A DNA stretch of 48,472 bases, from the IMG/VR virus record IMGVR_UViG_3300044512_004270, positions 1 through 48,472 of that record, one strand, 5' to 3'. Position 1 is the stretch's first letter; each line of letters opens with the position of its first letter. The DNA comes from a virus (lineage: Duplodnaviria > Caudoviricetes). A program made the translations under genes and the position numbers. Under the pieces are notes generated by a model. It searched no databases. It was given only the letters and a program-made list of their open reading frames with translations, and had not been told where the DNA came from. Positions 1 to 48,472 of this stretch are shown one piece after another.

Positions 1-677
1 CTATAAATTCCTACTAAATGCTCTGCCCAGAAAGGATATAAGTTTTCTCTGCAAGACAGTCTGTTTTCTGCATGATGAAAGAATACATCATTTCCCAGGT
101 AGACTCCACAATGGTTTGCTACCTTTCCTCGTACTTTAAAAATAAGTACGTCATTTTTTTGTAAATTATTTACTTTTTTATGGTTCCAATTTAATATATT
201 TTCTTCTGTAAAATAGTCTAAGTTATTTTTCTGCCACCAGTTATCTTCGAAAGGTTCTCTTGCGGGAATATTTATTCCTTCTTTTAAAAGCCAATCTCGA
301 AGTGCTTCAAAACAATCTTTTACGCCAAATTCATACTCTCTACCAATTAAGGGATATGCTGCTTTTTTAGGTTCTACAATATTTAGTTCCATCTCTGGAT
401 AACTAAAAATATAGTAAGGTATTCCTAGAGCATTACAGCAATCAATATCATGTTGAGAAGCTTCATTTGATGCATCGGGATGGCTATGTACAATTGCAAA
501 TATATCAGCTCTTTTCTTTACATCTAAGTACTGTTTGGAGGAAAAAATAAAACTTTCAGTATCCTTTGCAATATTTGAACAGGGAAACCATTCTTTCTTT
601 CCTTTTACAATTCCGATTATACCACAACCTTCTCGAGGATACTCTTTTTCAAAGTGCGCTTGTATTCTCTCAATCAC
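1..677 (-). CDS. Tail tip protein, lambda gpK-like (JAB/Mov34 + NlpC/P60); 3' end runs off the window
   Basis: Not in ORF track; manual translation from GTG at 677: MIERIQAHFEKEYPREGCG...IVHSHPD...GREYEFGVKDCF...ANHCGVYLG..FFHH. JAB HSHP motif and NlpC DC/H motifs; follows gpL. Confidence 0.9.
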   Translation of the reverse strand, partial: MIERIQAHFEKEYPREGCGIIGIVKGKKEWFPCSNIAKDTESFIFSSKQYLDVKKRADIFAIVHSHPDASNEASQHDIDCCNALGIPYYIFSYPEMELNIVEPKKAAYPLIGREYEFGVKDCFEALRDWLLKEGINIPAREPFEDNWWQKNNLDYFTEENILNWNHKKVNNLQKNDVLIFKVRGKVANHCGVYLGNDVFFHHAENRLSCRENLYPFWAEHLVGIY

Positions 678-1657
678 TTAAACTTCTTCGATCCGGGGAA
701 GCCTCCAAAAGGTAAAGGCACTTCTGTATTTAAAGTAGTATCTGTAGCATTTCCTTGAAAACGAATTTTACAAGAATTCATAGTTTTTCCGCATAAATCA
801 ATTCTTTTCCAATACTGTCTATTCGTTTCAGGATCTTTTCCATAGTTATCAAAAAGTGCTTCCCATATCTGAACTCTACTTGTAGTAGCATTCGTTGTTT
901 TTACTATATCTCCTGCAGAATAACCATTGGGATTATTATATGTTGCGCTCCAAGCATTTATAGTGCCTGTTATTTCTGTGTCGTCTTTTCGAAAAAACCT
1001 ATGCTGCTCACTTTCTTTATATCTCCAAGTACAGCCACCGCCAAAGCCCAAATCTCTTCCTTGATACTGCCAAGGGCAATATTGTCCAATGACGTTTCGG
1101 GCAGGAATTCTTACTCTCTCTAAATCCATTGGGGAAGCCAGCTCAAAAGTTACAAAAATATTATTTTCAGAAGAAATCCTATCTATATAATAAGTTTGCG
1201 AAGGTAGTTCGTCAGGAATTGCTGCGTCTGTATTACAATCAGATAAAAAAGCTTGTCTATAAACTACGCGGGTTCCAATTAAATCATCGTTTCTTTCAAA
1301 GGGAAGATTTAAGCCTGAATCATTTCGTATACTTTGCAAAACAGTTTCACTGCTATCTCGAGTTTTTGTAAGTACAGGAATATTTGCAACAGTTAAAGTA
1401 GGTCTTGCAATTGCTCCAGAAGATGCAATTTCTATTCCAGTTATCTGAATTGGAATTGCTTCATAGTCATTTTGTGCAAACTCTATCTTATTTCCTGCTT
1501 GCTCTAAATCGGTACCATTAAAAAGATAAAAAGTTCCTGCAAGATCACCAGAGTCATATCCTGGAAGAGTTATATCAAATAACTCTACAAGAGAGTCTAA
1601 GTTTCCATCCCCATCTACTATTTCTTGCTTTTGTACGGTATCTACTAAGTCTGTCAC
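674..1657 (-). CDS. Minor tail protein L (lambda gpL-like, Fe-S cysteines)
   Basis: CPWQY...GCTW...CGKTMNSCKIRF...LPFGGFPG signature; lies between M and K. Confidence 0.9.
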   Translation of the reverse strand: MTDLVDTVQKQEIVDGDGNLDSLVELFDITLPGYDSGDLAGTFYLFNGTDLEQAGNKIEFAQNDYEAIPIQITGIEIASSGAIARPTLTVANIPVLTKTRDSSETVLQSIRNDSGLNLPFERNDDLIGTRVVYRQAFLSDCNTDAAIPDELPSQTYYIDRISSENNIFVTFELASPMDLERVRIPARNVIGQYCPWQYQGRDLGFGGGCTWRYKESEQHRFFRKDDTEITGTINAWSATYNNPNGYSAGDIVKTTNATTSRVQIWEALFDNYGKDPETNRQYWKRIDLCGKTMNSCKIRFQGNATDTTLNTEVPLPFGGFPGSKKFK

Positions 1658-2052
1658 GGCTCATAAACTCTCTTTAAAGTTGTTGTAAGTGTATGCAATT
1701 CGGTATTAATATAATTAATATTATACTCTTCTGACAATACTTTAATTGTTACGTCTGTATCATCGTACTCTGTAATTACTAACTCAAAATGTTTACCAGC
1801 TTGTCTATTTAAGAATGCTGCAAGCTTATTTATTTCTGCTCTAGAGCGATTTGAGAATTTTACATTAAAAGTTTCATCAGTAGGATTTATTCCATTTTTT
1901 ACTCTTTGAGAATATCCATCTCCAAATTGAGCAGTAAGAATTCGTTGCTTTACTTGTCTTGTAGAGTTTCTATCCACAGCAATTTCAGTAGCAGAAGTAG
2001 GATTTGTTCCATCATAGCCTCCTACAGGTATTTTTATCTTATAGACTGCCAT
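1654..2052 (-). CDS. Minor/distal tail protein (lambda gpM-like)
   Basis: AQFGDGYSQRVKNGINP motif; directly downstream of the tape measure gene. Confidence 0.88.
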   Translation of the reverse strand: MAVYKIKIPVGGYDGTNPTSATEIAVDRNSTRQVKQRILTAQFGDGYSQRVKNGINPTDETFNVKFSNRSRAEINKLAAFLNRQAGKHFELVITEYDDTDVTIKVLSEEYNINYINTELHTLTTTLKRVYEP

Positions 2053-5000
2053 TAGGATACTCCGTTCGGATTAAGTATACCGCCCTGTCTTTTTTGATTT
2101 AACAATTCTTGCTGTACGGCACTAGCAATAACTCTTCCTAGATCCATTCCTTGCTGATCGCCTTCACTATTTTGATTAGTATTGCCATTGCTATCAATTG
2201 AAACATTTACCGTAACATTATTTTGCTGACCCATTCCTCGACCCATGCTGACAGGAATTGACTTACCATCAGGAAGAGGAACAATTGCTTCATTATACTT
2301 ACCTTCGCCAACAAGACCTACTGTAGGACTTTTTGCAATTCCTCCATTTGCATATGCTGCGGAACGAAAGCCGCCTTTTGCAATTCCGCCGTTGGCGAAG
2401 AAAAGACTAAACAACCCTCCTATACCGCCACCTCCGGCACCTCCGAATAAACTTCCAAGAAGGTCTGGAAGAGATTTAAATAAGTCTGCAAAAAGACTAC
2501 CGCCCTCTTGGAAGACTCCTCCCATCTTTTCAAGGAATCCGCCGTCTATATTCTTATCAAAAACATCAGAGAAAGCATTAATGAACCCACTAAAAATTCC
2601 TCCGGTTCTTCGAGTTTTAGAACTTTCTGTATAGCCTTCTGTTTCATTTCCTACCGTAACTTTACCTGTAGTCTCTCTGCCAAAGAGTTTTTCCATTATA
2701 CTTTTTTTCTCCGGTGTTGTAGAGCTATCATTACCCATTGCTGTTTTTTGAATTTCCCCTAATGGAGTTACACTTTCACCTCTTACAGCAGCTTCTACAA
2801 TTCTACCGTGTTCTTCCGCTGCTTCTAGCATTTTTTGCTTAATTCTTTCTTCTGGGGACATTATTCCAAAAAGACTCTCCATCAACCCTTGTGTCATTTG
2901 CTGAGCTAGTGTATCTGCAACTGCTGATAGCGTTGATTGGGCAATGGAAAGCATTGCATCTTTTAAGCTACTTTCATCTCCCTTTATTAAAGAGGCTAAG
3001 TTACTTTGAACACTTGTTTCAAAGGCTTGAAGAGCTGCTTGTTGAAGTTGAAATAAGGTATCTTTCTGAAGCTCTAATTCTGCTGTTTTTTCTTGAGTAA
3101 GACCTAGTTCTGCTGCTGCGAGCTCAATAGACCTTTCTCTAGCTACATTAGTATCCAGCAAGGTTTGTTGATCCCTGGTTAGAGTTTCTCCACGGTCTCG
3201 AGCAAGTTGAGCGGCTTTAATAGCTCCCTCATCCTCGCCCATTAGCTTAGTTGCTTGTCTAATTTTTTCAGTTAATTCAAACTCTTTTATTTTACTTTTT
3301 ACTATATCTGCTTCTATTTTTATAGCGTCTTTAACTAGCTTTGTTTTACCTCTCGAAGCAGTAATTAATGCAGTATCTGTTGCTAAAGTATTTTTAGCGA
3401 TTTTAAATTCAAGATCTGCCAAACTTTGTATTAAAGATTTTCTATCTTTTAAAAATTTTAACCTTTCTTCCTCTACTTCAGTAAGCTGTCGTCCTTCCTT
3501 ATTTTTTTCATACTGAAGTGCAATATCTTGCAAGAGCCTTAACTCTTGATTCATATTTACTAATAGTTGATCATACTCACTTAAAGGAAGTACTCTAGCC
3601 TCCGCCGTAGAAATAGCTCTTGAGTTTTCGGTTTGTAGTCTAGTTAATTCACTTATTTCTGCTGCTAAGCTTTCTACAGCGGTTCTTTGTTTTAATAATA
3701 ACTCTATATCAACTTCTTGATTTTTTTCCAATGCATCTAAAGAAGCTTTATAAGAATTAACAACAGTACTAGCGTGGAAGCGTTCGTTAGTAATCCCCTC
3801 CAAAGCTTTTTTATCGTCTAATAATATTTTTAGAGCATTTTCAGCAGGAGTTAATTCTTCTTTTTTGGCTTCTATATACTCCTGCAACCCCATAGTAGCT
3901 TTTTTTCTAATTTCTGTTACTTCTTCTACTAAACTTTTTTCCTTCTTTTGGGCAAAAAGAAATGCTACAGGAGAAGCACCTGAACCAGACTCTAAAATGC
4001 TTCTAGAAGTGCGCTGAGAAGCTTCTGATGCGCGAGCAGCCCCAGGAAGATCTTTTTCAGCTTGTTCTATTACTCCGCTTATTTCTTTTTGTATAGCTAT
4101 TAGTTCTTTTGAGCCTTGTAAAGCGTCTCCTAATTTTTGAGTAGAAGTATTTGACAGTCTTTTTCCATAAGCTTCTACTGCTTTATTACCATAGTCAAAA
4201 GTATCATTTAAAATATTTTGAACTGCAATAAACTCCTCTGTCTCTGCTGTAAGAGTTTCTACTTTACTTTGTAAATAATCATATTTGGGCCCTGCTCCTT
4301 CTGCTTCTTTTCCTGAGCGAAAAAAGGACACGGCCAACGCCCCTAAACTCGCTATTAAACCAATCCAAGAAATAGCGCTCAAAGCCATAGAAATGCCTGC
4401 TCCTGCTGCTTGTGCGCCTCTTACAAGACTTGCAAATAAACCTGCTGCAGATGTTTTAATATTTGCAAAGCTTTTCTGAACTGCAAAAGTTAAAGTTTTA
4501 AAATGAAGTTCCATCTTTTTTGTAGTAAGTTTATTTGCGCGCTCCATTTCGTTTAAAGTTCTATGCAAACTTGCTTTAATTTCTCTATCTTTAATTTTAT
4601 AACCACGAGCTTCTGTTTGCAAATTTTTCCGAACTTGAGCAATCTGAGCATTACTTAATTGTTTTCCATCTTTTAATTTCTGTAAAAGACTATTTTTATT
4701 TGCCTGTACGTCTGCGAGCCTTACTTGTGCATTTGCTTGTACTTCTTTTTGTAATGCTTGTTGTAAAACTGCAGAGCTTTTTACAAGCTCATCATCTTTA
4801 AGAGATTCTTTTAATGATTTTTGAGCCTTTTCGGAAGCGCTTTCAGCTCGAGTTGCCATATTATCCAAAGCACCACTAACTTTTTCTAGTCCTGGTAATG
4901 CGGTTTTTAATACTTGAGCACCAAAAGGAGCAAAGGCTGCAAAAATAAGTGCAGGCATTTCTTGTAATGTAGTAGCAATAGGTGTTAAAAAGTCTACTGC

Positions 5001-5807
5001 AAATTTTCGTAAATTATTTACAATATCTTCAAAAGCTGTTGAAAGTTTTGCAAATTCATTTGCACCTCCTCCAGTTACTGCTAGTACCTTTCCATACTTT
5101 TCTTCTGCTTGAGTAAGGACTTCATTTGCAACTGCTTGGCTTCTTTCGAAAGCTGTTAAAGAATCTTTGCTCCTTCCCAAAGCGTCCGCATAGTTTTGAG
5201 TAGCAGTATCTAGCCTAAGAATAATACCTAATTCATCCAACAATTCTGGCTCAGCTTTTGTAATGCCTCTCGTTAAACGATTGAAAGAATCAGTAAGATC
5301 TCTACCAAGAACAGTAGAAGCATCTTTTGCTGCTTTTGCAACTTGAGTAATTTGTGTGGGATCTAAGCCAGCTGCGGTGCCTATTGCCGCCGCCTGAGCA
5401 GCGTCTCTAAAGCCTAATTGGGCGTCGGTTGCTGCTTGTATATCTTCTGTTAAAGATTTAAGAGATATACCTGTTGCAGCGGCATAAGCAATTTGACCGC
5501 TTTGTAGTAATCCTAGCTGGCCCGCATCTTTTAAAAAGTTAAATGCTGCACTAACTGCAAATATCTGTGCAGCAAGAGTCGCATAGGCAGGAACAAGACC
5601 CCCGGAGATGCCTTGTGCCATTTTCGAAAAGTTTTTGCTACTATTTGCGGAAGTTTGAGCAGCTCCTTTAAGATTTCGATCAGCAGTACGAGCAGATTTT
5701 CCAGCTCTATCTAAGCCTGTGGCCGCTTTTTCAGCATTTTGTCCAACTATTTTAAGATTGCCTTTGTCGGTAAGCTTAATAGTTAAATTAATTTCATTTT
5801 TTGCCAT
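2052..5807 (-). CDS. Tail tape measure protein
   Basis: 1251 aa, helical and Ala-rich; T5-like N-terminus (KAEPELLDELGIILRL); lambda-like C-terminus (FANGGI..GEGKYNEAIVPL). Confidence 0.93.
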   Translation of the reverse strand: MAKNEINLTIKLTDKGNLKIVGQNAEKAATGLDRAGKSARTADRNLKGAAQTSANSSKNFSKMAQGISGGLVPAYATLAAQIFAVSAAFNFLKDAGQLGLLQSGQIAYAAATGISLKSLTEDIQAATDAQLGFRDAAQAAAIGTAAGLDPTQITQVAKAAKDASTVLGRDLTDSFNRLTRGITKAEPELLDELGIILRLDTATQNYADALGRSKDSLTAFERSQAVANEVLTQAEEKYGKVLAVTGGGANEFAKLSTAFEDIVNNLRKFAVDFLTPIATTLQEMPALIFAAFAPFGAQVLKTALPGLEKVSGALDNMATRAESASEKAQKSLKESLKDDELVKSSAVLQQALQKEVQANAQVRLADVQANKNSLLQKLKDGKQLSNAQIAQVRKNLQTEARGYKIKDREIKASLHRTLNEMERANKLTTKKMELHFKTLTFAVQKSFANIKTSAAGLFASLVRGAQAAGAGISMALSAISWIGLIASLGALAVSFFRSGKEAEGAGPKYDYLQSKVETLTAETEEFIAVQNILNDTFDYGNKAVEAYGKRLSNTSTQKLGDALQGSKELIAIQKEISGVIEQAEKDLPGAARASEASQRTSRSILESGSGASPVAFLFAQKKEKSLVEEVTEIRKKATMGLQEYIEAKKEELTPAENALKILLDDKKALEGITNERFHASTVVNSYKASLDALEKNQEVDIELLLKQRTAVESLAAEISELTRLQTENSRAISTAEARVLPLSEYDQLLVNMNQELRLLQDIALQYEKNKEGRQLTEVEEERLKFLKDRKSLIQSLADLEFKIAKNTLATDTALITASRGKTKLVKDAIKIEADIVKSKIKEFELTEKIRQATKLMGEDEGAIKAAQLARDRGETLTRDQQTLLDTNVARERSIELAAAELGLTQEKTAELELQKDTLFQLQQAALQAFETSVQSNLASLIKGDESSLKDAMLSIAQSTLSAVADTLAQQMTQGLMESLFGIMSPEERIKQKMLEAAEEHGRIVEAAVRGESVTPLGEIQKTAMGNDSSTTPEKKSIMEKLFGRETTGKVTVGNETEGYTESSKTRRTGGIFSGFINAFSDVFDKNIDGGFLEKMGGVFQEGGSLFADLFKSLPDLLGSLFGGAGGGGIGGLFSLFFANGGIAKGGFRSAAYANGGIAKSPTVGLVGEGKYNEAIVPLPDGKSIPVSMGRGMGQQNNVTVNVSIDSNGNTNQNSEGDQQGMDLGRVIASAVQQELLNQKRQGGILNPNGVS

Positions 5808-6244
5808 TAGCCGCGAACATTATGGGTGTACTGTTTTCCACCTCCTGGAGACTTAGCTTTGCGCTCCTCTGCTTTACGTTTTTTCTCTGCTTCTTCTGCT
5901 CTGTAAGATATGAGAAGATTCTCATAAATTTTTAAAAAGAAAAATACTTCTTTTTGATTTTCAATTTCGTATATTTTAAATATATACTCTAAACTATTCC
6001 AGTCTTTTCCTAAATAGGTTCCCGACATTCCATCCCAGCGATCAGACATTAATCCATATATAAAAAATGCCACTTGAACTTCCTCCGGAAAAGAAGAAGA
6101 CTCGAGCGGCATTTTGGCTGGGTCAGGCTCTTGGCCTAACTGCTCACACATCCGTAGATATTTTTCTACGTCTATATGAGCAGATTCTTTTACGTATTTT
6201 TCAAGTAACTGTCGAACTTCAGCTACTTGTTGCTCGTAAAATTT
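5807..6244 (-). CDS. Tail assembly chaperone C-terminal (gpT-like) frame, reached by -1 frameshift
   Basis: The frame of ORF 5807..6151 stays open upstream to the slippery heptamer A AAT TTT at 6238-6244 (FYEQQVAEVRQLLEKYVKESAHIDVEKYLRMCEQ...). Confidence 0.8.
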   Translation of the reverse strand, partial: KFYEQQVAEVRQLLEKYVKESAHIDVEKYLRMCEQLGQEPDPAKMPLESSSFPEEVQVAFFIYGLMSDRWDGMSGTYLGKDWNSLEYIFKIYEIENQKEVFFFLKIYENLLISYRAEEAEKKRKAEERKAKSPGGGKQYTHNVRG

Positions 6245-6651
6245 TCAAGGTCACCTACTGATTCTGTCACCCATGTATCAAAATCATTTGCATTCTTCAT
6301 CAGAAGCTCTGCATTTTCTTGAGTATACATTAATTCATTATCAGGATCTTGTCCAGAAATATCAACCAAAAGAAGCTCTTCTAGGTATCGAAATTTCAGT
6401 CCTTTCCATCCTTTAATTACTGCATTACAATATTCTGTTAAAAACTTTTCTTCATCTAAGATTTCTTCCGGTTGTCTTGTTTTTCTATCAAACTTTGTAG
6501 TAAGACAACGCTTTCGAAGTTTAATCAGCTCTTCTCTTGCTAAGTAGCAAAGATCTACTTTCATTCCTGAGTAGCCAGGAAAGTCAATTGTTACTGTCTT
6601 ACTTGGAGTCATGAGACTCGCGAGAGAGATAGGCTCTTTTTTGTCTGTCAT
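6223..6651 (-). CDS. Tail assembly chaperone (gpG-like)
   Basis: Position between major tail and tape measure genes; VIKGWKGL motif; ends at a slippery site. Confidence 0.85.
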   Translation of the reverse strand: MTDKKEPISLASLMTPSKTVTIDFPGYSGMKVDLCYLAREELIKLRKRCLTTKFDRKTRQPEEILDEEKFLTEYCNAVIKGWKGLKFRYLEELLLVDISGQDPDNELMYTQENAELLMKNANDFDTWVTESVGDLENFTSNK

Positions 6652-6689
6652 AGTTGGTCCTTAAAGGTTTTTATTGATTTATACCACAT

Positions 6690-6718
6690 ATTATATCGAA
6701 GGCCAGGAAAAATGTCAA
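6690..6718 (-). promoter_or_regulatory. Consensus sigma70 promoter for chaperone/tape measure operon
   Basis: Minus strand TTGACA-17nt-TATAAT. Confidence 0.85.
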
Positions 6719-6740
6719 GAATTATTTTTAACACCTGGAA

Positions 6741-6765
6741 AGAAAAAACCCGCCGAAGCGGGTTT
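6741..6765 (-). terminator. Rho-independent terminator after major tail gene
   Basis: Minus strand AAACCCGC-TTCG-GCGGGTTT followed by TTTCT. Confidence 0.85.
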
Positions 6766-6786
6766 AGGTTAAAGTTATTATAGTTA

Positions 6787-8415
6787 TTAAGCGGTAACTC
6801 CGAATACTTCCATGTTAAACTCATCAACAGTATTGAAGTCATTAGTATATGCACCAAAGTTTGTCTCCAATGCAATAACATCTTCGATACTATGAGTAGG
6901 TACGTCAATATGAACTTTCGGGAAGTTCAAGTTAAGTCGTGGCTGTCCAGAAACAGTTCCTCCTACTTTAAAAGTTACATCAAAATCGTTTACAACTTTT
7001 GTAAGACCTTTCGTAGGATTTACAAGATCAGAGAAAAAGTCTGCAGAAGATCCTGTATTGTCACCATCATTTCCAGTATCATCAAACACTAAGTAGCAAG
7101 TAAAATTACCTCCAATTGCTCGTGACCCCGTTACACCTTCAACAGGCTTATTAATTGTACCAAGTTCTTCTGGCACAAGATAAGTTACGTTATTAGAAAT
7201 TGTAATATTTCCTCCCGTAAGAGTAAAAGTGTAAATACCAGTATGAACAATTCCACCACTGCTATAGCCATCTAAGCTACTAGTGTCTGTAGAAATAGTA
7301 ATGCTTGTTGAGGTGACTGCAGTCACAGTATGATTAATTCCATTCAGAGCTGCCTGAAGAGTATTATTTGTAGAGGTGTTATCATCAACTATTCCTGAGA
7401 AGGAGATTGTATCACCGACAACTACCCCATGTCCACTACCTACTGTAATAACGGCAGAAGATGCATTACTTACGTTAGTAAGTGTTACGGGTTTTCCTTC
7501 CATTACGTCAGGGTTCCGACCTCGAACAGATAGTTGAGTTAAACGATTACGAATAAAATTATTAGTAGAGGTTACACCGCTACTAATTGCAGGGTAATAA
7601 GCGTCGTGAACAGCAGCACTACCAGAGGGCTTGCCTCCAGAATCTACCGGCACATATAGTTTAAGATCAGAGCCGCTATTCAGCCAGACTTTATCTTGTA
7701 CTACTGAAGGTTCTGTAGTACCTACAGCGACTAGTCCCAAACTTTTTAGATCTTCAACTTCTTTTGCAAATCCAGACCAGTTAGCAGTTGCAATTCCATC
7801 AATATCAAAATCAATAGAGCACTCATTTACAATCGAGTTACTTAGCTTATAAACCATCGGCTCATTCGGATCCGTCTCAAATACAAAGTATAAAGTCATC
7901 TGAGGAAGAGTAGATCTATTTGAGTTTTGAAATCCTAAAAGGCCCCCTACTGCAGTATTATCAGAAGGAAGACTTGCACCCAGTTCGTCATATACAAGAC
8001 CACTAGTACCTCCAACTCCATTTACAGGATTTGTTGATCGAGTATAGTCTCCTTCGAGGGTAGTAGTAGTATTTGTTACTCCTGTTCCCCCAAATTCATC
8101 AGCTCCTGCCATTGCTGCCCAAAGAACCTGATCTACAAGATGCATTTTGCTAGAGCCACGATTTGTGGGTCGTACATAAGTACTAAAAGACCATTCCGCA
8201 GGAGCCAAAGAGTCTGTAAAGAGACGTCGGCCCCGCCGGCTAATACCTGCAGTACTTTCCATTTCATTCAATCCAATTTCAGATTGATTTGTGCTCTGCG
8301 AAAAACTAAAACCGTCAAGTACAGGAATTTCCCAGAGACCTTGAAAGTCTCCGTCAATATCTGTCAGCTCAACGTATAGTTTCGCGTCGCGACTAAAATA
8401 AAGTTTATCTGCCAT
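6787..8415 (-). CDS. Major tail tube protein (T5 pb6-like) with inserted accessory domain
   Basis: WEIPVLDGFSFSQ, FTDSLAPAEWSFSTYVRP, ISNNVTYLVPEELGTINKP, HIDVPTHSIEDVI; strong RBS AGGAGA. Confidence 0.9.
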   Translation of the reverse strand: MADKLYFSRDAKLYVELTDIDGDFQGLWEIPVLDGFSFSQSTNQSEIGLNEMESTAGISRRGRRLFTDSLAPAEWSFSTYVRPTNRGSSKMHLVDQVLWAAMAGADEFGGTGVTNTTTTLEGDYTRSTNPVNGVGGTSGLVYDELGASLPSDNTAVGGLLGFQNSNRSTLPQMTLYFVFETDPNEPMVYKLSNSIVNECSIDFDIDGIATANWSGFAKEVEDLKSLGLVAVGTTEPSVVQDKVWLNSGSDLKLYVPVDSGGKPSGSAAVHDAYYPAISSGVTSTNNFIRNRLTQLSVRGRNPDVMEGKPVTLTNVSNASSAVITVGSGHGVVVGDTISFSGIVDDNTSTNNTLQAALNGINHTVTAVTSTSITISTDTSSLDGYSSGGIVHTGIYTFTLTGGNITISNNVTYLVPEELGTINKPVEGVTGSRAIGGNFTCYLVFDDTGNDGDNTGSSADFFSDLVNPTKGLTKVVNDFDVTFKVGGTVSGQPRLNLNFPKVHIDVPTHSIEDVIALETNFGAYTNDFNTVDEFNMEVFGVTA

Positions 8416-8475
8416 AGATTATCTCCTATGTCTTGAAAAGGCATGGACGTGAACGTTTGTTCGTGCCAGCATTTT

Positions 8476-8928
8476 CTAGTATCGAACCTCAATAAGAATT
8501 TCTGCAACTCCTAAAGGTTCTAATACACCTTCATCAGTATCAATACTAATGACTGTGATTTGTTGAGTATGCTGTTTAAGACCTAAGCGATCATAGTATT
8601 CCAGCCTACTATTTTCTTCTAAAACTGTTTCGACGTCTTCTATTAACTCATCGAGAGCATCTACTGCATCTTCTTGATTTACATAACATCGAATTGTAAC
8701 ATTTAAGAAACGATCTTTATACCCACCGCCTTGGTACTGTCTTGTTTCTGAGCCTGCATTTAAATGAATTGCAGGAAACTCTTCTACTTCGTCCCAAAAT
8801 TTTAATCGAGGACTTATTTCCGCAACTGCAGAGTGATAGGCTCCTTGACCATTTATTAAGGCTAATTTATCTGTAATACCTTTTGTAATGGCGGCTCTAC
8901 GGCTAGTAAAAGTTCTTTCAGCTGCCAT
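8476..8928 (-). CDS. Tail terminator protein (T5 p142-like)
   Basis: KFWDEVEEFPAIHL..ETRQY, SIDTDEGVLEPLGVAEI; upstream of tail tube gene. Confidence 0.8.
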   Translation of the reverse strand: MAAERTFTSRRAAITKGITDKLALINGQGAYHSAVAEISPRLKFWDEVEEFPAIHLNAGSETRQYQGGGYKDRFLNVTIRCYVNQEDAVDALDELIEDVETVLEENSRLEYYDRLGLKQHTQQITVISIDTDEGVLEPLGVAEILIEVRY

Positions 8929-10283
8929 TATACTCTCCTAGTATAAAATCTTCCTATTGCCATTTCTGCCGCTATTTCTCGTATTGATGCATCAATAACG
9001 GTGCGAGGATCTCTCTGAGGTGTTGACCACGGACTCTTGCCCCTTCCCATCTCAAAAACTTGATAAGGATTGGTTTGATAAGTATAACCAAAACTAGGAA
9101 ATCCTTGCCGAGTTGTACTTACATCTGTTAATCTAACACTTTGTGCAAATCTACCTGTTCTACTTTCAAGTCCAGGACTTTTCATATTCTTTTCTACTGT
9201 TTGTGGCAATTTTTGATTAATCATTGCCATTATAGAAAACATACTCTGTGACTGTTTATTGCTTTTTTCCGGCCTTAATTGTTTCTTTTTTACCGGAAAA
9301 GGTAAGGGGCCCGCTTTTTTTATTTTTGGCTTTATTTTATTTTTTGCCTTACTTTTTTTAGCTATACTTAAATTTTCACTAACTACTTTTAAAGTTTTTT
9401 TATTTTTAAAAGGCTTTAATAACTTTTTTACAGTTTTCTTTCTGTTTGTTTCTACAATACTATCAGAGCCTTTCAAATTTGGAACATCTAGTTTTTGTAA
9501 AGCTTTTTTTAAATCTGCTAAAATTTTCTTTTCTTCTCCGCCTCCGGCTATTGCATTTAATATTTGGCTTCGAATTGTAACTGTTACTTTTTCAGATTTA
9601 GGATCTTTTATAACTTCTAGTATCGCTCCTAACCCTAAGTCTTTTATAAGAGCTTGCTGCTTAGGGCCAAGACTTCTATTTCCGAAAGTTTCAGCTAAAG
9701 CTTTGTGCACTACATCATTTATAAAATGTTCAACATTACTGCCTTGAATGTGCTCTAAATTAAATGCTTGCCCGGATTTTTTAATTTCTCTAGTCTCTTT
9801 TGGGTTAGAAGCACTTTGTCTAGTTAGCATTTTTTTATTTAACTTAGCTAGTACTGCTTGATAAAACTCCTCTAAGTGATCTTTATATATTCTATAAATT
9901 TTTGCGTAGTTATCTCTTCCCGCATTTTTACCAGAAGTTTGCTCCAAAACTGTTACAGATACTCCTCCTCGAGGCTCTGCTATATTAACGAGTATATCAC
10001 CTTCTTTTGCTTGAGCTTGAAAAGCTTTTCGTAAATTTTTTGTAAGTTCTGTAATTTCTGGGGATATAAGTTTAATTGCTTCTCGAATTTCTTCTGTTTG
10101 TCCCTTATACTCGTTACTTCTATTTAAAAGATCTCGTACAGTTCTTTTTATAGTTGTGGAGCTATACACAAAGTCATGAGTTTTAAGATTACCGGTAGCA
10201 GTTCTCCAAGCATCTGAAGCTCCTTTCTGTGTTAATTCAGTCTGTAACTTTTCTAAAAATGCTTTTAAATTACTACTTGCCAT
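8928..10283 (-). CDS. Neck/tail completion protein (T5 p143-like C-terminus, extended)
   Basis: C-terminal LESRTGRFAQSV..YTYQTNPYQVFE..RDPRTVIDASIREIA; synteny. Confidence 0.65.
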   Translation of the reverse strand: MASSNLKAFLEKLQTELTQKGASDAWRTATGNLKTHDFVYSSTTIKRTVRDLLNRSNEYKGQTEEIREAIKLISPEITELTKNLRKAFQAQAKEGDILVNIAEPRGGVSVTVLEQTSGKNAGRDNYAKIYRIYKDHLEEFYQAVLAKLNKKMLTRQSASNPKETREIKKSGQAFNLEHIQGSNVEHFINDVVHKALAETFGNRSLGPKQQALIKDLGLGAILEVIKDPKSEKVTVTIRSQILNAIAGGGEEKKILADLKKALQKLDVPNLKGSDSIVETNRKKTVKKLLKPFKNKKTLKVVSENLSIAKKSKAKNKIKPKIKKAGPLPFPVKKKQLRPEKSNKQSQSMFSIMAMINQKLPQTVEKNMKSPGLESRTGRFAQSVRLTDVSTTRQGFPSFGYTYQTNPYQVFEMGRGKSPWSTPQRDPRTVIDASIREIAAEMAIGRFYTRRV

Positions 10284-10870
10284 TAAAAGTTTTTATACAA
10301 ATCAAGCACGCGTTTAATATGGTCAGGAAATGCCACATTGTTACGCTGACTTGAGCTTGCTTGATTCTGAATACTAGCGCCTGCAATTGTGCGTCGCTCT
10401 TTGTGCTCATCTTTCAAGTAGTATGTAACCAAATCAAAAACTGCAAGTCGTAGATCAGAAGGCAATACAGAGTATCCTGCAGTATAAGTTACTCGAACTG
10501 CTCCTGGGCCACGACGCCAGTTTTTATAACTGCCATTCGTTGTACGTATTACACTATCGGTAGCAGTATCTAAATAATATTCATATGCACCTGTAGTAAG
10601 AGTACTATAAGAGCTTCCATAAGAGTCACGCTCTTCTACTGTTACAATTGTATTTACAGGACTTTCTGTTAATTGTATAATGTGAGTATCCCAATCAACA
10701 TTAATGGATTCCACTTTATTTGTAGAATAATAATCTACAAAACTATTACCGCAATAAGTTTTTACTAATTCACTCACAGAAGGAATAAGAAAATTTAAAC
10801 GAGCATCGTCCTTAGGGCTACTAATCCCTTCGGCGGCTTTATAATCATTTAAAGTAGTTAAGTCTGCCAT
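10283..10870 (-). CDS. Head completion / head-tail connector (T5 p144-like)
   Basis: VRVTYTAGY..LPSDLRLA..FPDHIKRVLDLY; follows the capsid gene. Confidence 0.85.
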   Translation of the reverse strand: MADLTTLNDYKAAEGISSPKDDARLNFLIPSVSELVKTYCGNSFVDYYSTNKVESINVDWDTHIIQLTESPVNTIVTVEERDSYGSSYSTLTTGAYEYYLDTATDSVIRTTNGSYKNWRRGPGAVRVTYTAGYSVLPSDLRLAVFDLVTYYLKDEHKERRTIAGASIQNQASSSQRNNVAFPDHIKRVLDLYKNF

Positions 10871-10882
10871 AAGTCAATTAAT

Positions 10883-10912
10883 AAAAACTTGGGGAGGCGA
10901 ACCTCCCCAGTT
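10883..10912 (-). terminator. Terminator after capsid gene
   Basis: Minus strand GGGGAGG-TTCG-CCTCCCC followed by AAGTTTTT. Confidence 0.8.
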
Positions 10913-10923
10913 TATAGAGCTAA

Positions 10924-12309
10924 TTAAGCTTCGTGATCGATCTTCACTGCAGGCTCATTACCCGCACCGTCGCCAGCCAGAATTTCTTCAAAGCCAAGCG
11001 ATTGAGAAGCTACGATTACACGACGCTGGTTCATGACTTCGTAATCTTGCTCAACAGATACACCTCTCAGTCGAGGTACAACGTAGTTGCGAGTGTTAAC
11101 TGCAAATGCAGCAGGCGCAGCAGCAATTTCAGCTGGGAACTCTTCAGATACAATTACGGGTGAACCGTATACTGCACCGATAGTACCAACAACTCGCGCT
11201 GCCAAGTCTGAACCAACTTCATCCAGAGTCTGGAAGTTACCATCATTCAGCAGGTCAAAATAGCTGTTCTGGCTAACGATGAACGCGATGTCGCCGGGGT
11301 TAAGACCATACTTACCCATTGCTTCACGAGCACCCAACAGCATAGCTGCAGTCAGACGAGTTGAAGCTGCGAGTGAGAAAGTGCCGGGGTCATATGCAGC
11401 TGCATAGTTATCCAGACCAGAGATAGTGCCGTTACCGTTCAGGATAACGTCTTCTACCGCACGACCGTGTGCACGAGCTACTGATTCGATCAGCATAGGC
11501 ATCAAGTTAATGAGTACCTGCTCGTCTACGTCGTTGTCCATAAAGGTGCTAGAAACCAGACGATAAGCATTAAGTACTACTTGCTTAGCGTTATACTGGT
11601 TAGCAGTTACCTGAGGACGGTTCTCCAAGTTACCGGCAGTTGCAGAGGTTGCCCAAGCAGCCTTGCCAGCATCAGTTTGGATAGGCAGTACAGTAGCGCC
11701 GCCATTTACGGGAATCTCACGGAACAAACGAGCAACTTTCAGCTCATGCATGATTTCCTTCTCGATCAGTGAAGAAACTTCCTGGTCGATATCTGCAGCG
11801 TTGGCCGCGTAATTTACGCCAGCTTTCTCTTGCAGATCTTGAGCAAAGTCAGTGTTCCAACCCTTACGAGTCATAACACCCAGCATATGAGCGGTCAAGA
11901 AATCCTTGCCCCACTTAGAGATGTCTGTTTTTTCAGCGCGGTCAGCGAATACACGCTTAGAATCACGCATTTTAGCGATTTCTTCTGATTTCTCTTCCAG
12001 ATCTCGCTTGTACTTAGCCAGAGTCTCCTCCATATCAGCATTACGCTTGGATAGATCCTGTTGTACATCAGCCATCAGCCGCTCAGCACCTGACTCAATG
12101 CCAGTCTTAATAGCGGTCTTAACTTCTTCTTCTTGCTGAGCTTTAGCTTCGGCTTCTGCCTGAGCTTTCTCAGCAGCTTCTTGGGCAGCCTTTTCTTCGG
12201 CCGCCTTCGACTCAGCTTGCTTCATAGCGATCTTAGCAGCAGTCTCCTCTGCTACTTTCTTCGCAAAAGCTTCCAAGTCGATTTCGGGAGTTTTTACTTC
12301 TTCCGACAT
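10924..12309 (-). CDS. Probable internally initiated major capsid precursor (MSEEVKTPEIDL...)
   Basis: In-frame ATG at 12309 preceded by AAAGAGGAGATCAAA, a strong Shine-Dalgarno. Confidence 0.7.
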   Translation of the reverse strand: MSEEVKTPEIDLEAFAKKVAEETAAKIAMKQAESKAAEEKAAQEAAEKAQAEAEAKAQQEEEVKTAIKTGIESGAERLMADVQQDLSKRNADMEETLAKYKRDLEEKSEEIAKMRDSKRVFADRAEKTDISKWGKDFLTAHMLGVMTRKGWNTDFAQDLQEKAGVNYAANAADIDQEVSSLIEKEIMHELKVARLFREIPVNGGATVLPIQTDAGKAAWATSATAGNLENRPQVTANQYNAKQVVLNAYRLVSSTFMDNDVDEQVLINLMPMLIESVARAHGRAVEDVILNGNGTISGLDNYAAAYDPGTFSLAASTRLTAAMLLGAREAMGKYGLNPGDIAFIVSQNSYFDLLNDGNFQTLDEVGSDLAARVVGTIGAVYGSPVIVSEEFPAEIAAAPAAFAVNTRNYVVPRLRGVSVEQDYEVMNQRRVIVASQSLGFEEILAGDGAGNEPAVKIDHEA

Positions 12310-12924
12310 TTTGATCTCCTCTTTCGCGGAAATTTCCGCTTCGTCCGGTGTTTCACTAGCTACCGATGAATTTTCATCCTTAGCCAGAGACTGACCGGCT
12401 AGATCTACACGATTGGTGAAAGTTTTCTTGAATTCATTGTACTCATCCATTGAGTCAAATGACTTCGCCAGAGAAAAAGTTGCTGCTTGATTGCATGGTA
12501 CCGATACAACTGATACTTCAAACAACTCAGCATCCTTAATCTTTAGTCCGTCGGTTTCCGAAATATAATCAGCATCCTTGACTCGGAAACCAACAGAAAA
12601 AGCTCCAAGAATGCCTTCTTTTACTAATTGCGCCACATGATCTGGCGCAGATTTAGAAATTTTTGCTTTGAGTTCTAACCCATTGTCGGTAACTTTAAGA
12701 CCTGTAGCTCGACCAATAGGTTTATTATAATCATGGTTAAAAAGAATAATAGGGTTCTTTTCAAAATTTTGAAGTCCACCTTTTGTCCAAGCTTCTGCCA
12801 TAATAACATCATTTGCACGATCCTCATCATGCGTACTTGCCATACCGCAGATGTGTACGCCTCCGTCATCATCTTCATGAAGAGCTTTAAAGGTGGAGGT
12901 AAGATTAAAGACTTTATTCATCAT
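10924..12924 (-). CDS. Fused prohead protease (HK97 S78 type) + scaffold (delta) domain + HK97-fold major capsid protein
   Basis: N-terminal PIILFNHDYNKPIG, GAFSVGF, ELFEVSVVSVPCN; Ala/Glu coiled coil; C-terminal capsid motifs; no stop codon between the domains. Confidence 0.92.
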   Translation of the reverse strand: MMNKVFNLTSTFKALHEDDDGGVHICGMASTHDEDRANDVIMAEAWTKGGLQNFEKNPIILFNHDYNKPIGRATGLKVTDNGLELKAKISKSAPDHVAQLVKEGILGAFSVGFRVKDADYISETDGLKIKDAELFEVSVVSVPCNQAATFSLAKSFDSMDEYNEFKKTFTNRVDLAGQSLAKDENSSVASETPDEAEISAKEEIKMSEEVKTPEIDLEAFAKKVAEETAAKIAMKQAESKAAEEKAAQEAAEKAQAEAEAKAQQEEEVKTAIKTGIESGAERLMADVQQDLSKRNADMEETLAKYKRDLEEKSEEIAKMRDSKRVFADRAEKTDISKWGKDFLTAHMLGVMTRKGWNTDFAQDLQEKAGVNYAANAADIDQEVSSLIEKEIMHELKVARLFREIPVNGGATVLPIQTDAGKAAWATSATAGNLENRPQVTANQYNAKQVVLNAYRLVSSTFMDNDVDEQVLINLMPMLIESVARAHGRAVEDVILNGNGTISGLDNYAAAYDPGTFSLAASTRLTAAMLLGAREAMGKYGLNPGDIAFIVSQNSYFDLLNDGNFQTLDEVGSDLAARVVGTIGAVYGSPVIVSEEFPAEIAAAPAAFAVNTRNYVVPRLRGVSVEQDYEVMNQRRVIVASQSLGFEEILAGDGAGNEPAVKIDHEA

Positions 12925-13246
12925 CTTTACTCACTTTAGCTGCTGCCGAAGCAGGCTTGCTCAAAGATTCAAGCGGATCCTTTTTAGGAGCTGCTTTTGG
13001 CTTTGGGTCTATTTTAGGCTTCGGAGCTTCCTTTGGTGTATTAATTTGCTTCCAAGCATCAGGCATCTCATTTTCCAGAATGCCTAGCATTCGAGACCAA
13101 TTACCGAAAAGATTTAAAATCAGTCCGACTCGGATAGGAGCTTTTGTATCTTGCTCCCAATTGTGTTTGGTCATTACATGACCTACTTCAAGCATATGCA
13201 TTGCAATATCTTGCAATACTGCCGTTCTTGCGCGTGCTCTAGCCAT
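12914..13246 (-). CDS. Hypothetical protein between portal and protease
   Basis: ATG at 13246 with AAGGAG RBS; Lys/Pro-rich tail. Confidence 0.7.
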   Translation of the reverse strand: MARARARTAVLQDIAMHMLEVGHVMTKHNWEQDTKAPIRVGLILNLFGNWSRMLGILENEMPDAWKQINTPKEAPKPKIDPKPKAAPKKDPLESLSKPASAAAKVSKDDE

Positions 13247-14432
13247 CAGTTTCTCCTTCTTCTGGGCGCCCTCCCTCATCTGGATTTACCGCGCTTCCTG
13301 CAATATTTGCAGGAACTCGGAGGTCGTCAAATCCTTCGATGGGGTCGAAATTAATTGCTTGTCGAGCTTCATTAGGGCTAATGATTCCTGTGTTTACTAA
13401 AGCAGAGTAATACTGTGCTTGATCTCTCAGCTCTGGCTGAAGGGCGGGAATATTAGTTGCATCCTCAATGATCTCAAATCCAAAAAATCTCTCTAAAGCA
13501 AAATTTATCTTTCTTACTATCGGCATTATAGTTTCCAAATAGTAAAGTCTCATATTAGGTCGAAGGTTCGCATTGTTTCCTGAGTCAAGAAGAATCGGGG
13601 GAATACCAAGTGCCTTCAAAATAATTTTTTCATTTTCTGTAATTGCGGATTGAAAGTCTAACTCTTTAAAGTTTACATTCGATACGCTATCAATTTCAAT
13701 GCCGCCATCAAGAATAAGAGGTCTACGACCCCCTGCATCAGGACGGTAGCGCGCAGTCCAAGATTGAATCATTCGCTCTTTGATTTTTTCTGAAAGAGTG
13801 TTTGGGGATTTCAATACGAGACCTGGAACCGCTCCATTTTTAAAGAAATTGTCTTGAAAATCCCGCATATTTCTCATCAGTACCATTGTACGAAGCGCGG
13901 GCTTTAGTCTTGATACTCCTCGGTAAATAGAGTAAAAAGAATTTTCTTTTACATGAATAATCTCGTTAGGAGAATAGTTAATTGTTTCATTGTAAGTAAA
14001 CTTATCAATATAAGTTGTCTCACTTGCATGAATATGCATTTTACTTGCTGGCAAGTGGTACAGATGTACGCCATCAAAGTAAATAAATATGTTTCCGTCT
14101 AACAAATAGTCTGTAATTAGATTACGACGAAATGTGCTAATATCTTGAAAAAGATTTGGTTCTTTATTCAGTAGAAGATTAACACGCGATCTTTTAATAT
14201 TCTTTACAACACTTGTTGTATTTAGTTGACCACCGACTTTTGCATCAATTTCTGCACAGTCGTCAACAATCATGTTTACACCACGATTTACAATTTCGAG
14301 GTCTTCATAGGCACGCTCATAATTTACATGCCGCTCTCGCGATGACTCTACTTTATGGTCATAGTGAGGTTGCGCAGGATTTAACTTTTCCTCCACATTC
14401 TCTTTCTGCTGCCAAAAGTTATACCAAGCCAT
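13239..14432 (-). CDS. Portal protein (HK97/T5 pb7 family)
   Basis: EPNLFQ, LLDGNIFI, YRGVSRL, FFKNGAVPG, ALGIPPILL, GIISPNEAR. Confidence 0.95.
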   Translation of the reverse strand: MAWYNFWQQKENVEEKLNPAQPHYDHKVESSRERHVNYERAYEDLEIVNRGVNMIVDDCAEIDAKVGGQLNTTSVVKNIKRSRVNLLLNKEPNLFQDISTFRRNLITDYLLDGNIFIYFDGVHLYHLPASKMHIHASETTYIDKFTYNETINYSPNEIIHVKENSFYSIYRGVSRLKPALRTMVLMRNMRDFQDNFFKNGAVPGLVLKSPNTLSEKIKERMIQSWTARYRPDAGGRRPLILDGGIEIDSVSNVNFKELDFQSAITENEKIILKALGIPPILLDSGNNANLRPNMRLYYLETIMPIVRKINFALERFFGFEIIEDATNIPALQPELRDQAQYYSALVNTGIISPNEARQAINFDPIEGFDDLRVPANIAGSAVNPDEGGRPEEGETDG

Positions 14433-14784
14433 GCTTTCCTCTTTGTATTTCTACCCAGCGTTTCTGTTTTGGGGCTGAGTGTAATGTTGGGTTACGACCA
14501 TAAATTGAATGTAATTTCAAGTGATGTGCATGGCATAGAGTAACAGTGTAATCGTACAGTTCTTCAATATGCTCGTTTATAAACTCATCTCGAAAGTCTC
14601 TTATATCCTCCATGTGGTAGCCTTTTTCTTTGACCCACTTTTGAAGAAGAGGACTCAAGCTATAATAGTGATGAAAGTCGAGTTCAGCATCAGCTCCACA
14701 GATATAGCACTCTGTTCCTTTTTCGTATCTTGCTTTTGCTTTATCCCGAATATACTTTACGGGATCTCGTTTTAGCTCTGTCAT
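14419..14784 (-). CDS. HNH endonuclease (packaging-associated / T5 nicking endonuclease-like)
   Basis: CYICG..LDFHH..TLCHAHH; between terL and portal, as in T5. Confidence 0.8.
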   Translation of the reverse strand: MTELKRDPVKYIRDKAKARYEKGTECYICGADAELDFHHYYSLSPLLQKWVKEKGYHMEDIRDFRDEFINEHIEELYDYTVTLCHAHHLKLHSIYGRNPTLHSAPKQKRWVEIQRGKHGLV

Positions 14785-14813
14785 CTTTGAATCTACTACT
14801 TTTTATTAACGAA

Positions 14814-14842
14814 ATTATATCGTGGGGGAACTAAATTGTCAA
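14814..14842 (-). promoter_or_regulatory. Consensus sigma70 promoter for head operon
   Basis: Minus strand TTGACA-17nt-TATAAT. Confidence 0.85.
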
Positions 14843-14864
14843 CTACTATTTTTCTCTGGTCCTG

Positions 14865-16169
14865 TTAAAATCCTGTAGTTGAAGTTTCAAATGAATACAT
14901 TGCATATCGTAATGCATCTGCCATGTGCGAAGCCATATTATGCTTTGGTTTTTCTCTTGCTAAATTTGGATTCGGATCCCATTGATATTGATCTAAACAA
15001 GATAAACTTTCTTTGCATCTTTGATCTACTATAAGATTATCATTGTCAACAATACCAGCCACATGAGCGATGCCGTCCAAAACAGACTTTTTGGCATTAA
15101 TGGTGGATATATCATAATTTTGAGCAAAATCAAACCGAGTTTGCTGAGCCGCTGAATCAATGTAGATATAGTCAATATTCCATTTTTCCACAAGTCTTCG
15201 AATTTCTGCAGCATGTTGTTCTGTTGTTTTTTCAGCATCTAAATACTCATCTAATAAGTAGTATTTTTCCGAGTCCCAATCGTATCCAAGTACACAAAAA
15301 GCGGTGGGATCCCGATACCCCACATCAAGGCCTGAAAATATATCCATCTTCGAGGTGTCGAGCTCCTCCAGGTTCTCGATACACTCTTCGTGATTAAAGT
15401 TCCAAATTTGTCCTTCGTAGGTATTAAAATCCGCTTCGTATTCTTGCTTAAATTCAGCTTCGGACATACTTTTTCGAGCTTCCGAAATATCTGTTTCAGA
15501 CATTCGTGGATTATCTCTAAAAGTCGCTCTAATGGATGCCCATTCGGGAAACTCATCAGTAAAACCTCTATTAAAAAACTCTGCAAACCAATTATTTTTT
15601 CCACGAGGAGTAGAAATAAACAGTGCTTTTGAGTTATCTTTGTCCAGAGTAGGACGTAGTGCGACATTGAAAGCTTCTTTTCCATCAGCAAGGGCTGCTT
15701 CGTCAAATATAATTAGGTCGTAGCTTCTACCCACACAGGAATCGACCTGATTAACAGACCCCATTCTTATTGTAGACCCATTCGTCAGTTCAATTACTTT
15801 ATCTTTCGCATTATCTTTTGCAACTTCTAAATCAAAATGCTTAATAAGTTGTCGTTGTAAATCGAAAGAAATCTGAGACAAGGCGTAGTTCGGTGACATA
15901 ATTAAAATGTGTGAACCGGGCACTAATGATACTAGCTGCCCAATTATATTTGCGATATAAGTTTTGCCTTGCCTTCTTGAAATTGCTGCTGTGACAAAGC
16001 GATACTTATTGTTATTTATCGCATTTATGATCGCCATTTGAGACGGAAGAGGTGTTACGCCGAGTAGTTCCAAGTATGGATCTACTGGAAGTTTGAGAAA
16101 CCTCGTCTCAGATTGAAAATCGACAATTTGCTCAGAGACCAAGTCTCTTCTACTAATTTCTACCGCCAT
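14865..16169 (-). CDS. terL: Terminase large subunit (T5-like)
   Basis: Walker A SRRQGKT, Walker B LIIFDEAA, ISTPRG, nuclease GLDVG..D and SHMADALRY. Confidence 0.96.
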   Translation of the reverse strand: MAVEISRRDLVSEQIVDFQSETRFLKLPVDPYLELLGVTPLPSQMAIINAINNNKYRFVTAAISRRQGKTYIANIIGQLVSLVPGSHILIMSPNYALSQISFDLQRQLIKHFDLEVAKDNAKDKVIELTNGSTIRMGSVNQVDSCVGRSYDLIIFDEAALADGKEAFNVALRPTLDKDNSKALFISTPRGKNNWFAEFFNRGFTDEFPEWASIRATFRDNPRMSETDISEARKSMSEAEFKQEYEADFNTYEGQIWNFNHEECIENLEELDTSKMDIFSGLDVGYRDPTAFCVLGYDWDSEKYYLLDEYLDAEKTTEQHAAEIRRLVEKWNIDYIYIDSAAQQTRFDFAQNYDISTINAKKSVLDGIAHVAGIVDNDNLIVDQRCKESLSCLDQYQWDPNPNLAREKPKHNMASHMADALRYAMYSFETSTTGF

Positions 16170-16178
16170 ATTACCTTC

Positions 16179-16745
16179 TTAATCGTTTTTTCGATGTTTG
16201 TTCCACGCTACAAAACCTCCCAGGCGCAATCCCCAGTAAGCTAAATAGTTTAAAAGTTTAAATCCATTTACTTCGATACAAATATCTCGAAAAAGTTTAT
16301 CCATCCATTTTTGATCCTTTTTTCCTATAGTTGTACCATCTTTCTTTTTTAAAGTTCCGTACTTATACCCATAATCGTGAACAAGGCCACCCATGAGAAG
16401 TACTCCAGTGGGTGAGAGCCACATTGCAAGAAACTTAGGTACTGATGCTCCATCAAATTCAAAACCTTTCGGAATAACATATTCATCTACTCCTAGTGTA
16501 AAATGAAAATCGTCACAAATTTCCCATTGACGAACCCCTAGTAGCCACATCCAGATTGCTTTCCAGAACCTTTTGTCTTTTGTTTCAATTGGAAGAGGCT
16601 TCATATGGGGCATTTCATTATACATAAAACCTACTCTGTTTTCTCCTTGGCCGTCAAAAATACTTGCTATAAATCCAATAAGAATAAGAGTAATTACAAT
16701 TGTCCACTGCCAAAAAGTTACAGCAAGCTCAAACAAAAATTCCAT
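16179..16745 (-). CDS. DUF1353-like membrane-anchored protein
   Basis: IPKGFEFDGASVPK..GLVHDYGY..DKLFRDI; N-terminal TM segment. Confidence 0.75.
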   Translation of the reverse strand: MEFLFELAVTFWQWTIVITLILIGFIASIFDGQGENRVGFMYNEMPHMKPLPIETKDKRFWKAIWMWLLGVRQWEICDDFHFTLGVDEYVIPKGFEFDGASVPKFLAMWLSPTGVLLMGGLVHDYGYKYGTLKKKDGTTIGKKDQKWMDKLFRDICIEVNGFKLLNYLAYWGLRLGGFVAWNKHRKND

Positions 16746-17077
16746 TACTTACCCTTGCTCCATGCCTGTGCGCCAAAAAAGGCCGCTACTAGGCCTGCAA
16801 CTGCAACAAAATATGTAGGTGCCATATCTCCTAAAATTTTTGCAGCGTTGTCGAGTTCAACAATATCAGTAGTAACAACCATGGCGGGATAGAACAACAT
16901 ACCAGCAAGAGAGAACCATGCCATATTTCTTTGAGCATCTCGCATTGCATCAGCATCTTCGAGTTCTTTTCTTTTAAACTCCATGTACATTGCATGTTCT
17001 TCTGGGTCAACACTTCCATCTCCATTACTATCGGCAGGATGATATACTGACGACTTTTTAATTTCTTCTTCGCTCAT
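16745..17077 (-). CDS. EF-hand + two-TM membrane protein (holin-like, tentative)
   Basis: DSNGDGSVDPEE loop, two hydrophobic helices, basic C-terminus; TGATG overlap start at 17077. Confidence 0.6.
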   Translation of the reverse strand: MSEEEIKKSSVYHPADSNGDGSVDPEEHAMYMEFKRKELEDADAMRDAQRNMAWFSLAGMLFYPAMVVTTDIVELDNAAKILGDMAPTYFVAVAGLVAAFFGAQAWSKGK

Positions 17078-17376
17078 CACCATTTTACCTTATTTGCCCA
17101 ATATGCTGCGGACATCTTGCCCTTTGCAATATTCTTTGCATGACGAGCCTTGAAAGAACGGCGTCGAGCTGCATATGATGCGCTTTCGCCTTTTTTCTTT
17201 GGGGAACCACTTACACCTTGTTGTCCAAAGCGAATAGTCTTTACTTTTGTCCCAACTTTTGCCACTACAATATGAGACTTTTTCGGATGACTCGGAGTTC
17301 GCTTTGGCTTATTAAATCCAGATACTCCTGCTCTTTTGAGACGAGGGTCTCTCTTTTTACCTCTTCTTGCCGCCAC
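17077..17376 (-). CDS. Small basic protein
   Basis: KTIRFGQQG..ARRRSFKARH..SAAYWANKVKW; Lys/Arg-rich. Confidence 0.8.
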   Translation of the reverse strand: MAARRGKKRDPRLKRAGVSGFNKPKRTPSHPKKSHIVVAKVGTKVKTIRFGQQGVSGSPKKKGESASYAARRRSFKARHAKNIAKGKMSAAYWANKVKW

Positions 17377-17644
17377 GTTTCATTCTCCTCTTCGACTTTG
17401 TGAAAGTTTTCACCATAGTCGGCTTACCGCCTGGGTTACCTGCTTTTCTCTTTCTCGAAATTGCTGACTTTCTTTGGGCTGGAGTCATACGAGCTGCTTT
17501 TGAAGCTGGTACACATTTTGGGTACTTCTTACTCGAAGCTTTTTTGCGGCCACAGGGCATATACCCGCCGCCTTTTTTTGGTCGAGAAATATCTACCCAT
17601 TTCTCTTTAAACCACTTTGTAAGACCTCCTTTCGGTTTCGCCAT
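17357..17644 (-). CDS. Small basic protein (DUF5872-like)
   Basis: GGLTKWFKEKWVDI..PCGR..YPKCVP; Lys/Arg-rich. Confidence 0.75.
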   Translation of the reverse strand: MAKPKGGLTKWFKEKWVDISRPKKGGGYMPCGRKKASSKKYPKCVPASKAARMTPAQRKSAISRKRKAGNPGGKPTMVKTFTKSKRRMKRGGKKR

Positions 17645-17646
17645 AA

Positions 17647-17838
17647 TTATGCAGTATATTCAACCGTATGCACGGCTGTGCTTGTTTTCAAATGCCCGTT
17701 TCTATCATAGACAGTTACATCGTAGACATATGCAAAAACTTTTTTAGTTCCTGGTATTGTGCCATCAAATACTCTATATACAATATCTCGATTAGTATAA
17801 GTTGTTGGCACAGTGTAGTGAACCGGAGATACTTCCAT
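17647..17838 (-). CDS. Hypothetical protein
   Basis: ORF track; TAATG-coupled start. Confidence 0.65.
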   Translation of the reverse strand: MEVSPVHYTVPTTYTNRDIVYRVFDGTIPGTKKVFAYVYDVTVYDRNGHLKTSTAVHTVEYTA

Positions 17839-17924
17839 TAATCTCGATCGATTAGATGATGTCCGAATTTATCCCACCCCCAGTGTAGTGCCGCACCTAA
17901 TATCATTCCCAATAAAAAATCCAT
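17838..17924 (-). CDS. 28-aa membrane peptide
   Basis: Manual: MDFLLGMILGAALHWGWDKFGHHLIDRD; TAATG overlaps at both ends. Confidence 0.65.
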   Translation of the reverse strand: MDFLLGMILGAALHWGWDKFGHHLIDRD

Positions 17925-17995
17925 TACTTTCCCCTTCGCTTTTTACCGCGCTTTTTTGGTTTTTTCTTAGAACCACAAGGTTTGCCATCATGCAT
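17924..17995 (-). CDS. 23-aa highly basic peptide
   Basis: Manual: MHDGKPCGSKKKPKKRGKKRRGK; TAATG overlaps at both ends. Confidence 0.65.
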   Translation of the reverse strand: MHDGKPCGSKKKPKKRGKKRRGK

Positions 17996-18147
17996 TATTT
18001 TTTACCTCGCTTTTTCTTGAGAATCGCTTTTTGAAGAGCCATAGGCAGCTTTTTCTGCTTTGCAGTTAAGCCCATAGACTTCTTTTTCTTAGCGCCGCGC
18101 TTTTTACCTTTCATTGGCTTTTTCTTTTTACCATAATGTCCTGGCAT
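17995..18147 (-). CDS. 50-aa highly basic protein
   Basis: Manual: MPGHYGKKKKPMKGKKRGAKKKKSMGLTAKQKKLPMALQKAILKKKRGKK; TAATG overlaps. Confidence 0.75.
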   Translation of the reverse strand: MPGHYGKKKKPMKGKKRGAKKKKSMGLTAKQKKLPMALQKAILKKKRGKK

Positions 18148-18332
18148 TATTTACTCCCCATGCGGTATTTACCGCCTCGTGCCTTGTAAGTTTTTACAAG
18201 CCACCCATTTGCATAAGCAGAAGGATACACTTTAAATCTTCGCTTTGCTTCAGCCTTTACATTTGCGTAAAGTCTTTTGTTAGTTGGAACTGGTTTTTTT
18301 CGCTTTACCGATTTTCGCTTTCGAGCGGGCAT
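18147..18332 (-). CDS. 61-aa basic protein
   Basis: VPTNKRLYANVKAEAKRRFKVYPSAYANGWLVKTYKARGGKY. Confidence 0.8.
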   Translation of the reverse strand: MPARKRKSVKRKKPVPTNKRLYANVKAEAKRRFKVYPSAYANGWLVKTYKARGGKYRMGSK

Positions 18333-18472
18333 TACTTTCTCTTTCGTCGTTTGACGCTTCGCAGTAAAGCTATCATTTTTTTAGCCGAAGCTGCGGATTT
18401 GGCGGTAGCCTTTTTACGCCAGGCTCCTCGCTTTTTTACATAAACTGTTTTTCCTCTAACTTTATAGGGCAT
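18332..18472 (-). CDS. 46-aa basic protein
   Basis: Manual: MPYKVRGKTVYVKKRGAWRKKATAKSAASAKKMIALLRSVKRRKRK; GAG RBS; TAATG overlap. Confidence 0.72.
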   Translation of the reverse strand: MPYKVRGKTVYVKKRGAWRKKATAKSAASAKKMIALLRSVKRRKRK

Positions 18473-18481
18473 GTATTACTC

Positions 18482-18937
18482 TTATGAAGGTTTAGTAGGC
18501 CAAGTTACAGAATACGGAAAACCTTCCTGCGCCGGCACATCTCTTAGTGCTTGTCTATAAGTAGCCATTTCTGTTGGCATAGTTACATCACTACATGCAT
18601 ACCAATCTGTATCAGCTAGTCTTCTGTTCCTAGTGATCCGCACTTTCTCGCCTTCAGTGGCGATGTCATTTGCTATCTGCTCGGCTGTTTTGTTCTCGAT
18701 GCTTTTAGTTAGCACCCAGCTACCACTTACAAGAGACGGTTGTGCGGATATAACTAGCTTTTGCGTAGCAGGGTCATACGAGGGCGCTGGCTCATAGCCA
18801 ACCGGATAAACGCCATTCGCCGCTAGTGTGTCGTTAGGTATCTCTGCTGGAAAAGAAATAGCCGTGTTGTCAGCACGGAATTGCTCGATGCTGTACGGAT
18901 ACTGCACTACTTCGTTATTGGCTGTTTTTACATACAT
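18482..18937 (-). CDS. Tail fibre assembly chaperone-like protein
   Basis: RNRRLADTDW..YRQALRDVPAQEGFP..VTWPTKP. Confidence 0.8.
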   Translation of the reverse strand: MYVKTANNEVVQYPYSIEQFRADNTAISFPAEIPNDTLAANGVYPVGYEPAPSYDPATQKLVISAQPSLVSGSWVLTKSIENKTAEQIANDIATEGEKVRITRNRRLADTDWYACSDVTMPTEMATYRQALRDVPAQEGFPYSVTWPTKPS

Positions 18938-18947
18938 TATTTACTCC

Positions 18948-20558
18948 TTAGTTAATTGAATATTGCCAGACTGTGTCTAAAACACGGCCAGCTACGTAAA
19001 ACGTTGTACCATCATCCTTAAAAAACAACGCGGTTGTAGTTGTTTCTGGCTCAATCAATATCTGTTTTGCATACGTAGAGGTGCTAATATCCCATGCGGT
19101 AGACAAGCTGTACTCCGAGACTGCATCATTTGATCCTCCTGCGTTGGACACAAACATTTTTGTTCCATCAGGTTTAAAGCGCACTTCGGTCGGTGCAGGC
19201 GAATTAGAATTAACATTGTAATTCTGTACAAAGCTAGCTGTGCTAATATCCCAAGCAGTGCTTAAATTATATTCGGTAACTTGATCACTTGAATCACCAA
19301 CAACATACATTTTAGTACCATCTGGCTTAAATTCCACGCCTGTCGGAATAAGTTGGTACGTTGATACAGAAAAATTTTGAATATAACTTAAGGTGCTGAT
19401 GTCCCATGCAGTTGATAGGCTATACTGATTCACATTATCGCTGTCAGCCCCCGTCACATATACACGAGTCCCGCTTGAATCGATATAAAGTCCTTGAGGG
19501 CTTGTTTCAGCGCTAGATATAGAAACGTTTTGCGAATAGGATGCTGTAGTAACATCCCATGCGGTGCTTAAATTATATTCATTAATGTCGTCTCCAGAGC
19601 CACCCGTAACATACATTTTGGAGCCGTCTGTTTTAAAAAATATAGAGTTAACACTACCTTCTTGTGAAAGAATGCTAAAAGTTTTAGCTCCAAATAAAAA
19701 TAAATCAATTTGATCTCCAGAATACCCCATTACAAATAGCTTTGCTCCATCTGGTTTAATCCACATAGCTGAAGGAAGACTCTCATAAGCGGAAATATTC
19801 GATGATGTTTGTGAATAACTTGCAGTGCTAATATCCCATCCTGTCGATAAAGTAAACTCATTAATGTCGTCGCCAGTGGAGCCAATGATCCACATTGTTT
19901 CGCCATCAGATGAAAAAAATAAATCTTGTGTAAAACCTTCATAAGATGCGACAGAAAAATTTTGCGAGTAGCTAGCAGTGGTTACGTCCCATGCGGTGCT
20001 TAAATTATATTCATTAACTTTGTCGCCAGTGGAGCCTGTTATATACATTTTGGTGCCGTCTGGCTTAAATCGTAGACCTCTTGGTGCAGTTTCTTGTGCA
20101 GAAATTGAAAAATTTTGCGAGTAGCTAGCCGTGCTGACATCCCATGCTGTACTTAAGTTATATTCATATACAGTGTCACCGGTGGTGCCACAAAGATAAA
20201 ATTTTGTACCATCAGGCTTAAAGTCCAAACTAGTCGCTGTTGCCTCTTGAGTACCAATAGCGAATGCATAGTCCAGACTTCTGGTGGTTGGATCCCAAGC
20301 TGTACTCATTGTATACTCTTTTACAGTATCACTACTTGAGCCTGTTATATACATTTTGGTGCCATCTGACTTAACATATAATCCTTGAGCATTAGCACCG
20401 ATACTAACTCCGCCGAACTTTATATGAGTAATGTCGCTGACATCAAAATAGTTTGCTGAGTTTTGGTCTATTGCAGCATAGTCAAGGTCCCACGCATTTG
20501 ATGCTGAAGCAATCCCATTTCCAGCAGCAGCGCTTAAACTTATCGCTAAATTATTCAT
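18948..20558 (-). CDS. Beta-propeller repeat virion/fibre protein
   Basis: About 11 repeats of FKPDGTKMYV.G...D.V.EYNLSTAWD.STAS; likely start ATG 20558 (TAATG overlap). Confidence 0.8.
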   Translation of the reverse strand: MNNLAISLSAAAGNGIASASNAWDLDYAAIDQNSANYFDVSDITHIKFGGVSIGANAQGLYVKSDGTKMYITGSSSDTVKEYTMSTAWDPTTRSLDYAFAIGTQEATATSLDFKPDGTKFYLCGTTGDTVYEYNLSTAWDVSTASYSQNFSISAQETAPRGLRFKPDGTKMYITGSTGDKVNEYNLSTAWDVTTASYSQNFSVASYEGFTQDLFFSSDGETMWIIGSTGDDINEFTLSTGWDISTASYSQTSSNISAYESLPSAMWIKPDGAKLFVMGYSGDQIDLFLFGAKTFSILSQEGSVNSIFFKTDGSKMYVTGGSGDDINEYNLSTAWDVTTASYSQNVSISSAETSPQGLYIDSSGTRVYVTGADSDNVNQYSLSTAWDISTLSYIQNFSVSTYQLIPTGVEFKPDGTKMYVVGDSSDQVTEYNLSTAWDISTASFVQNYNVNSNSPAPTEVRFKPDGTKMFVSNAGGSNDAVSEYSLSTAWDISTSTYAKQILIEPETTTTALFFKDDGTTFYVAGRVLDTVWQYSIN

Positions 20559-21109
20559 TATGCATAACTTCCTACGTAAGCTCCATAGAGTGTTGTACTT
20601 ACCTTCCAGAATACAAGAGTATCTTTTGCGGTAAGAGTTGGAGCAGTATTTCCTCCACTTGTAACCCAAGTTAAAGTTGGCCAAGTAATTGTATATGAAG
20701 CTCCACCTTCAAGCATTAATACAACACTTTCACCGGAAGTTAGTGATTCAGTAAACGTTGTATTTGCAGCTACAGTTTTTGTTTGTATTCCTCCGTTTCC
20801 TGGATCAATGTCTGTGCCTGTAAGTGCATATACTGTGGCTGCGAGAGGTGCATAGGTGCTAGATACCGAAGAAGTTGTTGCATAACTTGATAAATCTGGA
20901 GGAGTGTAGCTAAAGACACCTGTACTATTTGAATAAGTAAGTGCTGCAGTTCCGACAGAGTTTGTAGTTACTGAAAGATCTGTTAAGGCTATTCCAGATT
21001 GAGCTCCTCCGTCCCAGCGCGTCTTGCTACTGTTATAAGTGTAAGTTATACCATTAACGGTTACTGTTTGACCGTTAGTTGGAGAATCTGGAAAATCGTA
21101 AGCTGCCAT
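20558..21109 (-). CDS. Fibre adaptor-like structural protein
   Basis: N-terminal FP.SPTNGQTVTVNG.TY motif shared with 23522 and 24086 genes; DLSVTTNS.GTAALTY repeat. Confidence 0.7.
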   Translation of the reverse strand: MAAYDFPDSPTNGQTVTVNGITYTYNSSKTRWDGGAQSGIALTDLSVTTNSVGTAALTYSNSTGVFSYTPPDLSSYATTSSVSSTYAPLAATVYALTGTDIDPGNGGIQTKTVAANTTFTESLTSGESVVLMLEGGASYTITWPTLTWVTSGGNTAPTLTAKDTLVFWKVSTTLYGAYVGSYA

Positions 21110-21113
21110 TATA

Positions 21114-23522
21114 TTATCCGCTTAAAGCCGCAGTGGGCGCTGTGAAGTTTGCTGTGTATCGAGCGAGGCCTTTGGTGATGCGAAAGTCTGATATGTAGCC
21201 ATTGTAGTCATAGGCGTTACTCAAATAGTATCTACCTAACCACAGTAAATTGTCACCATTTTGGTTAGTATTCACTGTTGCGGTACCCTGCGATGTACCG
21301 TTTACCCAAAGGGTACAGGTGCCGGAAGCTCTTGTAACAGCTACGTGATGCCACTGATTTGCAGAAAAAGTGCTCGTGCTCGTTATTCTGAAACCAGTAC
21401 TTTCGTAGAAAGTATACTTACCAGTAGTATATGACCAAAAAAGTGCTATGTGGTCAGTATCGCTACCTGACCTGAAGTCCCATGGAATCATCCAACTGGT
21501 GCTATTTGGATAAAACCAAGATTCAACAGTAAAATCACCCGTACCAAGATTAGTTAGATTGTTACCTGCCGGTACAGTAATATAATCGTTTGTACCATCA
21601 AAAGCCATTGACGACGACAAATACTTTGTCTGAGTCGTAGAAGAACTTACATTCCCGTTTAGAGTCAACGTCTGTACGGACTGTGACTTATCAATAATGC
21701 CAGCGTTGGTTCCTTTAAGTAGTAGACTAGTGCCACTGATTGCTGTTAGTGGTGCTGTGGGTGGGGTAAAAGCAGATGTATAAACTGCTGTGCCAAGGAC
21801 TACTCTAAAATCTGCAAAATTAGCATTACACCAATTAGCATTATCATTTAGACTTCCTCCAATAGTCAAAGAAGCACCAAGACTCAAGTTCGATGTTTGA
21901 CTTGAACTTGTTACTTCTGTTCCGTCTATATAAGTTTTAAGTGTGCCACTATTTAAAACTTGGGCTATATGATGCCATACCTTAGTTCTAACAACTCCTG
22001 CGGAAGACACAGTTATCCCATTACTTCTATAGCGAAGTGATCCATCGCTCTGTACTGATAAAAAATCATCTGTCGGAGTAGCCCCCGTTCTAGCATCCCA
22101 TATAATATTTGTAGTAGCTAAGCTATAAAAATATGCCCAACACTCGATAGTCCAATTTCCGGTTCCTCTTGCTACAGAGGCTGCAGGCGCTTGTAAATAG
22201 TCTCCCGACCCATCAAAATATATTGAACCGCCATTGGTACTCGCCGAATATGTTTCATAGTCATATGGCGCAAATTGTTCCGTCTTGATGTTGCCGTTAA
22301 CAGTAATAGCGTAGCCATTCGTCGAGCCGTCAGCTATGTAAGGCAAATGACAGGTTAGCAGGCTTGTGTTTGCAACTGCGGTGAGGCGTTCTATTGGGGG
22401 TGTAAAAGCAGAGGTATAAACTGCAGATGTTGTTATACGAACATTAGACATATATCCATAGAAAGATCGTGTGTTAGTTCCTTCAGAATATGATTGTGTG
22501 CCTATAAATGATCTGTTTGATGATCCAGGAGTTGGGATTCCTCCACTTTTACTAAAGGTTGCTCTTGAAATTCCATTTACATATATAGTACATGAAGAAT
22601 TATCTGCTGCTCTAACTAAAGCGATATGTGTCCATGTATTTACTGGTACATTAACAGAAGTAGATGCCGATGGCGTGCCACCACCCCAAAACACTTGATA
22701 TGTTCCAGAACTATTTGCACCAAACTCGAAAAAATCTGCGCCGACACTGCCGTTATTTCCGCTAGTAAAAATAGGATTTGAATATTGGCTAAAAGCAGTG
22801 TGATAAACCCATGCTTCTATAGTAAAGGCTGTTGAATGACCAGCTAGAAGATTAGTCAGGTTTAAATAATCACCAGATCCATCAAAATAAGTTGAATACC
22901 CACCATGTCGATATGGACTAAATGTATTTTGAGTTACATTGCCGGTTGCTGTAATAGTATGGCTATTGGTACTCGAATCTACAAAATCATTATTAACAGC
23001 GTTATTCGCACCTACAGAAGTAATTAGCGCTGTCGTGTAGTTGCTGTTTTGGACTGTGAAAGCAAGCGTGAAACTGCTCACCGCGGTCGCAATGTTTACC
23101 CCGTCGCTCGCTCTGAACGTTAAACTAAATGTTCCAGCATTTGCACCATTTGTTGAGGGTGTAATAGTAAATACATTAGCACTAGCCCCCGTGCCCTGCG
23201 TAACGGTCGCCACGTTGCCAGAAGTATCCGACGCGATGCTGTAAACAATCGGGATGCCTTCGGGATCGGTCGCAGTAATCGTCACAGTTGTAGCAGTGCC
23301 GTCAGCTGCCAGCTCATAGCTAGAGGATACTCCACTAATGCTTGGCGTGGTATTGATCAAAGCAATATTGTACCAGCCACTTCCATTCCAAATATAAAGT
23401 CGATTGGTTCCAGTTACAAGTGCTTGATCTCCTGTAGTATTACCACTTGTAGGCAAGTTATCTGCGGTTGCATACTCTGCTACTCCAGTAAATTCATATC
23501 TTATATCAGAATAATTTGCCAT
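21114..23522 (-). CDS. LamG/concanavalin A-like domain fibre protein
   Basis: Three FDGSGDYL..FTIE.W..W.H.A.VR..GY.S..RIT modules after an Ig/cadherin-like domain. Confidence 0.85.
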   Translation of the reverse strand: MANYSDIRYEFTGVAEYATADNLPTSGNTTGDQALVTGTNRLYIWNGSGWYNIALINTTPSISGVSSSYELAADGTATTVTITATDPEGIPIVYSIASDTSGNVATVTQGTGASANVFTITPSTNGANAGTFSLTFRASDGVNIATAVSSFTLAFTVQNSNYTTALITSVGANNAVNNDFVDSSTNSHTITATGNVTQNTFSPYRHGGYSTYFDGSGDYLNLTNLLAGHSTAFTIEAWVYHTAFSQYSNPIFTSGNNGSVGADFFEFGANSSGTYQVFWGGGTPSASTSVNVPVNTWTHIALVRAADNSSCTIYVNGISRATFSKSGGIPTPGSSNRSFIGTQSYSEGTNTRSFYGYMSNVRITTSAVYTSAFTPPIERLTAVANTSLLTCHLPYIADGSTNGYAITVNGNIKTEQFAPYDYETYSASTNGGSIYFDGSGDYLQAPAASVARGTGNWTIECWAYFYSLATTNIIWDARTGATPTDDFLSVQSDGSLRYRSNGITVSSAGVVRTKVWHHIAQVLNSGTLKTYIDGTEVTSSSQTSNLSLGASLTIGGSLNDNANWCNANFADFRVVLGTAVYTSAFTPPTAPLTAISGTSLLLKGTNAGIIDKSQSVQTLTLNGNVSSSTTQTKYLSSSMAFDGTNDYITVPAGNNLTNLGTGDFTVESWFYPNSTSWMIPWDFRSGSDTDHIALFWSYTTGKYTFYESTGFRITSTSTFSANQWHHVAVTRASGTCTLWVNGTSQGTATVNTNQNGDNLLWLGRYYLSNAYDYNGYISDFRITKGLARYTANFTAPTAALSG

Positions 23523-24082
23523 TATCGCTCCATTAGTATCCAGCCGTTTGTAGTATTATAATATACTAAACCAAAAGCTGCTCGATTAGTAGAAATTGTT
23601 AAATCAGATGCGGCACCTTGAATATTGTGTCCGTTTCTTGCTACTGTAATGTTATTCGTACTCGCATTTCCTGTTCCGTCAATAATTCGTATCTCATCTC
23701 CCCGAGCCGCGCTTGCAGGAAGAGTAATAGTAACTGCTGAAGAAGTATCAACTATTATTTTATCTCCAACAGTTGCTGTATATGCCGAAGTTTTTTCTAA
23801 CCAAGCCGTAGAGCTAGTTCCTCCCGCTCCAGTTGGATTTGCTTGTACCCACTGATTTGAGCTTCCATCATTATAATATACATAAGTTTTAAGAGCGTTT
23901 GGATCAAACCAAAAATCTCCTGTGCTAGGGCCACTAGGGGCAGTTTCTGATACCGAAAAACGATGAACGCGATTGTCTAAGGCCTGCCAACGTGTTTTTG
24001 AAGTACTATAGCTATAAGTAACGCCATTGACAGTTACAGTTTGTCCATTTGTGGGTGAAGCTGGAAAATTATAAGCTGCCAT
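23522..24082 (-). CDS. Fibre adaptor-like structural protein
   Basis: FPASPTNGQT motif, GDFWFD..YVYYNDGSSNQWV, TITLPAS..GDEIRIID..NITVARNG. Confidence 0.7.
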   Translation of the reverse strand: MAAYNFPASPTNGQTVTVNGVTYSYSTSKTRWQALDNRVHRFSVSETAPSGPSTGDFWFDPNALKTYVYYNDGSSNQWVQANPTGAGGTSSTAWLEKTSAYTATVGDKIIVDTSSAVTITLPASAARGDEIRIIDGTGNASTNNITVARNGHNIQGAASDLTISTNRAAFGLVYYNTTNGWILMER

Positions 24083-24085
24083 AGT

Positions 24086-26713
24086 TTATCCTTTTAGAGG
24101 CTCTGTGGGCGCTGTGAAATTGGTACCTTGATATCTAGCATAACCATCTGTGATTCGTATATCTTCCATATAGCCATTAAAATAATTGCCCGTTCCAGAT
24201 CTTGTACCTATACGTAGCCCCGCTGTTGGTATAGAAGTAGTGGAATGTGTAGCAGAATAAGTACTAGTACCATTAACAAAACATTTTATAGTTCCACCAT
24301 AGTTTTCAATTGCAATGTGAGTCCAAGTTGTAGCCGAAAGAGTAGTCAGGTTTGTATGGTGAGGATAAAAATCTAATCTACCACCTGACAGGTGGTAGAT
24401 TGTCCACCCAGTAGTGGCGCTAAATGAAAAGGTTTCGAGAATATTTCGTTCAGCACTAGTATTTGTCAAATATATCCAGAACTCAATAGTAAAATCTCTA
24501 CCATCTCTTAGCAGTTGAAAATCAGGAATTTCTATCTTATCCCCGGTGCCATCGAATTTAATACTTGTTGTAGAGTTTTTAGTCTGAGTACTAGACGATT
24601 GAGCATCTCCAGTTAGAATTACAGCCTTAACTGATTGCGACTTATCGATAATGCCTGCGTCTGTTCCTTTGAGAAGCAGAGAGGTATTGGTGATTGCTGT
24701 AAGTGGGGCTGTGGGTGGGGTGAAGTCTGAAGTGTATACTGCCGTACCTTTTACCACACGAACATCAGCTATATTACAAGCCGGTATAGTATTAGATCCA
24801 TCAGCTCCCATTGCTCCTATTGCGAATGCAGAATTATTATCTGGGATAGTAACAGAGCTAGTAACTGATACTCCTGCTTTTCCATTTACATATAACTTAA
24901 AACTAGTTCCATTTCTTACTACCGCGAAATGATTCCAATGGTTAGTTTTGAAAGCAATACTAGATCGACTATTGATTGCCCAAGACCCAGATTGCGCTAC
25001 TAATAAATCAAAGTGTCCTGTTGTGGTGTTGGAATAAACTAAAACTCCATTTGATTCACTACTATTTGCTCTTTTTGAAATTAATCCATCATTGGTACTA
25101 GCCGTTGCGTGAGGGTAATACCATCCTTCAATAGTAAAATCCGAGCTACCCATATCTAAATCTGCGCTATCTGCGATAGTTAAGTAATCACCAGTTCCAT
25201 CAAAATACATCGACCCGCCGTGATCGTTAGATGCATATGTTGCGTAATCGTAAGGGCCGAAGGATTCGACAGTCGGGTCACCAGTATCTAACGTCACAGA
25301 TAGAGCGCTAGAAGATTCATCAACAATATACGGCTTTCTGAAAGCGAGTAATTTTGTGTTGGTTCCGGCAGTTAGTGTCTCTGTAGGTGGCGTAAAAGAG
25401 GATGTATAAACCGCTTCTCCTTTGGTTATTCGTACATCATGGATATAACCTGTTGCATATTGACCATATGTTTGGGGTCTACCCATGAATGACAACATGC
25501 TGTTTGTGTTTGGGATATTATCTGTATTACTGCCGCTTGCTACTGAAGTGCCGTTTTCATAAATCGTTACAGTTCCACTGTTTCTTACAACAGCCAAATG
25601 TACCCATTCTTTTAATGTAACGGTATTCGCGCTTGACGAAACAGTTGTATTCCATCCGCTTCCCGTACCTGTTTGAAAATTATACTTTGGGCCGCCCCAC
25701 TGAGAACCTATAACACTAAACCAAAGCTCGGCATCTGTACCATTGTTACCTATTAACGTGTGCTCTCCTGATGCCCCGATAGAAGCGAGATCAATCCAAA
25801 ACCAGCCCTCTAGGGTGAAATCCCCCGTCCCGAATGTAAACTCATCTGAAGCCGTTTCGTTAAATTTAACTGCATCGTTGCCATCGCAATAAACCGAATA
25901 CCCGCCACGACGATAAGGGCTAAATGTGCCCTGCGTCGCGTTGCCGCTAGCAGTGACGGTATGATTATTGGTAGAGGCGTCGTCAAACGAGTTATTGACG
26001 GCAGTATTTGCACCAACAGAAGTAATTAGTGCTGTGGTGTAGTTGCTGTTTTCGATTGAAAAGCTCAGCTCAAATGTAGAGCTAGCCGATGCGATATTAG
26101 TTCCATCGCTCGCTCTAAATACTAATGTAAAACTGCCCGCATTTGCCTCGTTTGTGCTTGGCGTAATTGTCCATTGGTTAGTATTTGCTCCAGTGCCTTG
26201 AGCAACCGTTGCAATATTTCCAGACGTATCGCTAACAATACTGTAGGTGATTGGTATGCCTTCAGGATCAGTTGCAGTAACCGTAACGGTTGTAGCTGTG
26301 CCATCACTTGCAAGAGTGTAAGTAGCATTCACACCACTAATTGAAGGAGTTTGATTGACTATTGCTATTGAATACCATCCAGTATCACTAAAGATATAAA
26401 GCTTATCAGTAGAATCGACAAGTGCCATCGCTCCTTCTGTTACTCCTGAAAGAGGAAGATCGTCAATTGTTGCATACACTTGAACTCCTGAATCTGCAGG
26501 TTTCCATTTTTCATCTGTACTATTCCATTGTAGTACTTGCCGATTTGCAGGAGCAGTAGTAGAAGTATCTACATCAGTTAGCTTATCAATACTTTGAGTC
26601 AGCCCTTGCGGACTATCAGACCAAACTCCTTGAGTTGAGTCGTAGACATAATTAATTCCACCGACTGCTATGGTGTCTCCATTTGTAGGATTGCTTGGAA
26701 AATTAATAGCCAT
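24086..26713 (-). CDS. LamG/concanavalin A-like domain fibre protein
   Basis: Paralog of 21114..23522 with the same module order. Confidence 0.85.
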   Translation of the reverse strand: MAINFPSNPTNGDTIAVGGINYVYDSTQGVWSDSPQGLTQSIDKLTDVDTSTTAPANRQVLQWNSTDEKWKPADSGVQVYATIDDLPLSGVTEGAMALVDSTDKLYIFSDTGWYSIAIVNQTPSISGVNATYTLASDGTATTVTVTATDPEGIPITYSIVSDTSGNIATVAQGTGANTNQWTITPSTNEANAGSFTLVFRASDGTNIASASSTFELSFSIENSNYTTALITSVGANTAVNNSFDDASTNNHTVTASGNATQGTFSPYRRGGYSVYCDGNDAVKFNETASDEFTFGTGDFTLEGWFWIDLASIGASGEHTLIGNNGTDAELWFSVIGSQWGGPKYNFQTGTGSGWNTTVSSSANTVTLKEWVHLAVVRNSGTVTIYENGTSVASGSNTDNIPNTNSMLSFMGRPQTYGQYATGYIHDVRITKGEAVYTSSFTPPTETLTAGTNTKLLAFRKPYIVDESSSALSVTLDTGDPTVESFGPYDYATYASNDHGGSMYFDGTGDYLTIADSADLDMGSSDFTIEGWYYPHATASTNDGLISKRANSSESNGVLVYSNTTTGHFDLLVAQSGSWAINSRSSIAFKTNHWNHFAVVRNGTSFKLYVNGKAGVSVTSSVTIPDNNSAFAIGAMGADGSNTIPACNIADVRVVKGTAVYTSDFTPPTAPLTAITNTSLLLKGTDAGIIDKSQSVKAVILTGDAQSSSTQTKNSTTSIKFDGTGDKIEIPDFQLLRDGRDFTIEFWIYLTNTSAERNILETFSFSATTGWTIYHLSGGRLDFYPHHTNLTTLSATTWTHIAIENYGGTIKCFVNGTSTYSATHSTTSIPTAGLRIGTRSGTGNYFNGYMEDIRITDGYARYQGTNFTAPTEPLKG

Positions 26714-26717
26714 TATA

Positions 26718-29700
26718 TTATCCTTTTAACGATGCTGTTGGTGGTGTGAAGTTTGCTGTGTATCTTGCTAGGCCTCTGGTGACACGGAAGTCAGACAAAT
26801 ATCCCTGTATGTGGCCATCTGCACTATCACTACTTCTGCCTACAAAAAATGAAGTCCCATTACCATCTAAAGCAACTGAGCTAGCTACTGTTCCAATACT
26901 AGATCCATCGATGTAAACGGTTATAGTACCATTATATCTTGCTATAGCGACATGAACCCATTGGTTATAGTTTACTGTACCAGCATTGATGGCTGGAAAG
27001 GAACCGTTGTGCGCTAATTGATATTGAGTTGTAGTGCTACCACCATGCCCGGCGAAGAATTGTAAGGTACCGGTTGTCCACGTAGTATAGTTTCCGAAAA
27101 ATGCTGGATACGAATCTACTCTAGCTGTAAGATAATGCCAGAACTCTATAGTAAAGTCTTCGCCTGCAGTAATGTTAAATCTTGGAAATGTTATCATATC
27201 ATCAACTCCATCAAAATAAATAGATGAAGTTAAAAACTTAGATTGGGTAGTAGAGGATTTTGTACCTCCAGTCAAAGTCATACTATTTATTGTTTGCGAC
27301 TTGTCGATGATGCCAGCGTTGGTTCCACTGACGAGCAATTGAGTATTTGTGATTGCTGTTAGTGGGGCTGTAGGCGGAGTGAATGCCGACGTGTAAACGG
27401 CGGTGCCTTTTACAATTCTCCAATCACTTATAAAACCTGTAAAGCTGTCAGTGGCAGTCGCTGCGTCATTGTACGTTCCGATCCAAGCGAGACGGTTTCC
27501 ATCTGTATATGAACTAGTCCACGTACCCTCGCTAGCTCCATTAATATACATTGTGGTGGTGCCGCCATTGTCTACTATAGCAACGTGATACCACTTATTC
27601 GCCGTGACTGTTGCAGAAATTCTTGTTGACCCGTTTACCCACCAATTTAATGTTGTAGAGTTAGAAAAATATAAACTTTCTCTATTAGAAGCATCAATAT
27701 AGGACGCAAATACGTGCTCTGCAGAAGCCGGCGCAGTAGCATAAAACCAGCCTTCTATGGTGAAAGCCGTGTTGTAAAGGTTGAATGTTGAGCTACTAGC
27801 TACTTTTAAATAATCACCAGTCCCATCAAAAGCTATCGACCCGCCATTACTACTCGATGAATATTCTTCATAATCATACGGACTCGAGGGCCTTAGTTGT
27901 GTTGTGCTAGTATTAAAAGTTCGATTATTACTTGAATAATCTTTTATCTCTGTTCCAACTCCCGTAAAAAATGCATCGGTAGCATTTGAGGTAGTTTGAG
28001 GTTCAGTAGGAGTAGTAGGAGCATTTCCACTATATACTGCAGTACTTAAACTAAATCGAGCTTCTTTTACATATCCTTTAAAACGACCACTTGCAACACC
28101 TCCCATTAGCCAGTTTCCACCTCCAGAGGGAGCCTCTGTATTAGCAAAACTAGCTTCTGCAGAGCCGTCAGCCCAGTAATAATATGTACCATTATAACGT
28201 TCCCACACAAGATAGTGCCATTTTCCATCTCTTAAATCAGTATTGCAGGTGGGGGCTTCTACTCCAACACCTGTATGAGTATACATATATCCTGTTGTAC
28301 CAGATATTGCGAAAGCTTCTAATTGATTTCCTCCATTGTACTTTCCTAAAATAGTTTCTCCTGTTTCACACAAAGCCCAGCATTCAAAAGTCCAGTTGCC
28401 AGAATTTAAGGTAGAAAACCCTAGATCCATGACATTTACTCCATCAAAATATAGACTGTGTCCACCAGACCTGTAAGGACTAAAAGTGTTTTGAGTTACA
28501 TCGCCTGATGCAGTAATCGTATGACTATTAGTACTTGAGTCTACAAAGTCATTATTATCAGCGTTGTTAGCACCAACAGATGTAACTAGTGCATGTGTAT
28601 AATGACTGTTTGGAATCTGAAACTGAAGGGTAAAACTACTTGCTGCCGTAGCGATATTCACTCCGTCGCTTGCTCTGAAAGTTAAACTAAACGTGCCTGC
28701 GTTAGCAGCACTCGTCGAAGGAGTAATAGTAAATACATTGCTACTTGCTCCAGTACCTTGTGCCACAGTTGCGATATTTCCGGAGGTATCGCTTACAATA
28801 CTGTAAGTAATTGGTAGTCCTTCGGGATCAGTTGCAGTTATCGTAACTGTCGTAGCGGTGCCGTCAGTTGCAAGAGTGTAAGCAGAAGATGCTCCACTAA
28901 TGCTTGGAGTCGTGTTAATTAGCGCAATGTTATACCAACCAGTACCATTCCAGAGATATAATCGGCTTGTAGAGCTTACGAATGCTTGTGCCCCCGTTTC
29001 GACTCCGGAGAGTGGAAGATCATCAACAGAAGAATAAACTGTAGTTCCTGCTGAAGATGCTGCAGGATTTGTTTGTACCCACTGGTTTGAGTCTCCATCA
29101 TTATAGTAAACATAAGTTTCGAGAGTACTTGGGTCAAACCACAAATTACCAGCGGCTGGATTAGTTGGTGCACTTTCTTGTACTAATGCACCTGAAGAAC
29201 CTGATGGATTCGCTTTAACCCATTGGGATGAAGAACCGTCATTGTAGTAAACATACAAACGTAATGTAGTTGTATCATACCAAAGATCTCCAGCCGAAGG
29301 AGAGGAAGGTGCTGTATCCGAAGAAGTTACGGATGCACCGCCACCGCCTCCACCAGACTGTGCAACCCAATCATAATCAGAGCCAGTCCAGCTTAAAACT
29401 TGGTTAGCAGTTGCAGTGCTAGTATTTAAATGTGAATCAACACTGCTATCACTATAGCTACCTCCGGACGGAGAAGCTGCATCCCATCTACTATTAGCGT
29501 TATCCCATGTAAGCACTTGCCCATCTGTAGGCGTCATAGTATTTACATCAGAAAGATTTTCTATGCTTTGGCCTGTAATGCCGGTCAAGTAGCTAGATAG
29601 GTCTGGTGGGGTATAAGTAAATACTCCATTTGAATATGAGAGAGCCGCTGTACCCGCTGAGTTTGTAGTTACTGAAAAATCAGATAGAGCTATAGTAGAA

Positions 29701-32027
29701 TCAAGAATATAAATTGTACCCGCCATTGCACTATGAACGGAACAGTTATAATATAAAGTATCCGGAGCGTCCATTTGTACAGTAAGAGTAACTGTACCAG
29801 TTGCGGCACCATTATTCGTTACTCCATCGCTGTAAGCATTGCTCGTTCCAGTTCCACTTACTGTTTTAATGTAGAATGGATGACCAGAAGCATTTACAAC
29901 AAACTCGTATGTTTGACCGCGAGTTAAATATAAAGTTGGATTCGAGTCTGAAGAAGTACCCGAGCCTGTAAATACATATGCGCTCGAAGCATTGTTAATT
30001 ATACTAAATCTACCGGCAACAGGGTCGGAATTAACCCAAGCACTTCCGTTATATCGAAGCAATTCTCCTGCTGCGGCACTTGTAATTGTTACGTCGGAAA
30101 GACTTCCAATGTTTTCACCAGTAATACCAGTTAGATAGGTTCCTAAGTCACTGATTTGAGACTCTGTAATCGAAAGAGCCGCTTGATGTTGAGTAACACT
30201 ACTCTGGGTGATATTTGCATTAGGTACGTTAGCCCATGTAACTGATGCGGTTAAATCATTAGTCTCTGCAGTTAGATAACTAGAAAGGTCTGGAGGAGTA
30301 TAGGTAAATACACCATTTGAGTATGAAAGAGCTGCTGTACCTGCGGAGTTTGTAGTTACACTTAAGTCGGCAGGCTGTAAAGCGCTATCTGCTAATGTAC
30401 CTTGAGAAGAAGTTGCTAATCCTGCTTCTGCCGCAGTTTGATTAATCCAAGTACTAGAAGTACTATCATATGCTAGAACTTCATTATCGGCCACGTTTGT
30501 AACAGTTATATCAGACAAGCCACCCACAGATATGGATGTTAAATAAGTATTTGTATCTACAGTATAGGTGCCAGCACCTGTTCGCTTCATGAAGCCGTTA
30601 GCTGTAAAGTCGCCATCCATAACGGCGCCTGCTGCAGCTACATTTGTTGCATCTGTAACGTCTGCATTGGCTTCAATTCCGTCTAATTTAGTACCATCAG
30701 TAGCTAAGTCTCTTCCATCTACGGTTCCAGATACTGTAATATTTCCAGTAACATCTACTGCATGGCTAAATTCGAATTTGTCTCCGGTCGCGTCCCATAA
30801 AATTGTAGCGTCTGTAGTAGAATTTACTGCATCTTGAATTGTAATACCAGCACCATCTGCACTTGCAGAAGAGTCTCCAGTGCTATAATTAATAGTAATA
30901 TTTTTATCTTCTACACTTAATGTTGCTGTTTCAAGAGTTGTAGTTGTTCCTTGAACTGTAAGATTTCCTGTAATTGTGGCATTTCCTACAGTAATATTAT
31001 TAGTTGTAGAGCTTCCTCGTCCCGTTACAGAATCTAGTGTGTCTGTTTCTGTATAGCTTGTTAAATAAGTTTGAAGGTCACTGATGTCTGCTTCGACTAG
31101 CGCCCTTGCTACTGCTTGATTACTGGCGTTTCCTATAAATACGTTGCCATTATTTAAATTTGGCGTGTCATTTGAACGACCTGCTCCAGAAATTAAAATC
31201 TCGCCGCTTGCCGCGTTAATCTTTATTGCTCTGCCAAAATTTTGAATTAATGCAGATTGTCCTGTTGGCTTTGTTGCGGTCAACGCCCCAGAGGTTCCAA
31301 CATACAAAACATCCCCCGCAGAAAAGGCGCTTGTATCTAGCTGTTTCACAAAACCAGAAACCGCTATTTTTCCTGTGCCCGCGTTTGCTATGTCAGCAAT
31401 GACAAGGCCCACAGCGGGCATGGTAGAAGCGGAAGTATTGGTAGCCGCCGCTACGCTGATGTTAGTCCCTTGTACGCCGGTCTGATAAACCACTGTACCT
31501 TTTGACAAAGTGGAGCCAGTGCCGTTGTACGCAGTGATCTCCATAACTTCTGAGGTTATAGTTAGCTCATTATTTACATCGTCATAATCAAGATCAATTC
31601 CGTTACCAGCTTGTAATAAAGTACTAACTTCATCATCAACTGCTTCGCTAAAATCGGTTACTTGAGTGCTTGTAATGCTTAAAGCTGCTTGATGCTGAGT
31701 TACACTACTTTCTGTAATGTTTGCATTCGGTACATTCGCCCATGTAACTGATGCAGTTAAGTCGTTAACCTCTGAGGTGAGATAGCTAGAAAGGTCTGGA
31801 GGAGTGTAAGTAAAGACTCCAGTACTGTTTGAATATGTAAGAGCTGCAGTACCCGCAGAGTTTGTAGTTACTGAAAGATCAGTAAGAGCAATTCCTCCCG
31901 ATTGTACAACCCAGTCATAGTCTGAACCAGTGTAACTAAGAACTTCGTTTGCTGCCGCAGTACTGGTATTGATATGGCTATCTATATCAGCATTAAAAAT
32001 ATTAGTATTAAGTACGGTTTTTGCCAT
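26718..32027 (-). CDS. Large modular fibre protein (repeats, cupredoxin-like domain, three LamG domains)
   Basis: 1769 aa; internal repeats; YYNCSVHSAMAG motif; C-terminal half paralogous to the two downstream LamG genes. Confidence 0.85.
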   Translation of the reverse strand: MAKTVLNTNIFNADIDSHINTSTAAANEVLSYTGSDYDWVVQSGGIALTDLSVTTNSAGTAALTYSNSTGVFTYTPPDLSSYLTSEVNDLTASVTWANVPNANITESSVTQHQAALSITSTQVTDFSEAVDDEVSTLLQAGNGIDLDYDDVNNELTITSEVMEITAYNGTGSTLSKGTVVYQTGVQGTNISVAAATNTSASTMPAVGLVIADIANAGTGKIAVSGFVKQLDTSAFSAGDVLYVGTSGALTATKPTGQSALIQNFGRAIKINAASGEILISGAGRSNDTPNLNNGNVFIGNASNQAVARALVEADISDLQTYLTSYTETDTLDSVTGRGSSTTNNITVGNATITGNLTVQGTTTTLETATLSVEDKNITINYSTGDSSASADGAGITIQDAVNSTTDATILWDATGDKFEFSHAVDVTGNITVSGTVDGRDLATDGTKLDGIEANADVTDATNVAAAGAVMDGDFTANGFMKRTGAGTYTVDTNTYLTSISVGGLSDITVTNVADNEVLAYDSTSSTWINQTAAEAGLATSSQGTLADSALQPADLSVTTNSAGTAALSYSNGVFTYTPPDLSSYLTAETNDLTASVTWANVPNANITQSSVTQHQAALSITESQISDLGTYLTGITGENIGSLSDVTITSAAAGELLRYNGSAWVNSDPVAGRFSIINNASSAYVFTGSGTSSDSNPTLYLTRGQTYEFVVNASGHPFYIKTVSGTGTSNAYSDGVTNNGAATGTVTLTVQMDAPDTLYYNCSVHSAMAGTIYILDSTIALSDFSVTTNSAGTAALSYSNGVFTYTPPDLSSYLTGITGQSIENLSDVNTMTPTDGQVLTWDNANSRWDAASPSGGSYSDSSVDSHLNTSTATANQVLSWTGSDYDWVAQSGGGGGGASVTSSDTAPSSPSAGDLWYDTTTLRLYVYYNDGSSSQWVKANPSGSSGALVQESAPTNPAAGNLWFDPSTLETYVYYNDGDSNQWVQTNPAASSAGTTVYSSVDDLPLSGVETGAQAFVSSTSRLYLWNGTGWYNIALINTTPSISGASSAYTLATDGTATTVTITATDPEGLPITYSIVSDTSGNIATVAQGTGASSNVFTITPSTSAANAGTFSLTFRASDGVNIATAASSFTLQFQIPNSHYTHALVTSVGANNADNNDFVDSSTNSHTITASGDVTQNTFSPYRSGGHSLYFDGVNVMDLGFSTLNSGNWTFECWALCETGETILGKYNGGNQLEAFAISGTTGYMYTHTGVGVEAPTCNTDLRDGKWHYLVWERYNGTYYYWADGSAEASFANTEAPSGGGNWLMGGVASGRFKGYVKEARFSLSTAVYSGNAPTTPTEPQTTSNATDAFFTGVGTEIKDYSSNNRTFNTSTTQLRPSSPYDYEEYSSSSNGGSIAFDGTGDYLKVASSSTFNLYNTAFTIEGWFYATAPASAEHVFASYIDASNRESLYFSNSTTLNWWVNGSTRISATVTANKWYHVAIVDNGGTTTMYINGASEGTWTSSYTDGNRLAWIGTYNDAATATDSFTGFISDWRIVKGTAVYTSAFTPPTAPLTAITNTQLLVSGTNAGIIDKSQTINSMTLTGGTKSSTTQSKFLTSSIYFDGVDDMITFPRFNITAGEDFTIEFWHYLTARVDSYPAFFGNYTTWTTGTLQFFAGHGGSTTTQYQLAHNGSFPAINAGTVNYNQWVHVAIARYNGTITVYIDGSSIGTVASSVALDGNGTSFFVGRSSDSADGHIQGYLSDFRVTRGLARYTANFTPPTASLKG

Positions 32028-32248
32028 TATACGCTCTCAGCTAACATTATACCTAGGGTGACAACGAGTCCTCCAAGAAAGAGTATTGCAGCCCCTGCTG
32101 CATGAATTATTTTGCCTTCAATGCGCGTGAGAGTTTCGTCAATTTCTTCAAGACGATTAAATGTAGTTTTCCATCGTTCTTCACACTGGGCATCATGTCG
32201 TGACATAAAGATTTCCAGGTCATGAACTTTATCTTCAAGATTCTCCAT
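32027..32248 (-). CDS. Small coiled-coil + C-terminal TM protein
   Basis: RHDAQCEERW coiled coil, hydrophobic C-terminus. Confidence 0.7.
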   Translation of the reverse strand: MENLEDKVHDLEIFMSRHDAQCEERWKTTFNRLEEIDETLTRIEGKIIHAAGAAILFLGGLVVTLGIMLAESV

Positions 32249-32696
32249 TTAGCAGCTTGTCCATCAACTTTCCATAGTTGCCTTGGCCAAATGGAAGACT
32301 ACCGTCATTTATTTGCACATTATTTTGAGTGCGAATATTGGTAGTTGCTTTTTCAGCGTCCGCCTGGGCCTTAATCTCATCCATTCTCATTTTATGGGCC
32401 ATCTGCAACAGGTCTGCCAAATCTTTATTTGAATACATTCCTGATTCTTGGGCTTCTTCGAGCTTGGATGCAATTATCTCGTCTAAGGCAGAAGCAATAT
32501 TATTTTTATTGCGAAATCCCATGTCAAGATAAACAGTGTCGATATACTTTTTAACTTCTCGCTTGTTTAAAGCTTCTACAACTTTGTTCTCAGTGACCTG
32601 GAGATGCTGGCAAACACCGCGAATATTCCCGAACTGCAAATATGAATTTGCAATTTCAAGTCCTTCTGGAGAAATTGTAGTTACTTCCTTACTCAT
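32235..32696 (-). CDS. terS: Terminase small subunit (T5-like)
   Basis: SPEGLEIANSYLQ..GFRNKN..LDEII..KLEE..KDLADLLQMAHKMRMDE..QNNVQI..NYGKL closely follows the T5 TerS pattern as I recall it. Confidence 0.85.
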   Translation of the reverse strand: MSKEVTTISPEGLEIANSYLQFGNIRGVCQHLQVTENKVVEALNKREVKKYIDTVYLDMGFRNKNNIASALDEIIASKLEEAQESGMYSNKDLADLLQMAHKMRMDEIKAQADAEKATTNIRTQNNVQINDGSLPFGQGNYGKLMDKLLNGES

Positions 32697-32703
32697 AACC
32701 TGT

Positions 32704-32732
32704 ATTCTACTTCAAAAGGGTTAAAATGTCAA
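32704..32732 (-). promoter_or_regulatory. sigma70 promoter for terS-fibre-terL operon
   Basis: Minus strand TTGACA-17nt-TAGAAT. Confidence 0.8.
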
Positions 32733-32763
32733 GGTATATTTTTGTGAGGGTATCGAAAAAACT

Positions 32764-33279
32764 TTATGGAAGGGGTGTGACTTCTAAAATACTACCGTCT
32801 GGGGGCTCTGGCCACTCTATTTGACTAAGAGTTGTTGTCCCCACTTGAACACTAGGAAGATCTCGCAGTTGATTTCTATAGTTTCTCCAGCCTGCTTTTA
32901 CGGACTCGTCTAAGTTATTATCCGCAATTTGTGTCCAGTCACTCTCTGTTAGTTTTTTATTCCTCTCTGCCCTTACTGCAGTCCAAAAGTCTTCGCTGTT
33001 AAATACCCACGATTCTGAACCAGTATCCCAAATATGGCTAGGAGTAGGCCGAGGGCCTCTATGAACCCATTGTTCATCTTTTCTATAATACTCTTCATGA
33101 ATTTGTAAATTGTCTATATCTTCCCAGCCTTGTGAAGGGATCCAAACTACTTCTTTAACTGGCGAGCTTCCTTGGACTATTCCTTGCTCAGGTAAGTTTG
33201 CTCCGGGGGCTGTACCTACACTTTCGATTACGCCTGTTGCAACATCCACAGTTGCGATATATTTTATTATTAATGCCAT
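32764..33279 (-). CDS. Tail fibre assembly chaperone-like protein
   Basis: VRAERNKKLTESDWTQ..WRNYRNQLRDLP..IEWPEPP. Confidence 0.8.
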   Translation of the reverse strand: MALIIKYIATVDVATGVIESVGTAPGANLPEQGIVQGSSPVKEVVWIPSQGWEDIDNLQIHEEYYRKDEQWVHRGPRPTPSHIWDTGSESWVFNSEDFWTAVRAERNKKLTESDWTQIADNNLDESVKAGWRNYRNQLRDLPSVQVGTTTLSQIEWPEPPDGSILEVTPLP

Positions 33280-33285
33280 GGTAAA

Positions 33286-33921
33286 TTATCCTCTTACTGA
33301 AGCGACTAAGACACTTCCCATATTTGGTATACTTGCAGTGCCAAAAATTCCAAGATTTAAATTACTACTAAAAGTTATAGAGTTACTTCCATAATTAAAG
33401 CACCCCCAAGTTCCTGAGCTTGCGCTATAAAACATATGACCAATAGAAACATAAAAATCGCTTATGCTTTCACCGGAAGGCGCGGTGTATACAGTAGCTT
33501 GGTGAGTGAGCTCTTTATCATCATAAATGTATTTAATATTTATGGAGCTATTAGCTCTTCTAGTAGAAAAAGTTACATTTGAATTACTATCATATATTTC
33601 CAAGCCATAATCTCCAGAAACTATATTTCCCACTGAAGAAGTTTTTCTCCCAATAAAATATCCTGTAGACTGATTAGGGCTAAAAGTTTTAGTTGTACTT
33701 GTAGGATAAGACATATTTCCATATAAGTTACCTGAATTTACTTTTACAAATATAAGATCATCATTATTTACAGTTATTGCACTCGAAGTAGTTCCTACTC
33801 CAGGTGTTAGCGTGCTTACATTAAAATAATAAGGGTTTAATGTTACAGCAGCTCCAGAATTAAAATCTGAATCAAAAATTAATTGATTATTTGCCCCATA
33901 AAATTCTATTCCATATCCCAT
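33286..33921 (-). CDS. Tail tip accessory protein
   Basis: Tandem YGIEFY..LIFDS / YGLEIYDS..TFST motifs. Confidence 0.6.
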   Translation of the reverse strand: MGYGIEFYGANNQLIFDSDFNSGAAVTLNPYYFNVSTLTPGVGTTSSAITVNNDDLIFVKVNSGNLYGNMSYPTSTTKTFSPNQSTGYFIGRKTSSVGNIVSGDYGLEIYDSNSNVTFSTRRANSSINIKYIYDDKELTHQATVYTAPSGESISDFYVSIGHMFYSASSGTWGCFNYGSNSITFSSNLNLGIFGTASIPNMGSVLVASVRG

Positions 33922-33922
33922 T

Positions 33923-36574
33923 TTAGTACCTCACCAACTCTATTACAGCTACTCCTGAGGTACTAGAACTTGTATCATTAGTATTTTTTGTTACTGTTAT
34001 TCCTCCAAGAGCCGAAGACCTTCGTGTTATAGTAGGAGAGCTGTACAAGGCGCCGCTCCAAGTTACAAGAAATCCTGTTTCTGTTTTTTCGCTGCAGTCA
34101 AAATTAGTAAACATTGTTTTAGAAGATTGACTATTTGTATTTATACTATCACTAGCTAAAAAATTTGTTAAACGAGAAGTATCATCAATTATTGTTTGTG
34201 TACCTGTTGAATTTCGTATTTCAAGTCCATATGTATTAGCAGAGCCTCCTCCCGTACCTCCTCCCGTACCTCCACCGCCAGGATTAGAAGTATCTACTAC
34301 GGTTGTGCTACTTGAAGGAGACCCCGTAGAATCACCATTACTATCAGTGGCAGCTAGAGTTAGAGTTGCTGTTTTATTTCCATCTGCAACATTATCATTA
34401 ACAATATTAAAAACTACAGTAGCTGAGTTAGCCTGAATCGTTGCAGGCGAGGAATCATTAGTAGTATAATCTCCTGATTGCAGCCCGGATAATGTCCATG
34501 CAACAGTTGTTCCATTTGTTACACTTGTTGTTGTTATAGTAAATGTTAATGATTGCCCTTCATTTACAGAATTTGGGGAAGATACGCTGTAAGAAGTTGC
34601 GGGCTGTCTAAATAATCTTCTTACTTGAGATCCATCAACACTTACCCACACTGAATCAGCAGTGCTCGGGTCTCCTCCAGATGCCGGCAAGCGTCTTCCT
34701 TCAAATTCATATTCCCAAGTCTGCCCTGCTGCAGGAAGCTCAGAGTAGTTTCCTCCACCACTATTCATTTCGAGCACAAAGGTACCACTTGTTCCATTTC
34801 GGGTGTCTAGCCAACGATTTTGAGTGTCATATGAAACTACTCTATATTGATCTACTGAGCCCCCGTCAGAGTAAGGTATAAGTATATTATCGCCTGCAGA
34901 AGTTCCATAAGAGTTCGGAATTACATAAACTCCTGATACATTTGCACTTAATTGACTCCCATTTTTATCTGTAGGTAACCCAATAGTAATTGTATTGTCA
35001 GAGATTGGTAGATATGGAACAGCAATTGCACTATCAGTACGATCTTCGTAACCTGCTCCGCGGCGAGCCCAAAAATAGTAGGAAGTTCCTCGACTTACAC
35101 TCACTGTTGCACTTGTTTGCCACCCACTTGTAGGAACAGTTGTACTTGTAGTTACATTATATTCGAGTGTTCCATTTGTGCCGGAGCTTGTGAGTGCAAT
35201 CGTACAAGTAGTAGTTGCAGACTCAGTTCCTGCAAAAGTCTGCGTATTACTAACTACAGGCGCTGTAGGAGTTGCGGGAGGATCTGTAATTAAAAAAGTA
35301 TCTTCTGCATGTATGTAATTTAAAGAATTAAAGGTATTATTAATATACAATTTTACTGTTGCGGTTTCATTTCCTTCTGTAATACCGTCCGATGTAGGAG
35401 TCACGCCAAATGTACTTGTAAATATCTGTCCTGTAGAAGTCGCAAAGTCTCCGCCACTTGCTGTTGTAACTTGGTAATAAATTGGCCCCAATCCATTTGT
35501 GGCGCTATTCGAAAAGTTTCCTTGTGTGCCTTCTTGTATTGAAGTTGGTGCAGTTACAGAATAAGTAGGAAGAGTTGTAGAGCTTGTTCCGCTATAAACA
35601 AAAGTCGAACCGTCTATAGTTGCTCGTGCTTGACAAGTCCAAGTTGTTCCAACCCACTCTGTACCAACCCCTAAAGTTTGATTGGAAGTATAGCCAGTAG
35701 AGTATGATCCTTGACTGTTTTGCCCACCTCCCGTTGTACTCCATTGATAAGTAACTGTACCCGAAGTAGTGCCTGTTGGATTTGAATAAAGTCCAAACCC
35801 ATTTGGAATAATTGCTTTTGTAGCAGATACAGTGGGAGCTTGAGCTGCTGGAGCAGATACAGTGTAAGAGTACCCTAAATATTGACTATTCTGTCCATAA
35901 AGATTTGCTGCATAAATGTAAAAAGTACTCGAACCAGAACTAGGTAATCCATTTGTAATTGTAGCAGTAACACCATCTGTAGAAAAAGGCTTGCTCGTAG
36001 CTGTAGTCCAAGTTCTTGCTATATAACGAGAGTCTCCTCCAGCTCGTAAAGCATCTAAGTAACTACCATTGGCAATATTTGAGACGCTAAAAACATAGTA
36101 AATTGTACCTGCACCGCCTCCAGTTAAGCCATTCGCGTAAGATGTAGCACCTGAGGTTAAAGAAATACTGGTGCTGTTTAAGCTAATAGTAGTATCTAAG
36201 TTTACATTTACTTGGACTCGAGCTCTCCAACCTACAGAACTTCCTCCATTTGAAGGTTGACACCAAAAGCTTACAAGTCCATCAGTTGTTACACCAGAAA
36301 CAGTCGCATTAATTGTAGTATTACTACTTGAATAAGTAGTTCCAGGAAAGCTAAGTGTTCCTCCAGTTTGAGTAGTGCCATTCGGTGAAAAACCGTAGTT
36401 TGAAGTGCCAGCAGCTCCTGTTGTACTTCCACTACGAATGGGAATAATTACATTGTCACCATAATTTACTGTAACAGTTGTAAATCCTGCCGATCCATTT
36501 GTAGATGAAGGATAAGTTCCACTTAAAGTAGAAAGCGGCTGAAGTATTACAGTGCTGGTGGTTACATTCGCCAT
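33923..36574 (-). CDS. Putative receptor-binding/tail tip protein with Ig/Calx-beta-like domains
   Basis: Thr/Ser-rich beta domains (SVNEGQSLTFTITT..DNVADGNKTATLTL); C-terminal YGLEIRN motif; occupies the T5 pb5 position upstream of terS. Confidence 0.6.
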   Translation of the reverse strand: MANVTTSTVILQPLSTLSGTYPSSTNGSAGFTTVTVNYGDNVIIPIRSGSTTGAAGTSNYGFSPNGTTQTGGTLSFPGTTYSSSNTTINATVSGVTTDGLVSFWCQPSNGGSSVGWRARVQVNVNLDTTISLNSTSISLTSGATSYANGLTGGGAGTIYYVFSVSNIANGSYLDALRAGGDSRYIARTWTTATSKPFSTDGVTATITNGLPSSGSSTFYIYAANLYGQNSQYLGYSYTVSAPAAQAPTVSATKAIIPNGFGLYSNPTGTTSGTVTYQWSTTGGGQNSQGSYSTGYTSNQTLGVGTEWVGTTWTCQARATIDGSTFVYSGTSSTTLPTYSVTAPTSIQEGTQGNFSNSATNGLGPIYYQVTTASGGDFATSTGQIFTSTFGVTPTSDGITEGNETATVKLYINNTFNSLNYIHAEDTFLITDPPATPTAPVVSNTQTFAGTESATTTCTIALTSSGTNGTLEYNVTTSTTVPTSGWQTSATVSVSRGTSYYFWARRGAGYEDRTDSAIAVPYLPISDNTITIGLPTDKNGSQLSANVSGVYVIPNSYGTSAGDNILIPYSDGGSVDQYRVVSYDTQNRWLDTRNGTSGTFVLEMNSGGGNYSELPAAGQTWEYEFEGRRLPASGGDPSTADSVWVSVDGSQVRRLFRQPATSYSVSSPNSVNEGQSLTFTITTTSVTNGTTVAWTLSGLQSGDYTTNDSSPATIQANSATVVFNIVNDNVADGNKTATLTLAATDSNGDSTGSPSSSTTVVDTSNPGGGGTGGGTGGGSANTYGLEIRNSTGTQTIIDDTSRLTNFLASDSINTNSQSSKTMFTNFDCSEKTETGFLVTWSGALYSSPTITRRSSALGGITVTKNTNDTSSSTSGVAVIELVRY

Positions 36575-36578
36575 TTAA

Positions 36579-36875
36579 TTAAGCCCAAGGAAGCTCTTGG
36601 CCTTTTTCTGTAGAATCTGCAAGTTCATTTAGGTATACTTCTACTGCGGAACCTCGAGAAGCATCTATAGAAAGCCATAGATCTACTGCCCATTCTTTTG
36701 TTATATCGTCAAAAGCAACATAAGTATGCCCTTCTGAAGGTAAGGGTACTTGAAAGCAAGTGTAATGTACTGGCCCCGCTAAATGTTTTGCCCTTAAATG
36801 TATAAAATTTACGAGCTTTGGGTATTCAGGGTACTCATTCGTATACTCCAAGCTTTCGATAGTCCAAGTTATCAT
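36579..36875 (-). CDS. Hypothetical virion-associated protein
   Basis: ITWTIESLE..YVAFDDITKEW..LPW pattern. Confidence 0.65.
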   Translation of the reverse strand: MITWTIESLEYTNEYPEYPKLVNFIHLRAKHLAGPVHYTCFQVPLPSEGHTYVAFDDITKEWAVDLWLSIDASRGSAVEVYLNELADSTEKGQELPWA

Positions 36876-36876
36876 A

Positions 36877-37488
36877 TTATCCCCACTGCTCAGCCATAGC
36901 GAGAGCTATGCCCATATAAGTTAATGAACGTTCTTTTGCTCGGTTGGGAGTGTTTGGTGTGTTGTCCCGACCACAGTCATACTGATTACTCCATCGCTGG
37001 TACTTACGACCAGATGGAGACTGAATTATTCGTGGCGGAATCATGTCGGTAGGTTCAAGTTTAGCCAAGCCTCTCATCCATAGCCCTGTTTTCTTGCTAG
37101 CATCATCTCCAAACATATAGGGATGAATATATTGAGGCTTGGGCATAAACTTGAGTCGAGTGTTGATACAACCTACTGGATTCTCAATAGCCACTTTTGG
37201 TATTGGTGCCTTCCAAAGGGTCGTAATAAACTTTAGCGCATCTTCTGTTTTAAGTGCTCGCTCCGGTCTCTTTTTATTCCAGTGCAAGCCTGAAGATGCT
37301 AAATATGTGCAGGGAGGATGAGCAATCATCAAATCCCAGTTGTCGTTCAATATGTCCAGGACATTGCCCTGGTAGTGAGGACCTTCACTCTCTGTCGGTA
37401 ATATATCACACGACATAGCGAAATGCCCACGCGCAGTAAATGCGTCTCGTACTCTTCCCGAATATTCACAGGCCACCAATACTCTCAT
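36877..37488 (-). CDS. DNA cytosine methyltransferase (short phage type)
   Basis: VLVACEYSG, SCD, WDLMIAHPPCT (catalytic PC), IENP, ERSLTY.GIA.AMAEQW. Confidence 0.85.
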   Translation of the reverse strand: MRVLVACEYSGRVRDAFTARGHFAMSCDILPTESEGPHYQGNVLDILNDNWDLMIAHPPCTYLASSGLHWNKKRPERALKTEDALKFITTLWKAPIPKVAIENPVGCINTRLKFMPKPQYIHPYMFGDDASKKTGLWMRGLAKLEPTDMIPPRIIQSPSGRKYQRWSNQYDCGRDNTPNTPNRAKERSLTYMGIALAMAEQWG

Positions 37489-37513
37489 TTAATTCTCCAA
37501 ATTTTAAGAGTAT

Positions 37514-37543
37514 ATTATAGCCTCATAATACCTTGAATGTCAA
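37514..37543 (-). promoter_or_regulatory. sigma70 promoter
   Basis: Minus strand TTGACA-18nt-TATAAT. Confidence 0.8.
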
Positions 37544-37552
37544 GAAATATTT

Positions 37553-38020
37553 TTAATGTGCTATTATACTTATGAAGGCGATTCCGATACCTATGACTAC
37601 CGCCAGTCCTGCTGTAACTGCGGCTGCATCAATCCAGAAGGCTTTTCTTTCTGCTGCGGCTTTTGCTGCTTCGGCACGAGCAAGACGAATTGCTCGTCGC
37701 TCTTTCATCATATCTTCGTAAAATTCGATCTGTCCAGTATAGAGAAGAAACTCTCGAAGTTCTTTTTCGATTGCCATAATTTTATGACGAGCGGCAGTAA
37801 CTTCGAGAGCCTGTGCCTCTACGCTGCTAGAGTTGAATAGTTTTCCTACAAAAGAAGGAGAGCTTGCTTTCATATTGGCTTCGGAAAGCTGGTCTTTGGC
37901 GTCAAAAAACTTTCCAAAGTATCCAACCATGTCTTCAACTTCTTGACCAGTTTCCATCGCTTTTTTAATTGCACCATATGCAGAACTAGCTAAGGATATT
38001 GCCGTAGCTATCTCAATCAT
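37553..38020 (-). CDS. Hypothetical membrane-anchored helical protein
   Basis: ORF track; C-terminal TM segment; has its own promoter. Confidence 0.75.
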   Translation of the reverse strand: MIEIATAISLASSAYGAIKKAMETGQEVEDMVGYFGKFFDAKDQLSEANMKASSPSFVGKLFNSSSVEAQALEVTAARHKIMAIEKELREFLLYTGQIEFYEDMMKERRAIRLARAEAAKAAAERKAFWIDAAAVTAGLAVVIGIGIAFISIIAH

Positions 38021-38081
38021 ATTAAAAATCCTGACAAAAAGTCCTTGGCTAAATTTTCTCCTTGAGGGTATTTTAGGTTAA

Positions 38082-38110
38082 ATTATATCGAGCTGGAGGT
38101 ACAATGTCAA
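38082..38110 (-). promoter_or_regulatory. sigma70 promoter
   Basis: Minus strand TTGACA-17nt-TATAAT. Confidence 0.8.
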
Positions 38111-38131
38111 GAAATTTTTTTAAGTAGGATT

Positions 38132-38713
38132 CTATAATTTAACTTCTAAGTGAGTTCCATAGACAGTTTGACGATACTCATAACCTTCCATTGCTTTGCG
38201 CTCTATAAAAGGAGTAATTTTCCAGTTACGATATTTGTATGTAATTCCCAGCTGGTCGCGAGCATCAAACTTTGTACCAGAATCTTTAAAGCTCCAGCGG
38301 GGTTGCCACTTTGCATAGAGATAGAGAGGCCCGTATAAGTGAGGAGTATACTCGCCAATAAAACGGTATCGCCAGTGTGATTCCTTGTTGTTGAAATGGC
38401 GATATTCCATACGTCCTTCAAAAACTAAGTCTTTGTACGAGAAAAACTCTCCTGTAAATTTTATGCGATTTTCCTGAGTATTTACTAAGTCTGCATAACG
38501 GTACATGACTTCAATAGGGCCTATTCGATTTCCTATTTCGATATGCTTTCCACCTTCACGATGACGAAAAGTATATTCCCAGTCTCCTTTTTTTGCTTTG
38601 TAATTATGTTCGGATTCATCTGCTAAAAGTAGCATTGGAAATAAAGTTGCAATTAGTGTGATAACTATTAAGCTGATTGTCAATCCCGTTTTTTCATATC
38701 GTGAAAGTGCCAT
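38132..38713 (-). CDS. Putative outer-membrane beta-barrel porin (KdgM/NanC-like size)
   Basis: Start ATG 38713 with AAGGAG; signal peptide (..PMLLLA/DES); alternating amphipathic strands rich in Arg/Tyr/Trp; terminal strand YGTHLEVKL. Confidence 0.65.
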   Translation of the reverse strand: MALSRYEKTGLTISLIVITLIATLFPMLLLADESEHNYKAKKGDWEYTFRHREGGKHIEIGNRIGPIEVMYRYADLVNTQENRIKFTGEFFSYKDLVFEGRMEYRHFNNKESHWRYRFIGEYTPHLYGPLYLYAKWQPRWSFKDSGTKFDARDQLGITYKYRNWKITPFIERKAMEGYEYRQTVYGTHLEVKL

Positions 38714-38756
38714 AAGAATCTCCTTTTGCTTGTGGAAATTTTTTACCACAGAACAT

Positions 38757-38790
38757 ATTATATCACAAGATTGTTACAATTTTATGAAAA
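38757..38790 (-). promoter_or_regulatory. Pho-box-type promoter of porin gene
   Basis: Minus strand TTTTCAT-AAAA-TTGTAAC, then 10 nt, then TATAAT; no TTGACA at -35. Confidence 0.6.
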
Positions 38791-38852
38791 CACCGTTTAA
38801 AGTTTTTGCAATTTTTCCCAAGTGGTACGTGTGGGGGAGCGCGGCCGCGCTA

Positions 38853-38871
38853 AATGAGAATGAGTCTCATT
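38853..38871. promoter_or_regulatory. Fur-box-like inverted repeat
   Basis: AATGAGAATGAGTCTCATT versus AATGATAATnATTATCATT. Confidence 0.5.
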
Positions 38872-38999
38872 ACCGCCCCCCTATACAGCAAGCAGGCCTG
38901 GCGGGCAAGCATTTTTTGTGAATTATTTACAATTATTTTTCTGTACATCATGGCCCAGGATGGGTTACAATGCTTGCATTAAATAGAGAGGCGCTTGCC

Positions 39000-39104
39000 A
39001 TGACTGCACTGCAAATTTTTATCTTTCTCGGACTCGCGGCACCCGCGCTAATCGTTATTGCGTGGGGCATTTGGGATCAACGACCGAGCGCGCGAAAATG
39101 GTAA
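39000..39104 (+). CDS. 34-aa single-TM peptide
   Basis: Manual: MTALQIFIFLGLAAPALIVIAWGIWDQRPSARKW; GAGAGG RBS; upstream TGTACA-18-TACAAT. Confidence 0.65.
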   Translation: MTALQIFIFLGLAAPALIVIAWGIWDQRPSARKW

Positions 39105-39202
39105 TATTTCACAAAAAAATGTTTGGACTTTCTCGGCAAACTGTGAGACAATTCATTTCAAGGTTGAGCGATGGGCGCTCGACTTCAACAAAAGGAGGCT
39201 CT

Positions 39203-39514
39203 ATGCCTTACACTGAAAAGCAGGTCGCGGCACTGCAAAATGCCGCCAAGCAATACGGCACACTGAACGGCACTCTCGCCGGTCAGCTTGCTGACGAGCT
39301 TGGTCAATCCAAGCGTAGCGTGATCGCTAAAATCAAGTCGCTTGGGCTTGACTACGCGGTCGCCAAAAAGCCCATCAAGGGCACTCGCGCCACTAGCAAG
39401 GCCGACTATGTTGCGGCCATCGCTAAGGCGCTGGATGCTGACGCATCCACCCTTGACGGTTTAGAGAAAGCGACTGCGCTTTCTCTTTCTGGCTTGCTTG
39501 CGGCTATCCAATGA
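39203..39514 (+). CDS. T5 A2-like DNA-binding protein
   Basis: Start ATG 39203 after AAGGAGG; YTEKQ..LADELGQSKRSVIAKI..SKADYVAAIA..LDGLEKA follows the A2/D5 pattern; upstream TGGACT-17-GACAAT. Confidence 0.8.
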   Translation: MPYTEKQVAALQNAAKQYGTLNGTLAGQLADELGQSKRSVIAKIKSLGLDYAVAKKPIKGTRATSKADYVAAIAKALDADASTLDGLEKATALSLSGLLAAIQ

Positions 39515-39711
39515 TAGTCGCGCTTGCCGCTTGGATCGGAGCCGCTTGCATGATGGCGGCTCCTTTCATCATCGACACAAACGCAGGAAAATATCTTGCC
39601 ATTGTCGGACTGGCATTATTAACATTGCAAGCGATTGCAAATAAATGCTACAATCTGGTTTTACTTAACATTGTCGGCATTGGAGGATATTTCTATGCGC
39701 TTTATCTATGA
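39511..39711 (+). CDS. Small multi-TM membrane protein
   Basis: Hydrophobic 66 aa; ATGA overlap. Confidence 0.7.
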   Translation: MIVALAAWIGAACMMAAPFIIDTNAGKYLAIVGLALLTLQAIANKCYNLVLLNIVGIGGYFYALYL

Positions 39712-40165
39712 TTTAGATCACACTGTGATCGACTCTCGCCATCGTCAAGCTACCTTGCCAAATGGTGATCTTGACCTTGACCATTGGATCGAAAACAATA
39801 CGCCCGAAAAAATTGCGCGTGACAAATTGCTACCGCTTGCGGGGCACTGGATTCGACAGCGTGAGCGCGGCGCGGAGATCGTCGTCTGCACTGCCCGCGT
39901 TATGGGTGAGGCTGACTATCGCTTTTTAGCGGATCACGGGTTGGTTTGGGACGCTATGCTATCCCGCAAGGAAGGCGACCGCACCCCTGATGCGGAGCTA
40001 AAACTGCGAGCACTGCGAAACTATGCGGCTACAAAAACGCACTCATGGCGGCGGTTTTGTATGTTCAGCATAATGATGGATGACAATAAAAATGTCATAA
40101 ATTTGTTGACTCGCGCGGGTTTGCGGGTTTATAATGCACTGGAACTTAACGCGAGGGCGGCATGA
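39695..40165 (+). CDS. dmp: HAD-family deoxynucleoside-5'-monophosphatase (T5 dmp-like)
   Basis: Start 39695 after GGAGG; IYDLDHTVIDSRHR..NGDLDL..DKLLPL..VCTAR.M..DY..MMDDN. Confidence 0.8.
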   Translation: MRFIYDLDHTVIDSRHRQATLPNGDLDLDHWIENNTPEKIARDKLLPLAGHWIRQRERGAEIVVCTARVMGEADYRFLADHGLVWDAMLSRKEGDRTPDAELKLRALRNYAATKTHSWRRFCMFSIMMDDNKNVINLLTRAGLRVYNALELNARAA

Positions 40166-40674
40166 TGATTATTCGATCCACTGACTCAATTCCAGAGATC
40201 ACCCCGATTTCTGGCATGGCTTGGCACTACGTTTGGGAATTGCTCGAATTTGGTGTTTTCAAAAACGGCTACGCTCGTCACGCTTACAAGAATGGCAAGC
40301 ATGGCGGCATCGAGCGCGTTCGCTGGTGTTTGCAAGATTGCGAGACCGCTTTCGGTTACAATCGCGGCGAATTACACGCTCGCATCTGGCGTATGCGCCT
40401 CGGCGATAACGAAACCGTGTTAGCGGCAGAGCAATTCGTTCACTCACGCGAAGCGAATCGCGAAGACAAAGCGATGCTCTACGACAAGCGTTGGCTTGAC
40501 GTTGGCGGCAAAAGTGAATTCTACTTTTGCGACCAAAAAACTGCGCTGACTCGTTTTGCCAATTCGTACCGCAAGACCAATTTGGCAATCGGTGCGGCGG
40601 TGCGCGATCACAAACGCGCGAAGGGGATTCACGGTTGCCCCTATCCTGTAGATTATGCGGAGGTTTTAGCGTGA
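40162..40674 (+). CDS. Hypothetical protein, possibly T5orf172/GIY-YIG-like
   Basis: HYV..GVFKNG..R..LAAEQFVH..GGKSEFYF; promoter TTGACT-18-TATAAT at 40106-40135. Confidence 0.5.
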   Translation: MMIIRSTDSIPEITPISGMAWHYVWELLEFGVFKNGYARHAYKNGKHGGIERVRWCLQDCETAFGYNRGELHARIWRMRLGDNETVLAAEQFVHSREANREDKAMLYDKRWLDVGGKSEFYFCDQKTALTRFANSYRKTNLAIGAAVRDHKRAKGIHGCPYPVDYAEVLA

Positions 40675-41270
40675 AAAAACTGCAAGCGAAACTCAACCGG
40701 CTCGCGGAGAATCTCTCCGCTCCGGTTGCGGTAATCTTAGAAGGGCGCGATACTGCTGGAAAATCCTCGACCATTCGGGAATTGACTCACTACCTACCGC
40801 CCGACTTTTACAGCGTTTGCCTTTCTCACAAACCTAGCAAGGCGGCAATGAAAAGCTGGCTGGCGCACTGGCAAACCAAACTACCAAAGCAAAATCAAAT
40901 TGTGTTTTTTGATCGCTCTTGGTATTCTCGCGCAATGGTGCAACATCTCAACGGATGGTGCACTCCGAAGCAATATGATATTTTTATGCGCGACCATAAA
41001 AACTGGGAAGCCAGCCAGCCGGTGCGGTTGATTAAATTCTGGCTTTCAATTTCGGAAGATGAACAAAAACGCCGAATCGAATTGCGCAAAAATTCTCCGC
41101 TGACATATTGGAAATTTTCGCCCAACGATGAAAACGCGCTTTCACACTATGACAGAATGAGCATTTTAAAAGAGCGCGTTATTGATTCCGATTGGCATAC
41201 AATTAATTTCGAAAATAAACGCGCGGGAATTAAAAAATTGCTTGACACATTATGCCGCGAGCTGGCATAA
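40671..41270 (+). CDS. ppk2: Polyphosphate kinase 2
   Basis: GTG start after GCGGAGG; Walker A EGRDTAGKS, FFDRSWYSR, LIKFWLSIS.DEQ.RR..R..SPL..WKFSP.D. Confidence 0.92.
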   Translation: MKKLQAKLNRLAENLSAPVAVILEGRDTAGKSSTIRELTHYLPPDFYSVCLSHKPSKAAMKSWLAHWQTKLPKQNQIVFFDRSWYSRAMVQHLNGWCTPKQYDIFMRDHKNWEASQPVRLIKFWLSISEDEQKRRIELRKNSPLTYWKFSPNDENALSHYDRMSILKERVIDSDWHTINFENKRAGIKKLLDTLCRELA

Positions 41271-41316
41271 TGTTTTTATTGATTAGGGGATTGGCCCCAT
41301 TTAAGGAGAGCGAAAA

Positions 41317-41487
41317 ATGTCACACCATGTAAACGAAGCCAACGCTGAAGCCTGCTACGAAGAAGCCTACGAAGCGGCTTACGCTTTTTTTCCAGAAGCC
41401 GACTGGGACACTCCCGCTTTTGACGCGTGGGTTAACTGGAAAACTGACCAGCTTTTAGAGGAGCTTCCGCCTTGCCCTTACGGCTAG
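41317..41487 (+). CDS. 56-aa acidic protein
   Basis: Manual: MSHHVNEANAEACYEEAYEAAYAFFPEADWDTPAFDAWVNWKTDQLLEELPPCPYG; AAGGAG RBS; promoter TTGACA-18-CATAAT at 41242-41271. Confidence 0.75.
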   Translation: MSHHVNEANAEACYEEAYEAAYAFFPEADWDTPAFDAWVNWKTDQLLEELPPCPYG

Positions 41488-41527
41488 GGCAAGCCGGGCC
41501 ACGACCCTACCTGCCTTCGGCCAGGAC

Positions 41528-42040
41528 CAAGCGACCAAGCGGTCGCTTGACAAATTTGGCGCGCCCGCGCCAGTAGTAGTGCGACGACGATTTGTTTTTG
41601 GTGGTACCTGCGCCATTATAAGTGCGCGACCGAAGAATGTCAAGTCTTTTTTGCGGGTGCGGACCAAATTATTTTAATTTGTTTTGGTCTTGTAAAAAGC
41701 GCGGCGCCGATTATAGTACAGTACCGATGCGATGTCAAGTACTTTTTGCACAATTGCCCAAAATAATTCGACGCGCAAGTCTCTTAGACCCCGTGCCCAC
41801 CCTGGTATTATATCATGACCCAGGCGGGGTTGTCAAGGGTTTTTTCGATTCGGCCTGGAATTTGCGCCAAGTTATTCGACCCCGAGGCGGCGCCGATTAT
41901 ACAGTAGTATTGCGACGATGTCAAGTACTTTTTGGGGTAATTCTGCATAATTTTTGATATTGTAGTCTGTGCGGGGTTGTGGTAAGATAAATCACGAAAA
42001 TTTTGGACAATTTGACAAAATAATTCTTGACACGATGAGG
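41528..42040 (-). repeat. Gene-free repeat/promoter array (injection-stop-signal-like)
   Basis: Four minus-strand TTGACA-17/18-TATAAT units (41615-41643, 41710-41738, 41807-41836, 41896-41924); GCGGCGCCGATTATA...CGATGTCAAGTACTTTTTG occurs twice; hairpins at 41528-41549 and 41557-41572. Confidence 0.75.
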
Positions 42041-42205
42041 TCGTATGCGGCCCCGCGGAATTCGTTTGCGTTAAAGTGCCGAGTATTCCGGAAAAGTTAT
42101 AAGTACCCCCGTGATGCACGAAGTTTAAAATACCATCTTAAAAATATTACTTGACTTTGGGGGTATTTTGGGGGTATAATATATAAGTATGAAATGGAGG
42201 ATTTT

Positions 42206-42859
42206 ATGAAACTATACGAACAAAAAGACTTAAAAACAAAAGAGCTAGTAAAAAAATACCCAAGTTATCGAGAGTATAAGACTAATGGAGCTAAAGAAGG
42301 AGGCTGGGGTATGACTTCTATTGAGCGAAGGTATGGTAGTTGGAATGCTTATAAGCAGAGTATAGGGGAAGAAATAAAAGTAGCAAACTCTGAGATTAGA
42401 GAATATACTGTTGAAGAATTAATAGAGGAGGTTAAGAAATACAAAATATTAGATACAATGAGAGAAGCTAAAGCAAACGGTATATCAACTCCCAGCGAAG
42501 CACAAATAAGAAAGGCTTTTGGAAATTGGAGAAACGCAAGAGTTGCTGCAGGCTTACCTTGTATAGCTACTACTTTCGATGAAGAAGTAGAAACACTTGT
42601 ATACTTAATATGGTTTATAGAAGATGATATATTTAAAGTAGGAATAACCCAAAAAACCCTACAAGAAAGAGGAAGGGGCTGGCCTGAGTATTATGTAGTG
42701 GATTGTATTAGTACTTCTGCTCAGGCTGCTTTATCTTTGGAGAAAAGAGTATTGGAAAAATTTTACAGCACTAAAATTTATTATGACAAGATAGAAGGAA
42801 ACGGCGCAACAGAATGTTTTAAGTATAACGACATTCCCTCCTTAGTTTCTCTTGACTAA
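42206..42859 (+). CDS. Putative homing endonuclease (FG.W repeats + GIY-YIG/T5orf172-like domain)
   Basis: RRYGSWNAY and KAFGNWRNARVAAGL repeats; VYLI..FKVGIT..R..LEK..G.TECF; AT-rich; promoter TTGACT-18-TATAAT at 42151-42180. Confidence 0.7.
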   Translation: MKLYEQKDLKTKELVKKYPSYREYKTNGAKEGGWGMTSIERRYGSWNAYKQSIGEEIKVANSEIREYTVEELIEEVKKYKILDTMREAKANGISTPSEAQIRKAFGNWRNARVAAGLPCIATTFDEEVETLVYLIWFIEDDIFKVGITQKTLQERGRGWPEYYVVDCISTSAQAALSLEKRVLEKFYSTKIYYDKIEGNGATECFKYNDIPSLVSLD

Positions 42860-42936
42860 CCTGGCGACCAATCCGGAAAAAGTTCTTGACAACTTGCCCA
42901 AGGTTTAGTATAATATGTACCTAAATCGGAGAACCT

Positions 42937-43377
42937 ATGGATTACAAAGTAAGAATCAAAGCCAAAGCTACTTGGACAAAAGCTAAACGCCAATTGTTCT
43001 GGGACGCGCTTCACTTCGCTCACATCTACTTGGATTTTTGCAAGATGAAAGGTATTGGTAGGGTTGATTTTCATCTTACCGGAGACCCTTATGCCCCAGG
43101 CTCGTGCATTGATGCTGACGATAAGTATATCGTACATATTAGTGGTGCTCAAACGGAAGATGAAATAGTAGAAACACTATTTCACGAACTAACTCACGTT
43201 AAGCAATACGAAGATGGTCATTTACAAGACATCGACGAAGATGTAGTATATTGGCTAGGTAATTACTACCGAGGTGACTTTCAGGATACCTTTAGTAAAA
43301 CATACTGGAACGCGCCTTGGGAAGTAGAAGCTAGGGATACCGCAGAATACCTTACAAATAAATACTACCAAAGTTAA
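42937..43377 (+). CDS. Putative Zn metallopeptidase
   Basis: TLFHELTHVKQY..YWNAPWEVEA; promoter TTGACA-17-TATAAT at 42886-42914. Confidence 0.75.
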   Translation: MDYKVRIKAKATWTKAKRQLFWDALHFAHIYLDFCKMKGIGRVDFHLTGDPYAPGSCIDADDKYIVHISGAQTEDEIVETLFHELTHVKQYEDGHLQDIDEDVVYWLGNYYRGDFQDTFSKTYWNAPWEVEARDTAEYLTNKYYQS

Positions 43378-43459
43378 AAAAGTTGTTGACAAGATGCTAA
43401 AACTGTTCTATAATATATTTTCAAAAGTTGGGAAACAAACATTTTCGGGAGAAAAATTT

Positions 43460-43780
43460 ATGTCTGATACTACTAAAGTTGTAAACTACACTGACGAAAT
43501 GGTTGAAGCTATCCGTTCTGAGTACGAAGCTGCTCCTGTTCGCGCTACTGTAGACGCCCTTGCTGCTCGTTTCGGCAAGACCCCTCGCTCTATCATCGCC
43601 AAGTTGTCTACTCTCGGTATCTACCAAGCTCCGGCTCGTGTTACCAAGACTGGCAAGCCTGTCGTCAAGAAGGAAGCTCTGGTCGCTGAGATCGTTGCTA
43701 CCATCGGTGTTGAGCTGCCTTCTCTGGTCAAGGCTAACAAGCAAGACCTCGAAGCACTTGTTTCAGCTCTTAAGGGCTGA
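43460..43780 (+). CDS. A2/D5-like DNA-binding protein (paralog 2)
   Basis: NYTDEM..TVDALAARFGKTPRSIIAKLS.LGIY..KTGKPVVKKEALV; promoter at 43386-43414; high-expression codon bias. Confidence 0.8.
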   Translation: MSDTTKVVNYTDEMVEAIRSEYEAAPVRATVDALAARFGKTPRSIIAKLSTLGIYQAPARVTKTGKPVVKKEALVAEIVATIGVELPSLVKANKQDLEALVSALKG

Positions 43781-43864
43781 TTCATTCCCCAGGAGGTAGC
43801 CCATCTGCCTCCTTTTTCTTTTGTAAGTGCATTTGCTAAGTGTGCTTTCAAAAGGAGACTAACC

Positions 43865-44128
43865 ATGAAAGATAATTTTGTTGCTAAAAACGCACACAAG
43901 TTCAACCGTGCGAACGTCATGGTTGACCGCAAAAAAGCTGCTAAAAAGTCTGGGTACAAGCAAGACCAGGCCTGGCATTCTTTAGGTGAGTATGAACATA
44001 GTGTCATACTTGAATATTACGAAGCAAGTAATTGGGCTGGCTTACAGGCATACTGTACTTGTGTACTGCATCTAACCCCCGGTCAGTACCAGAGCTTGCT
44101 TCAGAGCTTACATGATGGAGTATCATAA
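43865..44128 (+). CDS. Hypothetical protein
   Basis: AAGGAG RBS; NFVAKNAHKFNRA..DRKK motif. Confidence 0.75.
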   Translation: MKDNFVAKNAHKFNRANVMVDRKKAAKKSGYKQDQAWHSLGEYEHSVILEYYEASNWAGLQAYCTCVLHLTPGQYQSLLQSLHDGVS

Positions 44129-44334
44129 TGGATGAGATGAAAATAGAAGGTGTTCAACTGACTTTCGCCCATAATGGCGTGATTGTTGAATTTGATGGTA
44201 GAAATGCTACTGGGGATTGGTGTAAACGCAAAGAAGTATTCCCCACCTTTATCAGTGCACTAGATCGTGCACAGATTGTATGGCAGTCAAGATTCGACGG
44301 AAGTGCTTTTCAGGATATTGACGTAGACCAATAA
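44128..44334 (+). CDS. Hypothetical protein
   Basis: TAATG coupling; GGAG RBS. Confidence 0.7.
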   Translation: MDEMKIEGVQLTFAHNGVIVEFDGRNATGDWCKRKEVFPTFISALDRAQIVWQSRFDGSAFQDIDVDQ

Positions 44335-44345
44335 AAAAATAATTC

Positions 44346-44374
44346 TTGACTTTTGTTGGTTGTTTTAGTATAAT
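44346..44374 (+). promoter_or_regulatory. sigma70 promoter of putative large ncRNA
   Basis: TTGACT-17nt-TATAAT with an A-tract upstream. Confidence 0.85.
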
Positions 44375-44380
44375 ATTTAT

Positions 44381-44999
44381 TCAAATTGAGGGAAGCCACG
44401 GACGCAAGCAACAGCCACCGTTGCATACTAGCGATAAGGCAGTAAAGATCCCAGTGAAAGTTCGATGCCGATCTGGAGCCCTCACCCTAATTTTTGTAAG
44501 CCGTCATGCTTACAACCTAACACTCGTTGACCCACACCGCGACGGTGGTGATTGTGGCATCGGTGTAGTGCTAATGCGGGAAGGCAAAGCACTTTAAAAA
44601 GTACCTTCCTAGTCTTTGTGCCACTTACAAGCACTTCCCTTAGCTGAGGGACGAATATCAGTTTCCTCCTACGCCGAGAGGTAAGTCGGTGTCCAATGCG
44701 ACTTGGATTGTTCGCTCCAGTTTTGTTGAACAGCAATTCTTTACTGGATTCAAAAAAGAACAGGCGGCCAGTGTAAGTTCCATGGGTTACGCTGGGGTAG
44801 GAAGAGGAAGGATCCTACCATTTAACTATAGGAGGAAGTCCTGTAAGTAGCAAATCGCGATAGAGCGTCGAAAACTCTCATGGCTACTTTAAGGCACTAT
44901 AGGGTCTACCTACTTAGACCCGCAAAGGAAGTAGGGGGTTGGTAAACCAATAAAAACTACCATCAAAATCCCTGCACAGCAATGTGTGGGGATTTTTTT
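44381..44999 (+). ncRNA. Putative large structured non-coding RNA (about 600 nt, family unassigned)
   Basis: Bounded by promoter and terminator; no RBS-led ORF; more than 12 helices including long-range and pseudoknot pairings. Confidence 0.75.
44965..44999 (+). terminator. Rho-independent terminator
   Basis: AAAATCCCTGCACA-GCAA-TGTGTGGGGATTTTTTT. Confidence 0.88.
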
Positions 45000-45118
45000 A
45001 TGCGTGTAGAAAATAGTTCTTGACTTTTTTCTCAAAGTATGAGAGAATACACAAGATAGTAAATTTAGGGAGAAAATTTTATGCTGAAATACGCAATGTA
45101 CCCAACAGGAGACCTACC

Positions 45119-45469
45119 ATGGGACAAGTAATTGATTTTACCTCTCGAAAGAGAACTCCTAAAGACCCAGAGACTCGTGCTATTATGGATAGGTTGCACA
45201 TGCTCCAGGAGACTTTGCAAGATATATGGAGCCATATAGACGATGGGTATGCTAACCTAAATCTAATGGAAGAGGAGTGTGGTAAAGTAGAGAAGTTCTA
45301 TGACGAAGTAGTCCTGGAACTTGCAAAACGAATCGGGGGTGAGAATATCCCAGTGGAGTTTTTAAACTATTCCAAAAATGTAGTACCTGAGCTACAATCG
45401 GACGGCACCTATACAATGGTTATAAAGGAGCCAGAACTAGAAATTATTTTTACACCGGATGAGGACTAA
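45119..45469 (+). CDS. Hypothetical protein
   Basis: ATG 45119 after AGGAGA (MGQVIDF...); promoter TTGACT-17-GAGAAT at 45020-45048. Confidence 0.75.
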   Translation: MGQVIDFTSRKRTPKDPETRAIMDRLHMLQETLQDIWSHIDDGYANLNLMEEECGKVEKFYDEVVLELAKRIGGENIPVEFLNYSKNVVPELQSDGTYTMVIKEPELEIIFTPDED

Positions 45470-45777
45470 TGAATTACACAAAAGATCAAACTGAGTACAT
45501 GATTGAAAAATATAAAACCAACCCTTCTAGGGATACAGTAGAGGAACTAGCGAATGAATTCAGTAAGAGTGTCAAATCAGTTATCGGCAAACTCTCACGC
45601 GAAGGCGTATATCGCCGCGAGGTATATAAAACAAAGACTGGCGAGAACCCTGTTACAAAAGTGGAGATCGTTGCAAATATTGCTGATTCGCTTGGACTCG
45701 AAAGTGACTCTCTGGCGGGTCTCGAGAAAGCTCCAAAGTCAACTCTTAAAACAATCGAGAGAGTACTATCAGAGTGA
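45469..45777 (+). CDS. A2/D5-like DNA-binding protein (paralog 3)
   Basis: NYTKDQT..TVEELANEFSKSVKSVIGKLSREGVY..KTGENPVTKVEIV..LAGLEKAPK. Confidence 0.8.
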   Translation: MNYTKDQTEYMIEKYKTNPSRDTVEELANEFSKSVKSVIGKLSREGVYRREVYKTKTGENPVTKVEIVANIADSLGLESDSLAGLEKAPKSTLKTIERVLSE

Positions 45778-46039
45778 GAAGGTGGTGGCGAATCTGGGCA
45801 AGAAGTTTAGGAGAGAAAGTTACAGAGTCGTCAACTGAAAGTGATGTAGTAGCAGTTATACGGACTTTCTGGTGGCTACTTCATGTGGTCACCTGTTTTT
45901 TCATTATAATTCATAACGGTACTAACCTCGGCTATTGGTAAACCTTTTCAGGGGTCTCAACGGGGTTATAGTTATAGCAACACTAGAAAAAATTCTACCA
46001 AAATCATCAGCCCTAACAAGAAATTTCTTACAATTGTAA

Positions 46040-46424
46040 AAAACCGTTTTCAAGTACGTTTTTACAAAAAGCGGTTTATCGCGAATTGGCGTAAGTTGAC
46101 CGTGTTATTAAAAGACGAATTTTTAGTACAAGTGGAGGAAATCGAAGGCGGGATCGTTAACGTGTTATTTGATTAACGGGGTCATTAACGATTGGTCGGA
46201 ATTTACTTTGACATGAAGCAAAGTAGAATGGGATTATCGAAAGATTCAATGCAACAACAAGCTATTCTTGTGGGTACGCACTCTCTCTCGCTTACGCTTC
46301 GAGAGTGCTTATCGCACAAAAAGCTTTATGCACAGTATCTTTCTTCAGGTTAAGTAGAATCTCGATTAGACCCTATTGCTTAACAATTAGTATATATTTT
46401 ATCACACATTTTGGCATAACACAA
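46040..46424. other. Structured intergenic region (possible origin/primer RNA or sRNA)
   Basis: Long imperfect hairpin 46240-46342, further hairpins, minus-strand promoter TTGTGT-17-TAAAAT at 46396-46424. Confidence 0.45.
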
Positions 46425-46578
46425 GTACTATTTTTCTATGGTATCATTTATATCCTGGCCTGAGCGAGTTTTAAGGTACGTAAAAAAGTTTTAAAGTATA
46501 GAGTAGGTATGTAAAAAAACTTCTTGACATTTCGTTTTTTGTTTGCTATAATATAAGTTAAGAAATGGGAGGTACCAT

Positions 46579-46803
46579 ATGTTGGTTCGAAGAACAAGCA
46601 CTTTAACCGGGGTTGAGCGGGTGCGTGAAATGGACGTAACCCAGGAAGATTTGAATCGCTGGGCTGCCGGTGAGTTAATACAAAATGTATTTCCTCATCT
46701 GTCCGTTGACGACCGCGAGTTTATCATGACTGGTATAACCGGAGAAGAGTGGGAAGAATACTGGGAAGAAGCAAATAGGGATGAATTTGTATATGAGCTT
46801 TGA
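46579..46803 (+). CDS. Hypothetical protein
   Basis: GGGAGG RBS; LIQNVFPHLS.DDREFIMTGIT.EEW; promoter TTGACA-17-TATAAT at 46524-46552. Confidence 0.8.
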   Translation: MLVRRTSTLTGVERVREMDVTQEDLNRWAAGELIQNVFPHLSVDDREFIMTGITGEEWEEYWEEANRDEFVYEL

Positions 46804-47021
46804 TTTATTTGTATTATTTTTTAGCGGTGGAGCAGTTATTGTATGGTGGTGGGCTCTTGGACTCTAACTGCTATGTAGTGTGGTGCGAATACAAGAGTAA
46901 GATTTCTTTTATAAACACTTGGCTCGATAGCTACGATGCTCTTCGAGAGTGTTCAAGTTTAAATTCACGAGACAATAGTGGTGCTCACTACTATGTCACA
47001 TTTATGGGAGTAAGATTCTAA
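46800..47021 (+). CDS. Hypothetical protein (start uncertain)
   Basis: ORF track; fits the operon. Confidence 0.5.
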   Translation: MIYLYYFLAVEQLLYGGGLLDSNCYVVWCEYKSKISFINTWLDSYDALRECSSLNSRDNSGAHYYVTFMGVRF

Positions 47022-47230
47022 TGGCAAAGACAATGGTTTATGATCCGCAGCTGACTCGCAAGTTCAAGATGAATGCTGCCATGAAAGGCAAGAAGGTAAC
47101 TTCACACGGAGCATTTCGTGCAAAGCGAAAGCCCAACTCACCTCGAGTACAAGCTGCAGAGCGAGTAAAGGCTGCTTCACAGTTTGGTAAGAGCGCAGAG
47201 TTTAAGCAAGAAATTTACGGAATCGAATGA
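47021..47230 (+). CDS. Small basic hypothetical protein
   Basis: GGGAG RBS; TAATG coupling. Confidence 0.75.
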   Translation: MAKTMVYDPQLTRKFKMNAAMKGKKVTSHGAFRAKRKPNSPRVQAAERVKAASQFGKSAEFKQEIYGIE

Positions 47231-47370
47231 TTCGAGAAGTAAGAGAGCCGAAAAAAACAAGCTATATTGTCTACGATCATCGTGGGTATATTGTAGTTAT
47301 AACAACAGAGAGAGGAGTTGCGGAAATTTATGAAAGGCGTGTATCACTTAGTAATGCTGGAAAACGCTAA
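47227..47370 (+). CDS. 47-aa hypothetical protein
   Basis: Manual: MIREVREPKKTSYIVYDHRGYIVVITTERGVAEIYERR...; ATGA overlap. Confidence 0.6.
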   Translation: MIREVREPKKTSYIVYDHRGYIVVITTERGVAEIYERRVSLSNAGKR

Positions 47371-47566
47371 ATCTGACTTTAAATATTTTCTTGGAATATT
47401 TAGTACGGGTTCAAAGGCGGAAGCAGCAGCGGAGTATGAAATGGTAAGACGACGCACAGAGAACCTACCTGGGGAATGCACTCCTAAGATTTTGAAAGTA
47501 GAAGTAGACAAAATGACATCATCTATAAGTGTAGCAGCTTTAGAGGAATTGAAAAACCGGCGCTAG
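47330..47566 (+). CDS. Hypothetical protein
   Basis: YFLGIFSTGSKAEAA motif. Confidence 0.7.
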   Translation: MKGVYHLVMLENAKSDFKYFLGIFSTGSKAEAAAEYEMVRRRTENLPGECTPKILKVEVDKMTSSISVAALEELKNRR

Positions 47567-47602
47567 GCCGGTTTTTTCTTATAAGGGGCGTAATGCCCCT
47601 TT
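47552..47602. terminator. Terminators between convergent operons
   Basis: AAAAACCGGC-GCTAG-GCCGGTTTTTT and AAGGGGCG-TAA-TGCCCCTT hairpins. Confidence 0.8.
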
Positions 47603-47771
47603 ACAGTATATCTTCGATAGAAATTACAGTAGACTTTATAACATCTACAAGAGTAAAACCGGAGCGTACAACATATCTTTCAGACTGAGGATTATTCAAT
47701 TCTGGAGGTAGTGTTCCAACTACTGTTAGTACCTTTCCTGTTTTGTAGTGTTTAAAAGTAATTTTCTTCAT
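47601..47771 (-). CDS. 56-aa hypothetical protein
   Basis: Manual: MKKITFKHYKTGKVLTVVGTLPPELNNPQSERYVVRSGFTLVDVIKSTVISIEDIL; ATGA overlap. Confidence 0.7.
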   Translation of the reverse strand: MKKITFKHYKTGKVLTVVGTLPPELNNPQSERYVVRSGFTLVDVIKSTVISIEDIL

Positions 47772-48157
47772 TCGCCAAGAATATGACTAAAATCAGGAGC
47801 AAAAAAGTTTTCGCTCTTCATTACTTTACCATCTTCTCTATAAATTGCTTTACCATCGGGCCCTAGCTTACTCATATTGCTTTCGTGCACTTCTAAAAAG
47901 CACTCATCCAAATCAATACCAAAAGCATGACCTGCTCCATATACAACATAGAGTAGATCTGTAAGAGCATCTGCAACTTCGTGCATATCTTTATTTTCAA
48001 TTGCTTCTTCCAGTTCTTCATATTCTTCTCGTATAAGTTCGAGGCGTAATTCACGGGTGGAGAAGTCAGGCCAAATTGGTTCACAATGAACATCTTGGCC
48101 AAATCCCTCCATAAAATCACCAACTAATTCAAAGTTACTTACGGCCTGTTTTGACAT
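47768..48157 (-). CDS. MazG-like nucleotide pyrophosphohydrolase (PRA-PH-like)
   Basis: LIREEYEEL..EVADALTDLLYV.YG..EVHESNMSK..YREDGKVMK. Confidence 0.9.
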   Translation of the reverse strand: MSKQAVSNFELVGDFMEGFGQDVHCEPIWPDFSTRELRLELIREEYEELEEAIENKDMHEVADALTDLLYVVYGAGHAFGIDLDECFLEVHESNMSKLGPDGKAIYREDGKVMKSENFFAPDFSHILGE

Positions 48158-48344
48158 ATTTACTGCGCTCCTTTTGTGTGCGTCGCTGCTCTCTTTTAAT
48201 TGCAGCCTTTTTTGCTCTGTGTCGAACTATTGAAGGTTTTTCGAAGTATTCACGTTCGCGATACTCGAAGACAACTTCACTACACTTCTTTTTAAAAACA
48301 CGAAGTGCTTTCTCGACGTTGTTGTTTCTTACTTTAATTTTCAT
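48135..48344 (-). CDS. rpsU: Ribosomal protein bS21
   Basis: VRNNNVEKALRVFKKK..EYREREYFEKPS.VR..AKKAA. Confidence 0.88.
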   Translation of the reverse strand: MKIKVRNNNVEKALRVFKKKCSEVVFEYREREYFEKPSIVRHRAKKAAIKREQRRTQKERSKYVKTGRK

Positions 48345-48472
48345 CTTTCCCTTTTAAAATACCAACCTCTTTTCTTCAGGTAGGCAACTTGTTTTCGAAT
48401 TGAATTCGGAGTACGGCCAGGTAATACTTGAAGCAAGTGCTCCATACTCAATACATAATAATAATCACGAAG
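48341..48472 (-). CDS. Partial HTH-like protein (5' end outside window)
   Basis: Manual: ..LRDYYYVLSMEHLLQVLPGRTPNSIRKQVAYLKKRGWYFKRER*. Confidence 0.6.
   Translation of the reverse strand, partial: LRDYYYVLSMEHLLQVLPGRTPNSIRKQVAYLKKRGWYFKRER

Follow-up and report, generated by a model that had tools for sequence, protein, structure and literature searches.

The few large ornate RNAs known from phages, such as ROOL and GOLLD, have fixed folds. ROOL is phage-associated and non-coding, averages 581 nt and was described with several pseudoknots, few invariant bases and intermolecular kissing loops (PMC5737381; 10.1101/2024.12.08.627333). GOLLD, often longer than 800 nt, has variable parts and conserved ones, including a 3' domain that is conserved in every member, and is located close to tRNA islands. 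Symmetric kissing loops join the half-shells of GOLLD and of ROOL, the 5' region of GOLLD being variable, and switching between palindromes in GOLLD L21a and in L9.3 of OLE, a dimerising bacterial RNA of ~580 nt with protein partners and a fixed architecture, was used as the signature of intermolecular bridges seen by cryo-EM (Kretsch et al., 10.1101/2024.12.08.627333). Among engineered RNAs, synthetic ssRNA nanostars consist of consecutive hairpins with 6-nt palindromic kissing loops and appended aptamers, identical loops being carried on at least three arms, the lowest valency used there for condensation (Stewart 2024, PMC11289419). Compact RNA modules also specify cages, oligomers and filaments in manA, EGFOA and ARRPOF, which are Rfam families and single motifs, not shuffled arrays (Ren 2026, 10.64898/2026.07.01.735769; PMC12990946).

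Here we describe a large modular phage RNA that is real and uncatalogued and is kin in kind to these self-associating phage RNAs. It lies in a virus record of 48,472 bases, ~50% complete (the window), from a marine T5-like phage whose terminase is 48-50% identical to T5-like Demerecviridae terminases. Its other products include a protease-capsid fusion, a polynucleotide kinase, PPK2, ribosomal protein S21 and three paralogous DNA-binding proteins of the D5-like kind (39062-39514, 43394-43780 and 45469-45777), among whose genes the RNA slot sits. The S21 homologue (48135-48344, minus strand, phrog_21469) occurs in this T5-like phage with sigma-70 promoters; its closest genome match, 51% identical, comes from an archaeal MAG, where it sits on a 2.5-kb contig that may be phage DNA binned wrongly, and the bS21 search gave no usable host lineage. 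At 619 nt the RNA is close to the ~580 nt of ROOL.

An earlier note on this DNA had described a promoter, a strong terminator and no RBS-led ORF between them. All three were found (Table 1), the terminator being seen by folding and absent from the list of a simple terminator scan. Inside the element no ATG-led ORF of at least 40 aa lies on the plus strand, and four chance ORFs start with TTG or GTG or sit on the minus strand. The -10 hexamer stands just 5' of module A in nearly all main-family matches, a TTGAC -35 being visible in the sequences displayed, and a hairpin with U-run closes all 63 complete homologues, as part of their definition. In 53 of 57 homologues another promoter stands at most 70 nt beyond the terminator, so the RNA unit does not serve as a leader for the gene behind it. 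In most families, module-A RNAs adjoin a D5-like gene.

Table 1. Features of the RNA element and its surroundings. Fractions of 61 give presence among complete elements; swap-test triplets compare native with swapped stem partners (native better/worse/tie) and ignore relatedness.
Feature	Coordinates	Strand	Basis or occurrence
68-aa ORF upstream of the RNA, without known family	44128..44334	+	ORF list, family search
Sigma-70-type promoter TTGACT-17-TATAAT	44346..44374	+	11/12 consensus positions matched
ncRNA gene, ~619 nt	44381..44999	+	5' end inferred from promoter
Module A: portable three-way junction, 98 nt	44387..44484	+	Covariation, recurrence
Module B: optional hairpin, NGUCAU loop	44493..44516	+	20/61
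Module C: bulged helix with inner hairpin; loop here of GAC type	44515..44569	+	Loop comparison
Module D: probable H-type pseudoknot, A-rich loop 3	44567..44612	+	52/61; other modules replace D elsewhere
Module E: hairpin and probable pseudoknot	44614..44662	+	Swap test 33/5/14
Module F: probable small H-type pseudoknot; homologues use F2, R instead	44664..44692	+	Swap test 24/3/4
Module G: optional	44693..44715	+	12 matches
Module H: probable H-type pseudoknot, U-rich loop 1, A-rich loop 3	44716..44762	+	60/61
Module I: hairpin, loop palindrome CCATGG at 44780-44785	44768..44795	+	Predicted intermolecular kissing loop
Module J: hairpin, purine-rich loop with two GG pairs	44796..44819	+	Swap test 22/0/2
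Module K: optional long bulged stem, palindromic bulge TCGCGA at 44855-44860	44825..44901	+	39/61
Module L: optional, probable H-type pseudoknot	44902..44935	+	18/61; swap test 5/0/0
Module M: optional, probable compact pseudoknot, A-rich loop	44936..44962	+	8/61; few variants
Intrinsic terminator	44968..44999	+	14-bp hairpin and U-run
Separate promoter serving downstream genes	45020..45048	+	Promoter scan
~116-aa ORF downstream of the RNA, without known family	45119..45469	+	ORF list, family search
D5-like DNA-binding protein (phrog_1725, phrog_323)	45469..45777	+	Family match

Homologues were collected from IMG/VR and JGI assemblies. A search with the downstream gene returned four loci with the element, and conserved-pattern searches gave 16, 22, 15, 38 and 15 viral matches as well as 93 metagenome matches. 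After duplicates and chance matches (L039, L050, L052, L079, L168, L197, L245, L248, L250, L253, L254 and L256-L260) had been taken out, and with partial elements excluded from whole-element counts, 63 distinct complete main-family homologues remained, this copy included, of 437-705 nt (median 558) and 53-100% identity (mean 70%). They vary as non-coding sequence does: of 77 short indels, 69 have lengths that three does not divide and so break the frame, and the longest ATG ORF per homologue has a median of 36 codons. The element is single-copy in its own record, and module A gave one match in each of three related genomes at least 90% complete. Model R1 had no match in three cultured Demerecviridae (T5-like phages), in 15 loci with the D5-like gene and no element (L006-L020), in six chance pattern matches or in 3 cell genomes; it also gave 0 matches in 151 genomes sampled from one phylum, a search run without a positive control. 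The strict pattern gave 0 matches against GTDB, and blastn against 50,697 phage records returned only 3 short chance matches. The segment 44381-44999 folds more stably than its shuffles (z = -3.7 and -4.1 in two computations), with z of -4.1 to +1.3 for 11 representatives.

The element is also present in RNA libraries. Of 24 sequencing runs holding the stretch, 18 are on record as RNA, which may amount to about three campaigns (labels: salt marsh, estuary or freshwater), and 5 hold at least half the words; X19-X24 are unlabelled, two of them with a small share. Four metatranscriptome assemblies, chosen for holding the element, were compared over 36000-48472, bins without coverage not being taken as absence. 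The depth in X5 was 2628 and 958 in two element bins versus 16 and 3 beside them, and in X1 it was ~400 over the element versus 4 in the next downstream bin and 256 in the upstream bin, the latter lifted by a contig (44047-44848) that runs through the promoter. The sole contig of X3 (44533-44974) lies on the element, as do two of the three contigs of X11. These data indicate that RNA of the element is present in the libraries, the contigs being silent on its level, strand and ends. The element is a conserved non-coding transcription unit, and 44381-44999 almost certainly encodes a functional ncRNA.

Comparison with catalogued RNAs bore out the earlier description of a stand-alone, structured, non-coding RNA outside the catalogue. 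Against Rfam the window gave nothing at gathering score and chance matches only at E up to 10, and scans of 18 homologous loci at E up to 5 showed no ROOL or GOLLD match; all Rfam scans together returned terminator-like chance matches and one tRNA, nothing else. OLE, manA, EGFOA and ARRPOF were likewise unmatched. RNase P RNA, group I and II introns, catalogued small ribozymes and riboswitches were rejected, there being no Rfam match, a promoter and terminator of the element's own and no interrupted gene. A tmRNA was also rejected (0 ARAGORN and 0 Rfam calls in the window). As a separate observation, ARAGORN called permuted tmRNAs in related phages, at 757-1210 of L024, 6939-7392 of L026 and L030 and 5586-6039 of L027, as well as in L176, L184, L196, L235, L240, L242 and L246, with tags such as ANDDVYTLAA, ANDEVYDLAIAA and GNDDIYDMAA. 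We found no published description of this RNA in literature searched at abstract level, mostly outside subscription papers. Fremin 2023 (PMC10690425) reported 8,495 candidate structured RNA motifs of 29-151 nt from IMG/VR; a comparison with its tables gave no motif or contig match, and single modules may be among its candidates, the whole RNA being too long for that set.

The neighbourhood was also examined for tRNA genes, frequent neighbours of ROOL and GOLLD. None was found in the window, in 20 main-family or neighbouring loci, in G001 (100 of 101 kb) or in G002, and the other module-A families had one tRNA in 4 of 22 loci. T5 itself carries tRNA genes, unlike G001 and G002 (L225-L234), two near-complete T5-like genomes without one.

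Alignments of the homologues revealed a common slot order, A-(B or S)-C-D-E-(F or F2)(G or R)-H-I-J-[K][O][L][M or N][P]-terminator, whose occupants vary or are missing. Complete main-family elements fall into 34 module strings, some of which differ merely by misses, short modules being under-detected. Modules of 25-100 nt are gained or lost throughout, with variation greatest in the 3' part; N occurs in 10 of the 61 complete elements, O in 23, P in 14 and S in 7. Phages have thus exchanged, gained and lost modules. No module of the B-M set was found outside the element in the loci scanned, save one weak module-I match, and separate scans found neither L nor K outside module-A elements.

These alignments allowed the structure first proposed, a single ornate fold closed by long-range helices, to be examined. 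All 18 strand pairs listed for it sit where they had been placed, 17 as exact complements and CCAGTGTAA/TTACGCTGG with one G-U. The helix 44663/44829, said to close a multibranch domain, did not hold up as structure: its 3' strand is missing in 26 of 63 complete homologues, 9 bp are possible in 8 of the 37 others (4 all Watson-Crick), and native partners paired better than swapped ones in 0 comparisons, worse in 5 and equally in 1. Its 5' strand pairs locally in a pseudoknot, where CCTC/GAGG becomes CGTC/GACG in L150. The tertiary candidate CGATGCC/GGCATCG (44463/44556) is possible in just 3 of 57 homologues. The pairing TCCAGT/ACTGGA survived as stem 1 of an H-type pseudoknot, as judged by alignment and by stem 2, and not as the loop-loop contact proposed; GGAAGG/CCTTCC and TCCCT/AGGGA read as pseudoknot stems. 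The H-type pseudoknot CCTACT/AGTAGG was upheld by its swap test. Homologue tests found no conserved long-range helix, and we conclude with high confidence that the RNA is made of locally folding modules in a row, which can be missing or exchanged, and not of one long-range fold.

Among the modules, D, E, F, H, L and M (about six) are well suggested, though not proven, to be H-type pseudoknots; their stems come in as many as 17 complementary variants, and in D, E, F, H and L the native partners outdid swapped ones. Module H has 17 stem-2 variants (swap test 102/7/17) and would form a triple helix, and module D has 9 (30/0/2). The bulge of K is TTGCAA in other copies and its UCGA loop is invariant; the arrangement of I and J is seen again in further families of RNAs with module A. 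The loop of module C is palindromic (TGTACA or TGGCCA) in most homologues without B. Module B occurs with a GAC-type C loop in 16 elements and with a palindromic one in 3, and elements without B have a palindromic C loop in 28 cases and a GAC-type loop in 5; this co-occurrence suggests a kiss between the B and C loops, for which covariation support is absent (0/3/13). Outside module A, tree-aware tests gave most pairs one compensatory event, within the null, and significant pairs numbered 0 in HIJ, 0 in D and 1 in K. The G-test with a tree null is too conservative for clade-structured modules, so event counts and swap tests were added. Covariation exceeds the null in module A; in the other modules it is consistent with the folds and not above the null.

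The variability of the string bears on whether the RNA could be a closed nanocage of fixed stoichiometry like ROOL and GOLLD, with A, H, I and J forming the shell and optional modules hanging off it. The sizes are alike, the half-shells of both known RNAs are joined by kissing loops, GOLLD has a variable 5' region, and almost every main-family element contains modules A and H. Against a cage stand the missing Rfam match and conserved long-range helix, the insertion and loss of modules throughout, the movement of module A to unrelated RNAs and to either end, and a number of palindromic loops that differs between elements, and we consider it quite unlikely. The RNA differs from ROOL in its local optional modules, and from GOLLD in that its conserved unit is a 98-nt module moving between unrelated RNAs.

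Covariation established the predicted fold of this module A, with a new loop-loop pseudoknot. Its helices are P1 (44387-92/44479-84), P2 (44395-97/44438-40), P2b (44403-05/44431-33) and P3 (44451-54/44473-76), to which are added a pseudoknot of 2-3 bp (44399-44401/44468-44470) and an invariant 9-nt junction strand. Across 36 diverse sequences 31 columns are invariant, many of them unpaired. Five pairs score above every one of 60 tree-based nulls, four of the five being canonical in at least 85%, and six have at least 3 compensatory events (null mean 0.03), among them the tertiary pair 44400-44469 (G-C 69, A-U 5), which joins the P2 internal loop with L3. With the pseudoknot included, 95.8% of cells are paired, versus 26-50% for slid controls, and in 13 of 19 pairs both partners have changed. 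Neither the portable module with its covarying tertiary pair nor the palindromic loops described below had been noticed in the earlier reading.

The 114 elements carrying module A fall into 9 families unrelated outside it. Relaxed scans of this phage group placed the module at the 5' end in L169, L171, L176, L177 and L242, at the 3' end in L175, L187 and L196, and directly 3' of a D5-like gene in L108 and L241; internal positions also occur. In L244 it lies 6-8 nt upstream of a tRNA-Met, and in L196 upstream of an ORF and a permuted tmRNA. The hairpin ribozyme, TPP, cobalamin, T-box T-loops and K-turns were considered as likenesses for module A, and the pistol ribozyme for module D; none had an Rfam match, and no such relation is claimed. 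Around module A, L243 and L244 contain long ORF-poor RNA arrays with further pseudoknot-like modules, and in L243 a stretch upstream of A, which ARAGORN does not call, finishes with a tRNA-like T-arm and CCA. A second short motif (AATTGGTAT..TTCCTATG) was seen by eye in L171, L184, L189, L201, L196 and L243, members of unrelated module-A families.

The conservation of module A raises the possibility that it is the functional core, an aptamer- or ribozyme-like element whose task would be to bind a tRNA or small molecule, or else to cleave or shield the transcript, the other pseudoknots being nuclease-resistant stabilisers or released small RNAs. Junctions closed by loop-loop contacts are known from purine and ZTP riboswitch aptamers. 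The invariant unpaired columns, the covarying pseudoknot, the retention in nine families and the positions beside the tRNA-Met of L244 and the ORF and tmRNA of L196 would fit such a role. Module A alone, however, had no Rfam match at E up to 10 and no cellular copy in the searches above, and it lacks an expression platform, downstream genes having their own promoter; the contigs 44533-44974 and 44047-44848 argue for uncut molecules, and the palindromes are left unexplained. As the whole account this is unlikely, and it can hold together with the explanation that we prefer, given below.

The compensatory and G-U-tolerant changes, tertiary pairs included, also bear on the proposal that the element is not a functional RNA, being a DNA-level element (an origin or sites for proteins) or several cassettes, selfish or neutral, stacked together. 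Its place among DNA-binding-protein paralogues, its mosaic nature and its absence from the three cultured T5-like phages are in keeping with that proposal, which covariation has already largely refuted and which is further opposed by the element's own terminator, its presence in RNA libraries and the confinement of modules B-M to the element. A search of 5 records, of which 3 are 90% complete or more, found no reverse transcriptase (PF00078), with the control positive in 3 of 14 genomes, and a retron, DGR or DRT ncRNA was rejected on the same search. We regard this DNA-level or selfish reading as very improbable.

Several loops of the RNA are palindromic and switch between palindromes. The apex of module I is CTGCAG, CCATGG, TCATGA, TTGCAA, TCGCGA, TCGCGG, ACGCGA or CCGCGA, and an automated count found a central 4-nt palindrome (TGCA, CATG or CGCG) in 63 of 67, the four misses carrying GTTGCAAC beside the apex chosen by the fold. 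The bulge of module K is palindromic in 42 of 42 (TCGCGA 18, TTGCAA 24), one module C subtype alternates TGTACA with TGGCCA, and the L169 family alternates TTATAA, TTGCAA and TTGTAA. A 4-nt palindrome was present in 0/87, 0/56, 0/61 and 1/57 control loops, and the RNA as a whole shows no excess of six-mer palindromes (7.75 versus 8.34). Invariant palindromes (the inner UCGA of K, 42/42, and CATG of B, 24/27) were left out of the evidence. In three other lineages a palindrome precedes the J-like loop; it is absent in L241, L242 and L243.

Adjacent bases switch together in I (AT/GC), in C (TA/GC) and in the L169 family (AT/GC/GT), and because of this the switching does not reflect intramolecular pairing. 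The palindromes of I and K vary independently, which ruled out an intramolecular I-K kiss; each therefore probably pairs with its own counterpart in another molecule. About five or six independent switches were counted (~2 in I, one each in K and C and 1-2 in the L169 family), and some of the predicted kisses would be no longer than 4 bp. The number of switching palindromes varies between elements: there are two in this copy and three in others such as L025. Taken together, the comparative data suggest that loops I and K, and C in most relatives without B, pair between molecules, and that copies of the RNA probably associate with one another. As in ROOL, GOLLD and OLE, the loops switch between palindromes with adjacent covariation, and by this analogy the RNA plausibly works like them in self-pairing.

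The explanation that we favour, and to which we give about an even chance, is that of an ncRNA of about a dozen modules whose copies pair with themselves through palindromic loops and likely serve as a multivalent scaffold or decoy in infection. The RNA would be transcribed from its own promoter to its own terminator, as the conserved signals and the assemblies indicate, and each module would fold locally, which phylogeny-aware covariation supports for A and, with statistical weakness, elsewhere. Phages swap, add and drop modules, and the palindromic loops would kiss between molecules, so that two-loop copies such as this one form dimers or chains and three-loop copies such as L025 possibly form meshes. 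The modules might then bind host or phage factors, assembly raising avidity or stability. Among the three roles first proposed for the RNA, that of scaffold gains indirect support.

The purpose of such an assembly could be to titrate host factors, as suggested by the position among T5-like early-type promoters and by the many invariant unpaired bases in module A; we hold this decoy purpose only tentatively, at somewhat less than an even chance. Phage RNAs that counter host defence include pseudo-ToxI and RNA anti-CRISPRs. A T5 tRNA counters the host defence PARIS (PMC11464382). Differently from such decoys, the searches made here turned up neither a tRNA nor a repeat array nor any host look-alike, and a decoy role is only what we infer.

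The GGA and GGAGG motifs are the consensus for binding by CsrA/RsmA and the anti-Shine-Dalgarno, and the loops of CsrB/RsmZ carry many GGA. A rival reading, with exposed GGA and GGAGG acting as a sponge for CsrA/RsmA or the ribosomal anti-Shine-Dalgarno, would be in line with the purine-rich J loop, with an AGGAG linker before K or P, with the counts per element of GGAGG (1.41 versus 0.64 in shuffles) and AGGAG (1.63 versus 0.71), and with the S21 protein of the phage. The enrichment is weak for GGA (11.3 versus 8.7, family versus shuffles; 14 versus 9.8 in this copy) and for ANGGA (2.9 versus 2.6), the ANGGA of module A is taken up in its pseudoknot, and most of the RNA would be left unexplained, which makes this sponge improbable.

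A bolder form of the preferred scaffold or decoy, which we think has a low probability, is a natural RNA nanostar, in which multivalent RNAs, built by marine T5-like phages through shuffling of a common module kit, condense or mesh via orthogonal palindromic kissing loops and concentrate module A as an orphan aptamer for a host immune signal or tRNA-like target. The RNA resembles the synthetic nanostars in its consecutive hairpins and palindromic loops and differs from them in being natural, with two to three different palindromes per molecule. If true, such a nanostar would be the RNA equivalent of the sponge proteins of phages and a novel type of anti-defence organelle.

The family supplies natural deletion and swap variants of every module, which are lacking for ROOL and GOLLD, and its 98-nt core with a covarying tertiary pair is common to nine unrelated RNAs; self-pairing of the loops can be tested by a few point changes. 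If the RNA assembles, RNA-only quaternary structure extends to mix-and-match architectures like those of engineered RNA condensates, and if module A binds a ligand or cleaves, abundant marine viruses would have yielded a novel class of aptamer or ribozyme.

Further observations were made elsewhere in the window. After the D5-like gene lies a second ORF-poor stretch of ~740 bases (45839-46578), and L006, L009-L012 and L015-L018 have ~480-570 ORF-free bases at a similar position, possibly a conserved origin or another RNA. In the segment 41488-42190 a repeat of ~60 bases occurs twice in imperfect form (near 41700-41760 and 41885-41945), together with several words that are TTGACA-like or resemble inverted promoters. 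A polyphosphate kinase 2 gene (40527-41270; PF03976, E 3e-39) lies near a polynucleotide-kinase-like gene (39635-40165). An HNH-repeat/T5orf172 endonuclease gene with its own promoter occupies 42194-42859, and an X1 contig skips 42072-42856, indicating a relative without this gene, as expected for a mobile gene.
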